IMG/VR virus record: IMGVR_UViG_3300018080_000104
Location: 67,454 to 131,453 of that record
Length of the DNA: 64,000 bases
Reading direction: 5' to 3' (one strand)
DNA from: a virus
Taxonomy: Duplodnaviria; Heunggongvirae; Uroviricota; Caudoviricetes
Both the position numbers and the translations under genes were made by a program. The notes below the pieces were generated by a model that searched no databases, was not told the DNA's origin, and was given only the letters and a program-made list of their open reading frames with translations. Positions 1 through 64,000 of the stretch are shown here, in pieces. Within the stretch, counting starts at the first letter, position 1. Every line of letters begins with the position of its first letter.

Positions 1-325
1 CTTTTTCGATTGCTGCTTCGAGCCTGGTAACTTTGGTAGCAAGCCGCAAAACTTGTTTTTCCAGAACCGCGATGCGTTGCTTCGACGTTTTTGTGTTTTT
101 CCGGCCACAGACTGTCGGCCAAGGTCGCTTGAAATCGTGTTTCATGGCGTGACTGATAGTTGCTGGCGAGATAGGGAAGCCGAACTTTTTAGAAGCTTCT
201 ATAGCAAATGCTTCTAGTGTGGGCCGCTCTTTTTCGATGCGCGGAATTTGCGTTTCGACCCAATTACCGACAAGGCGGTAAAGGTGGGCGGGTAATCTAC
301 GCAGTTTGGCGTCTGCCGTACTCAT
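1..325 (-). CDS. hypothetical protein, runs off the window edge (MSTADAKLRRL...), basic with a C-terminal coiled-coil-like segment
   Basis: Translated by hand; ATG at 325 overlaps the TGA of the upstream ORF (ATGA) and the frame is open to position 1. Confidence 0.6.
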   Translation of the reverse strand, partial: MSTADAKLRRLPAHLYRLVGNWVETQIPRIEKERPTLEAFAIEASKKFGFPISPATISHAMKHDFKRPWPTVCGRKNTKTSKQRIAVLEKQVLRLATKVTRLEAAIEK

Positions 326-654
326 TCTCCTTCGTGTTGTGGCGAATGTAAAAACGATTCATCTAAATCCTCTTTGGCAATAGGTAACGGGCGCAACCGC
401 CCTGCTTTAGCCTGCGCACGGCGACGAACGGCGTAGCGGCCGTGCTGCTGTCGTGGTAATAGTCCTCGTAGTACGGCCAAGCCGGCATCTCCGTGCTTTG
501 CATACACGATATCCCCCAAAGATTGTGATCTGTCTTTGAGCACTATATCGATAAAAGCTTCCGGATCAAACGGCTTGGCATTTGTGCGCCAGACGGACAT
601 AAGACGGACATCAAACAGCGCCCGAAAAGCAAGAGACCATTCAGCCCGCAGCAT
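322..654 (-). CDS. hypothetical protein
   Basis: C-terminal part of track ORF 322..849; ATG at 654 overlaps the end of the 641..1765 ORF. Confidence 0.55.
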   Translation of the reverse strand: MLRAEWSLAFRALFDVRLMSVWRTNAKPFDPEAFIDIVLKDRSQSLGDIVYAKHGDAGLAVLRGLLPRQQHGRYAVRRRAQAKAGRLRPLPIAKEDLDESFLHSPQHEGE

Positions 655-1765
655 CGCATTTCGTACTATGCACTTTGCGAGCTTTGAGTTTGCGGCTTTT
701 CGCTTTATTGCCCTTGCTGCCCTTGCTGCTTTTGTTGTCTTTTTTCTCTTTACCATTGCGGCTCTCCGTAAGCGGCAGTTTCCAGATTGCAATGCACATT
801 TTTTTAGGCGTACTAGCCCGCGGCATCTTTTGTCGGCACTCGCGATCAAGCCATTTTAGCAGCCTGATATATCTCTTTTGTTCCTGCTCAGCTTGCTTAA
901 TCCTGGCCGGAGATCTGCCTCGTTGCTCTTCTGCGTGCTTTTTGACTTCTGTCCAGAGATGTTTGCGCCAAATACACGTTGGCCATGCTTTAACAAGCGC
1001 ATGAAATTGTGATAAACAGCGATGCTTGTTATGCCCAAATAGCGTATTGAATCGGACGACTTCCTCAGCGAGGATTTCTACTGTAGTTAGATAACTGTCG
1101 TCACCGTATAGATAATCAATACTGCCAATCCGCAGTTTAGATTTTCGACACAGCTGTTGCATAGCTACAAACACGTTTGCTATATGCCGTGTTTTATCAG
1201 GGTGCTTCAGTCTTTCGTTCTTACGCTTAGTCTCTGCTGCCTTTAGGGCTGCTTTGACGCCTTTCGGATTCCACTTTAGTGTGTACCACACGCGTGGTGG
1301 CAACTGTGTACAGCCGTAGTAGTAACGGCCGAATCGAATCGAAATACCGGCATCTTGCAATGACTTGCGAATAGAGCCCCTGGCCCCCAGTTGATAACGA
1401 CTATAAACACTGGCATCGAGTTTGACTTCTTTCAGCTCCGCGACGGTAGCAACTAAACATTGAAAGTCTTTGCATCCGTTATAATCAACATACCGCCCGG
1501 GACTTTCTACAATCGTAAATTTTATATCAGCGTCTAGCGCCCGGGACATCTGGCTGCCGTAGTCGTACCCTCTCCCGCTTAAACAGACACGACTTAAATT
1601 TAGATGCGGCGCTGGATACTTCGTATCAAGCTTTTGGATAGCTTCGCCAACGGTCTCTGCAAAAAGAACATCGTCGGGATCGCTGGCAATAATGTCATCC
1701 CGACGGGGTGTGGCATGCCACACCCCGTCGGAATTTTTTACTATAGCCCAAGTCGTCTTGGTCAT
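641..1765 (-). CDS. hypothetical protein, 374 aa, Lys-rich C-terminus
   Basis: Long ORF whose start abuts the stop of the upstream ORF at 1765. Confidence 0.7.
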   Translation of the reverse strand: MTKTTWAIVKNSDGVWHATPRRDDIIASDPDDVLFAETVGEAIQKLDTKYPAPHLNLSRVCLSGRGYDYGSQMSRALDADIKFTIVESPGRYVDYNGCKDFQCLVATVAELKEVKLDASVYSRYQLGARGSIRKSLQDAGISIRFGRYYYGCTQLPPRVWYTLKWNPKGVKAALKAAETKRKNERLKHPDKTRHIANVFVAMQQLCRKSKLRIGSIDYLYGDDSYLTTVEILAEEVVRFNTLFGHNKHRCLSQFHALVKAWPTCIWRKHLWTEVKKHAEEQRGRSPARIKQAEQEQKRYIRLLKWLDRECRQKMPRASTPKKMCIAIWKLPLTESRNGKEKKDNKSSKGSKGNKAKSRKLKARKVHSTKCDAAG

Positions 1766-2439
1766 TAGACGGGGATGTTCATAATGCGTTGCGTGATGTT
1801 GTTACCGATGATCTCGATCATCTCGCGACCTTCCACCGTCTTAGCCGCTTGGCTGGCTGCCAATTCTCCGGTGATGGTCTCTTCCAGCTCCGGCACTTTA
1901 GACAGCCGTTTGTGCCATGCGAGCTGTTGATTTTTGATCACTTCGATGGCTTCACCCACAGCTTCGATTTTCTTAGCTGTAGTAAGCATGCCGGCCGTCG
2001 TTTTGACGGTGAACGGCACGCTGCAAACGTTTTCACTGGCAAGTGTGCGCTGTCGGAAAACTACGCGCACTTCAAGTGCTTTGGTCTTAGTGCGTGGGTT
2101 GCCCGGCATTTCCAGCTCGTATTCAACTTTGTGTCCAAAAGCAGCCAGTGCTAATGTCATTTCGTCTGCCGGTCCCGTTGCCGCCTTCTTTACGCGCGTC
2201 GCAACAGTATCGCTTAGTTTGTCTGCGAGCTCTTTGCGCTGTTTGTCGAGCTTGTCGATTTCGGCGCGACATTTGGCCAGCTCCTTGTTGACAAGGCTCT
2301 TGGCCCCACTCCGAAAGATTGCCATAATCTGGTCGGTTTGCAATGCAACTTGTAGACTGATTTGTCCTTCGTGTGTTTCCGGGACAACCAATTCCGTGCT
2401 GGTCGTTTTTGCTGATGCGCTTTTCTTAGCTTTTGCCAT
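1765..2439 (-). CDS. hypothetical coiled-coil protein
   Basis: Track ORF 1765..2496; likely start MAKAKK at 2439. Confidence 0.7.
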   Translation of the reverse strand: MAKAKKSASAKTTSTELVVPETHEGQISLQVALQTDQIMAIFRSGAKSLVNKELAKCRAEIDKLDKQRKELADKLSDTVATRVKKAATGPADEMTLALAAFGHKVEYELEMPGNPRTKTKALEVRVVFRQRTLASENVCSVPFTVKTTAGMLTTAKKIEAVGEAIEVIKNQQLAWHKRLSKVPELEETITGELAASQAAKTVEGREMIEIIGNNITQRIMNIPV

Positions 2440-2743
2440 CTTGTTTCTCCGAATTCTTGTTTCGCTTGTTGTAAAACGCTTCCCACAGTGAGACATCGGT
2501 TACGAAGTCCAGCGGATCCATGCCCGCAACGACGCGGCGACTTCCGCGAAGAACAATAATTGTCGTCCGGCCATCATACTGCATGGCATGCTCGCCGATA
2601 ACGACATACGGACTGGGCTTCGGACCAGACGCATAGCGAAAATACACTATATCGCCGCGCTTGATCGATACGTTGTCTCCCGTAACAATTTTCTTGGACG
2701 GAAGCTTGGTAAACTTCACGCCCGGGCATAGATCTCTGAGCAT
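2426..2743 (-). CDS. hypothetical protein (small, possibly SH3/KOW-like)
   Basis: ORF with AAGGA upstream; overlaps the next gene. Confidence 0.6.
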   Translation of the reverse strand: MLRDLCPGVKFTKLPSKKIVTGDNVSIKRGDIVYFRYASGPKPSPYVVIGEHAMQYDGRTTIIVLRGSRRVVAGMDPLDFVTDVSLWEAFYNKRNKNSEKQDGKS

Positions 2744-2811
2744 AATTCAGTCCTTAAAATTGGTTTGCTTGGTAGCGACCGCCGAAAATGCAAGATCGGA
2801 TAAGCAGTAAG

Positions 2812-2834
2812 ATAGTGTCGGGGCTTGCTGATAA
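2812..2834. promoter_or_regulatory. conserved 23-bp intergenic motif, copy 1 (ATAGTGTCGGGGCTTGCTGATAA)
   Basis: 19/23 identical to 14558..14580; both copies are upstream of minus-strand genes. Confidence 0.55.
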
Positions 2835-2876
2835 GTTCCGACGGTTTCTGACTCGCATTCATCCTTGTGGAAGCCA

Positions 2877-4931
2877 TTAGCTGTTTGCACGTATTCGCCG
2901 TTGAAATTCTGCCAAATCAATAATGGGTATGTTCAACTCCCCGGCTTTCGCAATTTTTTTACCTCCCGGCGACCGGCCTGCTACGATAAAGCTCGTTTTG
3001 CTAGTGACAGAACTGCTAGCACGTCCGCCATTTCGGATGATCAGATCCTTGATTTCTTCTCTGTTGAATTGGTCAAACACGCCAGTCGGCACAATCGACA
3101 TATCCGCAAATACGCCGGCATTGGTCCCCGCCTGAGCGGGGCTTCCCTGATCCAGTCCGGATGCAAGCAGCCTTGCAACCAGCTGTTTACCCCTCACGGA
3201 ATCAATGAAGGCGCCCCATGAATCCGCCAGGGCCGTTCCTATGCCCTCCAGAGCGAGCAGAGACGCCCGCGGGGCCGCTAGGATGTCCCAGATGGTCCCA
3301 AGGCGCCGAGCGAGCGTACGCGACGCTGTAAGGCCCAGATGCCGTACGTTGAGTCCGGCCAGCCAGTGCTCCATCGGTCTGGTTTTGGACTGCTCGATCG
3401 CTGCCAACAGCTTATCCCGCTTTTTCTCCCCCACTTTGGGGAGTGTCAAAAGCTCGTCGCTGTGTTCTGCCAGGTGATACAGATCGCTGACATCATAGAA
3501 CCAATCAAACTGTATCAGGGCTTCAACCAGCGTTGGCCCCGTGCCACGAATATCCATGCACTTGCGAGAACAGAAGTGCTCGACAGCTGCTTGGAGCTGC
3601 GCAGGGCAGCTGGTAGTGTTGGTACAACGGACCGCTACACCGCCTTCGTCCTGAACAGCGACAGCCCTGCAAACAGGGCAGGTTGTTGGAAATACGTAGG
3701 GCCTCAGCGACCGTTCGCGCCGGCTCTTCTCAACCCGCACGATATGCGGAATGATTTTGCCGGCTTTCTCGACCACGACGACATCGCCGATTCTGATATC
3801 CAGTCGCTCGATCTCGTTTTTGTTGAACAAGCTGGCACGACTAACGGTGGTTTCAGCCACTTCTACCGGCGCTAATTCGGCTACCGGTGTAAGCGCGCCG
3901 GTTTTGCCGACCTGGATTGTGATGCCTTGCACGGTTGTCTCGGCTTCGTATCGTTCCCATTTGTAGGCAACGCACCAATTCGGATGATGGCCTGTAGCCC
4001 CAAGCATCATCTGCTGGTCGCGACGATCGACTTTAACGACAATACCGTCAACAGGAATGCCGAGCGCCGGCATGGCTTCAATCATTGTCGTAATTGCTTG
4101 CTTGACTTGGTCCCAAGTTAAGTTACAAGCGCCGCTTACACATGGCATACCGCGTACCATGAGTGTATCGAGAAAGACAGAGTGCGTCGTTGCTTGCGCG
4201 CTGAGAGGCACACAATGACCGACGCCATGCGCTACAAACCGTATCTTGCGCCGGTAGCATTCTTCCGAATTCAGTTGTCGAATAGCGCCAGCTGTACTAT
4301 TTCGTGGATTAGCCGGCACTTCACGACCTTCGAGCTCTTCGTTTGCTTTGAACTCGGCAAAATCGGCATTTGTCATGTAAGCTTCGCCGCGTATTTCGAG
4401 AATCTCCGGCATTTGTACGCCGTCAATGCCTATGTTGCTGTTTAACATCAGCGGCAATCCACGAAACGTACGAGCGTTATGCGTAATGATATCGCCGACA
4501 AGCCCGTCGCCGCGGGTTACCGCAGATACGAGTGCGCCATGTTCATAGCGAAGTCCGACGGCGCAGCCATCAATTTTGTAGTCAACAGCGTACGATATAG
4601 GAACATCGCCGAGCAAAGCGACTACCCGCTGATTAAATGCGTCCAGCTCTTCCATGGTCATGCAGTTTGCAATGGACAGCATCGGTACAGCGTGTTCATG
4701 GCGCTCAAGCCCGTCAACGACGCCGCCTCCAACACGCCGTGTCGGACTGTTGGGGTCAGCGAGTTCTGGATTAGCGTTTTCCAGCTCTTGCAGTTCGCGA
4801 AATAACTGATCGTATTCAGTATCCGTTATGAGCGACTGATGATCGACGTAGTATGCTTGATCGTATGCTCTAATTCTGTTTCGCAGCTCGTATATATGAT
4901 CTGCTGTGCGTGGACGTGCAATTCTAGGCAT
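2877..4931 (-). CDS. ligA: NAD-dependent DNA ligase
   Basis: KIDG adenylation motif, EIRGE, VDGIVVK, AYKW, QVGKTG, C4 zinc finger (CPVC..C..C), HhH repeats, C-terminal BRCT. Confidence 0.97.
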   Translation of the reverse strand: MPRIARPRTADHIYELRNRIRAYDQAYYVDHQSLITDTEYDQLFRELQELENANPELADPNSPTRRVGGGVVDGLERHEHAVPMLSIANCMTMEELDAFNQRVVALLGDVPISYAVDYKIDGCAVGLRYEHGALVSAVTRGDGLVGDIITHNARTFRGLPLMLNSNIGIDGVQMPEILEIRGEAYMTNADFAEFKANEELEGREVPANPRNSTAGAIRQLNSEECYRRKIRFVAHGVGHCVPLSAQATTHSVFLDTLMVRGMPCVSGACNLTWDQVKQAITTMIEAMPALGIPVDGIVVKVDRRDQQMMLGATGHHPNWCVAYKWERYEAETTVQGITIQVGKTGALTPVAELAPVEVAETTVSRASLFNKNEIERLDIRIGDVVVVEKAGKIIPHIVRVEKSRRERSLRPYVFPTTCPVCRAVAVQDEGGVAVRCTNTTSCPAQLQAAVEHFCSRKCMDIRGTGPTLVEALIQFDWFYDVSDLYHLAEHSDELLTLPKVGEKKRDKLLAAIEQSKTRPMEHWLAGLNVRHLGLTASRTLARRLGTIWDILAAPRASLLALEGIGTALADSWGAFIDSVRGKQLVARLLASGLDQGSPAQAGTNAGVFADMSIVPTGVFDQFNREEIKDLIIRNGGRASSSVTSKTSFIVAGRSPGGKKIAKAGELNIPIIDLAEFQRRIRANS

Positions 4932-5221
4932 TATTCTTTTCTTCGTTGTCGTGGTTGCTTGATGTTAATTTTATGCAATACTGCACGGAGTACAGCTGAG
5001 ATATCGGCCATGGCGGTATACAGCCTGTCGCGCTGCACATACAAGTCAACATCCTCTTCGAATAATTCATCCGCCAGGAACGTGAACAAACCATCGCCGC
5101 AATGTCTGTCGGTTCGTTTTAGAAAAGCGGCGGCCGTTTCATTCTCTTCGGGTGGATCGATCGGAAGCAGGTCGCTGTCCGGATACGCCGCGTAAAGGTC
5201 TTGAATCGTAAACGTCGTCAT
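4931..5221 (-). CDS. hypothetical protein
   Basis: ORF coupled to ligA (shared base at 4931). Confidence 0.65.
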   Translation of the reverse strand: MTTFTIQDLYAAYPDSDLLPIDPPEENETAAAFLKRTDRHCGDGLFTFLADELFEEDVDLYVQRDRLYTAMADISAVLRAVLHKINIKQPRQRRKE

Positions 5222-5631
5222 TCATCCTCGCTTTCTGGCCACGGTAGGCCACCATATAGATCATCGTCATCATCACCATTATCGGTATTAGGCTTTGGCG
5301 GCTTTTTCGTCGCGTTTTTTGGCACTTTAGTGATATCGACGGTTGCAACTTCTTTTGTGACCAGTTTCCATTGCGGGTTGATTGCCAGCCATTCGTCCCG
5401 CTGGTAATCTGCGACCAATGCCGGCTGCATGAGTGTTAGTATTAGACGTCCACGAGTTGTGTCGTATCCCGCGGCAGCAATGAGCGAGCGCCCGTCCAAA
5501 AACGGATGGCTGATCCAGTCGCCGCGTTGTAGCCTAATATGGTCCGGCAGTGTAATTTCTGCCTCGATTACTTCTCCCGTTTCGTCACAGAATATTATTG
5601 GCTGGTGTATCAGTGCGTAGTAGAATGACAT
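5218..5631 (-). CDS. hypothetical protein with acidic C-terminus
   Basis: ATGA overlap with the next gene. Confidence 0.65.
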   Translation of the reverse strand: MSFYYALIHQPIIFCDETGEVIEAEITLPDHIRLQRGDWISHPFLDGRSLIAAAGYDTTRGRLILTLMQPALVADYQRDEWLAINPQWKLVTKEVATVDITKVPKNATKKPPKPNTDNGDDDDDLYGGLPWPESEDE

Positions 5632-5634
5632 CGA

Positions 5635-5862
5635 CTATTTTCCATTCTTGCAGAATTCCATCACAATTTGCATAAACCGCCACTGCTGTGGTCCTGGTTT
5701 CCGGAGTATCGCGTGATTTATTGCCAGCAACCAACGATCGATTTTAGTTCGTTCGTGTGGTGTCATTACTTCATAGTAATAGCTCAAAACAGCAGCTTCT
5801 CCAGATTCTTGCAGGATTGCTGCAGCTGTTTCAATGCAGGCCGGACGACGTACTTTGGTCAT
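5635..5862 (-). CDS. hypothetical protein
   Basis: ORF with GGAGGA ribosome-binding site. Confidence 0.6.
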   Translation of the reverse strand: MTKVRRPACIETAAAILQESGEAAVLSYYYEVMTPHERTKIDRWLLAINHAILRKPGPQQWRFMQIVMEFCKNGK

Positions 5863-5957
5863 GTTCGTCCTCCATCGATTAAAGTCGATATTGAACTGCA
5901 GCCAGTGGCGCTATTCGCGTATAAGCAAAGCATTTGCTGAATCACGAACTGCCCACA

Positions 5958-6623
5958 TCATTGCCGATCAGGCGAGAAATCGTAGATGGTCACTCCTTCG
6001 GGTATTCCCGGATATTTGCGGCGTATTGCAGCTATAGCCCGTTCATATGTTCCTTTCAACGATAACCTGGCCTGCCTGGCAATTTCATCTACCAATATGT
6101 TGAGATCAACCACACTGCGTTCTACGTGATGGAAGGTAATGCTGTATCCGCTGCTTCGGTATGCATCGATAGCTGTCCATATTTCTTTATGGGCATGCCG
6201 CGACTCCGGATTCATACCGCAAGTGGCTACGACTTGGCTATCTGTTACAATATGGATTTCCATATTGCGGCCAGCAGCGTTGACTTCCCTCTTTCGTCTG
6301 CGCCCTGGGCCGTTTTTGTCCGTATACCACGCCAACAGTTGAATATACGGGAGCAGCTCGGCCAGCGTAATCGTACACGGGCGCATGGCACCGTCGGCTT
6401 CTTTGCGGTGTATGCTGTATCTATCAATAAGAATTCCGCTCCAGCCGGCTCCCATTTCCCAGCCCTGGCCAGAGCCGTCACCTACAATGATCGCGTCCCA
6501 GTCATTTGATCCTTTTAGATTCAAATGTCGGAGCAGCGCTTGCAATGTTGGCAATCCCGTCAGCTGTAGCTTTGTCCTGGTGCGAGCTTTCCGTCGGGCT
6601 TTTGTTGTGTTGTTTGCCATCAA
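5958..6623 (-). CDS. rnhA: ribonuclease H-like protein (RNase HI fold)
   Basis: IVGDGSG (Asp1), AELL (Glu), IVTDSQ (Asp), HHV..NILVDEIA (final Asp); true start may be downstream of 6623. Confidence 0.75.
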   Translation of the reverse strand: MMANNTTKARRKARTRTKLQLTGLPTLQALLRHLNLKGSNDWDAIIVGDGSGQGWEMGAGWSGILIDRYSIHRKEADGAMRPCTITLAELLPYIQLLAWYTDKNGPGRRRKREVNAAGRNMEIHIVTDSQVVATCGMNPESRHAHKEIWTAIDAYRSSGYSITFHHVERSVVDLNILVDEIARQARLSLKGTYERAIAAIRRKYPGIPEGVTIYDFSPDRQ

Positions 6624-6918
6624 TTTCTCGGTTTAGTGATTGTAGCGCCTGTAGACCTTGCAGCATAGCCGCTTCTAGCTGCGCAATGAGGCCCTGTTGA
6701 AATTTGCTTGTCCGACAAACTGCCCGTGTAAGAAATACGGGGTCAGAGACCGGTCCAGCCAAAACAAAGGACGGATCGACGTTGTCACCAAGCTGTGGAT
6801 GATAGATAATTATGCCTAGCATGCCTTCGACTTCAGGCGTATCGTCTATGATTTTGGCGAAGGCAGCTTGCAATTCTTCACTGATTACTTGACTAAAGAG
6901 CTTCGGTGTTTTGTCCAT
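6502..6918 (-). CDS. hypothetical protein
   Basis: Track ORF 6502..7026; likely start MDKTPK at 6918. Confidence 0.55.
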   Translation of the reverse strand: MDKTPKLFSQVISEELQAAFAKIIDDTPEVEGMLGIIIYHPQLGDNVDPSFVLAGPVSDPVFLTRAVCRTSKFQQGLIAQLEAAMLQGLQALQSLNREIDGKQHNKSPTESSHQDKATADGIANIASAAPTFESKRIK

Positions 6919-7279
6919 ATTCTGTTCCTCGGAGTAATAGCGTTGATACTTGCGTGAGTGCCAGCCAGTACAATATAAACCTGCCGATACCTGCAAGCGC
7001 GGGCGGAAACCACAGTAAGACTGCATACATCAACAGCAACAGCCAAAATGCTGCATGGTAGCTCAAGCAAAATGCACAATTGATGCCAAAAGCAAACAGT
7101 GAGCCAAACCAAGCCTGCCAGCGACGACGAGGCGTCTCTTGCTCGTCGTCGATGGCAGGTGATGCCCAGACCGTAAGCCAGTCCCGCAGCTCTTCGAACA
7201 GACCGGGATGGAGCCAGGCATCCACAAGCGCGCGTGGAGCCAGCAATAGCGCAATCAGGTCAAGGCACTCTATTGGCAT
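6893..7279 (-). CDS. membrane protein, DUF1360-like
   Basis: Hydrophobic segments and a CxxCxSxH motif (CAFCLSYH) like the DUF1360 CxWCxSxW motif. Confidence 0.5.
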   Translation of the reverse strand: MPIECLDLIALLLAPRALVDAWLHPGLFEELRDWLTVWASPAIDDEQETPRRRWQAWFGSLFAFGINCAFCLSYHAAFWLLLLMYAVLLWFPPALAGIGRFILYWLALTQVSTLLLRGTEYGQNTEAL

Positions 7280-7294
7280 GACTCTACTACTTTG

Positions 7295-7453
7295 TTAGTC
7301 ACACAGACCACGGCAGACGTGGTATATCGAAAATACGACAATGCCGGCAACGACTAGCGGGCCTAGCCGCTCTACGCCGCCTGGATGCAAGATAACAGCC
7401 AAAACGCAGACTCCGACGACGGCTGTTGCATATCCTAGAAACTGTGAAAACAT
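7295..7453 (-). CDS. small two-transmembrane protein, 52 aa (MFSQFLGYATAVVGVCVLAVIL...)
   Basis: Translated by hand; start overlaps the stop of 7453..7656; two hydrophobic stretches. Confidence 0.5.
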   Translation of the reverse strand: MFSQFLGYATAVVGVCVLAVILHPGGVERLGPLVVAGIVVFSIYHVCRGLCD

Positions 7454-7656
7454 CACGGCGGTCCTAAATGCCACGGGTCGTTGATTGTTAATTGTGTGCT
7501 CGGAGGCACATTTGACGGTAATGGCAGGGGTCGTTTAAGCGTCATGGTCTTGACAGGGATCGCGTCTAAGTCTATACGTGGATTAGGTCCGCGATGTGTC
7601 GGTTTGAGACCATAACGCTCGAGAAACAGCTTTGAAGACTGGTTAATTGTGGCCAT
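7453..7656 (-). CDS. hypothetical protein
   Basis: ORF with AGGAGG ribosome-binding site. Confidence 0.6.
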   Translation of the reverse strand: MATINQSSKLFLERYGLKPTHRGPNPRIDLDAIPVKTMTLKRPLPLPSNVPPSTQLTINDPWHLGPP

Positions 7657-7814
7657 GTATTGATCCTCCTGCTATCAACATACTAAAACCAGCTGTAAAC
7701 TAGCAAGACCAACCAGCCTAGAATTGCAGCAATTATAACGTATTTGACGGGCGCACACCCGTCGGCAATCAGTTTACCGAAATCGTCCAATTTTTCACGA
7801 TCGGATTTACGCAA

Positions 7815-9713
7815 ATGCATACTCCTATTGGCGTTCCAGACGAGGTTTTGACCGCAGCATTGCGGACCATGGAAACAACATATGCCGACGGGCAGCAGCT
7901 ATCACCCGCCGAGCGTGTCAGCCGTTTTGCCCAATTGATGTCGTTCGACGTCATGCACGATTTTGTGCCGGCACTAGGCTTACTGCTGAATCTCAAGGGC
8001 AAGCCGTATACCCTTGACAACTATTTTCCGTTCGAGAGCCTATTCCGCTTCGATCTTCCGAGTAAGTTGTTGTACAAGACAGGGCGGCAAGTCAGCAAAT
8101 CTACATCGATGGCGGCGCACGGCGTAATAGTATCTGCGAGCATTCCAGATTTCACGACGCTATATGTCATGCCGCTTTACGAGCAAGTTCGCCGATTCAG
8201 CACAATGTTTGTTGCGCCGTTCATCGATCAATCGCCTGCCAAACGAATATGGCAGACCGGCGATACTGTCAACAGCGTACTACATCGTTCGTTTCATAAT
8301 CGCTCCAAGATGCTGTTCAGTTTTGCGTTCCTTAGCGCAGATCGGCTTCGTGGAATTTCTGCAGATCGCATTTGCACTGACGAAGTTCAAGATATGCAAC
8401 GAGACCACCTGCCGATTATTGCAGAGACATTGTCTGCAAGCAAATGGGCCATCAGCCAGTATACCGGAACTCCGAAAACGCTCGATAATACGATTCAGAA
8501 ATTATGGGAGGAGAGCAGCCAAGCTGAATGGCTCGTACCATGCTTTCATTGTACAACAAACGGCCATCATACTCTGAACATCCCGTCCATCGAATACCAC
8601 GCCGAAAAAATGATTGGCCCGTGGTCCCGCGACCTCTCAGAAGCAGAACCAGCGACTATCTGTCATAAATGCGGCGGCAAAATCTCGCCGCGTTTTGGGC
8701 GCTGGGATCATCGATACCAGAATCGTGTACGAGAATTTCCCGGTTACCATGTTCCGCAAATCATTATGCCGCTGCATTACGCCGATCCCGAAAAATGGTC
8801 TGTGTTGTTGCAGAAACAGCAGGGCAAGGGCAACACGCCGCCTAACGTCTTTTGGAACGAGGTATTGGGCGAGAGCTACGATACAGCCGCCAAAATTGTC
8901 ACGCTGACCGAGCTCAATGCCGTCTCTAATCTTGGACCATGCAGCCCGCAGAACGCCCAGGCTAAAATGGGCAACTATCAGCTTCGTGTGTTGGCCGTCG
9001 ACTGGGGCGGCGGCGGAGAAAAAGGGCTGTCCTTCACCGCCATAGCGCTTTTGGGACTGCGACATAACGGGTGCATTGATGTGCTTTGGGGCAAACGGTT
9101 GTTAACTCCGCACGACCATATTCTCGAAGCCATTGAAATCAAGCAATACTGGGATCTTTTCAGGCCACACATGCTAGCGCACGATTATACGGGCGCCGGC
9201 AGTTTGCGAGAAACTTTCCTTATCCAAGCCGGTGTTCCTGTCGGACACATCTTTCCCTGTGAATACGTTCGCTCTTCCAAACAAGCACCGTGCTACCATG
9301 TTGCGGCCACCGAACAGCATCCCCGCGACCATTACCGTGTAGACAAAGCCAGATCGCTGCAATTGACGTGCGGCATGATCAAAGTTGGCGCGTTACGCTT
9401 CTTCGATTCGGACTACGTCAGCCAAGAAGACCCCGGACTCATTCTCGATTTTCTTTCGCTGGTTGAAGACAAGGTCACAACCATGGCAGCCGGCGAAGTT
9501 TATCGGATCGATTGCCAGCGCGGCAGTACCGACGATTTCGCGCAAGCCGTGAATATCGGATGCGTAGCTACATGGTACCGAAACAACGCTTGGCCGAACT
9601 TGGCAGAGATGGTAGATATCGTATTGTCGCCGTCGCAGCAACAGCTGCTACGGCCGCTTACACCAGAACAAGAAACTGCTTTGTCGCCGCCAGACGATGC
9701 GTACGAAACCTAA
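7815..9713 (+). CDS. terL: terminase large subunit (GpA-like)
   Basis: GRQVSKST Walker A-like, ICTDEVQD Walker B, TGTPK coupling motif, CxxC zinc pairs, AVDWG RNase H-fold nuclease. Confidence 0.88.
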   Translation: MHTPIGVPDEVLTAALRTMETTYADGQQLSPAERVSRFAQLMSFDVMHDFVPALGLLLNLKGKPYTLDNYFPFESLFRFDLPSKLLYKTGRQVSKSTSMAAHGVIVSASIPDFTTLYVMPLYEQVRRFSTMFVAPFIDQSPAKRIWQTGDTVNSVLHRSFHNRSKMLFSFAFLSADRLRGISADRICTDEVQDMQRDHLPIIAETLSASKWAISQYTGTPKTLDNTIQKLWEESSQAEWLVPCFHCTTNGHHTLNIPSIEYHAEKMIGPWSRDLSEAEPATICHKCGGKISPRFGRWDHRYQNRVREFPGYHVPQIIMPLHYADPEKWSVLLQKQQGKGNTPPNVFWNEVLGESYDTAAKIVTLTELNAVSNLGPCSPQNAQAKMGNYQLRVLAVDWGGGGEKGLSFTAIALLGLRHNGCIDVLWGKRLLTPHDHILEAIEIKQYWDLFRPHMLAHDYTGAGSLRETFLIQAGVPVGHIFPCEYVRSSKQAPCYHVAATEQHPRDHYRVDKARSLQLTCGMIKVGALRFFDSDYVSQEDPGLILDFLSLVEDKVTTMAAGEVYRIDCQRGSTDDFAQAVNIGCVATWYRNNAWPNLAEMVDIVLSPSQQQLLRPLTPEQETALSPPDDAYET

Positions 9714-9991
9714 CTGTCTTCGTCGTAATTTAGCGTATCGCGAGCATGTTTGGGCAGCGACTGATAGATGTACCACAGCTTTTCGCAGATATCGTGGATA
9801 TGCGTCGCTTGTTCTTGTGTCACATTATTTGCTGTCTCGTGTTTTGCAATCTGCTGCAGCTCTATGATTTCTGGTTTGCTTTTGAATATAAAAGCATGAT
9901 GTGCTTCAGACACAAACTGCAGCAACGCTTCGAATTCGCACAACTGCGACATTGCAACGCCGCACAGATCGGCCATATGCATTGCATTCAT
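9710..9991 (-). CDS. hypothetical protein
   Basis: Track ORF 9710..10039; likely start MNAMH at 9991; converges on terL. Confidence 0.55.
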   Translation of the reverse strand: MNAMHMADLCGVAMSQLCEFEALLQFVSEAHHAFIFKSKPEIIELQQIAKHETANNVTQEQATHIHDICEKLWYIYQSLPKHARDTLNYDEDS

Positions 9992-9999
9992 AGTTGCAC

Positions 10000-12759
10000 C
10001 TAACTGATTATTCGTAGGCGTTGTCGGTGTTGGCAGCATTTCAGTCTTTCATGCCACCACGATTCGATTACAAGCCAGCCCATCTGATCATTATACCGAT
10101 ATTCGCGATCTAGTGCATTAGCGTCTGCCAACATTAGTGTAATGTGCGGCGCGTCTACAGGCGGTAACAGATTTTTTGCTAGCAGTGCATTAACAACTGC
10201 GCGGGGGATGAAGATACCCGATACCTCTTTGCGGGCAAGACGATATAGGGACAGTTTGACTGTTTTATCGTTGTAGCCGTCCTGCTGTATTCCTAGCTGC
10301 CCGTCGACGATAAAGCGGTATAGCATAGCCACAAAGCGATCTGCTTGGTGTACCGGCGCATTGCCGACGTCATCCAATATGTCTGCTGCCGCATATACAA
10401 TATGACTATTTCCGCCGTTTCGTTCGACCCATCGCGCCATGTCGCACAAAATACGCAAGCTAAAGATAGTTTCGGATGTATCAGTTCTGAGTTTCCGTGA
10501 GACAACATCGTGTAGCCAATGCACAAAGATTTTATCGCCGTCAATGGGCATTTCGGGGGGAATATTTAGTTCTGGCGTGTATGTTACAAAACGCCACGGC
10601 GACTGTATCGCCATTGCATCTGCAGCATAGCGATCTACAGGCAAAAGTACGTCCTTGTCTCCCAGGAAACCACACCAAGTTCGTATTGCCCGTTTATCCA
10701 CTTTGTTGTGGACACTGAGCCATACCGGCCAGTTGTGTGTTTTGACGGCTGTCTGTATGGCTGCCGCAGCATTAAATGATCGCTGTGGCTTGTTTGGCAC
10801 GCTGTACGCATTACAGCCGAACAGTTTTGCGATATACTGCCCAATATTAGTAGCGCCAAGCCCGATCAGGCCTATACCCGCCGGCCGCTGATTCAACGGG
10901 CGGCCGATTACATTAGCGCCAACGCATGCAGCGACAGCCCAGAATATCATGTTGGCTGGCGAATCGTGTAACAATGTGCCAAAACGCGGTGGTGATGCCG
11001 GCGGCATGAACGACAAACACGGCGATTCCTGGTCTGCCAATATCGATTTATGCAGCTGAACTTTTCCGCCGATATGCAATTCGTATTGGGGAAATACGAA
11101 GCGAGCCAGTTGCGGATTCCAGCCAAAACTACCAGCACTCACAATTGTTTCGGGCGGGCGCATCTGCAATGCAATATCGATCAGCTTTTTCTTGTAAGCA
11201 ACATTGGCAATTAGCGGCTGCATACCTGCCGCACTGAGCCTTCTTGTTATGATTTTTGCGCCGTTCTGTTCCATTGCTTCAACGGGCTCGACAAACGGGA
11301 TGGATTGTTTGCCCTGAATGAGTTTGCCCTGATAATAGCACTCATCCGGCTGATCGCTTCGCTGCACCAGATGTTCGATGTGGATGATGGTATTAGATAC
11401 ATGCTGGCCAGAGGCGTATTGCCATCCTGCATTGTTTTCTACGATCTTTATCTGGCCAGCATACGCGACATTGACTATATTTCGGCATTCTTCTGCGGCT
11501 TCCAGCGCTTCTCGCAAACCTCGCCGGCGGGTACAGATAAAATCTTTGAATATGGCATGTGGAATATCAAGCTGCTTAACGATGTTGATTCGTTGGGGCT
11601 GCGATAGCGGCAGCAGCTTTTGCTCTAGCGCTTGCTGCCACGGCATAGCGTGTCTGTGTATATACTGCAGCCAGCCCCGCGACGGCACCCGTTGCATATT
11701 GGTGGAGCGCGGACAGAACAGTACGTAACCATCTAAACGCGCAGCCATGCTGATAATATTGGCCGAGAATGTCGGGTTCCAGCATACATATCGAAAACCC
11801 GGTTGCGATGCCCACGTTGTATAAGCAGACAGCCAACGATGTGCGCCATGCATTGTCGTAATTCGCGTACTGTACGTGCTTACGAGCGGCAAAGGTAGTT
11901 CGTGATCCAACAGATGCCTTGCTTGCACACGGGCGGCAATGACCGGACTGTTGAACACGAAAACGGTATTGCCGAAGAGGTCAGTACTGTCCGTCGGCGA
12001 AAATAGCGTGTCGTACATAAACAGCCCGGTTTCAATGGTGGGCCGGACTTTGCGCGGTGTCTGGCAGTTGCGATACGCATTGTGGTACACAAAATCTTTG
12101 GCTTCGGCGTCGCGGCCAACAAACAGAAATCCACATATACGCTGTGGAAGATCATAAAAGGGCAAAACGAGTATGCCATTCCAGCCTTTTCCCGGGAATA
12201 TTCGATTCGGCCACTTCGGCAATTTGTTTGGCTGGAACAATGCTGTGGCTTGTTTGTAATGGGCGCCGCCGACAAAGCGACCTCCGCGGCCCAGCCACAG
12301 CTTGAGCGGCAAATCTTTATGTAGCTGTAGGTTACACGCAATGTCGCCGCCGCAAGTGTTACATTGCACCAGATCCCGCCGCGCAGTTTCCCAGAACTCA
12401 TTGACACGCTGTCGTGCGTCCAAATGGTGCTGCTGATAGGACGCTACACCCTCAATGGTGGTAGTGCTAGCCGGAAAGTCTACGCCGCCTTGCGATAGGC
12501 GTATAACAGTTGCAAGCATTGGCAACTTCCATACTTTGGCTGCCAACTCTACCAAGTCGCCAGTTGATTTACAGCCAAAACAGTGATGCCAATATCCGCC
12601 GAATATGTTATCTTGGTAGATGCTCAGATGGGGACTGCCGCATAGCGGACAGTCGACATCGAATGGCGGTGTCCCGGCTGGGGACTGTATATTCAACAGC
12701 GGTAGAGCCTTACACCAGTTTACAAACTTGTTGGGTGATGCCGGTACTTGGAATTTCAC
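10000..12759 (-). CDS. primase-like protein: CHC2 zinc finger, DnaG-like middle region, DUF927-like C-terminal region
   Basis: CPLC...HCFGC zinc finger followed by GDLVEL; LVLPFYD..ICGF segment; FGWNP motif. Confidence 0.65.
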   Translation of the reverse strand: MKFQVPASPNKFVNWCKALPLLNIQSPAGTPPFDVDCPLCGSPHLSIYQDNIFGGYWHHCFGCKSTGDLVELAAKVWKLPMLATVIRLSQGGVDFPASTTTIEGVASYQQHHLDARQRVNEFWETARRDLVQCNTCGGDIACNLQLHKDLPLKLWLGRGGRFVGGAHYKQATALFQPNKLPKWPNRIFPGKGWNGILVLPFYDLPQRICGFLFVGRDAEAKDFVYHNAYRNCQTPRKVRPTIETGLFMYDTLFSPTDSTDLFGNTVFVFNSPVIAARVQARHLLDHELPLPLVSTYSTRITTMHGAHRWLSAYTTWASQPGFRYVCWNPTFSANIISMAARLDGYVLFCPRSTNMQRVPSRGWLQYIHRHAMPWQQALEQKLLPLSQPQRINIVKQLDIPHAIFKDFICTRRRGLREALEAAEECRNIVNVAYAGQIKIVENNAGWQYASGQHVSNTIIHIEHLVQRSDQPDECYYQGKLIQGKQSIPFVEPVEAMEQNGAKIITRRLSAAGMQPLIANVAYKKKLIDIALQMRPPETIVSAGSFGWNPQLARFVFPQYELHIGGKVQLHKSILADQESPCLSFMPPASPPRFGTLLHDSPANMIFWAVAACVGANVIGRPLNQRPAGIGLIGLGATNIGQYIAKLFGCNAYSVPNKPQRSFNAAAAIQTAVKTHNWPVWLSVHNKVDKRAIRTWCGFLGDKDVLLPVDRYAADAMAIQSPWRFVTYTPELNIPPEMPIDGDKIFVHWLHDVVSRKLRTDTSETIFSLRILCDMARWVERNGGNSHIVYAAADILDDVGNAPVHQADRFVAMLYRFIVDGQLGIQQDGYNDKTVKLSLYRLARKEVSGIFIPRAVVNALLAKNLLPPVDAPHITLMLADANALDREYRYNDQMGWLVIESWWHERLKCCQHRQRLRIIS

Positions 12760-12772
12760 GGAAGGGTTCCAA

Positions 12773-13987
12773 ATGACTGCTATTGATCAGGCGGCAGATT
12801 ACAACGGACAGTCCATTCATCGTATCATTTCTTCTTTCGGCGCACCAGACTTTGTTAAAACTGCCAGTCGTCCGGAGCTTTGTGGAGAAGAAAATACGGC
12901 ACACCATCTGTTTGCGGATGTAACCCGCAAACGGTTTCCTTGCCATTCGCCCGCAGCTACTTGGATGTCTGCTGCATTCTTCTACGAGAATCAAAACAGT
13001 TTCAATAAGCATGCCGCAGCAAACATTGCAAAACGCATCAGCGACAGCGCCAGGTACTTCAAGATTACGGATGCTGTCAATGACATCATCGGCAAGGTCA
13101 CTAAAGCCGCCGAAGTCGACAGCAGCAAACTACCCGACGATGCATTTGCAATCGTCTTTGAGACCACTAGCGGCGAAAAAGAGCGAAGGCTGCCACTGCG
13201 AAATGCACAGGAGACCAAAACAGCTGCAGCTTGGCTAGTCAAATACCGCGACGATCTGGTTTTTGAAGACCGGCGGCAGATTGCAGACAAGATCATAGAA
13301 AAGGCAACCAAGTTTGGTGCCGACATTGTTGACCATCGAACCGAATTGGAAAAAATGGCCGGGCTCGGCGCATGCTCTGCGAAAGACGCCACTGCATTGA
13401 TTCGGAGTCGAATTAACGCAATTGGACATACGCACAAGCCCGACGATCTTCAATGCGAGCTTCAAAAGCTTGCAGGGATTATCGAAGAGAAGCCTTCTCG
13501 CCTGCATCATTTTGGTCCGTTAACCAAGCTGGCCGGCATACTCGATCAGTTCGATCGCACATACGGGCTGCAGAAAGCCTACGGCAAAACATTGCAGCGG
13601 CCGGAAGACGTATTATTCGGCGTCACCGAAAAAGTGGCAGCAGAGCTAGCCGATGAACTGGTTGGCAGTACGTTGACGGGGAACTACTACAAGCGAGCAG
13701 ATTTACAACGAATTCCGGTCAGTCATTTCGGCGATTCGCTTGGCGAAGATTTTGTCGACGCCATTTCTACAGCGGGCGCATGGGTTGATACTGAAAAGCT
13801 AGCTCGCGTTGTGCCCACTTTGCCGCTTGGAGATGCAGAACTGTTCGATGCCGTTGTCGCAGAAAACGGCATTCCGCCGTTCGCAACCAAGTCGGCGGCC
13901 GCCATCCGAATTCCGGACGCTGCTGAGTGTCAGCTGGCGGCTATGCATTCGCCGGCGCCTGGTTCTTTGTGGAATCACATACAATAG
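12773..13987 (+). CDS. hypothetical protein with two R-x-P...A-A-W/F repeats (DUF6582-like)
   Basis: Track ORF 12620..13987; likely start MTAIDQ at 12773; repeats RFPCHSPAATWMSAAFF and RLPLRNAQETKTAAAWL. Confidence 0.6.
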   Translation: MTAIDQAADYNGQSIHRIISSFGAPDFVKTASRPELCGEENTAHHLFADVTRKRFPCHSPAATWMSAAFFYENQNSFNKHAAANIAKRISDSARYFKITDAVNDIIGKVTKAAEVDSSKLPDDAFAIVFETTSGEKERRLPLRNAQETKTAAAWLVKYRDDLVFEDRRQIADKIIEKATKFGADIVDHRTELEKMAGLGACSAKDATALIRSRINAIGHTHKPDDLQCELQKLAGIIEEKPSRLHHFGPLTKLAGILDQFDRTYGLQKAYGKTLQRPEDVLFGVTEKVAAELADELVGSTLTGNYYKRADLQRIPVSHFGDSLGEDFVDAISTAGAWVDTEKLARVVPTLPLGDAELFDAVVAENGIPPFATKSAAAIRIPDAAECQLAAMHSPAPGSLWNHIQ

Positions 13988-14100
13988 GCGCCACTTCGAA
14001 ATAGGATTTGCAGGGGCAAATTATCGGTTTGCCGGCAGCGGTTAAACCTATTGTCTGGGAACATTTGCCGACGGCCGGTTTTATCGTTATCCGCAGTTGT

Positions 14101-14529
14101 TTACTTTCCATGGCTTAGCAAATATTCCTTGTCAGTGGTCGCTCTGGTAAAATCGTCTTTACGCACGAATACTCGCATAAAAACTGCGGTATGTCTATCA
14201 GGCTCGACCGCTATTAGATCTGATAATCGGTAGCGCACAGGCAAAACGATTTCAGTGGGGTACGCGAAACGCAGTGCTGCTGGTGCCGCAGTAAAAACAT
14301 GGATGCCTTTCTGTACGCATATTTGTGGGCCGTCTCTGGTATCGGCCGGATCTTTACCTGGCTCACGTACGTCTCGATTGCTGATTATCCGTCCTGGCCG
14401 CCAGCGTAAGCGGTCCTTAAAGATTCCTCGCAATTCTTTCGTCAATACTTTATAGCACGTAAGAACTCGCTGCTCTTTGTAACTTTTGCGGAAAGCAATA
14501 GTTGCCTGTTCGTTGTAGTATAAACACAT
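14101..14529 (-). CDS. hypothetical protein
   Basis: 142-aa ORF directly downstream of conserved motif copy 2. Confidence 0.6.
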   Translation of the reverse strand: MCLYYNEQATIAFRKSYKEQRVLTCYKVLTKELRGIFKDRLRWRPGRIISNRDVREPGKDPADTRDGPQICVQKGIHVFTAAPAALRFAYPTEIVLPVRYRLSDLIAVEPDRHTAVFMRVFVRKDDFTRATTDKEYLLSHGK

Positions 14530-14557
14530 ACGTTCTATCCAAACGGGCCTTAGTTAA

Positions 14558-14580
14558 ATAGTGTCGGGATTTGGCGATAA
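14558..14580. promoter_or_regulatory. conserved 23-bp intergenic motif, copy 2 (ATAGTGTCGGGATTTGGCGATAA)
   Basis: 19/23 identical to 2812..2834. Confidence 0.55.
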
Positions 14581-14607
14581 TTGTTAACGCTTTCTAACTG
14601 TTCGCCG

Positions 14608-14964
14608 TTATTTTGGCTTTTTCTTCTCCCTCTTCTTTTGTTGCTTGGCAGCATCCATGATAATGCTGCGGACCCGTAGCGACGTAGGCACTCCTGCAAC
14701 TGGCGGCGTTCGATCCCGCGATGTTTTGTTGGTAATATCCGTCAGCGTGATTTTGGCGCCGCAGAGCGGATAAAAGCTGATCCAGTCCAGCACGTACGGA
14801 CGGCTGCGAATGTACAGTTTTGGGTCTTCCCAGCGACTGCCGTCGAAATCTAGCACTCTACCGCGCATAAGCCCTTGTCCCACAAGATACTGCATAGGAC
14901 GAGACGGTTTTCGCCTATGCAGCGCTGTTCGCCAGCTCAGATCTTCTAGTGGCTTTAACGGCAT
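14608..14964 (-). CDS. hypothetical protein, possibly a chimeric methyltransferase remnant
   Basis: N-half resembles a SAM-MTase start (RTAL.R..PSRP..YL..GL..GRVLDF) but the glycine loop is lost. Confidence 0.35.
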   Translation of the reverse strand: MPLKPLEDLSWRTALHRRKPSRPMQYLVGQGLMRGRVLDFDGSRWEDPKLYIRSRPYVLDWISFYPLCGAKITLTDITNKTSRDRTPPVAGVPTSLRVRSIIMDAAKQQKKREKKKPK

Positions 14965-15689
14965 TGCGAAAGCTGGATAATCGCCGTTTTCGGCGGACCA
15001 GTATAACTGCGAGGCCGCTTCGGTACGGCTTTGGCGCGATAGCAGATTTTGCAGTCGGAGCAGGTCATTTTGTAGACCCAGTTCGTATATCCGTTTTCTA
15101 CAGGACATACAAGTCTGCCGTTCGCATACTTGCAAATGGTATCCCGTTTGACGCGGAATACCAGATCCGCATACGCCGGAACGCAATCATCTGCATGCAG
15201 CTGCATATATGTCGTACGCACGCCCTTTACCTGTGGCGGCTTACCATCAAGCCGATCTGTCTCACAATCGGTACTCCACCATAGTACTACATTGTGCTGA
15301 CGAGACAGCGCAATGAGTGCTGGTAACAACGAATTGCACCGCCACGCACGCGTGTATCCGTAGAACGTAGTAGAGCCACAACGGCGGGCAATGGCTTGCC
15401 ATTTGTAGATATATGCCTTGCTGTAAAAATCTCCGGCTGGGTGCAGCCGAACTATACGCACCTTTTCTTTGCGAATTTGCTGCACTACCGATTTGACAAA
15501 ATTGCGCTTTTTGGATGCAGCGTGTGCCTGGCGTAATGTCTCGCTGACAGCAGGCATTGCATAGAAGCCCCGCTGTGCGTAACAAACAGATAAACACGCT
15601 GCCGTGTATCCGGGACAAGTCTCAAAGGCCGGTAACGAAAAAGTATGAATTAGCGGACCGAGTTTTGAATTTCCTCGTTGTAAAAGCAT
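14955..15689 (-). CDS. Gene product 88-like protein (radical-SAM-like Cys motif)
   Basis: GNSKLG, FSLPA..TCPG...C...CYA, RLHPAGDFYS..Y..W, FYGYTR. Confidence 0.8.
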   Translation of the reverse strand: MLLQRGNSKLGPLIHTFSLPAFETCPGYTAACLSVCYAQRGFYAMPAVSETLRQAHAASKKRNFVKSVVQQIRKEKVRIVRLHPAGDFYSKAYIYKWQAIARRCGSTTFYGYTRAWRCNSLLPALIALSRQHNVVLWWSTDCETDRLDGKPPQVKGVRTTYMQLHADDCVPAYADLVFRVKRDTICKYANGRLVCPVENGYTNWVYKMTCSDCKICYRAKAVPKRPRSYTGPPKTAIIQLSQCR

Positions 15690-15737
15690 TGCGTCTCCTC
15701 AAGTGCGATTGGCTTAGTGCCACAAAGCCAAACTAGT

Positions 15738-16079
15738 TTACTCATCAACTCGAATTCTAATACCGCGCATCATGCGTTTGCCAGGAATAATTACTTGGCC
15801 TCGCCGCTCAGGTGCGCCAGATTCAGACACGAACTCCGAAATAGATGTCATGTCTGCTCCTCCACACTTCATTGATTTTTTTGTGTGTTTGCATGCGCGA
15901 TTGCCGTTACGCTTAAAAGCCCATCCGGGACAATTACATGAGTATGTATTGTCGTCCCAGAGGACAGTGCAGTACTTCGTATGGCCGTTAGAGCTCATAG
16001 GCTCTTTGATTTTTAACGGCTCGCAGACGCGCCCGTCGGGGTTGTATTTCTTGCCATTCTTGAAACTGGCTTCAGCCAA
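15738..16079 (-). CDS. SWIM-type zinc-finger protein
   Basis: YSCNCPGW......ACKH motif. Confidence 0.7.
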   Translation of the reverse strand: MAEASFKNGKKYNPDGRVCEPLKIKEPMSSNGHTKYCTVLWDDNTYSCNCPGWAFKRNGNRACKHTKKSMKCGGADMTSISEFVSESGAPERRGQVIIPGKRMMRGIRIRVDE

Positions 16080-16094
16080 TGTCTTATTCCTCCA

Positions 16095-16316
16095 TCATAA
16101 AAATAATTTTTTCACAGGCACTCCTTCCGGTTGGAAATCAGACCGTGCTATGAATTCTGTCGGAACATCGTTCGGTTGGACTTTGATAATTGGTACTTCT
16201 GCAAAGAACTTGCGTAAACAAGCTTTACAGTAAAGCTCTTCATCGGAAACAATGACGTCGCATTCGATGCAGTAGGCATCATTTTCTTTTTCACGTTTTA
16301 ATGCTAAACGTGCCAA
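16095..16316 (-). CDS. small zinc-ribbon protein
   Basis: CxxC-x10-CxxC (YCIEC...YCKAC). Confidence 0.55.
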   Translation of the reverse strand: MARLALKREKENDAYCIECDVIVSDEELYCKACLRKFFAEVPIIKVQPNDVPTEFIARSDFQPEGVPVKKLFL

Positions 16317-16825
16317 TGAAATTCCTCTTCTACCAAGGCTTGCCAGTCTGTTAGATTCTGGAAGTAGTCGTCTTCGTTGTCGTACTCTTCTTTTGTGGGA
16401 GGCACGGCATCATCCCCCTCAAGGTTTTCAGCAGCCCACTCTTCCAAATCGAAATTAGTCTCCGCCCCGTTTTCGATGATCCAGCCCATAAAACAACCGT
16501 CTGTAGATGTACCAACAATGGCGCCCTGTACCCTACTCGCAGGCTTTTCTTTTCCGGCTTTTTGATCTTCCTGGGACAATTCGTTAAGAAAGAAATCCGC
16601 CCGACTGAGGTTCCTATAATGACAACAAGGAATCTCAATCGCCAAATTGATCCGGTCGATGTTGGGATCGGCATCTTCATTGTCGCAAATGCGGTTGCTA
16701 TCCTCATCAACGAAGTAACCTTCCTGATCCAACCAACCGTCATTTTGTAGGCCGGTAACGACCCTATCAAAACTTTCCTGGTCGGGATATGTAAGCTGGC
16801 CTTGAATTGTTGCGTAAAAACTCAT
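16304..16825 (-). CDS. acidic hypothetical protein
   Basis: 173-aa ORF with AAGGA ribosome-binding site. Confidence 0.7.
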   Translation of the reverse strand: MSFYATIQGQLTYPDQESFDRVVTGLQNDGWLDQEGYFVDEDSNRICDNEDADPNIDRINLAIEIPCCHYRNLSRADFFLNELSQEDQKAGKEKPASRVQGAIVGTSTDGCFMGWIIENGAETNFDLEEWAAENLEGDDAVPPTKEEYDNEDDYFQNLTDWQALVEEEFHWHV

Positions 16826-16920
16826 TTGATTTTCCTTTCTCCTTAGATAACAGCAACTCGGCTGTTCGTAGATCGCTATTCCTCAATATCCGCCCACTCC
16901 AACTGCTTAATGCATACGGG

Positions 16921-16955
16921 AAAAGAGCCAGCCCGGCTGGTAAGGCCGGGCCGGC
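16921..16955 (-). terminator. probable intrinsic terminator after the DUF3150-like gene
   Basis: 11-bp GC stem (GCCGGCCCGGC/GCCGGGCTGGC, one GU) followed by TCTTTT on the minus strand. Confidence 0.6.
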
Positions 16956-17010
16956 CCATGACGCAGGGTCGCTACGCCTCAGCGGATACAGATTCGGGCA
17001 TCTGTTCCGG

Positions 17011-18135
17011 CTAAGGCCGAATACGAATTCCGCGAAATTTGCGAACTGCCGTCAAAGCTGCATTTGCATTGGCAGCTTGTTCCTGTACGTGTCGCAGTGC
17101 GCCTGCAAGCCTAGCGCCAATTTCTTGACTCGCATTGACTTCTTGTACGGTAACGTGCTGCAAAGCAGCCTCGCCTTCGCGAATACGCGCGAGCAGCTCG
17201 TCGTCGGCAAGAAAACTGAAGCCTCTGACTAGCTCGAAAGCACGCTCGACTGCGCTGATTGTGCCATTACGGATAGCGCGCCCGGACCTGATAGCCTCTA
17301 GCAGATAATCGATAGCATCAGCAAGCTGCTGTCGCGGTTCGGTGGCAATACTGTCCACTAGACGGGAAGCAATTTGATTCATTTGCTCCCGGGCCTCTCC
17401 AATCAGCGCCATGGCCGATTCATCACCGATTCGATTGACCGGATTGCTCATTTCGGTTAATAGCGTAGCCATTATGGCTGCCGCTTCTTCGTAAGCTGTC
17501 GATGCTGCGCTGCCAGTGCCTGTTGCAAGACGAGACAAATCGGCCTGCATAGAGTCAAGCGTTTGGACGACTTGCCGGATTTGCTCTGCTGTAACGGAAA
17601 GACTCATTCCTCCGCCCATCGGAAAAATGGGCCAACGCATTCCGAACTTCTGGTGGATTTGCGACTCAGTCGGAATTTTGCGAGATGCCTTGTCATATAG
17701 CTCTGGGCCGAGCTCTTCCTGCAAGTTCTGTAAAATGTTGCCGTATTCCAGGATAAAATTATCGCGATCCGTTTCCAGGGTGTCGCGAAGCGCGTGTAGT
17801 TCTTCGAAGATAGCGCCAGCGCGGCTTATTGGTAAAATTGCCATGCCTTTCGACGCGAACGCGAGAGAGGCTTTGGCCAAAGTAGCGCGGGCTTTGCTCT
17901 CCGTTTTCTGAAATTTCGTATGCCATACCCGCGGCATGAGTGTCCACTGGGGCTTGTTACGGAATTTCTCCGCGATCTCCAGGTTCTCGCCGCTGCTACC
18001 AGCGCCCGCAACCTCAACAATGGCGTCGCTGATTTGATACTGAAGTTTAGGCCACGATACGTTAAGCACGACCAGATAGACGTGCTTACCTATCTCTTGA
18101 AGGAGTTCTTCGCCTTGCAGAGTCTGCTCAGTCAT
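17011..18135 (-). CDS. DUF3150-like protein
   Basis: LVVLNVSW start, F...ES.AR..L....F...G.AILP...F.EL..L...F..Y pattern, helical C-terminus. Confidence 0.55.
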   Translation of the reverse strand: MTEQTLQGEELLQEIGKHVYLVVLNVSWPKLQYQISDAIVEVAGAGSSGENLEIAEKFRNKPQWTLMPRVWHTKFQKTESKARATLAKASLAFASKGMAILPISRAGAIFEELHALRDTLETDRDNFILEYGNILQNLQEELGPELYDKASRKIPTESQIHQKFGMRWPIFPMGGGMSLSVTAEQIRQVVQTLDSMQADLSRLATGTGSAASTAYEEAAAIMATLLTEMSNPVNRIGDESAMALIGEAREQMNQIASRLVDSIATEPRQQLADAIDYLLEAIRSGRAIRNGTISAVERAFELVRGFSFLADDELLARIREGEAALQHVTVQEVNASQEIGARLAGALRHVQEQAANANAALTAVRKFRGIRIRP

Positions 18136-18505
18136 ATAGTTCCTGTTTGGTTACTTGGCCGCCGTCTACAACGCGATCTACTATCCGTCGAAGCAATCGT
18201 CGAATGTATTTGCGCAAGACAGGATCGACAAACGCGGCAGCTTTTCTGCGAATCAGCTTTGCATGCAGTTCGCGTTTTTGATCCAGAATGCCAGCAGCCG
18301 TTCCTACGATGTAATCCGCTGTTGTTCTACATATGTACGACTTTAGCGTAAAACCACCAATACCATGATGCAGATTGTAGCTTTTGCACTTACGAACTTG
18401 TTTTGCAAAAGCATCGACTATATTTGTCGTAATCGGTATGCCTGGCTGCCATATATCTGGCATAGATTTTACTTTGGGTGTGGTAGATTGTTTTGGCGCA
18501 ACCAT
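18128..18505 (-). CDS. hypothetical protein
   Basis: ORF overlapping both neighbours. Confidence 0.55.
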   Translation of the reverse strand: MVAPKQSTTPKVKSMPDIWQPGIPITTNIVDAFAKQVRKCKSYNLHHGIGGFTLKSYICRTTADYIVGTAAGILDQKRELHAKLIRRKAAAFVDPVLRKYIRRLLRRIVDRVVDGGQVTKQELYD

Positions 18506-18831
18506 TGTATTTCTGCTGCAAGAGCATCTGCGTGTGTATCATACGGGCCGAGTACCGGCCCGCCGACGGGCAGCATATCTGCCCACCAGAAATTGACAAA
18601 AGTCTCGCGGTCGATATGTTTTAAGCTTGCTGCTGTACAGAAACAGCTAGTCAGACGGTCGCGAACGGCAACCCTCGCATCCCACGACAACGAAGACCAG
18701 GATTCGATGTGGCTATTACGCCATACTTGCGTCTTGCTGCCAAAAACAGTCAGCACCTTGTCGGAGTCATCATCCACAAGGTGCCGACTGCTGCCATCGG
18801 ACTCTACGATGACTTCAAGCGTCCGGGTCAT
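18469..18831 (-). CDS. hypothetical protein
   Basis: ORF with AAAGGA ribosome-binding site; VGGPVLGPY...ALAAEI motif. Confidence 0.6.
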   Translation of the reverse strand: MTRTLEVIVESDGSSRHLVDDDSDKVLTVFGSKTQVWRNSHIESWSSLSWDARVAVRDRLTSCFCTAASLKHIDRETFVNFWWADMLPVGGPVLGPYDTHADALAAEIQWLRQNNLPHPK

Positions 18832-19027
18832 GTCCTTTGCCCGTATTCATTTCGATCGCTACATCTTCCAGGTCGTAAAAGTCAGCCGTTTTAGTCTGAT
18901 ACAATGCCGGACCTAGGCCAGCTTCATACGGCTTTGTCAGTTCCAGGCATCTACCGCCCTTCACTCCTTCGACTGTCATTTCCGTTTTACCGTCTGGTGA
19001 AACAATCATGATGATTTGTTGAGGCAT
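18815..19027 (-). CDS. DUF2997 family protein
   Basis: MPQQIIMIVSPDGKTEMTVEGVKGGRCLELTKPYEAGLG matches the family pattern (I.PDG.V...VEG..G..C...T..E..LG). Confidence 0.8.
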   Translation of the reverse strand: MPQQIIMIVSPDGKTEMTVEGVKGGRCLELTKPYEAGLGPALYQTKTADFYDLEDVAIEMNTGKGHDPDA

Positions 19028-19058
19028 ATTTGCTCCAATTTGTCTGTCGGCAGATAAA

Positions 19059-19484
19059 TTACAATGTAGGGGCAGACGTGCCGCCAATGGTATTGGGATT
19101 ATCGTCCAGCGCGGGCAAGTCATCACCTAGCGTAATTACGCATTTGATAGACCCGTCATCCAGCGGGATCTCTTCGAATTCGTGGCCCTGCTCCTCGGCT
19201 TTCATTTTGGCATTTTCGATAGCGTAGTATTGCGACAACGAATTTTGCATCGCTTCGTCGCCCCAGCGGCCTTCATAAGTATCGGCTGCAATTTGTCCGG
19301 TTTCTGTGTCGATTGCGACATCGTATCTGTAGCCTGGCAGGCTGACAAGATGGCCGGTAGCTGAGGCACTGAACTGTTTTACCGTGCCCACGCCGTTGTA
19401 TGTTGCTCCGGGAATACGACGAATAGCAGCTTTGAGTGCTTCGACCGAATATATTCCGGCCTTCCGTTTTTGTGTGTGGCTCAA
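19059..19484 (-). CDS. DUF1257 family protein
   Basis: TTG start after AGGGAG gives MSHTQ...EALKAAI; Y.V.ID..G.I..D.Y..W; L.QYYAIE.AK..A..QG. Confidence 0.7.
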   Translation of the reverse strand: MSHTQKRKAGIYSVEALKAAIRRIPGATYNGVGTVKQFSASATGHLVSLPGYRYDVAIDTETGQIAADTYEGRWGDEAMQNSLSQYYAIENAKMKAEEQGHEFEEIPLDDGSIKCVITLGDDLPALDDNPNTIGGTSAPTL

Positions 19485-19498
19485 TGTTTGCTCCCTGA

Positions 19499-21289
19499 TT
19501 ACAGTGTATTGATATCGACGTTTTTGGCTGTAGTTTGGACGCGCCGCGACTGTCGTCCCTGTTTGGTCTTTTGTGATCGTCCGTGAACAGGTGTTGTCCG
19601 TTCCCGGCAGAATTTGCGGATTTCTTCGAGATCTGCGCCGCATAGCCGCGATAACGGTACCAATATTTTCGCCGCTTCCAGCAGATCGTCCAGACTCGGC
19701 GCCACGTCTTCGGCAGTTGGCGAAGCCGGGGCTGGCTCGTTTGCCTTTTCCGTTTCCGCGCAAGCCTGGTCGTAACTGTCCATAGCGCGCGAATACGCAT
19801 TTGCGCGGGCGCTGCGGATCACTTCTTCGATCTCGGCCGGAACGAAACCATCGGTTATCGAGCCGGCGAGCGTTTTGAGTCCTTTACCGTACTTCGCAGT
19901 GTCGATACCCCGCTTTTCGAGATGGATCCTGGCAATCTTCTCCCGAATTTCTTGGTCCGGCAAATCCGTGCTAAAAACGCAATCGAATCTGCCGGTCCGT
20001 AAGAATTCCGGCGGAATACCAGCTGTGCGGTTCATGGTCACAATTACGAACGTTCGATTAGCGTCTTTACTGCGAACATCGCGGCCGCTGAGCCAGCTCA
20101 AAAACGTGCTCAACATTCGGCTAGATACGCCGCTGTCCGCTGCTTGATTTTCGTGACTGCCGGCAAATACCTTGTCGATTTCATCAACCATCAACAGGCA
20201 TTGCGGCATGGCGTCAACCATCTGAATAGCACCGCGAATTTTCTTTTCAGTGCCTCCGACAAATTTATCGAACAGCGCTGCAATGTCCATAATAATCAAG
20301 TCCAAACCGAGTACTTTGGCTGCAGCTTTGGCGATCTCTGTCTTGCCTGTCCCCGGCGGACCAATGAGCACCGCGCCTCGCGGCAGCTCTTGTCCGACTT
20401 CTTGCGCGTGCCTAGTATATGCCCGGGCGCGCACAGTCAGCCAAGAAAGAAAGGAATCGAAACCAGCAAAATGGCTTGCCAGTGGAATTTTTTCATTCGG
20501 AATATAGGTTAGACCCTCCATTTTCCGAATGACATTGGCTTTCTCTTTGGCAATAATGTCAAGGACACTGGCGTTCAGTCCTTTGCTGACGGTTGTTGCA
20601 TAGGACATAATCCTTTGGGCTTCTTCGGACGATGTGCCTAACAATCCGCGGATGATTTTGTCCTTCAGTTCGTCGTCGCAATCAGCGACGTCGGTGTCCG
20701 GATTTGTTTCGCGGAGCGATCGTTGTATCCAGGCAAATACGTCTCGTTCCATCTCGTCGTAATCGGGCAACGAGAAATCTAGCACATCGCAATAATCTTT
20801 GATGTCGCTGTGCGGCGTGGGTGTGTCAGCAAGGATTATGATGGGTCTGACATGCATAGTGTTGTTGAGCTGGTTGGCTTTTGCCAGCTCTGCAATACAT
20901 CGCCGCAAACCATAGTGTGCTTCGTTGTTAATGAATTTGTGCAGATCTCGCATAACGGTCACACAGTTTTTGTTTAGCCCATCGCCGTTTGCAATAGCTT
21001 GCAACGCTTTCAGCGGATCACACAATTTCTTGCTTGCCGGGGCAAGCTCGCCCGTACTTGGGTCAAATTGTTCGGACCATGTAGCGCCATGGACAGCATC
21101 CCAGTAGTAAATTTTGGAATCGGGCAATTTGGGTATGATAGGCGGCGACGCTTCAGCGTCGCCCTCGACTGTCTGTGCTATCGTTCGTTCACAATAGCCC
21201 TCGTCGCCTCCCGGCAAATAGATCCAAAGTATGCCCGAGCCACATTCAATTTTCAATTGCAGTATGTTGCCAAAGTTAGTGTTACTCAT
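19499..21289 (-). CDS. Ycf46-like AAA+ ATPase (degenerate N-terminal AAA plus active C-terminal AAA)
   Basis: GPPGTGKT Walker A, LLMVDEIDK Walker B, TMN sensor, LPPEF-like IPPEFLRTGRFD; start MSNTNF at 21289 coupled to the upstream stop. Confidence 0.9.
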   Translation of the reverse strand: MSNTNFGNILQLKIECGSGILWIYLPGGDEGYCERTIAQTVEGDAEASPPIIPKLPDSKIYYWDAVHGATWSEQFDPSTGELAPASKKLCDPLKALQAIANGDGLNKNCVTVMRDLHKFINNEAHYGLRRCIAELAKANQLNNTMHVRPIIILADTPTPHSDIKDYCDVLDFSLPDYDEMERDVFAWIQRSLRETNPDTDVADCDDELKDKIIRGLLGTSSEEAQRIMSYATTVSKGLNASVLDIIAKEKANVIRKMEGLTYIPNEKIPLASHFAGFDSFLSWLTVRARAYTRHAQEVGQELPRGAVLIGPPGTGKTEIAKAAAKVLGLDLIIMDIAALFDKFVGGTEKKIRGAIQMVDAMPQCLLMVDEIDKVFAGSHENQAADSGVSSRMLSTFLSWLSGRDVRSKDANRTFVIVTMNRTAGIPPEFLRTGRFDCVFSTDLPDQEIREKIARIHLEKRGIDTAKYGKGLKTLAGSITDGFVPAEIEEVIRSARANAYSRAMDSYDQACAETEKANEPAPASPTAEDVAPSLDDLLEAAKILVPLSRLCGADLEEIRKFCRERTTPVHGRSQKTKQGRQSRRVQTTAKNVDINTL

Positions 21290-22311
21290 TCTCTCTCCTG
21301 ATCTGTCGTTCGTATCCGTATATTTCTTAGCAGCCTTTGCCGCTGTGGTGAAACATATGTCGCAGCGGCGGATTCTTGCTCTACTGCTTCGACAGTATCG
21401 TGCTGCCACCGACCACTGCGAAATGCAAAGTGTACTAAAAGCAGAATGTTGCGTAGTTTTGCCGGTAAGTCTGCCGGATTGCGATTACTATGTATGCCGT
21501 GTTCAGCAAATATGTTAGTTATCGAATCGGCGAGCACTATTGCTGCATCATTTTCAGTCTCTTGCTCCGGGATATTCGCCTCCAGGGCGAGATTCAGTGT
21601 TTCGAGCACTTGTTGTTCGCTTGATTCTGTAAAAGCTACAACACTTTCAAGCCAGGCTTCAAACGATTGTCGAACTGCGGCAGTCGACAGTTCGTGGAAT
21701 TCTCCGATTGCAGTGCGCCGGATGCTTTCAAAGGTACGAATTATTTCTGTCATCCGGCCGATGTTGGCTGGCGCCGTATTCGTGTCGCCCATGAGCGCAT
21801 CGCGTGATTCGCGTACGTCCAGTACTATTTCCGTACACGCGCGCACGATTCGCTGTTGATAGCTAAGGGCGGTCCAATCGCGAACGTAGTTGCGAATTAT
21901 AGCTCCCCAGCCCTCTGCGCGCATTACTGGCTCTAGTTTGGTGCGGTACCAGAAGTCATCGGGCATATACAGATACAGCAGAATCATCTGCGGATCGGCA
22001 GTACAGACAAGCACGAGATCGCCGACATTTAACGCTGTCGGACGGCGGAGTGACAAATAATCGCCCTGATAATGTCTGGCAGAAAAAGCTGTAGGCGATA
22101 CTCGCATAACACGTTTGGCCCATAAAAATCGTATGGGAACACACGCGCGCTGCGCTGATTGCCATTCGTCCGGCAGGCTGTCTGTTGTTCGCTGGCCTTC
22201 TACTAAATACGTTTCCAGGGCGGCGTCTAGATGAGCACGTACAACTCGCTGGCCTTGCGTGTGCTGTGTTGCCCGATAGTCGCCTGTTGGCGCATTCGGA
22301 TCGCGGCTCAT
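21286..22311 (-). CDS. hypothetical protein
   Basis: 341-aa ORF with ribosome-binding site. Confidence 0.7.
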   Translation of the reverse strand: MSRDPNAPTGDYRATQHTQGQRVVRAHLDAALETYLVEGQRTTDSLPDEWQSAQRACVPIRFLWAKRVMRVSPTAFSARHYQGDYLSLRRPTALNVGDLVLVCTADPQMILLYLYMPDDFWYRTKLEPVMRAEGWGAIIRNYVRDWTALSYQQRIVRACTEIVLDVRESRDALMGDTNTAPANIGRMTEIIRTFESIRRTAIGEFHELSTAAVRQSFEAWLESVVAFTESSEQQVLETLNLALEANIPEQETENDAAIVLADSITNIFAEHGIHSNRNPADLPAKLRNILLLVHFAFRSGRWQHDTVEAVEQESAAATYVSPQRQRLLRNIRIRTTDQERE

Positions 22312-22344
22312 GTTAAGTCCTGTATTGACAACTGCCAGAGTTTA

Positions 22345-23070
22345 TCAATCTTGAATAGTAAGGGGGTGTGTTTCTTGCCCCTCTTCTTGTTCGATATGGA
22401 GCTGTGCCAGCATCTTTTTGATTGCATCTCTCGGATTTCCATGTAACAATTCCAACGAATCAAGCTGTGCGAGTAACAGTCGCAGTTTGTCTTTTACGAG
22501 TTTATTGATCGTTTCCGTTTTATCTCGCGCTATATCGTAGATCGCATTGAACATTGCAGGGTCGTCGGAAAAGGATGTTTGAATCTGATCCCACAGCTGT
22601 TTGGCGTCAACCAGCTCAAGCCGCAGAATATCTGGCGGTACCATAATGCCTTCTGCCTGAACTGCCTGTTGGATGTATTGCAGTATCTTTTCTGCAAATG
22701 GCTTGGCAGGATTTGCTGGTGGCCATAATATCAGAGCTTCTGTAATTCCCCAGGCTACTTCTGTGGCATCCGCAGGATCAAACACGCGCGGATCGAACGT
22801 GCCGTTATACAAGGTATTACAAAGCCGAATGAAATCAGGGAGACTAATATAGAAGATGTCCGATGTGACCAATTCGATAGCCGCCATCAGTTTGTTGAAG
22901 TTTTCTTGCGGAAATGGAATACCAAAACTTTGCTCAACTTCCATGCGAATTGTTTCGGGATCCCACGACAGGCATTCGATACCGAGCCGGTCAACTGCTA
23001 GTGTCAACAGAATTGTTGCCAGCGTTTCGGGATTCGCTATTATCTTCTTGATCTTGTCTGTGGGCTCCAT
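22345..23070 (-). CDS. hypothetical protein
   Basis: Track ORF 22345..23103; likely start MEPTDK at 23070. Confidence 0.7.
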   Translation of the reverse strand: MEPTDKIKKIIANPETLATILLTLAVDRLGIECLSWDPETIRMEVEQSFGIPFPQENFNKLMAAIELVTSDIFYISLPDFIRLCNTLYNGTFDPRVFDPADATEVAWGITEALILWPPANPAKPFAEKILQYIQQAVQAEGIMVPPDILRLELVDAKQLWDQIQTSFSDDPAMFNAIYDIARDKTETINKLVKDKLRLLLAQLDSLELLHGNPRDAIKKMLAQLHIEQEEGQETHPLTIQD

Positions 23071-23563
23071 TTGCAAGCTCCCTTTGAAACTGATGCCATT
23101 CATTGGTGGCTAGTAATGCCAAGTTATAGCTGACACCTTCAAACGTCCATGGAATGTTATCGCGCTGCTTGCATTCCTGGATATCGTAATATTTGTTCCA
23201 TTGCGGCCATTTAAGGAACCGCCGATCCGCTAATGCAAAAAGCGCAATGTCTGGATGTTCATTGCACTCGAGCTGTTGTCCTATCCGATTGCCTACTGTC
23301 GTTATTTCGGCAGCAAACATCTGCACGATTGCCAATACCTGACTTTCTTTGAGGATCCCGGCTGCTATCATAGCAGCATAGAACCACAGACCAAAAGCTG
23401 CGCCGAACGAAATTACATCGTCTGGCTGCCAGGACGATCGTCGTTTCGAAGCGCCCGGTTCCAGCGCATTCAAAAGAATACGCAGGCCGAGTTGCCCTGC
23501 CTCTGCAAAGCACGCGTGCCTGCGTATGATAAAACCCAGAGACACGTTCACTTTGGGCCTCAA
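22991..23563 (-). CDS. hypothetical protein
   Basis: ATGA-coupled to the upstream gene. Confidence 0.55.
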   Translation of the reverse strand: MRPKVNVSLGFIIRRHACFAEAGQLGLRILLNALEPGASKRRSSWQPDDVISFGAAFGLWFYAAMIAAGILKESQVLAIVQMFAAEITTVGNRIGQQLECNEHPDIALFALADRRFLKWPQWNKYYDIQECKQRDNIPWTFEGVSYNLALLATNEWHQFQRELANGAHRQDQEDNSESRNAGNNSVDTSS

Positions 23564-23853
23564 AGCCTGTTAGCGAACAGGAACTCGGCACGATAGCCGC
23601 CAAGCTTTGTATTGGGATTAAAAGCATCGGCGTCTCCGAGTATGTCGTCCGTTTCTGCGTTGACGGGATTGATTGTCGGCACTTCGCAAAATCCAGCATT
23701 GGAAAAACCATTCTCGCTGGCAATTTTGACGGCCAAATCCCGGCAAGCCCGGCTTTCTGCCTCTTCTCGCGTACCGGCATCAATTACGACTTTGAGCTTG
23801 CCAGCGCCGACACCTGTTACAACCCCGGACAACTTTTCTTTACATTGCAACAT
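23560..23853 (-). CDS. hypothetical protein
   Basis: Likely start MLQCKE with GGAG ribosome-binding site. Confidence 0.6.
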   Translation of the reverse strand: MLQCKEKLSGVVTGVGAGKLKVVIDAGTREEAESRACRDLAVKIASENGFSNAGFCEVPTINPVNAETDDILGDADAFNPNTKLGGYRAEFLFANRL

Positions 23854-24003
23854 AACTATCTCCAATCCAAGTTTACTCAGATTAACAAAAATCGGCCAGT
23901 CCGATCTGCCTAGAAATAGTATGACATATGCTGCTATTGCATTCAAGTCCCTGATAGCTAAGCCAAAATGTAATTATTTTACGGCTAAACCGGAAAATCC
24001 CCC

Positions 24004-24066
24004 GCCGTCCACACATGTTTGGGGCTTCGCCTTGCGGCTCCAGCGACCCATCCATGTGTGGACGGC
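24004..24066 (-). other. long intergenic RNA stem-loop: 14-bp perfect stem, internal G/A loop, GCAA tetraloop
   Basis: GCCGTCCACACATG (24004-24017) is the exact inverse of CATGTGTGGACGGC (24053-24066); apical GCC-GCAA-GGC on the minus strand. Confidence 0.7.
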
Positions 24067-24085
24067 ATCCCTGCTGATCGGACCG

Positions 24086-24550
24086 TTAAGTCTTTACCAG
24101 TTCTGCTGTCGCTGTAACGACGGCTCCGCTCTCTTCTAGTGCTAATGCACACTCGGAGCAGAGCTTCTGTGTAACTGGCGGGCTGTCTTTCTGGTAGATA
24201 TAGGTTACCTCGTGAGTATCCTTTGTACTACCGCAGCCCTCGCAGACTGGTAAAGTCCCAGCCGACAAATTAGGTAAATTTGCCGGCTGGGTTTGCCGAT
24301 TTGCCTTGTGGCTAGGCCAATCAGCTTGTGGCGCAGGAGGAGACGCAGTGCCCCGCACCACTTGTTTTGTCTCTGCTTGTTTTATTGCGTCCTTCAGGTG
24401 CACGATGTACTCGCGAACACTGCGCACCGCCAGAACGCAACAAATTCCGATGACTATATTTATGCTTGTCAACTCCCATCCCTGAGGATGGGTATGGTTG
24501 AGCGCGATGATTAGTGCCAGTCCTAGGACTGTAAAGAATAGATGTTTCAT
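24086..24550 (-). CDS. membrane protein with two N-terminal TM segments and a C-terminal zinc ribbon
   Basis: Start MKHLFF after AAAGGAG; CEGC...CSEC. Confidence 0.65.
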   Translation of the reverse strand: MKHLFFTVLGLALIIALNHTHPQGWELTSINIVIGICCVLAVRSVREYIVHLKDAIKQAETKQVVRGTASPPAPQADWPSHKANRQTQPANLPNLSAGTLPVCEGCGSTKDTHEVTYIYQKDSPPVTQKLCSECALALEESGAVVTATAELVKT

Positions 24551-24568
24551 GTGCTCCTTTCTAAAATG

Positions 24569-24661
24569 GCGAGATATCCGCAAGCCGCTCGCATTACAGC
24601 ATTGAAGTATTGCCAAGTCTCTCTAGAGATTTGACACGTCCAGGACCGGCGGATATCTCGC
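24569..24661 (-). other. intergenic 13-bp perfect inverted repeat enclosing 67 nt
   Basis: GCGAGATATCCGC (24569-24581) and GCGGATATCTCGC (24649-24661). Confidence 0.65.
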
Positions 24662-24684
24662 GTGCATAGTATAATGCCGTACTA

Positions 24685-26340
24685 TTAAAAGGATTTGACA
24701 AAGTCGGCCATTACAGCCGGCGCAGCAGTGTCAAATCCTACAATATCCAGCATACCAGGATCCGACGCATCAGCCACGCTATACTCATTAGCCGCAAAAG
24801 CTACTGCAATGAGTTTTGCCGGCCGCTGCATTTTTTCGCGATACTGTTGCAGCGCTTGGACTGGATGGATGGGCCCCACCCAGTGCTCGTTGTCCGTATA
24901 GACAACAAACACGTCTACTGGTAGCTCGTGTTTCAAGGCATACAGTATCGGGAGCGAACAGTTTGTGCCCCCCGGCCGGTATCTGTGAGTCTTGCGTACG
25001 ATTTCCCGCATTGGTGTATTCGGCGGGTAATCCACGGGCACAACGCCGTATTTGCACCCGACCATGTCGGCATTCGAAAACACACACGTGTGTGTGTTCG
25101 TTTCCGTCCTGGATGTAATCATTGCCATAGCAGCCGCCGCTTCCCTGGCATGCAAAAACGTGCCAGCAATCACGCTGGCAGGCCACGCCATGGACGCCGA
25201 AATGTCGATTGCCAGCAAGTGATTCTTACCAGTGCATTCGACACTTTGGAACGTGCCGACGAAGGCATCGTCCAGTGCGCCAATCACACTGTGATCCGGC
25301 TGCCAGGTCAGTTTACCCCTTAGGCCGCAGCCCGCAGAATAAATGCTTGCAGCCATTAGTACAGCCATCGGATGCACGCGCTTACTGCACAACCAGTCAT
25401 GATCGTTGAGTTTCGCCGTGACCGTCTTAGCTGCTTCCGACAAAGGCACTAACAGCTTGACACTTGCCAGCTTGCCCAGGTTTCGCAGTAAGGCATGCGG
25501 AGGCATTTGTTCCAGCAGCGCCTCCCACACTTCCGGTGAATTGAGCGCCTCAGTGGGCAAGTGCTCGCGTTGCAGGCCGTATTCCCGGATCATTCCCGGG
25601 AGCGCCTTTACGGGCGCGCATTTTGCCTCTTCATAGGCCTGGATGATTTGTGGCCTATACTGCGGATCGGATGGAAAATGGCCATCCGCTGGCGGCGATT
25701 GTTTGCCAGTGGCCCACGCAAACGTTGCAGCCATTGCATTGCTAGTCGGCTTTGCGTGGCATTTTCGCAGGATGTCACAGTGGCTCCACGTGGCCCCTTT
25801 TTGGCCTTCGCGGACACGTCGGCTTCGGTATTTGCTGACCTGAAAAGCCAGCGCATCGACATCTTGCTCTGTGTACCAGCTGGCCACGCTATTGCGCAGC
25901 TTGCTGCCCCAGCCGCGGAAGTGCTGGACCATGTCGCAGAACTGCATAATGTGTGCGCCAATTCGGCAGACCTTACGTAGATTGGCTGCGACCATGTCGA
26001 CGCATTGTCGTTCGGCAGCCAGTCTTGCAAGGCAAAAGATTGCCGGATCGTTCTTTGGCGCTCGGCCGGAATCGGACACCTCGACGACCATATCGACGCA
26101 CCGTTTCGGATTTTCAGCCGTGCATTCCAGTAATGCCCGGCAGTTCGAAATGGTCAACTCTTTTTCGTTGGCATAGTATGTGCCGCCCTCGTTGCCGAGG
26201 ATCAAGAATCGTTCCAGTCGTTTCCAACAATCGAGTTGGAAACCAAAACCGCCTGCACGATTTGGCACTTGGTTTTTGCCGGGGATCGGCTCCGACGATA
26301 ATGTTTGTCGCGTGGATGTGTGACCAGCATAATCGGCCAT
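24685..26340 (-). CDS. rsr: Ro60/TROVE-domain RNA-binding protein with C-terminal vWA domain
   Basis: QVPNRAGGFGF...RLERFLILGNEGGTYY, GRAPKNDPAIFCLA, RGWG..LR..V..WY, KYR.R, LLRNLGKL, HPMAVL.A..Y..G.G, vWA MIDAS IDISASM, GGTNC, VYTDNE; AGGAGGAG ribosome-binding site. Confidence 0.97.
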   Translation of the reverse strand: MADYAGHTSTRQTLSSEPIPGKNQVPNRAGGFGFQLDCWKRLERFLILGNEGGTYYANEKELTISNCRALLECTAENPKRCVDMVVEVSDSGRAPKNDPAIFCLARLAAERQCVDMVAANLRKVCRIGAHIMQFCDMVQHFRGWGSKLRNSVASWYTEQDVDALAFQVSKYRSRRVREGQKGATWSHCDILRKCHAKPTSNAMAATFAWATGKQSPPADGHFPSDPQYRPQIIQAYEEAKCAPVKALPGMIREYGLQREHLPTEALNSPEVWEALLEQMPPHALLRNLGKLASVKLLVPLSEAAKTVTAKLNDHDWLCSKRVHPMAVLMAASIYSAGCGLRGKLTWQPDHSVIGALDDAFVGTFQSVECTGKNHLLAIDISASMAWPASVIAGTFLHAREAAAAMAMITSRTETNTHTCVFSNADMVGCKYGVVPVDYPPNTPMREIVRKTHRYRPGGTNCSLPILYALKHELPVDVFVVYTDNEHWVGPIHPVQALQQYREKMQRPAKLIAVAFAANEYSVADASDPGMLDIVGFDTAAPAVMADFVKSF

Positions 26341-26353
26341 TGGATACTCCTCC

Positions 26354-26448
26354 TGGCTAGAAAAGGAACGGCCGGGGCATTTGCCCGGCCGTTTACCCGG
26401 ACGCTTTCGCGTCCTTGCACATGCAGATAACCCTCTCGAATTCGGCCA
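26354..26448 (-). ncRNA. Y-RNA-like element 4, abutting the ro60 ribosome-binding site
   Basis: 5' UGGCCGAAU (26441-26448) and 3' UUUCUAGCCA (26354-26363); internal GGACGC-GAAA-GCGUCC hairpin and a 10-bp GC hairpin. Confidence 0.5.
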
Positions 26449-26478
26449 TCACAAGGGCTAATTGATCACGAAAGGGAG

Positions 26479-26551
26479 TGGCAGTCGGCGGAGTCGAACC
26501 GCTTTTATCCTAGCTATGCTAGAATCGTGTTGCCGTTACACTATTCTGCCA
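26479..26551 (-). tRNA. degenerate tRNA-like element (not a canonical decoding tRNA)
   Basis: UA-GUGU-AACGGCA-ACAC D arm; GCGG-UUCGACU-CCGC T arm; UGGCAG/CUGCCA terminal stem; middle arm is a 7-bp stem with a 5-nt CAUAG loop and no U33. Confidence 0.6.
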
Positions 26552-26558
26552 AATACCA

Positions 26559-26630
26559 TATTGCAGAGCTAATTGGTGCGACTGGTGCAAATTTACCATA
26601 AGTTAACCCAGCCTCTTCGGCCCTGCAATA
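26559..26630 (-). ncRNA. Y-RNA-like element 3 (short)
   Basis: UAUUGCAGGGC/GCUCUGCAAUA 11-bp terminal stem, then CGAAG opposite CCAAUUA, then GGCUGG/CCAGUC stem. Confidence 0.65.
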
Positions 26631-26638
26631 GGGTATAG

Positions 26639-26668
26639 TGCACACTAGCGGGGCCCTGCTAGTGTGCA
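26639..26668. other. perfect 11-bp hairpin separating Y-like elements 2 and 3
   Basis: TGCACACTAGC/GCTAGTGTGCA; on the minus strand the U6 run precedes the stem, so it is not a canonical terminator. Confidence 0.6.
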
Positions 26669-26675
26669 AAAAAGT

Positions 26676-26803
26676 CCTCGGCTAGTTGTTGAAGATCGGT
26701 TTTTAAGCCCGGGGTCGAACCGGGATCTCCGACATTGTCGGTGTTCTACCATTGAACTATCTTCGTTTTGATGGTAACGATAACGATCTTCATTCGGCCG
26801 AGG
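26676..26803 (-). ncRNA. Y-RNA-like element 2 with an embedded tRNA-like core (YrlA-like)
   Basis: CCUCGGC/GCCGAGG stem, CGAA opposite ACAACUA, UGAAGAUCG/CGAUCUUCA stem; inside are the D arm UAGUUC-AAUGGUA-GAAC and the T arm CCCGG-UUCGACC-CCGGG. Confidence 0.8.
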
Positions 26804-26817
26804 GGATCTCCGAAATA

Positions 26818-26887
26818 ACTTGTCGTAGCTAGTTGGATGGTTGGGGAGGTGATAACGGAGAACCCAACCATTTCGGCCGCGACAAGT
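26818..26887 (-). ncRNA. Y-RNA-like element 1 (short)
   Basis: ACUUGUCG/CGACAAGU stem, GGC/GCU, CGAA opposite CCAACUA, AUGGUUGGG/CCCAACCAU stem. Confidence 0.7.
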
Positions 26888-26899
26888 ATCCTCTGGACA

Positions 26900-26929
26900 A
26901 GCATACCCGGAGGAAAGCATACTTGTCAA
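26900..26929 (-). promoter_or_regulatory. sigma70-type promoter for the Y-RNA/ro60 unit
   Basis: TTGACA (26929-26924), 18-nt spacer, TATGCT (26905-26900); about 12 nt upstream of the 5' end of element 1. Confidence 0.6.
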
Positions 26930-27229
26930 TGGCTAAAACTATATTAGCCATCTCTGTTCCGCAGAGGATAGACTATTCACAAATCAGCATTACTGGCTCA
27001 TTAGCACATCAAAGAACTAATAGCACTGTAATACTGATTTGTTTTTTAACGCCCCGGCAACTGTAGTTAGACAACAGTGCCGGGGCTCGGCGATGGCCTT
27101 CCTGTTCAGGAGGCCAGGTGTTTTACCAGCTGCGGCGTGATGCAGCTAGTAATTGGTACCCGCATACCATGTAATAATGCCCGAAAAAATGGCGATTTTC
27201 AACCGTTTTTGGGCCAAAAGCGACAACTT

Positions 27230-27502
27230 CTATATGATCTTGTCGACGATTTCACCACGCTTATTGCGATATCGGACGCTTAATTTGGGCGCATTAAGCG
27301 CGTCTTTGATTTTTTGAAGCCTCTTGTTTGGCAGCTTCGTGAGCCGCCTGCGGATTTGATTTGTATCGATGACGGTTTTTGTTCTCCGAGCGCCACAGCC
27401 GCCGCAGCCTCTTCGTGGTTTCTGCTTTTGCAGAAATTTGAATTCCTTAACCAGTGCCTTATTTTTTAGCAGTCTGCTAATAGTATCTTCGGTAACGCGC
27501 AT
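27230..27502 (-). CDS. small basic protein with a CGGCG motif; last gene of the virion operon
   Basis: Start MRVTED after GGAG; RGCGGCG. Confidence 0.6.
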   Translation of the reverse strand: MRVTEDTISRLLKNKALVKEFKFLQKQKPRRGCGGCGARRTKTVIDTNQIRRRLTKLPNKRLQKIKDALNAPKLSVRYRNKRGEIVDKII

Positions 27503-27504
27503 GG

Positions 27505-27966
27505 TCAGGCTCCTCCAGAGATATCGACCGCGGCGCCTGCCACCAACGTTTGGCCCGCGACAATCGATCGTACGAGGGATGCCACTTCTTCCTGAATTGT
27601 CTCCCACGCATCTTCTGCCTGCGACTCAGTATCAACGATAACATCTATATAATCGAGCCGCACTACTTGCGGATCTTGTTCTGGATCTGGTGTGTACCTT
27701 GGATATTGCTCCATGTCCGGCCAAGTACAAACGCCCGAGAGTTCGTACTCGTTCTCGCCGGATTGCGAGTTGGTGCGTACGACAGTATAACGGAATATTT
27801 CATTCTGCATACCACATGCGCCCGACGCGACGACGCGCAGCCGAAAACCGCGATGTCGATTATAGACGAAATCCGACTGGCCCCATTGCTGCAGATGGAC
27901 ACTAACTTCGCCTGGTACACAGCTGGAACTGGAACTGGAACTGGAACTGGAACTGGAATCTGCCAT
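27505..27966 (-). CDS. hypothetical protein with an N-terminal 12-Ser tract
   Basis: AAAGGAGG ribosome-binding site; Ser tract encoded by a hexamer repeat. Confidence 0.7.
   Translation of the reverse strand: MADSSSSSSSSSSSSCVPGEVSVHLQQWGQSDFVYNRHRGFRLRVVASGACGMQNEIFRYTVVRTNSQSGENEYELSGVCTWPDMEQYPRYTPDPEQDPQVVRLDYIDVIVDTESQAEDAWETIQEEVASLVRSIVAGQTLVAGAAVDISGGA
27923..27958. repeat. (CTGGAA)x6 microsatellite encoding poly-Ser
   Basis: Six perfect tandem hexamers read directly. Confidence 0.9.
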
Positions 27967-27996
27967 TGAAAGCCTCCTTTCTGAAATCCGCCAAAA

Positions 27997-28926
27997 TCAA
28001 AATGAATACACCAAGCCACCAAATCGCTGCAACAATTTAGTCTTTGAGTAAGACACGGGAAAGTTGTCGTCCCATTTAGTCCTCAGTGTAATGCAGTTGG
28101 CTTTCAGGCTACGCACCGAGCCAACCACTGTTCCTCTTGTTCTATGACTGGATTTCACTAAATCATAGTGGCGAAGACCGTTCTTCTCCGTACAAGTCTT
28201 GGTTGGATTTGCTTCCCAAACCTTCGCTCGTCTTGGTTGGATTTGGTATTCATTTCCAACCAATTTGTTGCTCTCTACTATCGCACAAGCGTCATGGCTG
28301 TGTTTCTTGGTCAAGCTAAGATTGAGCCGAGTTTGCTTAGTGATGTAGCCGAATGTCGCCTCATACATCAAACCTAACTTTTGTACTTGTTCTCTGAGAT
28401 AGGTCTTGCCAATTTCCACCAAAGAGAAGAACTTGCCATACTTGTATTTTGCGTGATTGAAACCAACTTCCTCAACCTTGACTTTCACGATGTTGAGTCT
28501 TTTCCCTAAGTCCTTGACTACACGCAAGATACATTCTTTTCTTTGTCTGATACTTGGAGCAATCTTTGATCCAGCTCTATTGCTGAACCTTGGTTGGCGA
28601 TTTCTAAGCCGAAACCGTCTGGCTCTGCGATAATTCCGTCTTTCTTCTACTTTCCTGCTCACATCCTGCCTGTGATCCAGTTGAGCGTGAAATACTACTT
28701 CATTGGTCTTGGTGTTCTTGACGGCAATGCCAACATGCTTCGCACCGTCGTCAACGCCAACCTCAAACTCTCCCACGGGATTATCTACCTTGCGGTTGAG
28801 TTGAATCGTGAAGGGAACCACTTGCTTGACCTTGGCTTTACCTTCACGCAGTAGTTTCCTACTGCGTGCTGGATGCGTTGGTAAGAGTGGTTTGCCTTCA
28901 CTGTCTATTACAAAAACAATACTCAT
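27997..28926 (-). CDS. isrB: IsrB-type RNA-guided nickase (PLMP + split RuvC + bridge helix, no HNH), 309 aa
   Basis: KPLLPTHPARSRKLLREGKAKV..VPFTIQL (PLMP/RRXRR), RuvC-I GVDDG, Arg-rich helix RRNYRRARRFRLR, RuvC-II VEE, RuvC-III HSHDACAI; no HNH or Cys insertion. Confidence 0.85.
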   Translation of the reverse strand: MSIVFVIDSEGKPLLPTHPARSRKLLREGKAKVKQVVPFTIQLNRKVDNPVGEFEVGVDDGAKHVGIAVKNTKTNEVVFHAQLDHRQDVSRKVEERRNYRRARRFRLRNRQPRFSNRAGSKIAPSIRQRKECILRVVKDLGKRLNIVKVKVEEVGFNHAKYKYGKFFSLVEIGKTYLREQVQKLGLMYEATFGYITKQTRLNLSLTKKHSHDACAIVESNKLVGNEYQIQPRRAKVWEANPTKTCTEKNGLRHYDLVKSSHRTRGTVVGSVRSLKANCITLRTKWDDNFPVSYSKTKLLQRFGGLVYSF

Positions 28927-28929
28927 TTA

Positions 28930-29100
28930 AGAGTTCTCTCCTTTCGGGATATTGTTGTCCTCGGCCATGTTGCCAACGGATTATCCAGAACTGGACACAT
29001 TCTGGCGTCCTTTATGTTGGCTAACGTAGTTGGACGTTTCACCCAAACAGCAGGGCTTAATTGCCAACTCAGCCTCGAAGCTCTCAAACTACGTTTGATT
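28930..29100 (-). ncRNA. omega-RNA scaffold (boundaries approximate)
   Basis: ACUACGUU (29023-29030); CCAGAA/UUCUGG hairpin (28985-29005) whose loop UGUCC can pair with GGACA of CAUGGCCGAGGACA (28956-28969), the expected pseudoknot; AAAGGAG ribosome-binding site follows. Confidence 0.75.
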
Positions 29101-29177
29101 TTCATGGATTTTCACCGATTTTGGTGGATTTCCATTAGCTGTTATAAGCTCCTTGCAAATGGTAAGGCCTTATTATA

Positions 29178-31163
29178 TCAAGAATGCATTTTTTTGAATA
29201 CACCACCTGGCTGCCAGCCCTGGTCGCCTGTATGGATTTCCTCTAGTCCCCGTCTTGCGGCAGATGAAGTTGCTATGAACTGGTTTTTGTTATTCCAGCT
29301 GCCCATATGATAGCCTGCTTGCCAGAGTTGTTCGCCAATCATATAAGCGCCGCCATTTTGGCCGATTTCCGGATCCGGAATGTTGGTACGCTGTACAACA
29401 TCTCTGGCAATGGCCCAAAAACCTCCGGCCGGAAACTGCACATATTCGCCATTGGGGGATTCATTTCCGTTTCGTGTCTGGAACAGTCGGTTGTGGTACC
29501 ACGGACGGCTCCGAATCCAGCTAACCTGGGCTTGGCTCAGTTTCCAGTAGAACTCAGCCCCGACTATTCGCGCTCCATTGGCATAAACGCTGACAATTTT
29601 TTTGCACAGTTTGTCTAGCCAGGCCGCATCTTTATTTGCAATGGAATCGTCGTCGAACCATATGATCCATTTGTCGGTAATAGGATCATCTTGATCGTAG
29701 AACAGCTGCCGCATGGCCGGATATTTTTTCATGTTTGTCTGGTTGACAATGATTTTGTGTATCTTCTGCTGATCTTTGAGTCGGCTCAAATATTGCAGCG
29801 TTTCGGAACAGACTTCGTTACAGGCTATCCGGATTTGCCTATGCTCTGCTTGCGTTGTGCTCAAAATTGAATTGAGACATTGTTTGTGCAAATGGAAATA
29901 GTTGCCATACATCAGTATGCAAATTGTCACACGGCCGCCAATAATCTTGTTCTTTATCGCTTCTCCGACCGGCAATGTATGGTTATTGAGGCCTTCGAAC
30001 TTGTTGACGACTGTCGGCGGTTTGTTTGCCGCATGGCCTGCGTGCGTATCGTTTTTGATATCTACCTGGAATAGATCCAAAAAAGCTGGAGCCCTTGCCG
30101 GCGGCGGAATTGCTTCAGTCGGCGTCTGCGACAGCGTGCCAGCTACAATCTCTTTGCCGTCAGGGAGGCGGATGCGCGGCGGATCGCCTATGGGCGGCAG
30201 TGTTCCACATTTGTAATAATCCATGACTGCTTCTACCACGTGTTCAGGTTGAATCATATCCAAGCATTTCGGATACAACTGTCCATTATCATCATATACA
30301 GCCGACTTACAATACATACGGTGTTTGTCTTGCTCCAGCTTTGATACTTTATTCTGCCAGCAGCCTTTACGTTCGCAGCAAGGCAGCAACCCTAAAGTAT
30401 GCAAGAATCTATGCGGAACAGGGTGCGGTTTGCAGTGCGGACCGAAAATCTGTTCGTCTACATTACAGTATGCCTCCCACCACCAATGTTCGCGGCCACC
30501 CGCAATGACAACGCACGGCGTATGCAGCGCTGCAGCAATGTGGGCTGCAGCTGTCACATGGCAGATTACACCGTCGGCGTGATAAATCATCCACAACATG
30601 TCACGCAGATTGGTTTTACCCACAACGTTTAATACGCCGGTCATGGGCGGCTGCGTATGCCCCCTGAACAGTGCTCCGTCCTGTACGAAACGAATACCGA
30701 ACTGCCGTAACATGTCTACCGTCTGTTGCCACTTGAGCGCGGACCATATTTTGCAGGTAAAATCACTTTTACCTCCCGTAATGATATACCAATACCGACC
30801 GTCAATAGGCGAATTCTGTTTTTTATAATCGCTCAAATGCAGGTCGCCGTGTGGCTCCAATACAGGCACGTATTGTCCGATTTTTTCGCTCAAATCAGCA
30901 TGGAATGCCGAAATGAAGTGCATCGGTTTTGTATTGGCTTTCGTGATATACTTGCCGTAGTCCAGCTTGAAGGCCTGCATGCCTGGTGTATTATTTCGCC
31001 CTGTTCGTCGGATATACGGATTATTCTTCCACATGGCGCTGCAGGACGTATTGACATAGATATCGTATTCGGGATGCGTCCTTGCCAAATCGCGGATGCA
31101 TGCAGTCATGCAGACAATATCGCCCGGCGCTCTATCGTGCGTTAGTAAAATTGGTCGGCCCAT
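29178..31163 (-). CDS. two-domain glycosyltransferase: GT9 (heptosyltransferase-like) plus GT2-like
   Basis: APGDIVCMTACIRDL, GKTNLRDML.MIYHADGVICHVTAAAHIAAAL.TPCVVI, C.DMIQPEHV; second domain VTICIL..CLNSIL and WIIWFDDDS (DxD). Confidence 0.85.
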   Translation of the reverse strand: MGRPILLTHDRAPGDIVCMTACIRDLARTHPEYDIYVNTSCSAMWKNNPYIRRTGRNNTPGMQAFKLDYGKYITKANTKPMHFISAFHADLSEKIGQYVPVLEPHGDLHLSDYKKQNSPIDGRYWYIITGGKSDFTCKIWSALKWQQTVDMLRQFGIRFVQDGALFRGHTQPPMTGVLNVVGKTNLRDMLWMIYHADGVICHVTAAAHIAAALHTPCVVIAGGREHWWWEAYCNVDEQIFGPHCKPHPVPHRFLHTLGLLPCCERKGCWQNKVSKLEQDKHRMYCKSAVYDDNGQLYPKCLDMIQPEHVVEAVMDYYKCGTLPPIGDPPRIRLPDGKEIVAGTLSQTPTEAIPPPARAPAFLDLFQVDIKNDTHAGHAANKPPTVVNKFEGLNNHTLPVGEAIKNKIIGGRVTICILMYGNYFHLHKQCLNSILSTTQAEHRQIRIACNEVCSETLQYLSRLKDQQKIHKIIVNQTNMKKYPAMRQLFYDQDDPITDKWIIWFDDDSIANKDAAWLDKLCKKIVSVYANGARIVGAEFYWKLSQAQVSWIRSRPWYHNRLFQTRNGNESPNGEYVQFPAGGFWAIARDVVQRTNIPDPEIGQNGGAYMIGEQLWQAGYHMGSWNNKNQFIATSSAARRGLEEIHTGDQGWQPGGVFKKMHS

Positions 31164-31166
31164 AAA

Positions 31167-31367
31167 TCACTCTAGCTGTACGGTTACAGTTTCGGGCATG
31201 CTAAGCCCAGGCAACGGAACAATATCGATAATCAAAACGCCGTCCATCAGTTTAGCACTGCAGACGGCCGGATGCGACGAAACGATGCCTAAAACGGCGC
31301 TGATTTGTGAAGGCAGCGTAGCGTCAACTATTTTCGTATGGTTGTCTACGTTGAATGTTTTATGCAT
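31167..31367 (-). CDS. small hypothetical protein
   Basis: ORF coupled at 31367. Confidence 0.55.
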   Translation of the reverse strand: MHKTFNVDNHTKIVDATLPSQISAVLGIVSSHPAVCSAKLMDGVLIIDIVPLPGLSMPETVTVQLE

Positions 31368-33073
31368 CAGATAAACGCCACATTAAGCGTCCCCGTCGGC
31401 GGCGGACCAGGGTAACCAATATTTACGATGTATACGCCTGCTGGATCGATCCCGCCCGGGCTTCGGAACAATGGAGGATCGTTCGGATCGCTTGTTTCGC
31501 GGATACCGTACTGAATGCCGTCGTATACAATCCAGTAGCTGCCGCCGTCCTGCAGGTATCGTGGTTGTCCTAATGCTTCACCATTGACTGAATATGTTCC
31601 AAGTACTGCCGGCACGACGGGCCCCGCCAGTTCAGTAACTGCTAGCAGTAATAGCGCGCCTCCGATAGACGAGCTAGAAAAGCTAGACGAGCTAAGTGAG
31701 CTAGATAGGCTGGATATCGAGCATATCTCGCATGTACAAACCCAGACGACTTCGCCAAAGAACCGGCCAACAGTGCACGGCGGCGGGCTTGTATTACTGC
31801 TACTAAAAGGCACCCACCAGCCAGTTGTAGCGTCCTGGCACGTTACTGTTTGTGGACAATCGCCGTGAACGACAGGCAATCCGTAGCTGGCGCAATTGCA
31901 TGGACACCATATCCACTGCTCACAATCTGTTTCTAGTAAATCGAGCAAGGGCTCCATTGCGCCACTGCTGGACGGCATGGGCGGTACCGGACCAAAAGAT
32001 GGCTGCGACGGCAAACTACATTGCTCTGGAGGCGGCATCGAACAACTCGGCGCATCAAAACCGGTATCTTCGCAGACGGACCAGGATAATGATACGGAAC
32101 TGATAGACGGTGCCGAAGACGATAAAGAAGAAAACGACGAAAGCGAAGATAACGATGATAATGACGACGACGATATCGAGCTCAATGAGCAGCAGCTGCC
32201 AGTAAAGATCGTTTCGCCGTAAAATCGTCCGACTACGCACGGTACTGGCGCATTGGCATTGCCGCCGCGAAACGCCCAGTAGCCGTCGCCGCTGTCACAA
32301 GTGTCTCCGGCATACGGACATGACAGGCTGCTACTGCCTGAATAGGGATATCCAGAATAATCAGGTAAGCACGGACACCATGACCACGCACCAGCGTCGC
32401 CCGCAGTCTTTTCCGATATGATTATTTCTGGAATGTAACGATCTGCAGGATCTCCACAAACGGTTTTATCAAATTGCCATGCCGCAGGCGGCCAATCTGC
32501 TAGCACATTATCGCATGCCCCTATTGAAGATACTGGCGCAGAGCTACTGGGCGTTGAACAGTTCGGATCGCGCGTCGGACAAAGCGAGATAATGGATATT
32601 TGCCCATAATAATCGCCTGTAATGCACGGCGGACCAAGTGCTTCTTCGCCGGCTAAATATAGCCATGTACCGTCACCGGAGTTTTTGTCGTTGCATCTGT
32701 CTCCCATAGGACACGGTAAAGCGCTCGACGACAGCGACGACTGACAACTGCACGGACACCAAATCCACAACGACGCGGCCTGTTCGAAGCCCAGAGATTC
32801 GCTAGACAGGCTGGGCAGCGAGCTGAACAGGCTGTTCTGTGGCATACACGATTCTAGGCTGTGCTGAATACTGCAGCTCGGTATGGAATATGACGGGCAC
32901 GAGAACAATAACGAGTTTGCAGATGCAGACGGCGGGTTAAAAGAGTAGCTCCATCGAGAAAATGTGTCGATACAATCGTCTAACTCGCTTGGCGACAATG
33001 CAAGCAATGCATGTAATTGCTGTTCTGGACGTAATGCCGCGCTTCCTTGCAGCGTAAGCCGTAATTCTGCCAT
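31367..33073 (-). CDS. Ser/Cys-rich repeat protein, probably virion-associated
   Basis: Three W-x-WCPC...G-x-W...PC-x-x-G-x-(Y/F)(Y/F)G-(Q/E) modules separated by poly-Ser linkers. Confidence 0.75.
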   Translation of the reverse strand: MAELRLTLQGSAALRPEQQLHALLALSPSELDDCIDTFSRWSYSFNPPSASANSLLFSCPSYSIPSCSIQHSLESCMPQNSLFSSLPSLSSESLGFEQAASLWIWCPCSCQSSLSSSALPCPMGDRCNDKNSGDGTWLYLAGEEALGPPCITGDYYGQISIISLCPTRDPNCSTPSSSAPVSSIGACDNVLADWPPAAWQFDKTVCGDPADRYIPEIIISEKTAGDAGAWSWCPCLPDYSGYPYSGSSSLSCPYAGDTCDSGDGYWAFRGGNANAPVPCVVGRFYGETIFTGSCCSLSSISSSSLSSLSSLSSFSSLSSSAPSISSVSLSWSVCEDTGFDAPSCSMPPPEQCSLPSQPSFGPVPPMPSSSGAMEPLLDLLETDCEQWIWCPCNCASYGLPVVHGDCPQTVTCQDATTGWWVPFSSSNTSPPPCTVGRFFGEVVWVCTCEICSISSLSSSLSSSSFSSSSIGGALLLLAVTELAGPVVPAVLGTYSVNGEALGQPRYLQDGGSYWIVYDGIQYGIRETSDPNDPPLFRSPGGIDPAGVYIVNIGYPGPPPTGTLNVAFI

Positions 33074-33076
33074 CCG

Positions 33077-34087
33077 TCAGCCCGTATGGAATGTCATCCT
33101 AACAAACGATAACTGCAACGCCATGTCGATAGTATCTGGACAGCCCGATACAGAAGAGCTAGACGACGATGCTGCGTTGTAGTCCACGGACCACGGGGCT
33201 TCGTTGTAGCAATTGGACAGCCACCAAATTCCATGGATGTTAAATCGGACAACTTCGGGGCTAACTCGTCCGTATATCTGGCTTTGGCCATTAACGGAAT
33301 CCGATCGTAGTAATTCGAGCAATACAGCCTCAATAGGAATTGGTGGCCACAAAGCTGATAAGACTGAATCTACGGCCAAATTGTAGCCGAACCAAGCGTG
33401 TGCTGGCGCATGTCCGCCGAATGAAGAATGGTCAGCAGGGAGCCAGCCAGGCAGCGTGGCATCTGGAACAGTAATGACATGTACGTCGCCCGGTGCCGGA
33501 GAGTTGCATACGCCGGCAGGCGCTGCTGTCAATGCCAGGCTAATATGCTGATGATCTTGTGCCATTATTCGGTTCGTCGGGGTCACCATGACGCGGCCAT
33601 CGCCGAGATTGCGCAGCACGAGTATGCTTGCCGGCGGCGATTGTGTTACAAGCCTGCCTGCAGTGCCGGCAGACAGATAATAACGGCCGGCAACCGGCGC
33701 GCCTGCCACAGCCTCGACCAGCGATACTGTAGCAACGCCGTAAGTTAGAAGCGTTGCAATAGCGCTGCCAGCTTTGCTATAGACAATGCCGACTACGTCT
33801 GCGGAGTCTGCAATAGTGACAACACCAGCGACAGTCGTTGTCGCAGCCATCGCCTTTTCGAAGCGATTGGTAGTGTAATTCCAGTATACCGGCTGGCCGA
33901 CTTTAACAGCCGGGTCAACAGCCTGGTTGCGCAAGAATACTGCTTCGCCGAGCCCGGCTTCGTCGTATATATCCTTAAGGTACTGGATATTGCCTTCCAG
34001 CTGTCTATCCGGACCGCTGACCGATGCTGCCCTGCCGGGAGCGCCGGCCTGAATGTGTTCGATTGCTTCTCTGTATACCACAGTCAT
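33077..34087 (-). CDS. virion structural protein (fibre/cement-like middle region)
   Basis: VGQPVY...A.A....VVGIV...G..TLLTYG...G.YYLS..AG.L pattern; located in the structural operon. Confidence 0.6.
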   Translation of the reverse strand: MTVVYREAIEHIQAGAPGRAASVSGPDRQLEGNIQYLKDIYDEAGLGEAVFLRNQAVDPAVKVGQPVYWNYTTNRFEKAMAATTTVAGVVTIADSADVVGIVYSKAGSAIATLLTYGVATVSLVEAVAGAPVAGRYYLSAGTAGRLVTQSPPASILVLRNLGDGRVMVTPTNRIMAQDHQHISLALTAAPAGVCNSPAPGDVHVITVPDATLPGWLPADHSSFGGHAPAHAWFGYNLAVDSVLSALWPPIPIEAVLLELLRSDSVNGQSQIYGRVSPEVVRFNIHGIWWLSNCYNEAPWSVDYNAASSSSSSVSGCPDTIDMALQLSFVRMTFHTG

Positions 34088-34098
34088 CCTTGACCTCC

Positions 34099-34608
34099 TT
34101 ACGGCACAAAACGGATCTCCGCGCTGACATGTATTTGACCGGCTGCCGGCTTTACCATTTGATCGGCAACAGCATAATAGCCGCGAGCGATGACGATATC
34201 TTTAGTTGCGTCTCCCTCGTCTGTCGCCGATACAAGGGCCAGTCCGTAGACCTTGGAATTGAGCGCATTCGAAAACGGCACGCCGTTGACGCCTGCCGTA
34301 CCTGCTGTCTGCGCCAAAAACGTCAATTCATTGCCGTCGACGCCTGCTGTAAAATAGGCACCATAACCGGCAGCAATGCTTAGTGTCGGATCTCCGAGCA
34401 ACGGTACGCTCAAATAGTCCTTGGGAGCTAACAGGTTTTGGTAGTACGTCAGATCGGCGTACTGTGTGAATACCGGTACGGATACGGCGGTTGCGGGCGT
34501 TGCAACGTTTTCGAATTCGATGTACACCCGATTGATTTTGTACGTGGCATCGCCCAGTCCGAGCGTTTTGGCGATGGCAAAGCCCGATCGAACTAACTGT
34601 GTCAACAT
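34099..34608 (-). CDS. hypothetical baseplate or tail protein
   Basis: ORF downstream of the baseplate wedge genes. Confidence 0.6.
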   Translation of the reverse strand: MLTQLVRSGFAIAKTLGLGDATYKINRVYIEFENVATPATAVSVPVFTQYADLTYYQNLLAPKDYLSVPLLGDPTLSIAAGYGAYFTAGVDGNELTFLAQTAGTAGVNGVPFSNALNSKVYGLALVSATDEGDATKDIVIARGYYAVADQMVKPAAGQIHVSAEIRFVP

Positions 34609-34618
34609 TCCATGTCTC

Positions 34619-36091
34619 CTACCAGATACTGATTGTTCCTAGGATACCCCAGATGTCTCCGGCGATCGGTTCGGCGCCGTAGCCTATTCCTACTCCGCTG
34701 CCGCTCATAGTAACAGAACCGGACAGCAGCGGCAGCTCGATTATTACGATAACGGCTGTGTGCGGCGGCAGGATTTTCCTGAGCCATACCTCAGTCGACG
34801 TATTTAGTGCATCTTCGCTAATTCCGCTAGCCTGTATCACGATTACAATGCAATTGTTTCGCAGGACGTGGGTGACCAGGAACTGCATTGGATTGATCGT
34901 GGTCGGGACGGTCCCGTAGAAGGCCTCCAGGAGCTCGTATAGCGAGTCTCCGTAGACCAGGCGTCTTTGGTGGACTGTGTCCCAGAAGTCCTCCACGTCG
35001 TCAGGGAGGCCGCCCAGCGGCCATTCTACGCGTTCATTGCCGGCCGCTCCGGTGACGGTCACGGCTACGCTGTCGTTTACCCATGATATTTCCCCCTGAA
35101 AGACGGGTGCGAGGAAGCCCTCTGGCAGCGTAATGGCCCCTACGTCCGGAAACGTAGTACCATCCCGAATATCGTACGCCACGAAGGCATCAATTAGCGG
35201 CTGGCCTTTGTAGACAGTGTCTCCGATGGTTACGGTCGCTGTGGCGCCCAGCCTGTGCTCGTAGACGTGTTGATCTGTGATTATCAGCAGGTGCCTGGAA
35301 TCGCTCCAGATGTCCATAACGGTCTCTGTATCTTCCAGGACCAGAGGAATGCCATATATTTCGGCCACCATAGTCTCTACGGGCAGCTGCGAAGTGCCTA
35401 GTACGTGGGCGTCCATAACTTGGTTGATCAGGTTCTTGTACCCTTCGCTTGTATCTAGTTCCAAGCCCAAGACATAGCCGAAATGGTTGTAAACCAAATC
35501 CCAGTCGAAATCTGGCTGGCACAACCAAAGCACGATTTGGGTGTCGGATACAACGCCGTCGCTGAATTCTGTATTCTGCGGGAACAATGTGTTACTGAAC
35601 GGATTCGATACAAACACCAGAGCGCCTTCGGTAGTAATGGTAAAATCGATATCCTTGTGCAATACAACCGAAGGATCGGTAATGCGATTGGTAATGATTT
35701 GCACGTCGTGGAGGTCAATGGAATCGACGACGTCGGCAATGCCTACAGCAGTGCTGGTAATGGTTTGATCGAACGTAAAGCCCGGAGATGCGTCAAAAGC
35801 GGGAAATGTCGGCGAATCGAAATAGAGAACAGCCGTTTCTGCTGTCATGTCGGACGCCATAGCATACAGTGCATACCAGTTGCGACGATGCCAAATAGGC
35901 ATATCGATGCGGCTTATCAGTTCTCCGGCCTGTTTCAAATCATCGAAGGCCTGCTTGGCTATCTGCTGCCTTGCATCCACGCGGGCTTCCAGAAAATCGG
36001 CGCCGGCATAAACGTTCGTCCACAACGATCCGAGCAAGCTCAAAGTCTTGTTCGGGTTGTCGAGATCGTCTGTCGGATATGTCCAGGACAT
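34619..36091 (-). CDS. baseplate wedge protein (tail protein I/gp7-like position)
   Basis: Follows baseplate J; C-terminal WLRKILPPHT resembles the R.L.PAH motif. Confidence 0.6.
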   Translation of the reverse strand: MSWTYPTDDLDNPNKTLSLLGSLWTNVYAGADFLEARVDARQQIAKQAFDDLKQAGELISRIDMPIWHRRNWYALYAMASDMTAETAVLYFDSPTFPAFDASPGFTFDQTITSTAVGIADVVDSIDLHDVQIITNRITDPSVVLHKDIDFTITTEGALVFVSNPFSNTLFPQNTEFSDGVVSDTQIVLWLCQPDFDWDLVYNHFGYVLGLELDTSEGYKNLINQVMDAHVLGTSQLPVETMVAEIYGIPLVLEDTETVMDIWSDSRHLLIITDQHVYEHRLGATATVTIGDTVYKGQPLIDAFVAYDIRDGTTFPDVGAITLPEGFLAPVFQGEISWVNDSVAVTVTGAAGNERVEWPLGGLPDDVEDFWDTVHQRRLVYGDSLYELLEAFYGTVPTTINPMQFLVTHVLRNNCIVIVIQASGISEDALNTSTEVWLRKILPPHTAVIVIIELPLLSGSVTMSGSGVGIGYGAEPIAGDIWGILGTISIW

Positions 36092-36092
36092 G

Positions 36093-37778
36093 CTATGCCT
36101 CCGCTACGACGACGTTGTTGATCGTGATTGCAACGTCGTCCATGTCCAAAATGAATATGACTGTACGGCTACTTGTGAAATTGGCTGCATCATCCGGAAT
36201 GGTCAATGTATCGCTGCTGGTCAATACCGCTAATGTACCATCAGGCTTGCGGAGCTGGCCCAGCATGATTATCGAATCAGTGCTTACACTGGCTGGCAAT
36301 AGCGGCTCTAATACAGCTGCCAGCGAGCTGGCGTATAGCTTGCCTGGGAAGCCTGTCGTATTCACATAATCAGCGAGCGCATCGGCTAGCGTAGTCTCAT
36401 TTACTGTGGCGCTGGCATCTTTTCGCTCGAGTGTTACGCTAAGCGATACGAAACACGGAATTGCACCCTTTACCAGGTTATCGCCAACCGGATTGCGAAC
36501 ATCGCGAAGACCCAGAAATTCCTGTACTGGCTTTACCAGCGGATCGCTTCGTACCGTGATATCATAATCTTGCGTAGTTACCCCGACGACCAGGCCAGCG
36601 GTAGCAGTGTCTGTGTCCAGGAACTGGATTACTGCTGTTTGGTAGCGGCTATAGACCGCCTCCAAAGCTGTTTCGACATCGGGTATGTACGGCACGCCAT
36701 CTGCTTCGGTTAAGTCGACGCCGCGGGTATCGGATGTTACTGCGTAATTGGTGCCATCCGCTGCGCTTCCGGCAGGTCTGATATTGGTAATATCATAGAA
36801 ACCAGGCGCGTCGTCGCGGACAATCGCGGCCTGCCAAATGCCGCCGTCGACTGTGATGCTAACCAGCGTGGCCGTTTTAGTCAGTTTGGTAGATGCCGGC
36901 TGGCGTTGGCTGCGAAGATACATGTCTGACCGACCGCCGCCCGAAACAGGAAATAACCAATGCTGATCGCGTGTCATTTCGACATCGCCAAATCCGATGA
37001 TCGACATTGCCAGGATATCGTCAAAAGCGGCTGTTACCATGGAATACACAGAAGTGTCGGCATTGCGGACCATATTCTTAATCATGCTGCGATTTGAATA
37101 AGCCTTGGTTGACATGCCGGATTCCAGCAAAGCAATGATTTCCGCGCTGGTCTGGGCATCGAGCCCGCCTGTAAAATCAGCGGCTGCATAAGCACTGACA
37201 AAAGCGCTGACTGGCAGCGCGGGTGTCAATGCGTCGTCCTTTTGTAATAGTGAAGCCGACCCGGCTACCGATGCTGTAACATTTATGGTAAATGCCCAGC
37301 GATTTGTGCCCACTTGGGTAAGCAACCGGTCCGTCGAGCTTGTAACTTGTGCGGCTGTCAGTCTTGCTGCATAAGTGTCATCGGACGTATAAGCGCGGTC
37401 GCCAACGGTAAATACCTGGCCCTTGGCTACGCTAACTGCCAGTTGTTGGTTGAGCACTATGACAACTTCGCCAGCTGCGTATGATGCCGCTCGTCGTGTG
37501 ATGCGATAGTTGGACGCTACATTATCTACCAGGTCGTCGTCAGTGATTGCTGAATTGGCTTCGATCAGTATGATGCTTTGTGACTGCCGCACACGATCAG
37601 CATTTTCGCCCTGCGCAGCGCCAAGAATGCCGTCCAGCCCGACTACGAGATCGCTTACGACGCCTCGTTTCATATCTACGGCAGGAAATCGCTCTTGTAC
37701 GAGCTGCGCAGATATTGCAAAAGCCTGGGCGACATCGTCATCGTCCAGTTCGCTCAGATTCTGTACTTCCAGCGCCAT
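36093..37778 (-). CDS. baseplate J-like (gp6) wedge protein
   Basis: VA.NYRITRRAASYAAGEVVI.L, V.KGQVF, FTGGLDAQTS.E; start MALEVQ. Confidence 0.8.
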   Translation of the reverse strand: MALEVQNLSELDDDDVAQAFAISAQLVQERFPAVDMKRGVVSDLVVGLDGILGAAQGENADRVRQSQSIILIEANSAITDDDLVDNVASNYRITRRAASYAAGEVVIVLNQQLAVSVAKGQVFTVGDRAYTSDDTYAARLTAAQVTSSTDRLLTQVGTNRWAFTINVTASVAGSASLLQKDDALTPALPVSAFVSAYAAADFTGGLDAQTSAEIIALLESGMSTKAYSNRSMIKNMVRNADTSVYSMVTAAFDDILAMSIIGFGDVEMTRDQHWLFPVSGGGRSDMYLRSQRQPASTKLTKTATLVSITVDGGIWQAAIVRDDAPGFYDITNIRPAGSAADGTNYAVTSDTRGVDLTEADGVPYIPDVETALEAVYSRYQTAVIQFLDTDTATAGLVVGVTTQDYDITVRSDPLVKPVQEFLGLRDVRNPVGDNLVKGAIPCFVSLSVTLERKDASATVNETTLADALADYVNTTGFPGKLYASSLAAVLEPLLPASVSTDSIIMLGQLRKPDGTLAVLTSSDTLTIPDDAANFTSSRTVIFILDMDDVAITINNVVVAEA

Positions 37779-37779
37779 T

Positions 37780-38442
37780 TCATCCCTCCTTGGGAATTTC
37801 AACTGCTAGGCATACTTCGCCTTGTGCCCGGATCAGTTTTGCCAGATCGCCGAACGGAATAAACGCATGCCCTCCGCGACCCCAGCTTGTACCCCACGAA
37901 TTAAGAATTCGTACTAGACGTCGCCTGCAATTGATGCCGGTAAGCATGTAAGCATGTCCGCCAAGCAGTTTGCCCCTCGCGCGGATGATGCCGTTTCTCG
38001 GGTTATTCATCCTGGTATGCCAGTTTGTGCCTACTACAACGGGACCGATATCAAGTAATACTCGTTTGATATCCTGAAAGTCGGTTGTCCAGTGGTAGCT
38101 TTGGATGTATCCGGCTTTTTGCAGCACTTTAGCGCCGGCACGCACGCTGGTACCTTCATAGGATTCGCCGGGCCACTCATCTACTTTCTGGGCTTCATTA
38201 TAAATCCATGCAGGATTGATGCAGGGCTTTCTGCGAGTTATCGGCCTTATCGGGCCGGCTTCCAGCCATCCTGTCCATGCAAACCCTACGCAATATGGAT
38301 GCGGGCCTTGGTTGCCGATCCAATAATTGTCTTTCCAATATCGCACTTGCCTAGCGGATGCGCGAGGTAAACAGGCGCGCATCGGATACTGCTGGTCGCG
38401 CTTATCGGGAGCATAACGACGACCGAGTTGGATTTTGTTCAT
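37780..38442 (-). CDS. papain-like cysteine peptidase (C1 family)
   Basis: NQG...C (WIGNQGPHPYCVGFAW), GGHAY, ILNSWGTSWG..G. Confidence 0.9.
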   Translation of the reverse strand: MNKIQLGRRYAPDKRDQQYPMRACLPRASARQVRYWKDNYWIGNQGPHPYCVGFAWTGWLEAGPIRPITRRKPCINPAWIYNEAQKVDEWPGESYEGTSVRAGAKVLQKAGYIQSYHWTTDFQDIKRVLLDIGPVVVGTNWHTRMNNPRNGIIRARGKLLGGHAYMLTGINCRRRLVRILNSWGTSWGRGGHAFIPFGDLAKLIRAQGEVCLAVEIPKEG

Positions 38443-38906
38443 TGTGGCACCATGACTGGAATGGGAACAATTATTTGTACGGACTCTGATTGACTCTGAA
38501 TCACGATTGTCAGTTGTAGCTTGCCGTCGCTCAACGTTACGGCGCTTAGCATTGACGACTTGTATCGCTCGTCGTCTGGCTCGCTGCCTGTCTCTTCTGC
38601 TATTAGCTGTTGTCTTGCTTGCAATTCAGCAATTGCAAACTCGGAGTAGACATCTGCTTCCGTATGGATCCAGCCGCTTCGCAGCGCCAACATGAACCGC
38701 GTGCCTTGCTCGATTTCTTTGCCCCAATAGTTGTATACGATGGAGTCTACTTCGTTCAGGAACGTGATCATGAACCGCTGCGCTAGTTTTAGAATGCCGG
38801 TGCAAATCGTGCCGGACGTACTGGCATCTACCATGACACCGTCTGTGCTGTCGACGGACCATGCCTGCATGTCAACCGTACGATCTTGGTATTGCGCTAC
38901 AGTCAT
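38439..38906 (-). CDS. baseplate wedge protein, gp25/W-like
   Basis: TGILKLAQRF..FL..DS...GT.F pattern; lies upstream of baseplate J. Confidence 0.6.
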   Translation of the reverse strand: MTVAQYQDRTVDMQAWSVDSTDGVMVDASTSGTICTGILKLAQRFMITFLNEVDSIVYNYWGKEIEQGTRFMLALRSGWIHTEADVYSEFAIAELQARQQLIAEETGSEPDDERYKSSMLSAVTLSDGKLQLTIVIQSQSESVQIIVPIPVMVPQ

Positions 38907-39343
38907 TATAGGTTTCCGCTGTCTAGCATATTTTGGATATACGATATGATATCGCCGGTATGAATACCGTTGGCGTGCCCGTGTGCCAGTTTTCGTCCGG
39001 CTGTATGGGCGTGTGCCCGCACGATAGTCATGTGTCGCAATCTGAACGCTTTTTCCATCATTCCAAGATAATTTATTTGGAGCGTTTTGCCAGCACCAAT
39101 ACCGACTTTGCCGCCGTCGGCAGCATTAAGATTGTCTTTTGCCTCCGTGTTCAAATCGGCGCGATCGAACGGCTTTGTCATGCCTGAAATGTTCAATGGA
39201 TCGCCGTCCCAACCGCGGGGTGGTGGCAGCATCCACCGCCGCGGCTGCGTCGTGCCAGACAGGTACAATTGTGCCTGGTAATTGCGGCAGCGAATACGTT
39301 CCATCAGTTCCTGAAATGGAATTGCTGGCTGTTGGCTTGGCAT
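38906..39343 (-). CDS. hypothetical protein
   Basis: ORF coupled on both sides. Confidence 0.65.
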   Translation of the reverse strand: MPSQQPAIPFQELMERIRCRNYQAQLYLSGTTQPRRWMLPPPRGWDGDPLNISGMTKPFDRADLNTEAKDNLNAADGGKVGIGAGKTLQINYLGMMEKAFRLRHMTIVRAHAHTAGRKLAHGHANGIHTGDIISYIQNMLDSGNL

Positions 39344-40086
39344 TACATGACTCCGAAGTCTTCTAATTCGTCGATTTGCTGCTGTATTTGTTGCATCCGG
39401 TGGCTGACAGCGCCAGGTGTGAGCCGTAAAGCGGCAGCGATCGCTGTTGCCGACATTTTTGGATGTCCGTGTAGCCCGAATGCACGGTCCATAATAAACT
39501 GGTTAGTGGGATTTGTCTCCCCGTAGACAAATTCGAGCTGGCTGTTGTCATTGATTGTCGGAGGAACGATGGCAGGGTCATAGCCTTCGCTGCCTTCGCT
39601 GCCTTCGGAAGCGGGGCGTGCAATTTGCCCCTCCGCAATGGGGGTTTTGCCACGTCTGATGTATTCTAGGCGACGTATCGATATTCCGGTATCGTCGGCC
39701 AACTCAGTATCCGATGGCGGCCTTCCCAATTTCTCTTCCAGTGCCATTGTTGCAGTGTTAATTCGCATCTGGTCTAGTGCTACTTGCTCGGGCATCTTGA
39801 TGATTTGGCGTTCTTGTCCAGCTGCTCGGCGAATGCGCTGCAGCCGCGACAACAAATGCGATCGCAATGAGCCTCGTAGCGGATCGTAACTCGCAAAGGA
39901 ATCGACGGCCAGCTGTTTAGCCTGCGATCGCAAATTTGGGCTAGCATTGCCGCCGCCGTAGCTGCGGAGTGCATTGGAAATTACGGGCGTCACTTTACGA
40001 AGCAATGCGCCAGTTGTTTGCTTATCGGGGCGCTCACTCCATGCAGTGAACTCTGATTCGTATTCTGGTTCCAATTTGGATTTCAT
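39343..40086 (-). CDS. phage RNA polymerase sigma factor, sigma70 family (FliA/WhiG/SigF-like)
   Basis: Region 2 (DSFASYDPLRG.L.SHL..RL), region 3 (LEEKLGRPPSDTELADDTGIS), region 4 HTH (AFGL.G...MS..IAAALRLTPGAVS). Confidence 0.85.
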   Translation of the reverse strand: MKSKLEPEYESEFTAWSERPDKQTTGALLRKVTPVISNALRSYGGGNASPNLRSQAKQLAVDSFASYDPLRGSLRSHLLSRLQRIRRAAGQERQIIKMPEQVALDQMRINTATMALEEKLGRPPSDTELADDTGISIRRLEYIRRGKTPIAEGQIARPASEGSEGSEGYDPAIVPPTINDNSQLEFVYGETNPTNQFIMDRAFGLHGHPKMSATAIAAALRLTPGAVSHRMQQIQQQIDELEDFGVM

Positions 40087-40093
40087 AGAGCAC

Positions 40094-41707
40094 CTATGCT
40101 TGTTGAAGCATGTAATCGCCTACCCAAATTCTGTCGTATAGTGGATGCCTTGCAACCGAAGTATCGTCGCTAGCATTTTCAAGCGCTGTCCGGATGTGCG
40201 ATAACTCGTATTGCACTATGGCCAATGGTTTTTGCGCAGAAATCCCATAACGGACTCGTGATACTGTCGCCCATCGCGGTTCTCCGTGCGGATCGACGCC
40301 GGCAAGAAAAGCGCCTGCCGTGCCTTCAATTTTAACTGTCGATCCCGGACAGACATCGAACCGGAGCGGCCCGCTGATTCGTCCGGATCTGTGGTGCAGC
40401 ATTTCGGACACAAAGCTGGCCTGCGCTAATCTATCTAAGACGGTTTTTTGCTCTGCTTTCAGTGTCTTTGTTGATTTTGCAGTGGGTGGTACGCCCTCGT
40501 CTGGCCAATTAGGCCCGTCGCCTCTGACATTACCTCCAACACCAACAGTCAAATCCGAATATGCAGATGGCGGCGCAAATTCAGACAACCATCGCGGAGC
40601 TTGTCGGATTACTACTAAACCGTCATCCCGAGCGACATACCAGCCGCCCATATCGCCCGGATCCCAGTCGTTTGGCTCTTGCACGTCGAAATGGGCTCCG
40701 CCGTGTCCGACATTAAACCCAAATGCTCGTAGCGGTTGCTGCAACATAGCATTGACGTTGTACGTATCTAGATCTCTGGCCAAAAAAGTGTAGTTGATGC
40801 CCCAGGGATCCCAAAAATTCCGCAAGCCAGCCGTAAACGGCACTACGAGTGCTTTATGCGGAAATGGAATGACTGCAAAGCGATAGTTTGGTGCTATACC
40901 GTGTATCAGTTTGTCCCAGATATTTGTTTGGGCCAACGCCGACATCGTGCCGAATACATCGTTGGGTTGCAATGTGCCGTAGACGATATCGTTTCCTATG
41001 GACTGCGCTATAGACCCCGCATTACTTATAGACGGATCAAATGGTAGCATATCTCCCTGGAACATATTCAACGCTGCAGCTGCATCGCTATTAGCGCTGT
41101 CGTTGTGATTTCCGCCGACCGTATTTTGGTCCAACCGCCGCGAGCCTACCAAAAATTCCAGCCAGGGTTTAATCGACTGCCCCCATAAATCGTTTGTGAT
41201 TTTCGGACCGTCGAAGAATACGTGCCCCATCGTAGTTGGAAAAATATGCGCCTGCGCGCCCTGTTGCATCATCAAACGTTGATTAAACGTGAACGCCGAC
41301 GGATTTGACGGATGCGATCCTTGGCACATGGTTGAAGCAAACGACAATGCAGACAACCAATGTGTTATTTCGAGCGTCATCTGCAGGCCGTCATAACTAT
41401 GCCGATAGCCGATACCGGTTACCCAGCCGGCAAAAAGCAAGTACGTACCGACTGGCAAGATTGTATTGGTTGCTCCCGATCCGTATCCGACCTGAATATA
41501 AACGTTCGTCGGAATCATGATCTGCGTTTCTGTAGCAATCAGGTGGGAAGTTGCCGGCAGCAATGTGCGCACCTCGCGCCCGACCGGAATATTGGCGATG
41601 GCCCGTGGAATTTCATTGATTGAAAAAATGCACTGGAAATCCACGATGTCGACGATTTCACCGCCGACATTAGCCCACACACGTAATCCTGCTGTTGTGT
41701 AGCTCAT
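40094..41707 (-). CDS. baseplate hub protein (gp27/late control D-like)
   Basis: F..INEIPRA.., F.GWVTG pattern; C-terminal GPLRFDVCPGSTVKI, V.RV.Y; position in the operon. Confidence 0.55.
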   Translation of the reverse strand: MSYTTAGLRVWANVGGEIVDIVDFQCIFSINEIPRAIANIPVGREVRTLLPATSHLIATETQIMIPTNVYIQVGYGSGATNTILPVGTYLLFAGWVTGIGYRHSYDGLQMTLEITHWLSALSFASTMCQGSHPSNPSAFTFNQRLMMQQGAQAHIFPTTMGHVFFDGPKITNDLWGQSIKPWLEFLVGSRRLDQNTVGGNHNDSANSDAAAALNMFQGDMLPFDPSISNAGSIAQSIGNDIVYGTLQPNDVFGTMSALAQTNIWDKLIHGIAPNYRFAVIPFPHKALVVPFTAGLRNFWDPWGINYTFLARDLDTYNVNAMLQQPLRAFGFNVGHGGAHFDVQEPNDWDPGDMGGWYVARDDGLVVIRQAPRWLSEFAPPSAYSDLTVGVGGNVRGDGPNWPDEGVPPTAKSTKTLKAEQKTVLDRLAQASFVSEMLHHRSGRISGPLRFDVCPGSTVKIEGTAGAFLAGVDPHGEPRWATVSRVRYGISAQKPLAIVQYELSHIRTALENASDDTSVARHPLYDRIWVGDYMLQQA

Positions 41708-41710
41708 TTC

Positions 41711-42499
41711 TTAGACAGTAAGTGCGGCCGTACGATAAGCCAGCGCTAGCAATAAACCGCCCAGCTTGTAGGCATATTGCTCGTGGCTATTCCAACAATT
41801 CCACCACGTCAAATACGGTTCGACGGGCGTTTGACCAAACAACGCAATCTCGTCGGTGTCTGATACAACATGCTGCAAAGTAGCGAGTATTTCTGCCATG
41901 TTGGTAGTTGGCTTGGCTGTTGAAGCTATTGTCCAGCTGTCGACAACTGTGCCGCTGAAATTGAAATACAGCGGCGAGCCAGACAACGGAATCAGGCTAC
42001 TCAGGCCGTCGGTAACAGTATAGGCTTGCACTGCCATGCCAGGTGTCGGTGTGAACTCCTGGATTGTAACCGTATTTCCAGCGTTTACAGTAACTTGCCA
42101 TTGCCTGTAAATGATCCCGTTTGCTTCGTCCGGTACCGGATCTCCGATGATTGTAAGCGTGCCAGTTGTGCCCGGCGCATCTGTTACAACAGAGCCGAAT
42201 GCGCTTGCCAGCAGTTCGCCGCGGTCGAACGGCAGATACGTAATCCTATCATCTACATAGGTGACGTATTCTGCCAGCTCTGTTGCATGTAGCACTTGCA
42301 TCAGCTGGTACAGGCGAAAATTCAGCATCTGTCGATCCGGCGTGCCGCCGAATAAGACGCTGCGTATTTTGGCAAAACCGGCCGGTAACGTGCGCGGAAG
42401 GTAGTCGGGCGAAACATATTCTTCGGCCAGAGTGTCTGCAGTACCGTGTCCGGTTTGGTTCAATAGCAGCGTCCGAACGTAATTGGGATAAGTGCTCAT
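41711..42499 (-). CDS. hypothetical virion protein
   Basis: 262-aa ORF in the operon. Confidence 0.65.
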   Translation of the reverse strand: MSTYPNYVRTLLLNQTGHGTADTLAEEYVSPDYLPRTLPAGFAKIRSVLFGGTPDRQMLNFRLYQLMQVLHATELAEYVTYVDDRITYLPFDRGELLASAFGSVVTDAPGTTGTLTIIGDPVPDEANGIIYRQWQVTVNAGNTVTIQEFTPTPGMAVQAYTVTDGLSSLIPLSGSPLYFNFSGTVVDSWTIASTAKPTTNMAEILATLQHVVSDTDEIALFGQTPVEPYLTWWNCWNSHEQYAYKLGGLLLALAYRTAALTV

Positions 42500-42948
42500 C
42501 CTGCAATGCTTCTATATTTTAGGGTAAAACGGGCTAACCTCGATTTAGGGTCCATGAGCTGCATGTCGATTCCAACCAAGAAGCCGTAGAAAACGGCAAG
42601 TCCGACAGCGATATAGATAGGCGCACCTGTCCAAGAAATGGCGTTATAGGCATAGTAGCCCAGCGTGTTCGAAACACCACTCCAGTTATAGTAGGAACAC
42701 GAGCCCACGAAAGTGACACCGGTAACGGTAATGTCGCCCATCTTTTCGCCAAAAACGTAAACATAGGTGAAGTTTCGCAGCGTATTCAAAAACTGATAAT
42801 TGCCCGAAGACGAAATACTGAATCCGCGGATGATCGCATTGCGGACCGGATATCCGCCCCAATTGCCAATTACAAATGTGATTGGCAGAATATTGGGATC
42901 GTTGATTGCAATTGCAATACCGGGCTCAACCGCAAATATGTTAGCCAT
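42496..42948 (-). CDS. tube-like baseplate/initiator protein
   Basis: YVYVFGEKMGDITVTG beta-rich tube-fold-like motif. Confidence 0.55.
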   Translation of the reverse strand: MANIFAVEPGIAIAINDPNILPITFVIGNWGGYPVRNAIIRGFSISSSGNYQFLNTLRNFTYVYVFGEKMGDITVTGVTFVGSCSYYNWSGVSNTLGYYAYNAISWTGAPIYIAVGLAVFYGFLVGIDMQLMDPKSRLARFTLKYRSIAG

Positions 42949-42961
42949 ACCAACTTCCTTG

Positions 42962-43504
42962 TCAGATTTCGACGTCTGCGCGCCCTTGCTGTACTTCCGT
43001 CATTCCAAGACCGACGATTTCCAGCTGTGTGCCGGGCGCCAGTGTTACAACTGTTGCTTCGCCCAACATTTCTTTTCTGTTATCCTGCTCTCGCTGTAAT
43101 TCCGTGCCGGCTATATTCAGCAAACGATCGTTATCGACTTCACTTGCTAACTGGATAGCTTGTTCACGATGGCTGCCGGCAGGGAGTGCCATATCTTGGT
43201 TATTTGCAGCACTTGCTACAGGATCTTCGCGATCCGACGCTATTGCCGGCGGTGACTCTGCTTCAAAATCATTGGCAGCCGGCATTTGTGCTGGCACATA
43301 ATCGTCAGTGCCGATAGCCTCGAACTTATCGGGGCTCACAAATGTATCATCAGCCGCTGGCGGCTCGTCAGTAAACGTGAATCCGCCGTTGTCGTCATAG
43401 GCAGCCACGGCTGCAACGACGGGATCTTCAGCGGCTATTTGTGCTGGCGGCGTTTGAAAATCAAGCGCATCCAGCACGTTTTCGCGTTCATCATCCTGAT
43501 TCAT
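42962..43504 (-). CDS. acidic hypothetical protein
   Basis: 180-aa ORF. Confidence 0.65.
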   Translation of the reverse strand: MNQDDERENVLDALDFQTPPAQIAAEDPVVAAVAAYDDNGGFTFTDEPPAADDTFVSPDKFEAIGTDDYVPAQMPAANDFEAESPPAIASDREDPVASAANNQDMALPAGSHREQAIQLASEVDNDRLLNIAGTELQREQDNRKEMLGEATVVTLAPGTQLEIVGLGMTEVQQGRADVEI

Positions 43505-43892
43505 TGTTCTCTCCGCGCCAGAAAGCTTTTAATCGCTCGATTTCTGCAATTCCTTCGGGACTGCTCGGATCAGGGAATAATTGTACGTATTTGTCTCGCA
43601 GGCTTTTAGCTACTTCCAGCAGCGATTTATCGCCTGTAGCCACCCATGGCACCATTTCATTGATAACTTTGTTTCGGAGCTTCCCAATCGTTTTCCAGCA
43701 CGCATCTATTTGCATCGGATCTTTCAATATCTGCAGCACGGCTAGTCGCTGTTGCAGCTTGTGCTCGTAAATCTTAATGCAGTGCGTGCTGCTGATATAG
43801 TCGAGAATCCAGTGCAGTTTAATTTGCCATTTGCGATCGAGTACGTCCGCGGCACGAAAATCGATCATGCCACTGCCGGCGGCTTGCACCAT
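43491..43892 (-). CDS. hypothetical protein (possible tail assembly chaperone II)
   Basis: C-terminal part of track ORF 43491..44411; ATG at 43892 overlaps the upstream TGA (TGATG). Confidence 0.6.
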   Translation of the reverse strand: MVQAAGSGMIDFRAADVLDRKWQIKLHWILDYISSTHCIKIYEHKLQQRLAVLQILKDPMQIDACWKTIGKLRNKVINEMVPWVATGDKSLLEVAKSLRDKYVQLFPDPSSPEGIAEIERLKAFWRGENNESG

Positions 43893-44968
43893 CAGCCATG
43901 CGTCTCGATCGCGTTGTAAAAATCCGGGTCGGTAGCTTTGACCTCCAAATGCGTTAGAATCCCCCAGAAATGCGACCAGCAGAACGCAGCCGCTCTCCGT
44001 ACGGTTTCTGTGACAAAAATGTGTTCGTTGATGTCGTTTCGCATCGTCGCTACGACGCCCGAACGTTCTGGGCCAGTGTCGTAGTCTGCTGCCGGAGTTA
44101 CGGTATATTCCGGTTGCTGGCTGCGTACGGCCGAATGAAGGCCGAGGGCCATTCGATATTCGGCCTGTCGCACCCTTACTTGCGTTTTCGTAGTAAGCTG
44201 CCCAGCGTCCGTATCGGCGATTATTTGAGCATTGATTGCGTCTTCTTCTGCAGGCAGCAGACTCCGAAAGACGATATCCAGCTTGCCGCCGAATAATTGA
44301 TATGCTTTGTAAAAACGTTGACCGCCTAATACGGCTTGTACATAGTTTTGGATGTCTATGCGAGTAGGCAGTTGCACAGCGGCTGTAACATCTGCGCCGC
44401 AGCGAGGACAAATAGTTACCGGTGCCGGCGTTTCCGGTGAAGCTGTTGGTGCGGGTTCCGGTGCAGCGTTTTCTGCCTGGCTGACGGTTGCTACGGCTTG
44501 CTGCATACCGGGGATCGTCATATCGATAGCTGATTGGGCTGACACCGTACCGTTTTTGGCGTTAGCAATTTTTGCTTCAACTTCGGCCAACTCTGCCATA
44601 GTCTGGTAATACTGTGCGCGTTCTGCGGGGGCCAGTTCCGAGATGTCACGGATTTCGGGCGGCACGATAGGCGGCGTATTTGGCGGCACTGGTGTTAGTC
44701 CTTCTGTATTGGCGGCCGCCTTACCAATGGCGGCGGCTTCTGCTGTCAGCCTCTTGGCCAGCACCGTATCTGTAAGATCGGGAATCGGATCACCTTCTTT
44801 CCAGCCGCCGGCATCGAGCACCTGTTTTTCCATCGGCGTCAACCGTGTGCCGTTGGCCGCCGAACGCGGCACTTTGCCCATGATTGTGCCCGGATTTGCC
44901 GGATACTGCCGGCTGCCGGCTGTAGCTGCGGGAGGTAGCGTGTTCATCGGTTCGTCCTCATGGTCCAA
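43892..44968 (-). CDS. probable tail assembly chaperone
   Basis: CPRCG; Y..YQLFGGKL..VFRSL..EED; position after tube and spike genes. Confidence 0.55.
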   Translation of the reverse strand: MDHEDEPMNTLPPAATAGSRQYPANPGTIMGKVPRSAANGTRLTPMEKQVLDAGGWKEGDPIPDLTDTVLAKRLTAEAAAIGKAAANTEGLTPVPPNTPPIVPPEIRDISELAPAERAQYYQTMAELAEVEAKIANAKNGTVSAQSAIDMTIPGMQQAVATVSQAENAAPEPAPTASPETPAPVTICPRCGADVTAAVQLPTRIDIQNYVQAVLGGQRFYKAYQLFGGKLDIVFRSLLPAEEDAINAQIIADTDAGQLTTKTQVRVRQAEYRMALGLHSAVRSQQPEYTVTPAADYDTGPERSGVVATMRNDINEHIFVTETVRRAAAFCWSHFWGILTHLEVKATDPDFYNAIETHG

Positions 44969-47657
44969 TAATCGGATAATTGCAGTTGAGTTGCTTCTTT
45001 GTGGGCGTAGCGTAGCTCGGATCCTCGAATAATGCTCCGCGATCCTTACTGAGTCCCGTCTTTATATCATACAGTGTCGCATCCTGTGTATAGTAAATCT
45101 GCTTGGTCTGGAATTGTTCATACCCCGGGAATGGGAACGTATCATCGTTGCCGTCCGTAACTTTCCGTTCTGCCCACGTTTCCGGGATATTGCCTTCGAT
45201 ACGTGCCATCTGGGCCCAGCGAGTTTCGTATATTACAAATCCATTGCTGTTGTAATCATCTGTGGTCCGCAGGCTGCCCCACAGGCCCTTAAGCATAGTT
45301 TCGTTGCCGGGCCTGCCTGCGGCATACCACATAGTAGTGACATCATTATTGAACTTGGTAGTTGCCCAAGCCGTTAATGCTGCCTGGTGCGCCGTGCCCG
45401 CCGACACGTCTTGTCCGGTGCCGACATTGCCGCTGAGTATATGTGCGCCGTCGTTGGCTAATGCGCCGTCTACGTACATACTGCCGGCAATGCTAGCGCC
45501 ACTCGGCATGAATGCCGATACCGACTCTATCGTACTATCAGGGCGGAAAGCATGCACGACGCCGCATTTGACATAATGCGTTAGTGTGTGCGCCCAAACA
45601 CTCACATTTCGTGTTCCGCTAACTGCGTCGATAACAATATCGCCGTACGCCGGTGGTGTTCCGCCAGATACGCCTGTCGCCTTTTCTGATGTCACGCCGG
45701 TTCGCAAATAGATGTTGGCTGCCAGATTCACAATCTCCGAACACGGCGAATGCAAGATAATGCCGCTGTTTTGAACTTCTTGCCCACTCTCAGAAAAATC
45801 ATAGGATGTTGACGATGCTCGGCATTCAAGCAGAATGCCGTACGGACCGCCGTCGTTTGCCGAAATCATCTGAATGTTGTGCTCGGCCTTGATTCGTACG
45901 TCATTCATTGTCGCAGTGATGTCTGCCGATTGGTACGCGCGCAAAATCATATCGCGACCCGCCCAAGCCATGAAATTGCGACCAGCCTCTACGAACACGT
46001 CGCCGGCACACTGCAAAAAGATGTTACCGGCAGCCAGCCGAATTTCGCTGCCAGAACCGTCGCCGATGACGATTGCGCCGTCTTCGGTGAATGTGATGTA
46101 TTGGCTGACTTTGTACAGATAGTCCGAATAGCCGGTACGGTGGTCTACATCTATTTCAGATGTACTTTTAGGCGGTTCCGACAAGTACCACTGACTATCG
46201 TTTGTCAGCTCAGACCATTCCGGGATATACTGATTGGAGTCTATTGCGCCACTGTCGGCCAGATCCGATTCTTCGGGATAGTGGTAATCCTTTTCGTGAT
46301 AGTGGAACGGGTGCGCGCATTCCCAGTTGAATATGTTTGCATGGTAGTCATGAATGCCCGCCATCCGCGACAGTTGTTCCTGCCCAGTGTCCGCCTTTAT
46401 TTCTGGCTCTACAGTAAGCTTATGTGGCGTGCCTCCGCCATAGTTGCCGGACGTGCGATAGTCGTCAGCCGAATCGCCGTTCGTATCGGCTAGCGGCCGT
46501 ATACGTTTCGGCACGGGAATAACTGGCCGCCTGCCGATTGTAAGTCCCCGCGCCGTACGGATTGCGAGGTGCCCGGCGAGCGACCGGTTTTCCTCGATCA
46601 AACCGATGGCGTCCATATCCACCGAATACTGTTGCACGTCTGACGAAGGCAAGCTTTCTGGCGGCTGACAAACTAATCGCTTTCCGCCTTGCCCGACGTA
46701 GCCGTTCCACGTGCGCACGCGATGAAATGCCTGTACATCATCATAGAGCGGTTCAAGCCTGCCGACTTCTGTATTCGTATGCTGGCATGTTTGCGCGTCG
46801 TTTTCTGTTAGCTGACTGGTTGTCGAGCTTGGCGGCTTGAGTAAACCCCAGTTTTCCCACGGATAGGGCGCAATGCCGTGATACCAAAAATGTTCACCTT
46901 CGTCATCCATGCTTTCCAGTTCGGATCCGGACGTCCATCGCTGGAAATTCTCCCCGGCGATTCGAAGCAATGCGTCCCAGTAGAACATCCACATGCCGCA
47001 CATGTCATCGACGCGCATGTGCGCCATATAGTTGTCCATATACAGCTGCAGGCCGGTCATGGCTGTCTTGCAGAATTCGCCGATTGTCACACTATCCGCC
47101 GGCTGTCGGGCTGACCAGTCGATAATTCCGGAATTGGATCCGGACGGGCCAGTCTGCCACAGTGTCGGCCAGTACAGATCGGTATCTATACCACAGTGGC
47201 TGCCGGCATTAACGAAGTCTGATCGCGCTTTTCGTGAATCTTGCAGGTAGGGTGGCTCAACGCCGAGAATGATGCCGTAGGTTGCCGAAGGATGCACAAT
47301 GTAGAACACATTTGTGCCAACGTGCAAATTGGAATGGTCGGCAACGCTGACTGGCGAAGCAGGAAGTTCCCGCAAATAGCAGCATTGTAACACACTGCCG
47401 CCGCCCGCAGGTGCGACACGGTAACTGCCTATGTACGGCACGGCTTCTTGAATAGTGCCAAATTGTATGCTTGGAGGTCGTCCAAGATCAGCGACATATC
47501 GCTGCATCGCTTGATAGACGTCGCTAGCCAGCTTGCTAGCGCCGGTTACGACTGACCCTATTTCAGACTCGCGGGCCGTTCTCCGGGAGGCTTGCAACAG
47601 GGATTGGGTAACTTTTTGCAGATCAGTTAACGTGTTCGGCTTGCTACTACTGCCCAT
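44958..47657 (-). CDS. baseplate central spike/hub protein (gp5/VgrG-like)
   Basis: N-terminal OB-like region; C-terminal beta-helix-like strands (DGAIVIGDGSGSEIRLAAGNIFLQCAGDVFVEAG). Confidence 0.6.
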   Translation of the reverse strand: MGSSSKPNTLTDLQKVTQSLLQASRRTARESEIGSVVTGASKLASDVYQAMQRYVADLGRPPSIQFGTIQEAVPYIGSYRVAPAGGGSVLQCCYLRELPASPVSVADHSNLHVGTNVFYIVHPSATYGIILGVEPPYLQDSRKARSDFVNAGSHCGIDTDLYWPTLWQTGPSGSNSGIIDWSARQPADSVTIGEFCKTAMTGLQLYMDNYMAHMRVDDMCGMWMFYWDALLRIAGENFQRWTSGSELESMDDEGEHFWYHGIAPYPWENWGLLKPPSSTTSQLTENDAQTCQHTNTEVGRLEPLYDDVQAFHRVRTWNGYVGQGGKRLVCQPPESLPSSDVQQYSVDMDAIGLIEENRSLAGHLAIRTARGLTIGRRPVIPVPKRIRPLADTNGDSADDYRTSGNYGGGTPHKLTVEPEIKADTGQEQLSRMAGIHDYHANIFNWECAHPFHYHEKDYHYPEESDLADSGAIDSNQYIPEWSELTNDSQWYLSEPPKSTSEIDVDHRTGYSDYLYKVSQYITFTEDGAIVIGDGSGSEIRLAAGNIFLQCAGDVFVEAGRNFMAWAGRDMILRAYQSADITATMNDVRIKAEHNIQMISANDGGPYGILLECRASSTSYDFSESGQEVQNSGIILHSPCSEIVNLAANIYLRTGVTSEKATGVSGGTPPAYGDIVIDAVSGTRNVSVWAHTLTHYVKCGVVHAFRPDSTIESVSAFMPSGASIAGSMYVDGALANDGAHILSGNVGTGQDVSAGTAHQAALTAWATTKFNNDVTTMWYAAGRPGNETMLKGLWGSLRTTDDYNSNGFVIYETRWAQMARIEGNIPETWAERKVTDGNDDTFPFPGYEQFQTKQIYYTQDATLYDIKTGLSKDRGALFEDPSYATPTKKQLNCNYPIIGP

Positions 47658-47722
47658 GCCTATATCCTGGTTGTGGGCATAATTGCCCTAGATCGGTGTG
47701 CCGATCCAATACCTAAAAAACA

Positions 47723-48181
47723 TTAGGCAAACTGCATGAACAAAAACATCATCGCCATCGTTTCGTGGATTACCATGTCCTGGGCAGACACAGCACCGGC
47801 TAGCTGCGTAATTACAGCATGCCGAATATCGATAGTTTGCGTTGCTGCCTCTGCTCCGCCGCAGCCTGTAGTCATTGTAAACGACAAGTTATTTTGCCCG
47901 GCGCCGCATACGTTGCCGTATTGCTCGTAGAACGCCGTTGCAATTGCCAGAGGGCCCATAACCCGCTGCATGGTTACCGATCCCTGCGTACGTCCGGCGA
48001 CAAGGTAGATATCCGGACTACCAACTTCGTACAGCCTGGTAATATTCTGCTGGTATGTCCAGTTCAGCGACTGAATCAGGAAACCGGCTCCGTAACCGGC
48101 AAACTGTACGCTTGCTCCGTCGGACGAAAACGAGCCGCCGTAGCTGACCTCTCTCGAAAAAATGTCGGTAGCCATGGTCAA
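47723..48181 (-). CDS. tail tube protein
   Basis: 152 aa, directly after the sheath; YQQNITRLYEVGS..YLVAGRTQGSVTMQR. Confidence 0.8.
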   Translation of the reverse strand: MTMATDIFSREVSYGGSFSSDGASVQFAGYGAGFLIQSLNWTYQQNITRLYEVGSPDIYLVAGRTQGSVTMQRVMGPLAIATAFYEQYGNVCGAGQNNLSFTMTTGCGGAEAATQTIDIRHAVITQLAGAVSAQDMVIHETMAMMFLFMQFA

Positions 48182-48260
48182 TCGACCTCCATGTACGCGA
48201 GTTGCCGACCTCGCGCGGTTAAATTCACACCAACTTCATGTTGGTTGGCACCTGGATTGA

Positions 48261-51080
48261 CTAAATTATGATGGTCTGATATAGCTCCGCATTGTTGAGT
48301 GGCGCCGGCACAGTGAGTGTCGTATTGATCACTATGCGGTCACTAGAAACCGCGTGCCGCCGCACTTCCGTTACAGTTCCATCGATTATTTGCCCGCCAA
48401 TGCGGGCGATGCGTACTTCTTTGAAGTAAGCAATCTGACCCTCTACCTGCAGCCGGATTTGCTCAAGGGCAGTATCCACGACATTGGACACGCCGAAATA
48501 TGGCTCCAGGACGTTTCGCATCCCAAACGAAATAGAATCAACGTTGGAAATGTACATTTCCTCTTGTGTAGTCAAATCGCCATAGCCAACGGAAGTAATG
48601 GCATGCCTGGTAATGATATCGCCGTCTTCCAGCTCAGTGACAATCCAAACACCGTCGTTGGCCATTTCGTTCAGTTCCGTGCGATTGAACTTATCATCCG
48701 TTCGCGGAACTGCCGTTACGCCAGTGAGTTCCAGGTTCGTCATGCCCTGGTTGGGTGCAATTCCAGACCGCAATCCGGCCAAAATGCAGCACAAGAACCA
48801 GCCGTCTTGGCCGGTATACGTCGCGTCGTTAAAGGTGTCAGGCCATACGCAACGGACGCGGGCATTATTGTAATCTTGTGCAGCTTCACCGAGCGCGTCC
48901 GCCAGCTCTGCGTCGGTCCGCACTCGCCAGACTTCCATTTTCTTGGGCACTAGTTGCTGCGACGTTCCCTGGCCCGTTCGCAATTTCAACGTATCCTGGT
49001 TGATGACCGAGTCGATGACATATTCATCGTAGCTGTCGTTGCCCCAGCCATCCGTAGTGTAGTTGTAGCGCATGATATCGCCGGCTTGTACGCCCAGCGT
49101 TTCAAATATGGCATTGCCAGCCGGAATGGATACGATAGTCCACTGATCGCCTACGACAGACGGGTCGTCATCGATCGTCGCCAACAGCCTGCTGCCGTCC
49201 TCGCTGTTGGCTCTGTTGGCAATCACGACGGTTGTGGCTTCGTACAGCGATACCCACAATACGCGGAATTTCGCGATAGCATCGGCCGATTGCGTATTTA
49301 CGTGCGTCACAAACAGTGCCAGCACATCGTCGTCGCGTGTCAACGGTACGAGGCCATATAGGGCACTGTTGTTGTCGATCTTGTTGATGGCGGCTGTCCA
49401 CTCATCCGTATCCGACGGGTCGCAAACAGCGACGTACTTGACGGCAGTGCCGTTGGAGTTGAGCAGCGCTTTGTACACGCCCCATTTCAATGGGTTGTCC
49501 GGATGCAATTCGCCCGGAATGTCGTCGAGATCGTCTTCGTCGGCAGCGGAATAGAGCGCATCGCCTACTGTACAGATCCATGCGCGGTATTCGGCATACA
49601 GCGTTGCTTCGACCATGGGTAGTGCCTGCAAAACGCCAGCGTCGGTCCATGTCGTATCGTAGGCCGTGATCCCGGCCTTGACGACAAATGTCGTATCAGT
49701 GGCGCCAGGCGTACCTAGTTCATAGTTTACATCGGGCGGCGAGCCCGTACGCTCTTCGGGAATCTCGATGCCGTTTTTGGCGACGTACAATTTCAGTTCC
49801 AAGTCGGCCGCTGTCAGCAATCCCGTCGGCAGATTGTGCAACAGCTCGATCGTCTGCATCGCACCTTCGCCTGCCGCCTCTACGGCGATGTAATAAATAT
49901 CGCCAGCACATAACCTGTCTACGCCGGCGCCGCTGAACGTAACAGTGACCCCTTTGGTCCCGACATTGAACGCCGCGCCGAGGCCGGTCACATTGGTCGG
50001 ACCGCTCAGATCGATACCGGTCGTTGTCGTGATTGTGATTTGTGGCTTATTTGTAGCAGTAAACGCGCCGCCGCGGGTCACAGTGATGATGTATGTCGTA
50101 TCGTCGTCGCCCGTATACGTGCCGCCGGATGTTACGGCCGGCACTACGAAGTCCTGGGAGCAATTGCAAGTCCAGACTTGCCCTTCGACAAAGTCATTTA
50201 CTGCGACAGATTCTGCTGACGCCGAAATCGAGCAGCTGCTACTGGAATCGAGCCCGAAAGTCACCGTCAAGCCTCTTGTGCCGATTGCAGTAGCCACTCC
50301 GACAGCCGATGGCGTCACGTCGTCGGCATCGTCGTTGCCACTGGTAGATCGCACACGAAGTCTGGCAGTGGTAAAATCACCGCCAACAGAAGCCTGCGTA
50401 ACCGTGATCGTGTAAGTCTCTTCGACATCGCCTTCGACTGACCCGTCATACAGTGTGGCGTCACAGGTAGCGTCTACGCAATTTTCATCGCCCGCTGTCA
50501 GCGCGATTGTGCAACCGACTGTTTGCGCTGTCGCATTATTCGTGTCGGCTGTCGCAGCACCGGTGACGGCGGCAACTGGTTCTCCGTGGAAATCCTTAAT
50601 GCTCGATCGCAAAGAATACTCGGTTCCGAGCACTGTACCGCGAACATCTACGATGTCGCCGACTTCGCAATCACGATCAAGGAGTGAAGCGTGCCGCGGA
50701 TAGCTCACACCTTTGAATGTATTGGCAATGTATGCGACAGTGTCAGATCTGATACGGCTCGGGTATCCTGCGACCGGAGCAACGATGCCGTACCCGCCGC
50801 CGGCTTCGTCGAGATGATACCGCAACAGCACACTGTCAGCATACAACTTGAAATAGTCTTGATCCACAATGCCGCCAGCTGGCCGATTGGGGTAGCTATA
50901 AGTAGTATCAAGACTGTAGTCGTACGCTCCAAGCGATATCAATGCTTTTTCGCTGGCTACCGAATACCTGAATAATGTGGCATTGCCGCCGATTATGCAG
51001 GCCCTGAGCGGATCGACAATAGTCGATGGCAGCAAATCTGCTTCCTGAAAGACTTGCACCTGCGGTTGTAGGTAGCTCAT
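48261..51080 (-). CDS. tail sheath protein with inserted beta domains
   Basis: YLQPQVQVFQE start; C-terminal ELNEMANDGVWIV, I.RHAITS, SNVDSISF, PLNNAEL. Confidence 0.85.
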   Translation of the reverse strand: MSYLQPQVQVFQEADLLPSTIVDPLRACIIGGNATLFRYSVASEKALISLGAYDYSLDTTYSYPNRPAGGIVDQDYFKLYADSVLLRYHLDEAGGGYGIVAPVAGYPSRIRSDTVAYIANTFKGVSYPRHASLLDRDCEVGDIVDVRGTVLGTEYSLRSSIKDFHGEPVAAVTGAATADTNNATAQTVGCTIALTAGDENCVDATCDATLYDGSVEGDVEETYTITVTQASVGGDFTTARLRVRSTSGNDDADDVTPSAVGVATAIGTRGLTVTFGLDSSSSCSISASAESVAVNDFVEGQVWTCNCSQDFVVPAVTSGGTYTGDDDTTYIITVTRGGAFTATNKPQITITTTTGIDLSGPTNVTGLGAAFNVGTKGVTVTFSGAGVDRLCAGDIYYIAVEAAGEGAMQTIELLHNLPTGLLTAADLELKLYVAKNGIEIPEERTGSPPDVNYELGTPGATDTTFVVKAGITAYDTTWTDAGVLQALPMVEATLYAEYRAWICTVGDALYSAADEDDLDDIPGELHPDNPLKWGVYKALLNSNGTAVKYVAVCDPSDTDEWTAAINKIDNNSALYGLVPLTRDDDVLALFVTHVNTQSADAIAKFRVLWVSLYEATTVVIANRANSEDGSRLLATIDDDPSVVGDQWTIVSIPAGNAIFETLGVQAGDIMRYNYTTDGWGNDSYDEYVIDSVINQDTLKLRTGQGTSQQLVPKKMEVWRVRTDAELADALGEAAQDYNNARVRCVWPDTFNDATYTGQDGWFLCCILAGLRSGIAPNQGMTNLELTGVTAVPRTDDKFNRTELNEMANDGVWIVTELEDGDIITRHAITSVGYGDLTTQEEMYISNVDSISFGMRNVLEPYFGVSNVVDTALEQIRLQVEGQIAYFKEVRIARIGGQIIDGTVTEVRRHAVSSDRIVINTTLTVPAPLNNAELYQTIII

Positions 51081-51112
51081 CTTCGCCCTCCGTGGCACTA
51101 ATAGTTATGGGC

Positions 51113-51748
51113 TTAATATATGCCAAATATGTCGGATACCGACATATTCGCAATTACGGGCGCGTCGGGTTTGAGTGTCCATTCGTCGGCCCACCCGTAT
51201 CCAATCGTAATCGGGACGCCCCAATGCTGATCCCATTCTTCGATCAGTGCTGGAGCGCCTACGTTTACCAGTTCGAACATCATCAATCCAAAGTACTCTC
51301 TGAATTTTGGCCCAAAGTGGTTGAAGTATCGGTATACTTCGGCTGCCAGTATTTTAGCCTCTCCGCCCTCGGCGGCTATAGCAAAAAGCGTGTGGCTGCC
51401 TCGCCAATACTTGGTATATTTCTTGAACCCTTCTGTAGTTGTTCCGCTGATATTGTCGAAGGTGCCTCTCTTGATGCACTGCCAGTCGTTTTGTTTGATG
51501 ATAATAGCAAGACGTCGCTGCGCCTGTTGTGGCGTCCAAACAGTGAATTCTTCAATCAAGATGTTGTTGGTTGCCGGTACGTCGGTAAACAGCCGCGATG
51601 TCAACGGCGTATGTTCGACGTTCGTTGCGACCGAAAAATGCTGTTTGAGTAGCTCCCGGATAATCCCGTCCATGATCAACGGCCGCGGGCCGTATGAACA
51701 GAATTTCGAAAACCACGTTGTCAGATCTGTTGTACCTGGGTTCGCCAC
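51113..51748 (-). CDS. tail completion/terminator-like protein
   Basis: Position between the neck and sheath genes. Confidence 0.55.
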   Translation of the reverse strand: MANPGTTDLTTWFSKFCSYGPRPLIMDGIIRELLKQHFSVATNVEHTPLTSRLFTDVPATNNILIEEFTVWTPQQAQRRLAIIIKQNDWQCIKRGTFDNISGTTTEGFKKYTKYWRGSHTLFAIAAEGGEAKILAAEVYRYFNHFGPKFREYFGLMMFELVNVGAPALIEEWDQHWGVPITIGYGWADEWTLKPDAPVIANMSVSDIFGIY

Positions 51749-51749
51749 A

Positions 51750-51953
51750 CTATTGCCGCCTATCGTTAAACATCAACCTGTCCATGTACTTCTCCAGTTT
51801 CGCGTCCGGCGCCCAGTCCCGAATGCTAATCGTTGCAGCGAATGGGTGGCCCTTTGCTGCCCGGCCGGTCGCCGTTTCAACAGGCGCCAGCCCGGGCGGA
51901 ATCCGTCGCGGCAGTCTGGGTTCAAGCTCGTCGTTGTCGTCAATGTACGGCAT
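51750..51953 (-). CDS. small hypothetical protein
   Basis: ORF in the operon. Confidence 0.5.
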   Translation of the reverse strand: MPYIDDNDELEPRLPRRIPPGLAPVETATGRAAKGHPFAATISIRDWAPDAKLEKYMDRLMFNDRRQ

Positions 51954-51980
51954 GTTCTGTGCTACTTGCGGGTGGGCAAT

Positions 51981-52796
51981 CTAGCTTCCGTTTATGCCCA
52001 CATTGTAGACCGGATCATCTAATTGGGCTAGACGGAGTTCGATTTCTGCTACCACGGGAACCATGCTGATTTCGGCTAAATGCCGCACGTTTTGTACGAT
52101 ATACCGCCTGTCCGAATTGCCGTCTATCCACACATCGCGAGCGTGCCACAACGGGATTGCGATAGCTTTTGCGGACGCGACAAGCTCATTAACGGTCCCT
52201 CTTTGCTGCTCCCTCTTGCTGCGGCGCATTTCGGGCGAGAAGTCGTACAGCATGTTATCGGCAGCTTGCCAATATCCCGCAACTACGCCCGTGCCATGGC
52301 ACGTAGCACAGTCTGATTTGATAATACCACCCGTATAGGGGTCTACGCAGGACGAGCACGGTGTTCCGTGAATCTTCCGTTTCATCAGATAGCCCGGATA
52401 TATTTCCAGGCCGGTCGGCTGCAGCAGATACCGCCGGATAATGGCCCTGGCTTGCAGCCATTGCCGCGTAGACAGCTTTCCCAGGACTTCGGCCGAGTCA
52501 GACGTGTAGGTGCCACACGGCGTGGTCATAACTACACGATACGCTATCCGCAGAACGCGTCCGAATTGACGGGGAGTGTCATCGATGGCATAGCAATTAT
52601 TCGTACCGAGTAGTCCAACATTTTGCCAGTCGCCAGGCTCTGCCCAGTTGCGGTTTACTTGCAGCTGGAACCTATGCGGCAACGGATCGTGGAAAGTCGA
52701 TTTCAAGGCCCATTCGATCCGGGACTCTCCTTTAACGGAGTAGTCTACTTCGACGCGGCTGAATGCGCCGTCGGATTCGTCGTGTATGCGCGGCAT
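51981..52796 (-). CDS. neck/head-closure-like protein
   Basis: Likely start MPRIHD; CSSC...CATCHGTG...GY motif. Confidence 0.6.
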   Translation of the reverse strand: MPRIHDESDGAFSRVEVDYSVKGESRIEWALKSTFHDPLPHRFQLQVNRNWAEPGDWQNVGLLGTNNCYAIDDTPRQFGRVLRIAYRVVMTTPCGTYTSDSAEVLGKLSTRQWLQARAIIRRYLLQPTGLEIYPGYLMKRKIHGTPCSSCVDPYTGGIIKSDCATCHGTGVVAGYWQAADNMLYDFSPEMRRSKREQQRGTVNELVASAKAIAIPLWHARDVWIDGNSDRRYIVQNVRHLAEISMVPVVAEIELRLAQLDDPVYNVGINGS

Positions 52797-52819
52797 GTTT
52801 CCCGTACACCTTGTTGGCC

Positions 52820-53809
52820 TCAGTATCCAATATACCGATTGGAATATCCTGAACTTAACGATGCCCAGGATCCCGATAGGTTTATTTGGGCCTTCCGGTG
52901 CATCACAAGTTCCTTGAATCTGGAAAATCGTTCTTTCCATGCAGCGTTATACTGCTGGTACTTATTCTTGTCGTCGGTCACGACGCCGCCGGCATTGACC
53001 TGGAAGAAATTGCGCCTGTAGTACTCTTCCGCCAGTTCGAACAGAAAGAGTTGTGCGCCTTCCAGCCAAATTTCCCGAAACGGGAAGTTCTTGGTAGAGT
53101 ATACAGCTCGCGCAATGTGCGGCGGCTGATCGTTCCAGAACTGGACAGCCCGTGTAACGGCAAAAGCAATTTCGCCGTCATCGAAATCGTATTCGGCGAT
53201 CAGTTCGTTCAACACAGGATCACTGTCGCGAAGACTCAATCGTACATCGGCTATCAGCGGCGGCCCTGCTTGCGTTTCTCCGGTAGTGTACCAGGCACTG
53301 TGCTCGACATAGACATAGCAATCGTCCATGAACAATGGCCGATTTGCAATATCCAAGATGGCAAACTGAGCAAAATACACGCCCGTCTTGTCGACAATTT
53401 GCGGGGGGATAATCGATTTGACAATGCCGGTAGCTGCGTCATAAATCGTCGGCTGTGTCTGGTAGCGGCTTCGATCTACTAGCGCAGCTTCCCGCCATCG
53501 TGCTTTAATGCCGCCAGCACACGCACCGCTAGAACTCGAACTGCTGCTGGTCGGCGAATCGGGATCGTTGTTGCAAAGATGGTAGTCCGTCAAATCGACG
53601 TTCTGTCCGCTCTCGTCGCGAATAGCCATTTGCAAGTATGCATGCGTACCCTGATCGACAACTACAGCGCGTTTTTGGCGCCATAGTTTTTCCCCGTATT
53701 GGGTATCGATTTCGGGCGTACGGACATTCAGGCGTCCGTCAAGGCCGCCGCTACCGTCGCCAGGGCCGGCTTCCGTCGGCCCGTTGCCGCCAGGATTGCA
53801 GAGAGCCAT
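52820..53809 (-). CDS. head-tail adaptor-like protein with an N-terminal Ig-like domain
   Basis: DVRLSLRD..NEL..EFDD.EI..AV..WN..PP pattern; Ser tract. Confidence 0.6.
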   Translation of the reverse strand: MALCNPGGNGPTEAGPGDGSGGLDGRLNVRTPEIDTQYGEKLWRQKRAVVVDQGTHAYLQMAIRDESGQNVDLTDYHLCNNDPDSPTSSSSSSSGACAGGIKARWREAALVDRSRYQTQPTIYDAATGIVKSIIPPQIVDKTGVYFAQFAILDIANRPLFMDDCYVYVEHSAWYTTGETQAGPPLIADVRLSLRDSDPVLNELIAEYDFDDGEIAFAVTRAVQFWNDQPPHIARAVYSTKNFPFREIWLEGAQLFLFELAEEYYRRNFFQVNAGGVVTDDKNKYQQYNAAWKERFSRFKELVMHRKAQINLSGSWASLSSGYSNRYIGY

Positions 53810-53820
53810 TAGTCAGTCCT

Positions 53821-54000
53821 TTAACTACTGGCACCGCCACCTGTCCCGAGGCCAGACGCTAATGCGTCACTGGAATAATAATCCCATTCACCAGCTTCCG
53901 GCCCTTCTGGACTGCATGCCAAAGGCAGCGTATCCAGCTGGCCAAAAGTCATGAGATCCAGCTGCTTCATCGTCAGTTCATCGAGACAGATGTCGGCCAT
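53821..54000 (-). CDS. small hypothetical protein, 59 aa (MADICLDEL...)
   Basis: Translated by hand; fills the gap between neighbouring genes. Confidence 0.45.
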   Translation of the reverse strand: MADICLDELTMKQLDLMTFGQLDTLPLACSPEGPEAGEWDYYSSDALASGLGTGGGASS

Positions 54001-54003
54001 GCT

Positions 54004-54450
54004 TTACTTCTTTCCAAGAGCGGTTTCAACCGTAGCCAGTTCTTCGACCAGCGCAGCTTTTGCAGCCTGCAGCGCCGAATCGTCGGCGCCCTCGTTCAAC
54101 GCTGCAATTTCGTGATCGATGGTGTCGATCTCGACCTTGATTTGCTGTCGGCTGGCCAGCTTAGCAAGAGCGCTTCCGATCCCGTCCAGTAAAGCCTGCA
54201 GCGCCGGCAGTTCGACGGCTGCTGCTTCCAGATCGTCGAAATGCAACTTGACAATCCCGACACCTTGCGGTCCCAGTGTTTTGGTTGCAAAGTTGTACGG
54301 TCGCAATCGAATGCTGGCCGTTTTTTTCATGTTCGATGGATTGGTGAAAACCAGCAGTTGCATCAGGGCAAAATCAGGAAAAGTCGAGGCCTCGCCAGCG
54401 TCGACGACTACGGGCTTTCTGGCATCTACTTGTGGCATTGCCATATCCAA
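54004..54450 (-). CDS. hypothetical protein
   Basis: AAGGAG ribosome-binding site. Confidence 0.6.
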   Translation of the reverse strand: MDMAMPQVDARKPVVVDAGEASTFPDFALMQLLVFTNPSNMKKTASIRLRPYNFATKTLGPQGVGIVKLHFDDLEAAAVELPALQALLDGIGSALAKLASRQQIKVEIDTIDHEIAALNEGADDSALQAAKAALVEELATVETALGKK

Positions 54451-54456
54451 AACTCC

Positions 54457-55263
54457 TTAAAAAGTTTGCCAAAATTTACTATCCGTTGCATATCGTTCGG
54501 CCACTTTGCCGAGTATGGTCGGATACGACGGCGGTTGTGGGGCCACTTTCGGACGAATGTCGTGTAAGCCGGCTCCAAAACCGTGAACGCGATCGTCTTC
54601 CCACGTGACCTGTTCGACATTATCGAAATTGTGCTCAAAGCCGGGTTCTTCGATAAAGTCGTAGATAGCCTGCATCGTTTCTTTGGGGAAACAAGTCAGC
54701 TGCTCATATTCTACAAAATGCAGGCAATCTCGGAAACCTCGCTGTACAGCGTCCTGAATTCGGTTGAACGCCAGTCCGATTGGGTTGTCCTTTCTGACCC
54801 AGACATCGCAGCGGCCGGCCACAGTCTGGAAATCGAAGTAGTTTGCGGCATCCATGGCCACACGGTTGGTTGCAATTGTGCTGCGGTAGAGCTTTTCGAA
54901 GCTGGCGATCACGTCCCGCAGATCGCGAACCGGGACCAGAATTTTTGGATTCCTGTCGAGCAGCGCCTGTATAAGTTCAATATAGGCAACCCAGCCGCGG
55001 CCTTTATCGAAAACAATCGGTTTTTCGATATCGGCATGATAGGCTTGTAGCGTTGCCCGCATGCAGCGAAGTTTGGCTTCTGGTTCGGGGTGGGCCTGGT
55101 GCTCGATCAGCGTATCCCAATGGTTCCGCATATTCCAGACGATGTCGAGACAGCCGCTGGTGTTGGTAGCATGAATGCGGGGATTCTGGCATAGAATGTT
55201 ACACAGCAGAGTAGAACCTGCCCGGGGCAAACCGCTAACGAAATGTAGTGTGTGTTCGGTCAT
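54457..55263 (-). CDS. PAPS-dependent sulfotransferase family protein
   Basis: 5'-PSB loop SGLPRAGSTLL, 3'-PB VRDLRDVIASF, VEYEQL..P...M..IYDFI. Confidence 0.85.
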   Translation of the reverse strand: MTEHTLHFVSGLPRAGSTLLCNILCQNPRIHATNTSGCLDIVWNMRNHWDTLIEHQAHPEPEAKLRCMRATLQAYHADIEKPIVFDKGRGWVAYIELIQALLDRNPKILVPVRDLRDVIASFEKLYRSTIATNRVAMDAANYFDFQTVAGRCDVWVRKDNPIGLAFNRIQDAVQRGFRDCLHFVEYEQLTCFPKETMQAIYDFIEEPGFEHNFDNVEQVTWEDDRVHGFGAGLHDIRPKVAPQPPSYPTILGKVAERYATDSKFWQTF

Positions 55264-55337
55264 AACTGTCAAATCCATCGGGTAAAGGTAAAATTGCGAC
55301 GATTTGGATTATATCGCAACAAATCGTGTAATGCAAA

Positions 55338-55858
55338 TCATGCCTTCCCCAATTCAAGCAATCTGAATTGCAAACATATGCCGTGCAAATAGGCCGCTGC
55401 GCCGAGATTGTCATTGCCGTCGTTCAATGGAGGCATGCGGTGTCGTCCGCAAGGACGGCGTTTGGTATCGTGAACGAGGATAAAACTAATCCATGGGCTG
55501 TTCCACTACTTTCTTCGTAGCTTTGCAGCGTAGTGCCAGCTGCCGTTACGCCGTCATTTAATGCGGTTGCAAGGTATGTTAATTCCCAGTCGCAGTCTTG
55601 TGATATTGTGGCTGTCGACCAGCCTACTAGAACGTAAGCGTCAACAGACGGATCGCCTCGTGCCGGCCATTTAATCGTACCTATCACCTATTGTTCTTGA
55701 TTGTCTGCAAACTCCCATGCACCGAAATCGCCATAATCGGCAAATGTCGCTGGTTTTGTCGGCGGCGCAGCCAGGCCGGAAGCTGGTACCCATATTGTAC
55801 CGTAGTGTGTACCATCGGGCACCAGCTGCTCAGCAGTATGGTTTATGTGTATGGACAT
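55338..55858 (-). pseudogene. disrupted gene downstream of the tail fibre: in-frame TAG plus a frameshift
   Basis: MSIHINH...NQEQ, TAG (55688-55690), then VIGTIKWP...CLH continues in frame; a TGA follows and NDGNDNLGAAAYLHGICLQF appears in another frame. Confidence 0.65.
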
Positions 55859-55862
55859 TGTA

Positions 55863-58800
55863 TTATGCCGGGAAAGTAGTCGACTGCCACCTGACGTTGC
55901 CGCCCCAACGTACATTCAGATTTGAGTCTCCCGCCGCATCTCTTACTTGAATCAGCAAAGCATCGTTGGCATTGTCGGCTACGGCCTGTGCTGCAAAATC
56001 AGTGTCGTCCGAGTTGTCAATCACCGTGACTGTAGGCGTACCTTTCAATGCAGTTGTGCCGCCATCGTTCACAATGCATCCTTCGATTCGGAATGCAAAT
56101 GTTTCGGCAGCCCCTTGTGTAATGCCGCTTATCAATACATCAAACGTCAATACTGCGTCTGTCGGAACAGTGAGCAGTTCGGTGCCAGTATTGCCATCTG
56201 CATATAATGTCCACCAACCCGCGGTACTGTGCGTAACTTGCCTACGGATACTTAATTCACCATTCTGACAATCCCCATCGGCTGCAAATCTTCCAGAGGC
56301 TTGGGCTCTTTCACCGTATCTAGAAGTTACTGCTTGATACCCGCCGTCAATATGCGAAAAATTCGCATCCGTTGTGTTTGCTTGCCCTCCAGCAATTACA
56401 GCGGCTGTCCCAGTTGCACTATTCTGGTAGCCGCCACCAATGAAGCTATAATTACTGCTCGTTTCAATAGTATTTTCTCGGCCGCCTCCAATTGCACCAT
56501 ACAGACTTGCGATTTCGTTATCGTATCCACCAGCAATCGCAGCATAGGTAATTACATTATTTATCGTGTTCTGATAACCACCTCCAATAAATCCATAATT
56601 ACCACTTATGCTGTGTCCGCTGCCGCCACCGATGAAGCAATAAGTCCTAGCTGGCGATATGGAATTGTTGGCACCTCCAACAATGCTGCCATAATCTGCA
56701 TCATTGGAGATCGTGTTTGTAAGACCTGCACCAACGAACGCATAGTTTGCAGTGTTTGTATCGTTAGTCTTGCCGCCGCAAATTGCACTGCATACTCCTG
56801 CGTTTAGATTCGACCACCCTCCGCAAATGACGCCGTATTGTCCGGTTGTAATTGTGTTCGATAAGCCCCCGCCAATAAAGTGGTAATAGTAGCTACTAAT
56901 TGAGTTTGTCTTACCGCCACAAACAACACTATGCGTTGACGAAACCGTAATGTCTTCGCCGGCACCAATAAATGAACAGGTGCCTGAAGCTACCATTGCA
57001 GCATTACTGCGGATTGTACACAAATCTACGGAGTTTTCACCTCTTGCATTACCATCTGTGGCTCCGTCATTAGTTGCTTGGATATCATAAGTGTGATCCG
57101 TCCCTTGAACAGTGCCGCCGCCGCCCGCTGCCGGATTTTGCCAAGTGCCCACGCCATTGGCGTCCGCGGTCAAGATTTTTCCGGCGCCCTCGTTGCCGTC
57201 TACGATTTGGAAGCCATCGACCTTGAAGTAGGCGAGATTGGCAGCGGCTGGGCCATATGCGCCGGCGGTGTTGAATACGAAACAGTTGTTGTAACCGCTG
57301 TCGGTAGCGCCAAAACCGCAGCATACTGAATAGTTGCCTGCCGCCGTATTACTCTTACCGCCTAGAACTGTCGAATAGTATCCGCTGGCAGTATTATAGC
57401 CACCGCCGCTAACTGTTGGTACATATCCGCCACCGGCAGTATTATTTGAGCCGCCTGCAACAGTGGCAGCGGCTCCGCTGGCCGTATTATTCGTGCCGCC
57501 GCCAACAGTGCTATGGGAATTGGTCGTATCGTTGTTTTGTCCACCACCGATAAAAGCGTGTGTACCTGCAGTTTTGATTTCGTTTCCTTGGCCGCCGCCG
57601 ATTGTGCCATAGTTACGCCCTGCGGTTATGCTGTTGCTGTTGCCGCCACCTATAGTAGCATAATCGGAGCCAGCAGCATTCGAATGACCTCCGCCAACAA
57701 AAACGTAATCATCTGTAGCGTCGTTCTGCCAGCCGCCACAAATACACGCAAACGTTCCTGCAGTTTTGATTTCGTTTTGATAGCCGCCGCCAATAAAACC
57801 ACCAGTACGAGCAGCTGCAATAGAATTTTGCCAACCTCCGCTAATCACTGAAGCTATTGCGGCTGTGCTGTTGTAAGTTCCGCCGCCGATGCTTGCATAA
57901 TTGGCACTCGCCGTGTTATTGGTACCGCCTGCCACTGTACTTCCAGCGCCGCCTGCAGTGTTTATATGACCGCCACCGACTGTAGCGTAACCGCTAGATG
58001 CAGTGTTGTAATCGCCGCCGCCGATAAATGTATGTACAGCACTTGCTGTATTGGCATAGCCACCGCCGATAGTAGCATAGTTGGCACTTATAGTATTGAT
58101 AAGGCCGCCACCAATTACGGCGTAACTGGGATTAGCAGCCGCTGCATTATTGCTGTAGCCGCCACCGATAAAGCAATAGTAGCGTGCACTATTCTTGTAT
58201 CCGCCGCATACTGCACTGTAATCATCTGCAAGGTTGCTCCGTCCACCAGCAATCGTTGCATAGCCTACATAGCCGGACGAAGTAACGCGGTTATAGCGCC
58301 CGCCGCCAACAGTACCATAATTGCCGACTGCGCGATTGTCGTAGCCGCCGCCAACAGTGCTATGGGCGTTAGTAGCAGTATTGTCTTGGCCGCCGCCGAC
58401 TGTGCCGTAATTGCCGCCTGCAGAATTACCAGTGCCGCCGCCGACCGTGGCATCGGTACCGTTTGCCGTATTTGTGCTGCCGCCACTGATTGTGCTGTAT
58501 GTGCCGGATGCGGTATTGTAGCCGCCGCCGCCGACGGATGCGCCTACAGCGCTTGCTGTGTTGACATAGCCGCCGCCGATAGTTGTCCATCCGGCAAGCG
58601 CATCGTTGTTTTGTCCACCACCGATAAAAGCGTGCGTGCCAGCGGTTTTGATTTCGTTTCCTTGGCCGCCGCCGATTGTACCGTATGTTCGTGATGCAGC
58701 TATACTATTGGTGTAGCCACCACCAACAGTCGAATAGGCGCTGCTCACTGTGTTCTCGCGGCCGCCACCGATAGTAGAGTTATCGCCGGTAGCCGTATGC

Positions 58801-61376
58801 TTTTGGCCGCCACTGATTGTAGAGAATTTTCCGGCAACTACTTCTGTTATTGTACCGCCAACTACGCCTGTCGCCTGGTTGACTGTCGAAGCGGCATTCG
58901 TATTATGGGCACATCCGCCACCAACGGTAGCACCGACGGCGCCGGCCCAATTGGTATTGCCCCCCGTTATCGTTGTAAAATCGGCACTGGCCGCGCCGCC
59001 GGCTTTATTATTTCGACCACCACCGACAGTAGAATTGTCTCCATTCGCGGTATTAGTATTACCGCCACCGATAGTGGAATAGTAACCACTTGCAGTATTA
59101 TCTATGCCACCACCAACAACAGAATAAGCACCACTACCTGTGTTTAGCCATCCGCCGCCCACTGTAGCATGATCCTGCGATGCTGTGTTCTCTTCGCCGC
59201 CCGCGACCACTGTGGCCCGAGCAGAAGCTGTATTAGAACGTCCGCCGCCAATCGTCGAGTACGCACCACTGGCAGTTCCGTAATACCCGCCTCCGATTGT
59301 GGCATGCACATCGCTTGCTGTATTGACATAGCCGCCGCCGATAGTTGTCCATCCGGCAAGCGCATCGTTGTTTTGTCCACCACCGATAAAAGCGTGCGTG
59401 CCAGCGATTTTGATTTCGTTGTCTTGGCCGCCGCCGATAAAACCGTAATCGCGAGACTGCGAAATTACGTTGTACACCCCGCCGCATACCGCAGCCCCGG
59501 TTGCAGGAGCTATGTTGCCGTGGCCGCCCGCCACGATCGTGTAGTATGCGCTTGACGTGTTGGCATAGCCGCCGCCAACCGTGCTATACTTGCCGCTTGC
59601 TGTATGGAATTTACCGCCACCAATAGTCGCGTATTCGCCGGTTGCGACGTTTATGTATCCACCGCCAATTGTCACGTAGTTGTTTGTGGCGTCGTTCGCA
59701 TAGCCGCCGCCGATAAACTGGTGAGTGCCGGCAGTCTTGATCTCGTTGTTTTGACCGCCGCCGATAACACTATGCGTGCGGTCTGCAGTAATGCTATTGG
59801 TATAACCGCCGCCAATAATCGAATAGGCGCTGCTTACTGTATTTTCTCGGCCGCCGCCGATAGTAGCGTTATCGCCGGTAACCGTATGTTTTTGTCCGCC
59901 GCTGATCGTAGAGAATTTTCCGGCAACAACTTCTGTGACCGTGCCGGTTACTTCTCCGGTTGCCTGATCAACTGCCGAAGCTGCATTCGTGTTGTGTGCG
60001 ACACCGCCGCCAATAGTTACAGCAATACCGCCCGCCCAGTTCGTGTCGCCTCCTGCGATTGTGGCTCGTGCAGCATCGGCAGCCCCGCCAGCGTAGTTGC
60101 GAAAGCCGCCGCCGATTGTTGTATGAGTCCCGCTTGCAGTGTTCACATAGCCGCCGCCGATCGTGGCATAAACTCCGCTTGCAGTATTCGCATAGCCGCC
60201 GGCAATTGTTGTATGGTCGTTTATGGCGCTATTAGTCATGCCGCCGCCGACTGTGGCGCCTACGTTTGCGGCTGCGTTGAAATAACCGCCGCCAATTGTC
60301 GCATAATAGGCACTGGCCGTGTTGTTGTAGCCGCCGCCGATCGTTGCAATGTAGGCGCTGGCCGTATTGCCGATACCGCCGGCAATTGTGCCGTAATGCG
60401 CGTTAACCGTGTTTCGGACGCCGCCACCGATTGTCGTGTGGTTGGCCGAAGCAGTGTTGTCATAACCGCCGCCGACGGTTGCATATAACGCGGAAGCAGT
60501 ATTTGCGCCGCCTCCGCCAATTGCAGAGTAATATCCGCTGGCAGTGTTTGAGCCGCCGCCGGCGATAGTAGCGCTGTCGCCGGCTGCCGTATTGCTGTAG
60601 CCGCCGCCGATAGTCGAGTAGTCTCCCGTTGCCGCATGCCCCCGGCCAGCGCCGACGGTAGAATAAGCACCGCCGGCATTGTTGTTGTAGCCTCCAAGCA
60701 CGGCCGACACGATCCCGTTGGCAATATTCCATGCGCCTCCGCCGACTGCACAATATCCGGCTGATGCCGAATTGGAAAAACCACCTACCACGCTGTCAAA
60801 TATGGCAAGCGCTGCGTTGGCCATGCCGCCGCCTATAGTCGATGCTGCCAACACCGCCCGGTTGTAGACACCGCCGCCGACGGTCGACATATAACCGCTG
60901 CTCGTGTTATAGATACCTCCACCGATAACAGAGCCTATGCCACTCGCCACCTGTGTGGCAGCCCCGCGGGCTGTCTGGAGGTCGACAGAACCTTCGCCAC
61001 GAGCATTGCCCGCTACCAGGCCCTGGTTGTTGGCGCGGATATTAAGCAGGTTCACGCCGGTCGGCTGCAGCGTGCCGGCAGCCACGGCTGCCGCGTTCAA
61101 GAGCGTCCACACGGCAGCGCCCGGCACGGCGCTCGTGCACATGTACACGTTGCCGGTCGCCGTATTGATCCACTTGGAGTATGGATAGAAACGGATACCG
61201 ATACCTGCCGTATCTGCGTTATCGTTGTTCACGCCCGGATTGCCAGCAAAGCGACGCTCCGTGGGTGCCCGGTCTGCCAAGATCCGCAGATCGTCGACAA
61301 TCATGTCTCCGCCATTGCCACTTGGCACCTTGCTGGGGACGTCGATACCCTTGTAGTCCACCCGTGTGATGGCCAT
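55863..61376 (-). CDS. long tail fibre/adhesin, 1837 aa, built from ~14-aa (S/T)(I/V)GGGxxNxA repeats (trimeric beta-roll-like)
   Basis: Dozens of GGG-x-x-N repeats; two copies of a GNARG-x-x-SVDL module; G.GKILT.DANG.GTW neck motif. Confidence 0.85.
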   Translation of the reverse strand: MAITRVDYKGIDVPSKVPSGNGGDMIVDDLRILADRAPTERRFAGNPGVNNDNADTAGIGIRFYPYSKWINTATGNVYMCTSAVPGAAVWTLLNAAAVAAGTLQPTGVNLLNIRANNQGLVAGNARGEGSVDLQTARGAATQVASGIGSVIGGGIYNTSSGYMSTVGGGVYNRAVLAASTIGGGMANAALAIFDSVVGGFSNSASAGYCAVGGGAWNIANGIVSAVLGGYNNNAGGAYSTVGAGRGHAATGDYSTIGGGYSNTAAGDSATIAGGGSNTASGYYSAIGGGGANTASALYATVGGGYDNTASANHTTIGGGVRNTVNAHYGTIAGGIGNTASAYIATIGGGYNNTASAYYATIGGGYFNAAANVGATVGGGMTNSAINDHTTIAGGYANTASGVYATIGGGYVNTASGTHTTIGGGFRNYAGGAADAARATIAGGDTNWAGGIAVTIGGGVAHNTNAASAVDQATGEVTGTVTEVVAGKFSTISGGQKHTVTGDNATIGGGRENTVSSAYSIIGGGYTNSITADRTHSVIGGGQNNEIKTAGTHQFIGGGYANDATNNYVTIGGGYINVATGEYATIGGGKFHTASGKYSTVGGGYANTSSAYYTIVAGGHGNIAPATGAAVCGGVYNVISQSRDYGFIGGGQDNEIKIAGTHAFIGGGQNNDALAGWTTIGGGYVNTASDVHATIGGGYYGTASGAYSTIGGGRSNTASARATVVAGGEENTASQDHATVGGGWLNTGSGAYSVVGGGIDNTASGYYSTIGGGNTNTANGDNSTVGGGRNNKAGGAASADFTTITGGNTNWAGAVGATVGGGCAHNTNAASTVNQATGVVGGTITEVVAGKFSTISGGQKHTATGDNSTIGGGRENTVSSAYSTVGGGYTNSIAASRTYGTIGGGQGNEIKTAGTHAFIGGGQNNDALAGWTTIGGGYVNTASAVGASVGGGGYNTASGTYSTISGGSTNTANGTDATVGGGTGNSAGGNYGTVGGGQDNTATNAHSTVGGGYDNRAVGNYGTVGGGRYNRVTSSGYVGYATIAGGRSNLADDYSAVCGGYKNSARYYCFIGGGYSNNAAAANPSYAVIGGGLINTISANYATIGGGYANTASAVHTFIGGGDYNTASSGYATVGGGHINTAGGAGSTVAGGTNNTASANYASIGGGTYNSTAAIASVISGGWQNSIAAARTGGFIGGGYQNEIKTAGTFACICGGWQNDATDDYVFVGGGHSNAAGSDYATIGGGNSNSITAGRNYGTIGGGQGNEIKTAGTHAFIGGGQNNDTTNSHSTVGGGTNNTASGAAATVAGGSNNTAGGGYVPTVSGGGYNTASGYYSTVLGGKSNTAAGNYSVCCGFGATDSGYNNCFVFNTAGAYGPAAANLAYFKVDGFQIVDGNEGAGKILTADANGVGTWQNPAAGGGGTVQGTDHTYDIQATNDGATDGNARGENSVDLCTIRSNAAMVASGTCSFIGAGEDITVSSTHSVVCGGKTNSISSYYYHFIGGGLSNTITTGQYGVICGGWSNLNAGVCSAICGGKTNDTNTANYAFVGAGLTNTISNDADYGSIVGGANNSISPARTYCFIGGGSGHSISGNYGFIGGGYQNTINNVITYAAIAGGYDNEIASLYGAIGGGRENTIETSSNYSFIGGGYQNSATGTAAVIAGGQANTTDANFSHIDGGYQAVTSRYGERAQASGRFAADGDCQNGELSIRRQVTHSTAGWWTLYADGNTGTELLTVPTDAVLTFDVLISGITQGAAETFAFRIEGCIVNDGGTTALKGTPTVTVIDNSDDTDFAAQAVADNANDALLIQVRDAAGDSNLNVRWGGNVRWQSTTFPA
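58561..58644. repeat. 84-bp exact direct repeat within the tail fibre gene (other copy 59323..59406)
   Basis: Compared base by base. Confidence 0.9.
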
Positions 61377-61405
61377 AAGTGCTTCCTTTCACCGCTTGAC
61401 TGCAT

Positions 61406-61711
61406 TCAGCGATTGTCGCCGCGATCCGTATTGGCAACAACCATGTAATCGATCGTAGCTGTGCCTCCGCCGTGTCCGCGGGCACGCACCCTGTAAATAC
61501 CGCCAGCGTCCTTGTTATTCAGGCGAAATACGATATCGCGGCCCTGCCGTACGGCTGCCCAATCGCTGCCATGCAGGCCTTCTACGCGCACTTCGATCCA
61601 CGTTGCCGACGTGTCCACGCAATGGACCAGAAAGGCAGTGCACCCGCCATCCGACGGCGAATAGAGTTCAACGGCCGCGTTTACTTCCAGCCCAATCGCC
61701 GCTTTTGCCAT
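61406..61711 (-). CDS. small hypothetical virion protein
   Basis: AGGAG ribosome-binding site. Confidence 0.6.
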   Translation of the reverse strand: MAKAAIGLEVNAAVELYSPSDGGCTAFLVHCVDTSATWIEVRVEGLHGSDWAAVRQGRDIVFRLNNKDAGGIYRVRARGHGGGTATIDYMVVANTDRGDNR

Positions 61712-61726
61712 TGGATTTTCTCCTAC

Positions 61727-61767
61727 AAAGACAAAAGCGGTGGGACTGCGTGTAGAGTCCCACCGCT
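61727..61767 (-). terminator. intrinsic terminator
   Basis: 12-bp perfect stem AGCGGTGGGACT/AGTCCCACCGCT followed by TTTGTCTTT on the minus strand. Confidence 0.75.
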
Positions 61768-61807
61768 GCGAGTGTCGAAACCGAAAAGCTGGGCAATGTA
61801 CCTATCG

Positions 61808-62182
61808 CTAGTCATCGCATACAAGCGACGACGAGCTGTAGGAACCCCAGCACGGGTCGGCAGCGGCAAATGCGCCGTTGTCGAGAGTCAGAATCTGGGT
61901 GTCGTCCAGCGTTTCGTCGTACAAATGCACCGCCGGGCTCTTCACAAGCACCATAACGGGTGAATCGCCCGCGATGGCTTCTTCCAACGACCTCCGGCCA
62001 CGCTCGTTCGGCGTGTATTTCGCGAGGTAGTGTTGGATATCGCCCCAGAAGGACAATTCTTCGCCGCAAGCGAGGCGGCGGCCATGCGGCGGCAAAAAGC
62101 CGAAGAATTTCTCGGTCAATGCGATGTTTCGCACTGTCGAGTAAAGACATTCGGTGGCCGCATTAGGAGTATTGATAGCCAT
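61808..62182 (-). CDS. hypothetical head-associated protein
   Basis: GGAAGG upstream; lies in the capsid region. Confidence 0.65.
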   Translation of the reverse strand: MAINTPNAATECLYSTVRNIALTEKFFGFLPPHGRRLACGEELSFWGDIQHYLAKYTPNERGRRSLEEAIAGDSPVMVLVKSPAVHLYDETLDDTQILTLDNGAFAAADPCWGSYSSSSLVCDD

Positions 62183-62259
62183 TGGTCACCTTCCATGTGT
62201 TAACCAAAGCGTCTAGTAAATTCGCCACAGCAAGACGGCTTTTGCCGTTTGCTGTCCGG

Positions 62260-62688
62260 TTACTCTTCTTTCGCGTTTTCTTCGGTTTTGTCCTTGGCAA
62301 GCTCGCCGCCAGCGATCACGTGATTGAAAATCAACGCGGCTGCCTTAGCAAGCTCGTCGGACTGCACCGCTTCTGCGGCAAACTTGTTGAGCGTCTCATC
62401 GACGTCTTCCTGCGTCGCTTGCGGACGAAATCGATCGAGTACGGCCGCCAAGAACGGATTCGTCTGTTCCTGAGCGACTGCTGCCGCCGACTTGTACTGC
62501 CCTTTAGCCTCAGCGCGATGCAACATGGCGCCGATTTCCAGCAACTGACCAGCTTCGGCTTCTGTTCTGGGCTCGATACCGAGCGAAGACAGCTTTTCGA
62601 AGAAGGCCGGAGCGTGAATTTCGGCGGCCATGTAATTGCAAGCTGCTTCCGCTTGCGATTCCGTTGGCAGAGTAATGGTATCGGGCAT
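62260..62688 (-). CDS. hypothetical head-associated protein
   Basis: GGAAG upstream; ORF follows the HNH gene. Confidence 0.65.
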   Translation of the reverse strand: MPDTITLPTESQAEAACNYMAAEIHAPAFFEKLSSLGIEPRTEAEAGQLLEIGAMLHRAEAKGQYKSAAAVAQEQTNPFLAAVLDRFRPQATQEDVDETLNKFAAEAVQSDELAKAAALIFNHVIAGGELAKDKTEENAKEE

Positions 62689-62690
62689 TG

Positions 62691-63404
62691 TTAATCTTCC
62701 TTTGGTAGTGGTATGCCCTTATGGGCCTTCTTGTTACAAGTTGGACACAACACTCGGAAACCGTGCGGGTAGTTGTTTGCTTTGAGCCAGCGGTAAATAT
62801 TGTTACCGGGGCCGATATCGCGGCGATGTTTACAACCGCCGCCGTCGATATGATCGATTTCTAGGATTTCGTAATCTTTGCAGCCACAGCCCGCACATTC
62901 TGGGCCGCCGTATGCGTCGATTGCTTCCCGTCTATACCGGGCATTCGTAGCAGTGTCTCTGTCACGGCAGCGTTGGCACTGCTTGTAACCTTCTGCTGGC
63001 TCCCGGCCGCATTGCGGACATTTGCCCGCTGCTTTGAACTCATAGTACTGTTTCATGCGCAAATCGGTCATTCGTTGGCTGCAAGGTTTACAGACCGTTT
63101 TGCCGTCCATTGCGGCTCGCTGTCCGCAAGCCTGGCATAATCCAACAGCTTTACGCTTCTGCGCGGCTTTCTTGGCGGACTCAGCCCCCACGGCAAGGCA
63201 GTGGTCGCATTTGGTCTTAGACCGCTTGCTGACTGGCCTACCGCAATTAACGCAGCTGCCTGCTGCCGCATGCCTTTCACGCTTGGCTTTTGCCCTTACG
63301 CGCTCTTTCTCTTTGCAAATATCGCAAAGGGATCCGCCATTGTCGTTTGGCTCACCGCATTTACCGCAAAGGCCGGCAGCCAGTCGCTCTTTGTACTTCG
63401 TCAT
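62691..63404 (-). CDS. HNH endonuclease with four tandem N-terminal zinc-ribbon repeats
   Basis: Four G-x-C-x-x-CG...C-x-x-C units, then CAGCG...IDHIDGGG...VLCPTCNKKAH; start MTKYKE after GGAG. Confidence 0.8.
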   Translation of the reverse strand: MTKYKERLAAGLCGKCGEPNDNGGSLCDICKEKERVRAKAKRERHAAAGSCVNCGRPVSKRSKTKCDHCLAVGAESAKKAAQKRKAVGLCQACGQRAAMDGKTVCKPCSQRMTDLRMKQYYEFKAAGKCPQCGREPAEGYKQCQRCRDRDTATNARYRREAIDAYGGPECAGCGCKDYEILEIDHIDGGGCKHRRDIGPGNNIYRWLKANNYPHGFRVLCPTCNKKAHKGIPLPKED

Positions 63405-63439
63405 CGTACATCTCCATAGTGTTGATTGGTGATATTCGG

Positions 63440-63468
63440 ATTCTAGCAAATCCGAGCGGCCGTGTCAA
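63440..63468 (-). promoter_or_regulatory. near-consensus sigma70 promoter for the HNH gene
   Basis: TTGACA (63468-63463), 17-nt spacer, TAGAAT (63445-63440). Confidence 0.8.
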
Positions 63469-63590
63469 CACTACGATGAATACTACCATGCATGTTAATC
63501 GTCATAACTAACATTCATCGCAGTATTCAGCACGATTGCTGAGTGTTGCGTCCAAATTGTCAAAGATCAAACGTATCACAAAGCCAGTAT

Positions 63591-63614
63591 GCCCCGCGAC
63601 CGCGGTCGCGGGGC
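63591..63614. repeat. perfect 24-bp palindrome GCCCCGCGACCGCGGTCGCGGGGC just after the capsid gene
   Basis: Sequence equals its own reverse complement. Confidence 0.85.
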
Positions 63615-63631
63615 CACACTGGTGGTCTAGG

Positions 63632-64000
63632 TCAAGCAAAGTCCGCGCGGGCCAATCCGCCGGTATGGCCGATCGATCCGCCGAGCGTTTCGTAGCAAAA
63701 GAACTCCAGCATGTAGGCCTCACGCTTCACGTGCATCGTAGTATCTTCCAAAAGATACGACTTGCCAATGAAGCGAGGATCGGCAAAAAAGAACATAGTG
63801 TCGTCAGGGATAAGATCCCGTTTAATGCTTATGATCCATTTTGCGTTCATGAAATCGATCTCGCTCCACCCGTTCTTCAACAGGTCTTGCGAATAATCCC
63901 CGCCGATTTCGTCCCGCCCCCATTTCATGATCTCGCGGATCGTGACGTTGTTGACCAGGACGGTATTGACTTCGAGGTGACTCGGAGTCTTCGGCATGAT
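63632..64000 (-). CDS. probable major capsid protein, C-terminal part (start lies outside the window)
   Basis: F.CYETLGGSIGHTGGLARADF C-terminus resembles large-phage capsid proteins; heads the structural operon. Confidence 0.6.
   Translation of the reverse strand: MMPKTPSHLEVNTVLVNNVTIREIMKWGRDEIGGDYSQDLLKNGWSEIDFMNAKWIISIKRDLIPDDTMFFFADPRFIGKSYLLEDTTMHVKREAYMLEFFCYETLGGSIGHTGGLARADFA

What the first reader, a model, noticed from the sequence alone, without database searches (positions are those of the whole stretch)
24685..26929. Phage ro60 preceded by a polycistronic array of four Y-RNA-like elements plus a tRNA mimic
Seen in sequence: the ~590 bp upstream of ro60 has no convincing ORF but contains four separate folds. 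Each has GGCCGAA on the 5' strand (plus-strand TTCGGCC at 26872, 26793, 26616, 26441) and, 50-110 nt later, a YUAGC 3' strand (CCAACUAGCU, CAACAACUAGCC, CCAAUUAGCU, UUUUCUAGCC). The flanking helices differ completely between copies yet always pair (ACUUGUCG/CGACAAGU, CCUCGGC/GCCGAGG, UAUUGCAG/CUGCAAUA), which amounts to covariation across paralogues. A TTGACA-N18-TATGCT promoter sits just upstream. Established: Ro60 binds a bulged helix (metazoan GGUCCGA.../...GACUAGCC; bacterial Yrl RNAs carry GNCGAA), and bacterial rsr loci usually have one or two Y RNAs; some phages encode Ro and Y RNA. Inference: this phage makes one precursor processed into a set of Y RNAs with different effector domains (two minimal, one tRNA-like, one leader-like). 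They could tether Ro60 to different partners or act as decoys against host tRNA-targeting nucleases. No rtcB or rtcA is visible in the window.
Basis: partly seen in the sequence, partly recalled or inferred. Interest (0 to 1): 0.92.

Follow-up and report, generated by a model that had tools for sequence, protein, structure and literature searches.

The report
Phage Ro60 gene with Y-RNA array
A 195-kb environmental phage carries a gene for the RNA-binding ring protein Ro60 behind about 570 bases encoding four predicted Ro60-binding small-RNA modules and two tRNA look-alikes; the pairing is real, but it is a variant of an already described phage and bacterial system, and such arrays are common in phages.

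Summary
The observation largely holds. ro60 (24685-26340, minus strand) is a canonical TROVE + vWA Ro60. The four GGCCGAA motifs lie exactly where stated.

- **Independent test.** A covariance model built only from other phage ro60 loci hits the 195-kb genome at two sites only, both in this array (Y3 33.2 bits, Y1 17.3 bits). It finds Y2 in local mode.
- **tRNA look-alikes.** Y2 encloses a tRNA-like core. A second, free-standing tRNA look-alike (T2) follows Y3.
- **Fourth fold.** The GGCCGAA at 26441 pairs better with the upstream CAAUUAGCC, giving a capped ("permuted") Ro-site hairpin followed by UUAUC, a form also seen in other phages. Next come a terminator-like hairpin and the ribosome-binding site.
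- **How unusual.** Such arrays are not rare: 62 of 79 distinct phage ro60 loci have at least one module, 18 have three or more and 8 have four or more. This scan has noted similar Ro60 and RNA arrays on other DNA.
- **What differs.** Rfam YrlA does not match. The tRNA core is in native D-to-T order, not YrlA's T-to-D order. One Ro site is capped.

Transcription, processing and Ro60 binding are untested. Verdict: a new variant of a known kind, of moderate interest.

The parts
24685..26340 (-). ro60 coding sequence, 551 aa
   Evidence: Pfam vWA_Ro60 2e-56 and TROVE 9e-25. PHROG 850 RNA-binding protein. PDB matches: an RO60 entry (9nen) and Xenopus Ro60 at E about 1e-103, D. radiodurans Rsr at 3e-86. 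The DxSxS MIDAS motif and the equivalents of K170, R174 and H187 are kept.
26900..26929 (-). sigma-70-like promoter match TTGACA-N18-TATGCT
   Evidence: A 10/12 match about 6 nt upstream of the Y1 stem. This is a consensus match only.
26818..26887 (-). Y1: short Y-RNA-like module with a pyrimidine-rich apical loop
   Evidence: MFE fold with z -5.0. R1 gives 17.3 bits, one of only two hits in the window and in the whole genome.
26676..26803 (-). Y2: Y-RNA-like module enclosing a tRNA-like core
   Evidence: MFE fold with z -4.6. R1 local match of 9.6 bits with an 85-nt insert.
26704..26763 (-). tRNA-like core of Y2: D arm, 5-bp stem with a 3-nt loop, T arm, 3-bp acceptor remnant, in native tRNA order
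   Evidence: Rfam tRNA 32.2 bits against a gathering score of 29. ARAGORN finds none. Rfam YrlA RF02553 gives no match here.
26640..26667 (-). 10-bp hairpin between Y2 and Y3, preceded by U6; role unknown, possibly a processing or 5'-protecting stem
   Evidence: Fold of -19.7 kcal/mol, z -3.6. No U tract follows on either strand, so it is not a terminator (seen in sequence).
26559..26630 (-). Y3: short Y-RNA-like module
   Evidence: R1 gives 33.2 bits, E 7e-6 over 64 kb on both strands. MFE fold.
26479..26550 (-). T2: free-standing tRNA look-alike with a 5-bp acceptor stem, D arm, 8-bp stem with a 3-nt loop, and T arm
   Evidence: Rfam tRNA 21.3 bits, below the gathering score. Cloverleaf MFE with z -2.65.
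26426..26476 (-). P4: capped (circularly permuted) Ro-site hairpin, reading CCCUUUCG / UGAUCAAUUA / GCC-loop-GGC / CGAAUU / CGAGAGGG, then UUAUC
   Evidence: It is the local MFE structure, and lies within 1.2 kcal/mol of the MFE of the whole leader. It is the only match in the window to a descriptor expected 0.075 times by shuffling. The same build occurs in L010, L011, L016, L052 and L059.
26399..26414 (-). 6-bp hairpin with a GAAA loop
   Evidence: Present in the MFE folds.
26357..26393 (-). terminator-like hairpin (10 pairs, 8 of them G-C) followed by CCUUUUCU
   Evidence: Consensus scan. Function untested.
26347..26354 (-). Shine-Dalgarno AGGAGGAG of ro60, directly after CUAGCC
   Evidence: Read from the sequence.

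Best explanation
The 570 nt upstream of the phage ro60 gene is an array of genes for Y-RNA-like partner RNAs of the phage's own Ro60 protein.

Structure. Each module presents the same protein-binding helix: G-G-C paired with G-C-Y, next to an internal loop with CGAA on one strand and ..CAAYUA on the other. Three modules (Y1, Y2, Y3) have the usual open-ended form. The fourth (P4) has the same loop in a capped hairpin. Y2 displays a tRNA-shaped core, and T2 is a separate tRNA look-alike. Both keep the D/T elbow but have a 3-nt loop in place of the anticodon loop.

Inferred mechanism:
1. One transcript starts at the promoter-like site at 26929-26900.
2. It mostly ends at the terminator-like hairpin at 26393-26367. 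Read-through supplies the ro60 mRNA.
3. Host RNases cut the transcript into separate RNAs. RNase P and RNase Z would cut at T2, and single-strand-specific nucleases would cut in the AU-rich linkers.
4. Ro60 binds each module.
5. The variable parts, namely the tRNA-like core and the different apical loops, couple Ro60 to host factors such as PNPase or tRNA-handling enzymes.

What is shown and what is not. Shown: the identity of the protein, the folds, and membership of the modules in a Ro60-linked RNA family. Inferred: transcription, processing, binding and the role in infection.
For: - Ro60 identity is established.
- Motif clustering: 4 of the 16 GGCCGAA copies in 64 kb lie on one strand within 438 nt.
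- Folds: the MFE structures of Y1-Y3 and T2 are as described, with z-scores from -2.0 to -5.0, and the whole 568-nt stretch has z -6.9.
- Independent family test: model R1 was built from 30 modules of other phage ro60 loci. Its two helices covary: 84% of cells are paired against 64% in shuffles, 105 cells show double changes against 38, and all slid controls score lower.
- R1 hits the window, and the whole 195-kb genome, only at Y3 and Y1. It finds Y2 locally.
- Across 82 phage ro60 loci, 151 of 152 R1 hits lie on the ro60 strand, mostly within 1 kb upstream.
- P4: energetics, descriptor statistics, and the same capped form plus UUAUC in other loci.
- Precedents: YrlA and YrlB are processed from one precursor upstream of rsr in M. 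smegmatis, and YrlA occurs in 22 phages (PMC4201824). Thermus phage phiLo Ro60 binds two upstream Yrl RNAs and forms a complex with PNPase (PMC12135203).
Against: - There is no expression or binding evidence of any kind for this locus.
- The three near-identical phage copies have identical upstream DNA, so there is no covariation within the lineage. The next Ro60 relative is only about 51% identical.
- Y1 and Y2 score weakly with R1 (17.3 and 9.6 bits).
- The 3' loop ends in UA here, where most relatives have UU.
- P4 has a lower stem of only 3 bp and is supported by a hand-made descriptor, not a calibrated model.
- Rfam YrlA and Rfam Y_RNA do not match.
- The promoter and terminator are consensus matches only.
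Confidence: 0.8

Rival explanations
1. The region acts mainly in cis. It would be one long structured leader of the ro60 mRNA whose Ro sites let Ro60 control its own synthesis, by termination at 26393-26367 or by blocking the ribosome-binding site, rather than a source of free Y RNAs. This could coexist with the best explanation.
For: - P4, a terminator-like hairpin and the SD follow each other within 130 nt, and CUAGCC abuts the SD.
- In many relatives the last module ends 16-30 nt before the start codon.
- In at least 8 distinct loci a capped Ro-site look-alike sits on the ro60 ribosome-binding site itself.
Against: - In the studied systems the upstream RNAs accumulate as separate Ro60-bound RNAs (PMC4201824; PMC12135203).
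- Y1-Y3 lie 200-540 nt from the SD.
- No alternative pairing that links Ro60 binding to the terminator was found.
Confidence: 0.12
2. One reading: four open-ended Y-type folds, the fourth closing by long-range pairing of UGGC (26447-26444) with GCCA (26354-26351) and so enclosing the two hairpins.
For: GAGAGGG can pair with CCUUUUC and UGGC with GCCA (seen in sequence). UUAUC follows the upper 5' strand, as in the open-ended modules.
Against: - The forced fold is 8.6 kcal/mol worse than the MFE, whereas the capped hairpin is within 1.2 kcal/mol.
- The 3' loop would be 2 nt instead of 7-8 nt.
- R1 gives no meaningful match.
- If the terminator works, the 3' strand is not transcribed.
Confidence: 0.06
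3. The tRNA-like pieces are decayed phage tRNA genes without a function of their own, and the rest is fortuitous structure.
For: Ro60 genes often sit beside real phage tRNA arrays, as in L023, L025, L035 and L045. T2 scores below the Rfam threshold.
Against: - The D and T arms are intact while both anticodon loops are cut to 3 nt.
- The modules match an independent family model.
- T-arm hairpins near ro60 are strongly biased to its strand, 144 against 10.
Confidence: 0.02

Closest known systems
Bacterial and mycobacteriophage Rsr (Ro60) with YrlA/YrlB RNAs (Chen et al. 2014, PMC4201824; Rfam RF02553)
   Same: The RNAs are encoded within 1 kb of ro60 on the same strand. They carry the GNCGAA motif in a stem closed by the two ends. 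One RNA has tRNA-like D and T arms, and others are short hairpins with pyrimidine-rich loops. A precursor upstream of rsr is known in M. smegmatis.
   Different: RF02553 does not match. The tRNA-like core is in native D-to-T order and hangs from the acceptor side, whereas YrlA has T before D with a capped acceptor stem. There are four Ro sites rather than one or two, and one of them is a capped hairpin. No rtcB or rtcA accompanies the locus.
Thermus phage phiLo Ro60 with Yrl1 and Yrl2 (PMC12135203)
   Same: A phage-encoded Ro60 with CGAA-bearing stem / internal-loop / stem RNAs directly upstream. Binding was shown there by EMSA and cryo-EM, and a complex forms with host PNPase.
   Different: phiLo has two RNAs and no tRNA-like module was reported. 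Nothing has been tested for the present locus.
Metazoan and Deinococcus Y RNAs (Rfam Y_RNA RF00019; Yrn1/Yrn2)
   Same: A conserved helix formed by the 5' and 3' ends binds Ro60, and a variable module binds an effector. Several paralogous Y RNAs exist per genome. D. radiodurans has four small RNAs upstream of rsr.
   Different: There is no Rfam Y_RNA match at E up to 10. The motif is GGCCGAA / CAAYUAGC rather than GGUCCGA / GACUAG.
Multi-module RNA arrays upstream of ro60 in uncultivated phages
   Same: The modules share the consensus (GGGCCGAAG, stem, GGUUAUC, loop, stem, CAnnAACUU, GCCC), the same strand and the same position. The array sizes are similar. In L094 a tRNA body with a capped Ro site is followed by three short modules.
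   Different: The window's 3' loops end in UA, not UU. Its long module has the tRNA core in native order. Its capped site stands outside a tRNA body and is followed by a terminator-like hairpin.

Membership tests
Ro60 / TROVE protein | TROVE (HEAT-repeat ring) domain plus a C-terminal vWA domain with a DxSxS MIDAS motif | tested here: met
   Pfam TROVE and vWA_Ro60 both score above their cut-offs. DISAS aligns with DVSAS of the RO60 entry 9nen and with DVSAS of Xenopus Ro60.
Ro60 / TROVE protein | RNA-binding residues of vertebrate Ro60 are conserved (H187, K170, R174 in vertebrate numbering) | tested here: met
   All three align to identical residues. H187S loses Y RNA binding according to PMC11277228. 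The role of K170 and R174 is recalled from memory and was not checked.
Y RNA-like (Yrl) partner RNA of Ro60 | Encoded within a few kb of ro60 on the same strand | tested here: met
   All elements lie 20-550 nt upstream on the minus strand.
Y RNA-like (Yrl) partner RNA of Ro60 | GNCGAA(N0-1)G motif near the 5' end | tested here: met
   GNCGAA is present in all four modules. The full form with the following G is present in Y2 and Y3 only.
Y RNA-like (Yrl) partner RNA of Ro60 | A stem closed by the 5' and 3' ends with an internal loop at the motif, supported by covariation | tested here: met
   MFE folds. Covariation is seen in relatives and across the three paralogues. R1 matches Y3, Y1 and Y2. 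P4 meets this only in capped form.
Y RNA-like (Yrl) partner RNA of Ro60 | Bound and stabilised by Ro60, and accumulates as a discrete small RNA | not testable with these tools
   No RNA run was listed for this DNA. Binding needs EMSA or RIP.
YrlA (Rfam RF02553) | Score at or above the family's gathering score of 69 bits | tested here: not met
   There is no match in the array at E up to 10. The only hit in the genome is 11.8 bits, elsewhere.
YrlA (Rfam RF02553) | Permuted tRNA-like domain: T arm, capped acceptor stem, then D arm | tested here: not met
   Y2 has the D arm, a mini anticodon stem, then the T arm in native order. The YrlA consensus and 6 of 6 long modules in other loci have T before D.
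tRNA | Cloverleaf with a 7-nt anticodon loop and a 7-bp acceptor stem, recognised by tRNA finders | tested here: not met
   ARAGORN finds none. Both elements have 3-nt loops. T2 scores 21.3 bits against a gathering score of 29, and the Y2 core has a 3-bp acceptor.
Metazoan Y RNA (Rfam RF00019) | Match to the family covariance model | tested here: not met
   It is not among the matches at E up to 10 in 26200-27100.

The most novel reading that the evidence does not exclude
The capped Ro site P4, the terminator-like hairpin and the CUAGCC that abuts the SD would together form a Ro60-responsive operator. The phage would then set Ro60 output against the amount of Y RNA. This would be one form of an undescribed, widespread class of Y-RNA mimics in phage ro60 mRNA leaders. 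In at least 8 other loci a capped [YUU]-hairpin-[CGAA] element with covarying stems sits directly on the ro60 ribosome-binding site.
Probability: 0.2. Interest if true: 0.6.

Novelty: new variant of a known kind. Interest (0 to 1): 0.4.

Why it matters
Ro60 and its Y RNAs are a conserved but poorly understood RNA-surveillance particle, and phage copies are now being linked to counter-defence. In the preprint PMC11482910, Bas63 gp130, which its authors describe as structurally similar to Ro60, was identified as a counter to the ppl defence system. Thermus phage phiLo Ro60 engages host PNPase (PMC12135203).

This locus is compact and clearly delimited: one promoter-like site, four Ro sites of two topologies, two tRNA look-alikes, one terminator-like hairpin and one gene. 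That makes it a convenient construct for three questions:
- Do different Y modules recruit different partners?
- How many connections between a tRNA body and a Ro site does evolution allow?
- Does Ro60 regulate its own mRNA?

The family model built here also shows that multi-module arrays are common in uncultivated phages. The papers I read describe only one or two RNAs per phage locus.

Tried and rejected
- **Phage GenBank collection.** blastn of the locus gave no match.
- **Viral contigs with the single protein.** The search for related loci gave no relatives. An alignment of 30 homologues was needed.
- **Near-identical phage copies L002-L004.** Their upstream region is identical, so they give no covariation.
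- **Closest Ro60 relatives.** L093 has only 45 nt upstream. P0005 and one copy of P0006 came without DNA.
- **First hand-made descriptors.** GNCGAA + NUAG + stem, and generic two-helix versions, were too loose, with many chance hits. I dropped them in favour of the covariance model.
- **Rfam.** YrlA RF02553 and Y_RNA gave no match in the array.
- **A second covariance model for capped sites.** I did not build it, because MAFFT put the seven seeds in two registers. I used a descriptor with shuffles instead.
- **RNA sequencing runs.** No RNA holder was listed, and for kind 'rna' none was listed. DNA holders are sediment and seawater metagenomes that may be the source samples.
Rejected on energy and loop geometry.
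- **The review PMC10870794.** Not held.
- **A paper search for K170A/R174A.** It found no Ro60 paper that names them.
Full report
**Setting**

The window is positions 67454-131453 of a 195,453-bp virus record with direct terminal repeats. The same DNA occurs in sediment and seawater metagenomes. Three near-identical phage contigs carry an identical Ro60 protein and an identical upstream region. The next Ro60 relative in 5.8 billion proteins is about 51% identical. All comparison is therefore at family level.

**The gene**

The ORF 24685-26340 on the minus strand (551 aa) matches Pfam vWA_Ro60 (2e-56) and TROVE (9e-25), and PHROG 850. It aligns end to end with an RO60 entry (9nen) and with Xenopus Ro60 (E about 1e-103), and with D. 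radiodurans Rsr (3e-86). The MIDAS DxSxS motif and the residues aligned to vertebrate K170, R174 and H187 are kept. H187S abolishes Y RNA binding according to PMC11277228. It is a canonical Ro60.

**The upstream region**

Between ro60 and the next called gene lie 889 nt without a called gene. The 94-aa ORF across Y1 and Y2 has no family match.

GGCCGAA occurs 16 times in the window. Four of these lie on the minus strand at exactly the stated coordinates, within 438 nt.

Folded alone or as one 568-nt RNA, the region gives the following elements in order:
- Y1 (26887-26818), a short module.
- Y2 (26803-26676), which encloses a tRNA-like core.
- A 10-bp hairpin (26667-26640).
- Y3 (26630-26559), a short module.
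- A cloverleaf, T2 (26550-26479).

In Y1-Y3 the layout is the same. A lower stem differs in each copy and ends in G-G-C paired with G-C-Y. Then comes an internal loop of CGAA(N) against 7-8 nt ending in CAACUA or CAAUUA. Then comes an upper stem, followed by UUAUC, UUAAC or, after a 6-nt insertion, GUUAUC.

The Y2 core reaches the Rfam tRNA threshold (32.2 bits). T2 does not (21.3 bits). ARAGORN calls neither. Both have a 3-nt loop where the anticodon loop should be.

**Independent test of family membership**

An alignment of Ro60 homologues retrieved 80 viral loci, out of 466 viral contigs that encode a relative. GNCGAA is enriched about two-fold on the ro60 strand in the 400 nt upstream of the gene. 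Many loci carry 3-5 copies of GGGCCGAAG.

I took thirty short modules from these loci, none from the window, and aligned them. The consensus is GGGCCGAAG, 5 nt, GGGUUAUC, loop, CCC, 5 nt, CAnnAACUU, GCCC. Both helices covary:
- 84% of cells are paired, against 64% in shuffles.
- 105 cells have changes on both sides, against 38 in shuffles.
- Every slid control scores lower.
- The N of GNC changes from C to U together with its partner changing from G to A.

The lower stem was a selection criterion for these seeds; the upper stem was not.

The covariance model R1 built from this alignment hits the 64-kb window on both strands at only two places. These are Y3 (33.2 bits, E 7e-6) and Y1 (17.3 bits), and the same two are the only hits in the whole genome. 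With filters off it also aligns Y2 locally, with an 85-nt insert (9.6 bits).

Across 82 loci, 151 of 152 R1 hits lie on the ro60 strand, nearly all just upstream or downstream of the gene. Y1-Y3 are therefore members of a Ro60-linked RNA family. This is more than a resemblance by eye.

**How unusual is an array of four?**

At E of 0.01 or better, counts among 79 distinct loci are as follows:

| R1 modules per locus | Distinct loci |
|---|---|
| at least 1 | 62 |
| 3 or more | 18 |
| 4 or more | 8 |

R1 misses capped sites and some long ones, so these are lower bounds. The closest relative with DNA upstream of ro60, L094, has a tRNA body with a capped Ro site followed by three short modules.

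Published cases describe fewer RNAs per locus:
- M. smegmatis, S. Typhimurium and phage phiLo each have two.
- D. radiodurans has four small RNAs upstream of rsr.
- 355 putative YrlAs were reported across 276 genomes.

Earlier runs of this scan have also reported Ro60-like genes with RNA arrays in many other phage genomes. The array is real but typical of its clade.

**The fourth element**

Its 5' half fits the family consensus well (GGCCGAA, 7 nt, GGGUUAUC). Its proposed 3' partner does not fit:
- The forced long-range fold is 8.6 kcal/mol above the MFE.
- It leaves a 2-nt 3' loop.

Just upstream lies CAAUUAGCC, the same 8-mer as the 3' strand of Y3, flanked by CCCUUUCG, which pairs with the CGAGAGGG that follows CGAAUU. 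This gives a hairpin (26476-26431). Its internal loop is the Ro-site loop. Its "lower stem" (GCC/GGC) is capped by an 8-nt loop. UUAUC follows it.

This hairpin is the MFE of the local 65 nt and lies within 1.2 kcal/mol of the leader's MFE. A descriptor for this build has one match in the window, this one, against 0.075 expected from shuffles. The descriptor requires a hairpin, CGAA, an upper stem with at least 7 of 8 pairs, and a UUAYC tail.

The same capped build followed by UUAUC occurs in L010 (twice), L011, L016 (twice), L052 and L059. There it replaces the anticodon loop of a tRNA body, and UUAUC is that tRNA's variable loop. I therefore read element 4 as a capped Ro site, P4.

After P4 come a GAAA-capped hairpin (26414-26399), a terminator-like hairpin with CCUUUUCU (26393-26357), and CUAGCC, which runs into the AGGAGGAG ribosome-binding site.

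**Topology of the tRNA mimics**

The Rfam YrlA consensus, and all six long modules in other loci where both arms could be recognised, have the T arm before the D arm. That is a permuted tRNA whose anticodon stem continues into the Ro stem.

In tandem arrays such as L010, the same DNA can be read in two ways. It can be read as native tRNA bodies with capped Ro sites, or as YrlA units: RF02553 scores 37.9 bits across two adjacent units. The two forms are circular permutations of one another.

The window's Y2 differs from both. Its core runs D arm, mini stem-loop, T arm, and hangs from the Ro stem by a 3-bp acceptor remnant. RF02553 does not match it. T2 followed by P4 is a further arrangement, a native tRNA look-alike followed by a separate capped site. 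These are the features that make the locus a variant rather than a plain new member.

**Mechanism**

The promoter-like site ends about 6 nt before Y1, no other promoter-like site lies inside the array, and the only terminator-like site on that strand within the array lies after P4. The simplest reading is one transcript of about 535 nt, with read-through into ro60. This is inference. The precedent is a common YrlA/YrlB precursor upstream of rsr in M. smegmatis, where YrlA is also cut by RNase P and receives CCA.

T2 has the longest acceptor stem (5 pairs), so it is the likeliest RNase P and RNase Z site. Cuts there would free the 3' end of Y3 and the 5' end of P4.

By analogy, Ro60 then binds each module. 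The tRNA-like core would couple it to PNPase or tRNA enzymes, as in the D. radiodurans and phiLo complexes. The genome encodes no RtcB and no RNA ligase family, so an rtc-type repair role carried out by phage enzymes is unlikely. Because both mimics lack an anticodon loop, they cannot be substrates of anticodon nucleases. At most they could compete for body-binding proteins (inference).

**A lead beyond the window**

In at least 8 distinct loci a capped [YUU]-hairpin-[CGAA] element with covarying stems sits on the ro60 ribosome-binding site or start codon. This suggests translational autoregulation by a Y-RNA mimic. I found no paper describing it, but my literature search was limited. The window has only a weaker echo, in P4, the terminator-like hairpin and the SD-adjacent CUAGCC.

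**Verdict**

The fourth fold needs redrawing, and the claim of rarity does not hold. The locus is a new variant of a known kind, with no functional data. Interest is moderate.

Noticed in passing
L034, L048, L050, L055 (=L057), L077, L080 (=L081), L085: 0-70 nt before the ro60 match; L093:20-48: A capped Ro-site look-alike ([..YUU], a GC hairpin with covarying stems, then CGAA) lies directly on the ro60 Shine-Dalgarno sequence or start codon. It may be a translational operator for Ro60 autoregulation. R1 gives no hit in L048, L050, L055, L057 or L077.
   Followed up: partly
L010:260-530, L011:2755-2860, L016:2370-2640, L052:2198-2321, L059:2653-2775, L080:2575-2700, L094:1636-1750: These are tRNA bodies, four of them above the Rfam tRNA threshold, whose anticodon loop is replaced by a capped Ro-binding hairpin. 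In tandem copies the same DNA also reads as YrlA (RF02553 37.9 bits across two units in L010). The two forms are therefore circular permutations of one another.
   Followed up: partly
window 26340-26900: CTAGC occurs 7 times here, 5 as CUAGC and 2 as GCUAG in the minus-strand RNA, against about 0.7 per kb in the window overall. Besides the Ro-site 3' strands, it forms the stems of the 26667-26640 hairpin and of the anticodon-like arm of T2. This is unexplained.
   Followed up: no
window 26331-26356: GCC, which directly follows CUA and directly precedes the SD, and GGCCGAU, which spans the start codon and codons 2-3, could form a weak capped Ro-site-like hairpin around the ribosome-binding site. 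It would have 3 bp, a 16-nt loop, and CGAU in place of CGAA. It resembles L093 but is too weak to call.
   Followed up: no
82 phage ro60 loci (L005-L087): T-arm-type hairpins number 144 on the ro60 strand against 10 on the other strand. Several ro60 genes sit inside or beside true phage tRNA arrays (L023, L025, L035, L045).
   Followed up: partly
G000:C1:16409-16481 (outside the window): This is the only other tRNA-model hit in the 195-kb phage genome (36 bits, minus strand), so the phage has at most one ordinary tRNA gene.
   Followed up: no
window 27997-28926 (-): A 309-aa protein with an RRXRR domain (Pfam PF14239, 3.8e-47) lies about 1 kb upstream of the array.
   Followed up: no
L005:6865-6921 (-): There is a Rfam Hammerhead_II ribozyme match (46.4 bits, above the gathering score) in a phage-like contig that also carries ro60.
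   Followed up: no

Follow-up and report, generated by a model that had tools for sequence, protein, structure and literature searches.

How a phage could join a Y RNA to a tRNA, and to what end, is the question raised by a short RNA encoded upstream of a phage ro60 gene. The DNA analysed here, referred to as the window, is a stretch of 64,000 nucleotides whose source record is a complete phage genome of 195,453 bp. An earlier note on this DNA, made from the letters alone, described a Y-like RNA at 26676-26803 that enclosed an unpermuted tRNA core (D, anticodon, T), with the acceptor stem absent, the Ro stem in its place and the anticodon loop cut to 3 nt so that it could neither decode nor be cut by anticodon nucleases. 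We asked how this RNA folds, whether it has relatives, how it compares with known Y RNAs and permuted tRNAs, and which explanation accounts best for its architecture.

A Y-type RNA with tRNA arms in the ro60 leader

The RNA lies on the minus strand, is read from 26803 to 26676 and is 128 nt long. The arms quoted in the earlier note are present letter for letter on this strand inside the Ro-type stem: a D stem of 4 bp (26757-26754/26746-26743) closing a 7-nt loop, a stem of 5 bp in the anticodon position (26741-26737/26733-26729) with the 3-nt loop AAU, a variable region of 4 nt, and a 5-bp T stem (26724-26720/26712-26708) with a canonical loop. Two helices enclose these arms, an outer helix of 7 bp that carries GGCCGAA (26803-26797/26682-26676) and a second helix of 8 bp (26791-26784/26698-26691). 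ViennaRNA assigned pair probabilities of at least 0.97 to the outer helix, the anticodon-position stem and the T stem, 0.84-1.0 to the second helix and 0.38 to the D stem. The folding z-score is -4.3, and 0 of 200 shuffles folded equally well. The RNA of the plus strand was rejected as a candidate, as it folds less well and is without the Y motifs. The features of the locus are collected in Table 1.

The long stem made by the 5′ and 3′ ends is seen both in the fold and in the comparison with homologues, and a GNCGAAN0-1G motif is present near the 5′ end (26798-26791). The ro60 gene follows on the same strand, 336 nt downstream of the end of the element. With the terminal stem, the motif and the neighbouring ro60 gene in place, the assignment to the Y-type RNAs held. 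The non-coding leader of ro60 measures 590 nt and starts at a sigma70-like promoter; besides the element it contains a degenerate tRNA-like element and two or three further Y-like folds. In three other assemblies of the same phage the array is identical, with no variation. A strong hairpin without a U tail of its own (26640-26667, minus strand) directly follows the U6 tract and may be a processing signal or a spacer. About 1 kb upstream of the array lies an ORF of 309 aa with an RRXRR domain (IscB/IsrB-like; 27997-28926, minus strand).

Table 1. Features of the ro60 leader and of the Y-like RNA (window positions).
Feature	Position	Strand	Basis
sigma70-like promoter heading the RNA array and ro60	26900..26929	-	10/12 consensus; consensus match alone
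Y-like RNA 1: short hairpin, same handle, pyrimidine-rich loop (YrlB/Yrn2-like)	26818..26887	-	fold; GGCCGAA and 3′ motif
Y RNA with acceptor-permuted tRNA module (putative); second among the four Y-like RNAs of the leader	26676..26803	-	fold, z-score, covariance model
Ro60-binding stem (putative), 5′ strand; GGCCGAA at 26799-26793	26793..26803	-	sequence; fits GNCGAAN0-1G (PMC4201824); pair probability at least 0.99
Second handle helix, 5′ strand, 8 bp; partner 26698-26691	26784..26791	-	fold; two-sided changes at 8/9 pairs in homologues
GUUAUC junction motif, common to YrlA-type and other Y RNAs	26779..26784	-	found in Y RNAs with T before D, T only or D before T; 'YUAY' of PMC4201824
Distal acceptor hairpin: positions 69-72, ACCA (73-76, 26775-26772), 4-nt linker, positions 1-4	26764..26779	-	fixed-register test; ViennaRNA 0.39 here, at least 0.7 in 17/32 members
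Proximal acceptor, positions 5-7 (AAG), then extra A 26760	26761..26763	-	comparison alone; ViennaRNA probability ~0
U8-A9 and canonical D arm (A14, A15, G18, G19, A21)	26743..26759	-	Rfam tRNA alignment, fold
Anticodon-position hairpin, 5 bp, 3-nt loop AAU at 26736-26734	26729..26741	-	fold; loop length varies in family
Variable region (U48 with A15) and canonical T arm	26708..26728	-	Rfam tRNA alignment, fold
Proximal acceptor, 3′ strand, positions 66-68 (CUU); tRNA chain opened after 68	26705..26707	-	comparison
Second handle helix, 3′ strand	26691..26698	-	fold, homologues
Ro60-binding stem (putative), 3′ strand; CUAGCC here, mostly CUUGYCC in homologues	26676..26685	-	fold, homologues
U6 tract following the Ro stem; may mark the 3′ end or a processing site	26668..26673	-	sequence; function inferred
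Y-like RNA 3: short, same handle	26559..26630	-	fold; covariance model R1 match, E 0.004
Degenerate tRNA-like element, free, between Y-like RNA 3 and ro60; has D and T arms, an acceptor of 5 bp and an abnormal anticodon arm	26478..26550	-	fold; ARAGORN at lowered threshold only
Candidate Y-like RNA 4, abuts ro60 ribosome-binding site; terminator-like hairpin 26393-26367	26354..26448	-	motifs; enclosing stem not in MFE fold, tentative
ro60/rsr gene, 551 aa, TROVE and vWA_Ro60	24685..26340	-	PF25045 E 2e-56; PF05731 E 9e-25

ARAGORN at its default threshold called no tRNA in the element, and the Rfam tRNA model matched the core at 32.2 bits (cut-off 29). All of the elbow nucleotides are found (U8, A14, the 15:48 pair as A15:U48, G18, G19, U54, U55, C56 and A58). 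A functional tRNA was rejected, since the anticodon loop has 3 nt instead of 7 nt with U33 and purine 37, and there is no contiguous 7-bp acceptor followed by a 3′ CCA: just 3 nt follow the T arm and the rest lies 5′. It follows from the sequence that this RNA is unable to decode.

The acceptor stem is split around the handle

The stretches that join the core to the Ro stem had been taken for A-rich linkers in place of an acceptor. Of the two, the 3′ stretch (26704-26699) alone fits that description. The 5′ stretch (26779-26760) is a hairpin, CGUU-ACCA-UCAA-AACG, followed by AAG. In tRNA numbering CGUU corresponds to 69-72, ACCA to 73-76, AACG-AAG to 1-7 and the CUU after the T arm to 66-68. 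The result is a perfect 7-bp acceptor in two parts, of which the hairpin gives 4 bp and the 3 nt after the T arm give 3 more, with an extra A (26760) between position 7 and U8. The claim of an absent acceptor was therefore not borne out. On this alignment the element is a tRNA circularly permuted inside the 3′ strand of its acceptor: since the Ro stem is inserted into that strand, the core is permuted, at a point other than in YrlA, and the description of an unpermuted core has to be given up. The Ro stem does join the acceptor side, as the earlier note had placed it, but it is inserted into the acceptor rather than replacing it. No description of a split-acceptor class was found in the papers searched.

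A family of related RNAs linked to Ro60

Ro60 neighbourhoods in viral contigs were gathered with an alignment query, a single-protein query having given no match. A common handle, GGGCCG-N10-GUUAUC, heads many RNAs in the resulting 160 neighbourhoods. Most of the RNAs behind it have the YrlA order (102 matches in 63 loci), and a few have the order D-anticodon-T. A pattern consisting of the handle, a D arm and a T arm, with no Ro60 term, matched 34 viral and at least 119 metagenomic stretches. After removal of ordinary tRNAs and of redundancy at 88%, 53 distinct RNAs were left, among them that of the window. A hairpin separates GUUAUC from the D arm in 32 of them, as in the window (subtype I), and is missing in the other 21 (subtype II). 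Of the Y-like loci, 43 measure at least 4 kb; Ro60 is encoded on the same strand at 31 of these and on the opposite strand at none, the loci not being dereplicated, and none of the 18 ordinary-tRNA matches of the same pattern was linked to Ro60. The pattern fixed the start of U8/D stem, GGUUC, GUUAYC and RGYCG, so that the invariance of these positions is not evidence; strict GNCGAA is found in only 9 of the 32 homologues, while RGYCG is kept, as the pattern required.

A covariance model built from 15 members with the window left out recovered the window element over its full length (75.8 bits, E 8e-20); the same model gave scores below about 60 bits to ordinary tRNAs and to YrlA-type RNAs. 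In the 15-sequence alignment 89.7% of the cells of seven helices are paired, versus 33-50% in slid controls. Two-sided changes occur at 28 of the 39 pairs, and all seven helices are supported by their pairing and, outside invariant positions, by such changes. Unaided, RNAalifold recovered five of the seven helices, the anticodon stem and the proximal acceptor not being found. Within subtype I the Levitt pair is complementary in 28 of 32 members (G:C in 17, A:U in 11), and the D-loop GG is present in 27 of 32. As judged from these comparisons, the element probably belongs to an undescribed subclass of phage Y RNA.

Members come mostly from phages and metagenomes. A pattern search of about 400 genomes each of Chloroflexota, Planctomycetota and Gemmatimonadota gave no member beyond the two known seeds; three further matches in these samples were ordinary-tRNA-like or chance in appearance. 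A loose DNA pattern was discarded, as its roughly 110 matches were mostly due to chance and none lay near Ro60. BLAST of one member against cultured phages returned partial tRNA-type matches only.

Subtype II has the same handle and the D-anticodon-T order, with an acceptor stub of 2-5 bp and the D-loop GG mostly missing. It is these 21 homologues that the picture of the earlier note fits. Subtype II is frequent among the metagenome matches (L320, L326, L331, L332, L387, L392 and others), and at loci L332 and L359 the two subtypes stand side by side. Many Ro60 loci (L127, L128, L132, L177, L196 and others) have a further arrangement of handle, T arm and then another handle, with no D arm, which suggests nested or multi-handle Y RNAs.

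Register of the split acceptor across the family

The split acceptor was examined in a fixed register, in which the 7 nt before U8 were taken as positions 1-7 and their partners as the 5′ arm of the hairpin plus 0-4 nt after the T arm. All 7 pairs form in 22 of the 32 subtype I members and at least 6 of 7 in all 32 (shuffle means 0.3 and 3.6), counts that are inflated because subtype I is defined by having the hairpin and the 15 aligned sequences were picked for a 2-3-bp proximal stem. The register of NCCA and a per-pair shuffle test are less biased. NCCA, whose positions lie outside the fit, stands at 73-76 in 15 of 32 members, and loop shuffles gave a mean of 2.0 and a maximum of 7 (n=1000). 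It is also in register in 4 of 6 independent held-out members found without CCA in the query (one of them, L507, by eye). The pairs 7:66, 6:67 and 5:68 form in 31, 23 and 24 of 32 members, versus 26.9, 13.8 and 18.1 in shuffles, whereas pairing at 4:69 and 3:70 across the 32 members is at chance level; this difference points to an opening of the tRNA after position 66-68. The pairing statistics treat the members as independent sequences, and ViennaRNA gave the proximal acceptor pairs a probability of about 0 in every member.

The anticodon arm keeps its stem and varies its loop

The pairs of the anticodon-position stem are each kept in 29-32 of the 32 members. The loop on the 5-bp stem ranges from 2 to 12 nt, with 3 nt in 2 of 32 and the canonical 7 nt in 6 of 32; one Chloroflexota homologue likewise has 5 bp and 3 nt. 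In three close mycobacteriophage copies, those of Myrna, ScoobyDoobyDoo and a third relative, the loop differs from each to the next. Shape and elbow, rather than the anticodon loop, appear to be under selection. Since loop length is not conserved, the proposed purpose of resistance to anticodon nucleases finds no comparative support. The shortened loop itself is real in the window, where it precludes decoding, but it is not a trait of the family, and may be one result of relaxed selection where a loop does not decode.

Members in cultured mycobacteriophages

Mycobacterium phages Myrna, Phabba and ScoobyDoobyDoo each have a member. The core of the Myrna RNA (NC_011273.1 94666-94812; L665:6013-6159) is annotated as gene 161, 'tRNA Sup TTA', that of ScoobyDoobyDoo (L666, about 5013-5163) as gene 159, 'tRNA-Sup(cta)', and that of Phabba (93335-93504) as tRNA-Ser. 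Covariance model R1 scored 82 bits on the full RNA of Myrna and 86 bits on that of ScoobyDoobyDoo, in which NCCA is displaced by 4 nt. RF02553 and RF01053 gave no match to the homologues of these two phages. All three phages encode Ro60, with the gene about 37 kb from the RNA on the same strand. The same covariance model found no member in phages ET08 and Stanimal and a single match of 50.6 bits in phage Sixama. Going by their sequences, the three annotated tRNAs are better read as Y RNAs, and similar suppressor-tRNA calls by ARAGORN or tRNAscan in phages may therefore be wrong.

Comparison with known Y RNAs and permuted tRNAs

YrlA has the order T, acceptor, D (Chen et al. 2014, PMC4201824), and the D-anticodon-T order of the element is its reverse, as the earlier note had stated. 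A standard YrlA was rejected, as the order runs from acceptor tip through D and anticodon to T. RF02553 (YrlA, cut-off 69 bits) gave no match at the window element even at E<=10, so the colinear alignment that would have marked the element as an ordinary YrlA was not found; it also gave no match at gathering score in seven member loci. The arm order by itself has a precedent. Yrn1 of Deinococcus radiodurans (RF01053) was modelled opposite to YrlA, with an anticodon-like arm of 5 bp and a 6-nt loop between D and T (PMC4201824), and arm order alone is therefore not new.

The element shares with YrlA (RF02553; PMC4201824; 10.1101/312249) the GNCGAA handle, the YUAY junction, a same-strand Ro60 neighbour, conserved D and T arms with the elbow nucleotides, a loop-closed acceptor and a circular permutation of tRNA. 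The two differ in the point of attachment: in YrlA the handle is on the anticodon stem, whereas in the element it is in the acceptor 3′ strand and the anticodon arm is free. With Yrn1 it shares D-like, anticodon-like and T arms in tRNA order inside a Ro stem. By its published description Yrn1 lacks a full D arm and a V region, dihydrouridine was not detected in it, its Ro helix is of metazoan type, and neither a split acceptor nor NCCA has been reported for it (PMC4201824). RF01053 (cut-off 80 bits) gave no match at the window element even at E 10. The terminal helix forms in the element and the handle is of YrlA type, the Ro helix of Yrn1 being compared by its description.

Closed acceptors are known from other RNAs. 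The YrlA of Mycobacterium smegmatis has a 7-bp closed acceptor that is cut by RNase P and given CCA in vivo (PMC4201824); its helix is uninterrupted and its connectivity that of YrlA, whereas the handle junction breaks the acceptor helix of the element. Permuted tRNA genes of algae and archaea also have the tRNA 3′ part transcribed first and a closed acceptor (10.1101/312249). These genes are matured into decoding tRNAs, unlike the element, which has no usable anticodon loop and has a Ro60-type handle. Yrl1 and Yrl2 of Thermus phage phiLo are phage Y RNAs that, like the element, lie upstream of a phage ro60 gene (phiRo60; PMC12135203), but no tRNA-like module, anticodon, acceptor or permutation is mentioned for them in that paper.

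The suggestion of an independent graft holds for the tRNA core but not for the handle, as GGCCG-N10-GUUAUC is the same in neighbouring YrlA-type RNAs. Among YrlA-type RNAs, 39 have the commonest spacing; in 36 of these the hairpin that follows GUUAUC has a 7-nt loop with purine 37, and the full canonical anticodon pattern is present in 23 of 39. YrlA-type RNAs with such a loop near Ro60 include L126, L142, L157, L211 and L218, among others. From these sequences, the 'V' hairpin of YrlA seems to be the distal anticodon stem-loop, and many YrlAs seem to retain an anticodon loop, at odds with what has been published on Salmonella YrlA. We infer that both classes are a whole tRNA circle opened in a strand of a terminal helix and set on the same handle, at 28/29 in YrlA and at about 66-69 in the class of the element. 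A tandem-tRNA origin has been proposed for YrlA (10.1101/312249). Either class could have arisen from tandem tRNAs, or one from the other by duplication and deletion of the core.

Discussion

We consider it probable that the element represents an undescribed subclass of Y RNA, in which a complete permuted tRNA on a Y handle acts as an elbow-presenting tether or decoy for a host RNA-handling protein. By comparison, a standard bacterial Y handle, with its bulged Ro stem, second helix and UUAUC, carries a tRNA body that is complete: it begins near position 67-69, passes through NCCA and a short linker to positions 1-7, continues through D, anticodon, V and T, and ends at about 66-68. The element, the other Y-like RNAs and ro60 would be transcribed together, from the promoter at 26929-26900, and phage Ro60 would bind at the GGCCGAA stem. 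The tRNA module is predicted to be L-shaped: the D/T elbow would be intact, the acceptor closed and the anticodon arm unable to decode. It may be the effector end of the particle, a nuclease-stable and elbow-presenting tether or decoy through which Ro60 is brought to a host RNA-handling protein. The architecture of the element, the family and the Ro60 linkage are shown by comparison. Against the proposal, ViennaRNA gives the distal hairpin just 0.39 and the D stem 0.38 in the window. The window member sits imperfectly with this proposal in having an extra A before U8 and CUAG rather than CUUG in the 3′ strand.

The likeliest partner is host PNPase, the activity of which would be redirected or damped in infection, although we would stop a little short of expecting this outcome. 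The proposal is made by analogy with RYPER and with phage phiLo. Both YrlA and Yrn1 serve to tether Rsr to PNPase (PMC4201824; 10.1101/312249). The Yrl RNAs of phiLo form ternary complexes with phage Ro60 and host PNPase, in which PNPase is slowed by ~70-76% (PMC12135203).

The alternative that survives best is that the active form is a matured RNA. RNase P would cut 5′ of position 1, and trimming to the encoded CCA would leave a two-piece tRNA held by Ro60, with a free and perhaps chargeable CCA end but no anticodon that could be used, which serves as a decoy or modulator of tRNA-sensing host systems. We regard this as a possibility to be taken seriously, if not the one to be expected, and it is compatible with the tether or decoy reading, from which it differs in the active form. 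The total of 7 bp and the NCCA in register that are kept across the family favour maturation, as does the processing of the M. smegmatis YrlA, whose 7-bp closed acceptor meets RNase P and receives CCA in vivo (PMC4201824). Several features speak against it: NCCA is in register in only 15 of 32 members and is displaced in ScoobyDoobyDoo, the handle junction falls in the middle of the acceptor helix, the window member has the extra A at 7/8, and subtype II is without any distal acceptor. The phage has no CCA-adding enzyme, although none would be needed if CCA is encoded. A more sweeping form of this idea, in which Ro60-tethered two-piece tRNAs are widespread, opened by RNase P, with NCCA freed and perhaps charged by the host, and act as a phage decoy or as an amino-acid carrier on Ro60, is in our view unlikely.

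Another alternative is that Ro60 and the tRNA mimic help an RNA ligase (RtcB, for example) in the repair of cut tRNAs, as has been proposed for Rsr/YrlA beside RtcB (10.1101/312249; PMC7824862). Many members of the family lie within tRNA arrays, which would suit this role. A search of the complete 195-kb genome found no RtcB, and a search for a CCA-adding enzyme in the phage genome found none. Above the Rfam cut-off there is one other tRNA-like gene in the genome, so that the phage has almost no tRNAs, and the ligase would be needed from the host. These observations weaken a self-contained repair role, and we hold it to be quite unlikely. The one other tRNA-like gene, L001 (G000:C1:16409-16481, minus strand), lies outside the window and has a normal T arm and an aberrant D arm.

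The model of the earlier note, with an unpermuted D-anticodon-T core, no acceptor and a loop shortened against anticodon nucleases, is a shade less likely again. It can point to a 3-nt loop that is real and recurs on 5 bp in the Chloroflexota homologue, to the failure of thermodynamics alone to form the proximal acceptor, and to subtype II (21 members), in which there is a stub of 2-5 bp only. The perfect split 7-bp acceptor with ACCA in register in the window, together with the family statistics, stands against it, as do loops of 2-12 nt with six canonical ones of 7 nt and the three loops of Myrna, ScoobyDoobyDoo and their third close relative. Finally, that a decaying tRNA gene or integration-site remnant, functionless, came by chance to lie inside an inverted repeat is very improbable: the loss of the anticodon loop and free ends and a second degenerate tRNA-like element 130 nt downstream would fit, but this view is largely refuted by the perfect D, anticodon and T stems, the two enclosing helices, the linkage to Ro60 and an architecture that is shared across the family, with compensatory changes.

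Myrna, Phabba and ScoobyDoobyDoo grow on M. smegmatis, which has been shown to cut its own YrlA with RNase P, and the family is therefore directly testable. If the two-piece tRNA were true, the subclass together with YrlA would present one Y handle as a portable socket that can be set at different nicks of a circular tRNA. The predicted subclass keeps the handle and the D/T elbow while moving the attachment to the acceptor. It provides a natural experiment, indicating that what is selected would be the elbow and the 12-bp acceptor/T stack, rather than the geometry relative to Ro60 or the anticodon.

Follow-up and report, generated by a model that had tools for sequence, protein, structure and literature searches.

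Nucleases of the IscB and IsrB type have so far been described in transposons of the IS200/IS605 group (Meers et al. 2023; PMC13565253). Unlike TnpB, they have been reported without any association with the serine transposases of IS607 elements (Meers et al. 2023; Altae-Tran et al. 2023), and a 2026 review places IsrB under IS605 only (PMC13565253). In the RNA of IsrB, the guide is followed by a 5' stem, the apical hairpin of which is dispensable, and by an adaptor pseudoknot, and the known target motifs of IsrB are of the form NTG(A) (PMC9581776). Among the transposons of the IS607 family, IS1535 has helically phased motifs near both ends, four of them at a distance of 20-60 bp from one end and two at 10-28 bp from the opposite end (PMC6188088), the adjacent motif of IS607 TnpB is usually AGGAG or GAGGG (2026 review, PMC13565253), and unmatched GG/GC dinucleotides at the two junctions of an element have been documented experimentally. 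The literature yielded no published IsrB or IscB on IS607 ends.

The cassette considered here, which is called W in the following, lies in a window of 64,000 nt (positions 67,454 to 131,453 of the virus record IMGVR_UViG_3300018080_000104); all coordinates without a locus name are those of the window, and L-numbers denote the other loci that were compared. The record is complete, has 195,453 bp with direct terminal repeats, and contains the cassette in a single copy (Table 1). On the minus strand, a glycosyltransferase gene is followed by the cassette and then by the gene of a 153-aa protein. Homologues of these two flanking genes are direct neighbours in seven related phage contigs (with glycosyltransferases that are 47-51% identical), with only a short spacer between them. 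In this spacer, an AAGGAGG ribosome-binding site accompanies a motif like TGTATAAT or CGTATAAT. The cassette is therefore an insertion. A megablast search of deposited phage genomes gave no match to the region, no RNA dataset was listed among the public runs that contain the phage, and the contigs of four public runs contained neither an empty site nor a circle junction, the only related copy being one whose match ends at 29150. Public assemblies break at a GGAACT hexamer repeat (27923-27964), which gives the 153-aa protein a stretch of 12 serines at its N-terminus.

Table 1. Features of the cassette W and its surroundings (positions in the window).
Feature	Position	Strand	Basis or remark
Upstream phage gene, 661 aa	29178..31163	-	two glycosyltransferase domains (Pfam)
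Extended -10-like TGATATAAT, candidate promoter for guide and scaffold	29172..29180	-	shares bases with the stop codon of the 661-aa gene; 19 nt upstream of the GG
Predicted guide segment (phage flank and 5' leader of the downstream gene)	29153..29170	-	directly 5' of the first helix; length and 5' end inferred
Left junction GG, candidate crossover dinucleotide, within AAGGAG (29149-29154)	29151..29152	-	matches the GG position at 38 distinct IS607-type left junctions
Whole cassette, 1175 bp with one copy of the shared GG	27976..29150	-	similarity limits among independent insertions
Omega-RNA scaffold	28900..29152	-	covariation; 3' limit approximate
First helix	29146-29152 with 29077-29083	-	17 loci
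Pseudoknot	29138-29143 with 29046-29051	-	14/17 loci
Four AAATC boxes in 10-bp phase, 20-55 bp from the left GG	29097..29133	-	homologous to boxes of transposase-encoding elements
Left arm of the inverted repeat	29117-29132	-	within the left box set
isrB, 309 aa	27997..28926	-	RRXRR/PLMP domain and split RuvC, without HNH
Two inverted boxes at a distance of 7-22 bp from the right GG	27983..28003	-	right arm of the inverted repeat 27983-27998
Right junction GG within AAAGGAGG (27973-27980)	27976..27977	-	also Shine-Dalgarno site of the downstream gene
Downstream phage gene, 153 aa	27505..27966	-	ribosome-binding site at the right junction of the cassette now serves its translation

By its domain content, the 309-aa open reading frame is an IsrB, with a PLMP/RRXRR domain and a split RuvC domain and no HNH domain (Pfam PF14239 (RRXRR), E 4e-47; NCBIfam guided_IscB NF040563, 184 bits), and the candidate RuvC residues D59/D60, E152/E153, H209 and D212 are invariant in alignment A1. 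An HNH insert is found in only one sequence of the alignment, L030 (2501-3685). This is an IscB with an intact HNH domain that clusters with the HNH-less IsrB proteins and is 56% identical to that of W, and the ends of the locus are of the same kind as those of W (14/15 inverted repeat). HNH thus has been gained or lost within one family of ends. In bacterial and archaeal genomes there are only 13 distant relatives, mostly HNH-bearing IscB, and no genome with multiple copies by which ends could be defined. At L008, a group I intron (2342-2592; Rfam RF00028, 79 bits) lies about 130 nt past the isrB stop codon inside the next phage gene, an arrangement that recalls a free-standing homing gene beside an intron.

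A reading of the window made from the sequence only had taken an inverted repeat as the exact bracket of the cassette. The repeat is real, as recomputation gave 15 complementary positions out of 16 between 27983-27998 and 29117-29132, a score that is reached by about 1 in 1000 shuffles, and all positions of the shorter repeats could be confirmed, with GATTT starting at 29097, 29107, 29117 and 29127 (strict period of 10) and AAATC at 27984 and 27994. Of the isrB stop codon (27997-27999), which the repeat was said to include, the right arm covers two bases. The repeat is not the boundary, though, as conserved sequence extends 18-20 nt further on the left (29150-29152) and 6-7 nt further on the right (27976-27978). 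These limits come from a comparison of about 20 independent related insertions (proteins 54-91% identical), all of them in different phage contexts and co-oriented with their neighbours. On the left, the similarity runs beyond the inverted repeat through ...ATGGAATCGACAATATTC (in reverse), which is GGAG-CTTATAACAGCTAATGG on the isrB strand, and ends at GGAG, and on the right it ends at ...YAGAAAGG; a related copy from another metagenome diverges at 29150. The junctions in the window therewith read TTTGCAA-GG-AGCTTATAAC on the left and CAGAAA-GG-AGGCTTTCAATG on the right.

It had also been claimed that no duplication was evident, but a direct repeat AAGGAG at 29149-29154 and 27975-27980 had been overlooked. 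This repeat is a shared recombination core or target motif and not a duplication of fixed length. One could still think of a DDE-type transposon, with the inverted repeats as its termini and AAGGAG as a target-site duplication of 6 bp, as there is an inverted repeat with a flanking direct repeat, but the inverted repeats are subterminal with essential covarying RNA elements outside them (see below), the direct repeat varies in length, is unmatched in L048 (GGAG vs GCAG) and absent in L003, and there is no DDE transposase gene among the neighbours of the cassettes as far as these are annotated. A DDE transposon with target duplication was ruled out as a candidate by the boundary data, and such an origin is extremely improbable. 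In L004 and L027, the junction direct repeats have 9 and 13 nt, which is longer than a 2-bp crossover predicts and counts against an IS607-type model.

Relatives without the cassette read AAGGAGG at the position of the right junction. The cassette has inserted at the GG of this ribosome-binding site, and its right end rebuilds the site for the downstream gene. Deletion of 27976-29150 gives ...GCAAGGAGGCT..., a string that is present at the orthologous site of L010. The spacer that remains after removal of the cassette has 36 nt and not about 65 nt as had been estimated, and the ribosome-binding site is left intact, as had been stated correctly.

The omega-RNA scaffold includes the sequence between the left junction and the inverted repeat, and its core can be aligned in 17 loci. 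The first seven bases at the left junction, starting with the GG (in W they are GGAGCTT), pair with a seven-base stretch that directly precedes a conserved CGAGG. In 17 independent cassettes 111 of 119 cells of this first helix are paired, compared to 40-68 in three controls, and there are compensatory changes, with C-G in place of A-T at position 3, and T-A, C-G or T-G at positions 6-7. The AACAGC segment that follows forms a helix of 5-8 bp with the core in 14 of the 17 loci, and the helix sequences differ among loci (TGGCAAA/TTTGCCA, AAAACTG/CAGTTTT, CTGACA/TGTCAG, TAGCAG/CTGCTA). As the covarying helix and the pseudoknot match the published layout of IsrB RNAs, the start of the scaffold can be placed at 29152 (GGAG), and as the first helix and the pseudoknot strand begin there, outside the inverted repeat, the guide is most plausibly the upstream phage flank. 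The candidate guide sequence is unique in the genome, and the flanks are different at every locus compared. The sequence-only reading had considered a fixed or self-targeting guide that consists of the end repeats of the element; this does not agree with a scaffold start at 29152, where a unique phage flank occupies the guide position. A search of the window with Rfam models gave no relevant match, HEARO included, even at E 10, and HEARO matched one bacterial relative with 38 bits only, with the 5' stem not covered.

The loop of the first helix comes in two sizes, 15-34 nt or 57-69 nt, and the boxes are present in the long form only; the left-end box set thus sits in an expandable loop of the 5' stem of the scaffold. 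A putative promoter for guide and scaffold is the extended -10-like TGATATAAT, with TGTATAAT or CGTATAAT in the equivalent intergenic spacer of related phages. A two-hexamer promoter scan made no call at TGATATAAT, so that it is by conservation that it is considered to be a candidate. The predicted guide/leader CCTTACCATTTGCAAGG (29151-29167) may form a small hairpin, in which CCTT pairs with AAGG of the ribosome-binding-site motif. At L309 (3211-3290), the full element has directly upstream of it a truncated copy (AGAGCCTAATAGCAGTTGATAGG...) that covers about the first 35 nt of omega-RNA and left end.

In a scan of the collection, the right-end 20-mer of W matched, in reverse, a different element of about 1.5 kb at its left end. 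This element starts with GGAGG followed by TTNTAACTGCTTATG, then come four phased AAAATC boxes, an internal promoter, a small open reading frame, a cargo gene and the gene of a 205-210-aa protein, and the right end is ...GAATCTAATGGAATTTRAAAAGG followed by AGG. The 205-210-aa protein has an N-terminal HTH and a resolvase domain, it scores 174-190 bits with NCBIfam NF033518 'IS607 family transposase' (cut-off 110), and its closest solved structures are the TnpA proteins of ISC1926 and IS1535. Judged by these matches, it is a bona fide IS607-family serine transposase. Relatives that are 74-100% identical occur at at least 110 viral IMG/VR loci, which gave 38 distinct left and 49 distinct right junctions with unrelated flanks. 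The left junctions read G (34/38) and G (37/38), followed by an invariant AGG, and the right junctions read an invariant AAAAGG, followed by A (48/49), G (40/49) and G (45/49), which is the outcome expected from a crossover at the GG within an AAGGAGG target. The cargo includes Mom, C5-cytosine and N6-adenine DNA methyltransferases, and a PAPS-reductase-like protein. In this family (L222-L300; e.g. L220:10150-11710, L237:3060-4640, L291:2410-4640), a 55-aa open reading frame and the internal promoter are conserved, and every insertion is at the GG of an AAGGAGG that closely precedes the start codon of a phage gene.

These elements (e.g. IMGVR_UViG_3300020183_000215) and the cassette are alike in their homologous left and right ends, their GG-in-AAGGAGG junctions, their habitat and their insertion just upstream of phage start codons, but unlike the cassette they encode a serine transposase and DNA-modification cargo, have an internal promoter, and contain neither IsrB nor an omega-RNA. 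IsrB cassettes and transposase elements share the metagenomes 3300031566, 3300031578, 3300031669 and 3300005613. The only physical linkage of the two element types that was found is L324 (1030-4700), where an IS607-type element and an HNH-bearing IscB element lie in tandem, 55 nt apart and each with its own AAGGAGG; the tnpA gene of this locus is broken by an in-frame TAA at 2742-2744.

The likeness of the ends can be quantified. In ungapped comparisons, the left 56 nt of W are identical to the left ends of the transposase elements at 35-43 of 56 positions (63-77%; 0/5000 shuffles), and this is as close as the likeness to the more distant IsrB cassettes. At the other end, 16 of the last 26 nt of W (anchored at the GG) agree with the consensus that the IS607-type family has for its right ends (4/10000 shuffles), and the right end of the IscB element in L324 agrees with the same consensus at 19 of 26 (0/10000 shuffles). 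Beyond the terminal AAAGG, the likeness of the right ends is modest, which weakens the case for an IS607-type model. Like in IS607 elements, GG is present at both termini of the cassette and in the cassette-free orthologous sites, which read AAGGAGG, and there are short direct repeats near the ends together with an imperfect inverted repeat at unequal distances from them; also the unmatched GG/GC junctions known from IS607 have a counterpart in L048. The earlier proposal of IS607-like ends was thus well-founded, as both ends are homologous to those of transposase-encoding elements and GG/AGGAG is found at both junctions.

The serine transposases of IS607 elements combine a MerR-like HTH at the N-terminus with a resolvase catalytic domain. 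There is no match to the serine recombinase domain PF00239 in the cassette or in the 195-kb genome, and the cassette is therefore at best a non-autonomous member of the IS607 family. When about 70 IsrB/IscB loci were screened, the serine transposase was found in none except the tandem L324, where it stands beside the IscB element, and it lies inside no cassette of this IsrB clade. These absences speak against an IS607-type model. It had been suggested that a different class of transposase moves the cassette in trans. The homology of the ends supports this at the level of sequence, and that the cassette is actually mobilised is what we infer from it.

The more conventional assumption would be an ordinary IsrB element of the IS200/IS605 type that is moved as single-stranded DNA by a Y1 (HUH) TnpA, in which case AAGGAG would be the target motif and an element-borne look-alike. 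This is the setting in which IscB and IsrB have been published, a motif outside one end and inside the other is expected also for IS200/IS605 elements (Meers et al. 2023), and at the omega-RNA end the box region forms an imperfect hairpin. However, a subterminal hairpin was found at that end only, whereas the isrB-distal 90 nt have none on either strand in W, L030 and L008 (z -0.9 to +1.0 vs shuffles), and the Y1 transposase PF01797 was found neither in the genome nor in the contigs of four relatives and one phage contig with an IS607-type element, nor is there a Y1 family among the annotated neighbour genes of the relatives. In addition, the motif at the junctions is GGAG and not NTG(A), and both ends match serine-transposase-encoding elements instead. 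The earlier statement that the ends are unlike those of IS200/IS605 elements was therefore confirmed, by the lack of a hairpin at the isrB-distal end and of Y1 in the genome and the five related contigs. An IS200/IS605 element was rejected as a candidate on account of the missing second hairpin and the missing Y1 gene, and it is very improbable that the cassette is one.

Considering all this, it is probable, as far as can be told from sequence comparison, that the cassette is a non-autonomous IS607-family transposon with the gene of the IsrB nickase and the omega-RNA as cargo, which is moved in trans. Of the phased boxes, the left set (29097..29133) adopts an imperfect hairpin fold in the first-helix loop (z -2.3 and -3.1), and the right set follows immediately 3' of the isrB stop codon. 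No other place in the 195-kb genome has three phased boxes; in the collection, a scan for three phased AAAATC boxes gave mostly unrelated A-rich DNA among the matches listed, and a scan with the left-end 17-mer gave only chance matches in coding sequence beyond the known copies. About 7 of 17 related cassettes have a short 5'-stem loop from which the boxes are missing, and as all of these still are at GGAG, the boxes are dispensable for persistence. There also is no significant inverted repeat in 10 of the 16 related cassettes with both ends, all of them likewise at GGAG, and both observations weigh against the model. Where the repeat is present, its arms co-vary (GAAATCCACCAAAATC in the clade of W, GAAACCCATGAAAATC in L306 with a perfect 16/16, CTAAAACCTA in L008, CAAAACTAACCAAAA in L030), and this joint change of the two arms argues for selection.

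It could also be that the cassette does not transpose at all and spreads only as a free-standing homing element, by the IsrB nick and homologous recombination between co-infecting phages. The IS607-like ends would then be relics, and the inverted repeat would have another role or none, such as RNA pairing of the 5'-stem loop with the 3' untranslated region or DNA bending by phased A-tracts. The single copy per genome, the absence of a transposase in cis, the many box-less yet intact relatives at GGAG sites, and the location between conserved phage genes, which resembles that of free-standing homing endonuclease genes, are in line with this, and for RNA pairing it can be said that the two arms are complementary on one transcript. 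But the cassette family is found at many unrelated sites, which requires transposition or an equivalent process, and the joint change of the arms speaks for selection. As to the RNA pairing, several phased copies per end agree better with protein binding than with a single RNA duplex, and the mismatches in the arms are not compensatory. A life cycle by homing only is thus unlikely.

If the cassette is indeed a non-autonomous IS607-family transposon, the serine transposase would be supplied in trans by a co-infecting phage or by the host, it would bind the phased boxes and excise the cassette as a double-stranded circle, and the circle would recombine at the GG of another AGGAG site. The predicted circle junction is ...CAGAAA-GG-AGCTTATAAC..., and the predicted joint left in the donor is ...TTTGCAA-GG-AGGCTTTC.... 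Transcription from a phage promoter would enter the cassette and result in an RNA with the phage leader, i.e. the first 13-20 nt, as guide. IsrB with this RNA may nick cassette-free copies of the site, reading the leader and then the GGAGG-like motif, and the nick may stimulate a recombination that copies the cassette back, which would serve its retention after excision or its homing into co-infecting relatives. The occupied site retains the guide match and GGAG. Position 5 is C in 16 of 17 cassettes and mostly G in the targets, and a discrimination between self and empty site would have to rest on position 5 or beyond. As IsrB reads its motif 3' of the target, the RNA would have to be at the motif-carrying end, which is the mirror image of the TnpB-bearing IS607 elements.

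With the IS607 transposons (IS607, IS1535, ISC1926, CboIStron and other TnpB-bearing elements), the cassette shares a GG that is present in the target and at either junction, an adjacent motif of the AGGAG type, the lack of a fixed duplication, an inverted repeat that is imperfect and not equally far from the two ends, four phased repeats at one end and two at the other, and an RNA-guided nuclease as passenger, which is an IsrB of the Cas9 lineage in the cassette and TnpB in these transposons. It differs from them in that the guide RNA is at the left end with a guide from the left flank, whereas the RNA of TnpB-bearing IS607 elements is at the right end, in that the presumed transposase-binding boxes lie in a loop of the guide RNA, and in that there is no tnpA. 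With the DtIsrB-omegaRNA of Desulfovirgula thermocuniculi (PDB 8DMB) and other IsrB/IscB systems of IS200/IS605 elements (e.g. the IscB of ISGst), it has in common the HNH-less RuvC nickase with PLMP/RRXRR, the order of a guide at the 5' end, a 5'-stem region whose apical hairpin is dispensable, and an adaptor pseudoknot, and the mostly non-autonomous state in co-orientation with an upstream gene. Unlike these, the cassette has no Rfam HEARO match (E 10), GGAG in place of NTG(A), no isrB-distal hairpin, and its omega-RNA at the motif-carrying end, in the same orientation as the tnpA of the related elements.

For the phage-borne IsrB/IscB clade as a whole, we would cautiously favour the view that it has exchanged the IS200/IS605 system with its Y1 transposase for the IS607 system with its serine transposase. 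The guide RNA would have come to lie at the left end, the AGGAG/GG target would double as 3' target-adjacent motif, the boxes would reside in the dispensable hairpin of the guide RNA, each insertion would land on a Shine-Dalgarno site and restore it, and the leader in front of a phage gene (its 5' leader) would serve as guide.

If IS607-type enzymes mobilise these cassettes, nucleases of the Cas9 lineage have partnered with both classes of transposases, as TnpB has, and this partnership would have forced the mirror-image layout with the guide RNA at the target-motif end. A further prediction would be that this IsrB recognises a motif of the GGAG type and not NTG(A), which would make it a compact nickase whose target range is new. 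A selfish element that lands on ribosome-binding sites and restores them can occupy phage operons at almost no cost.
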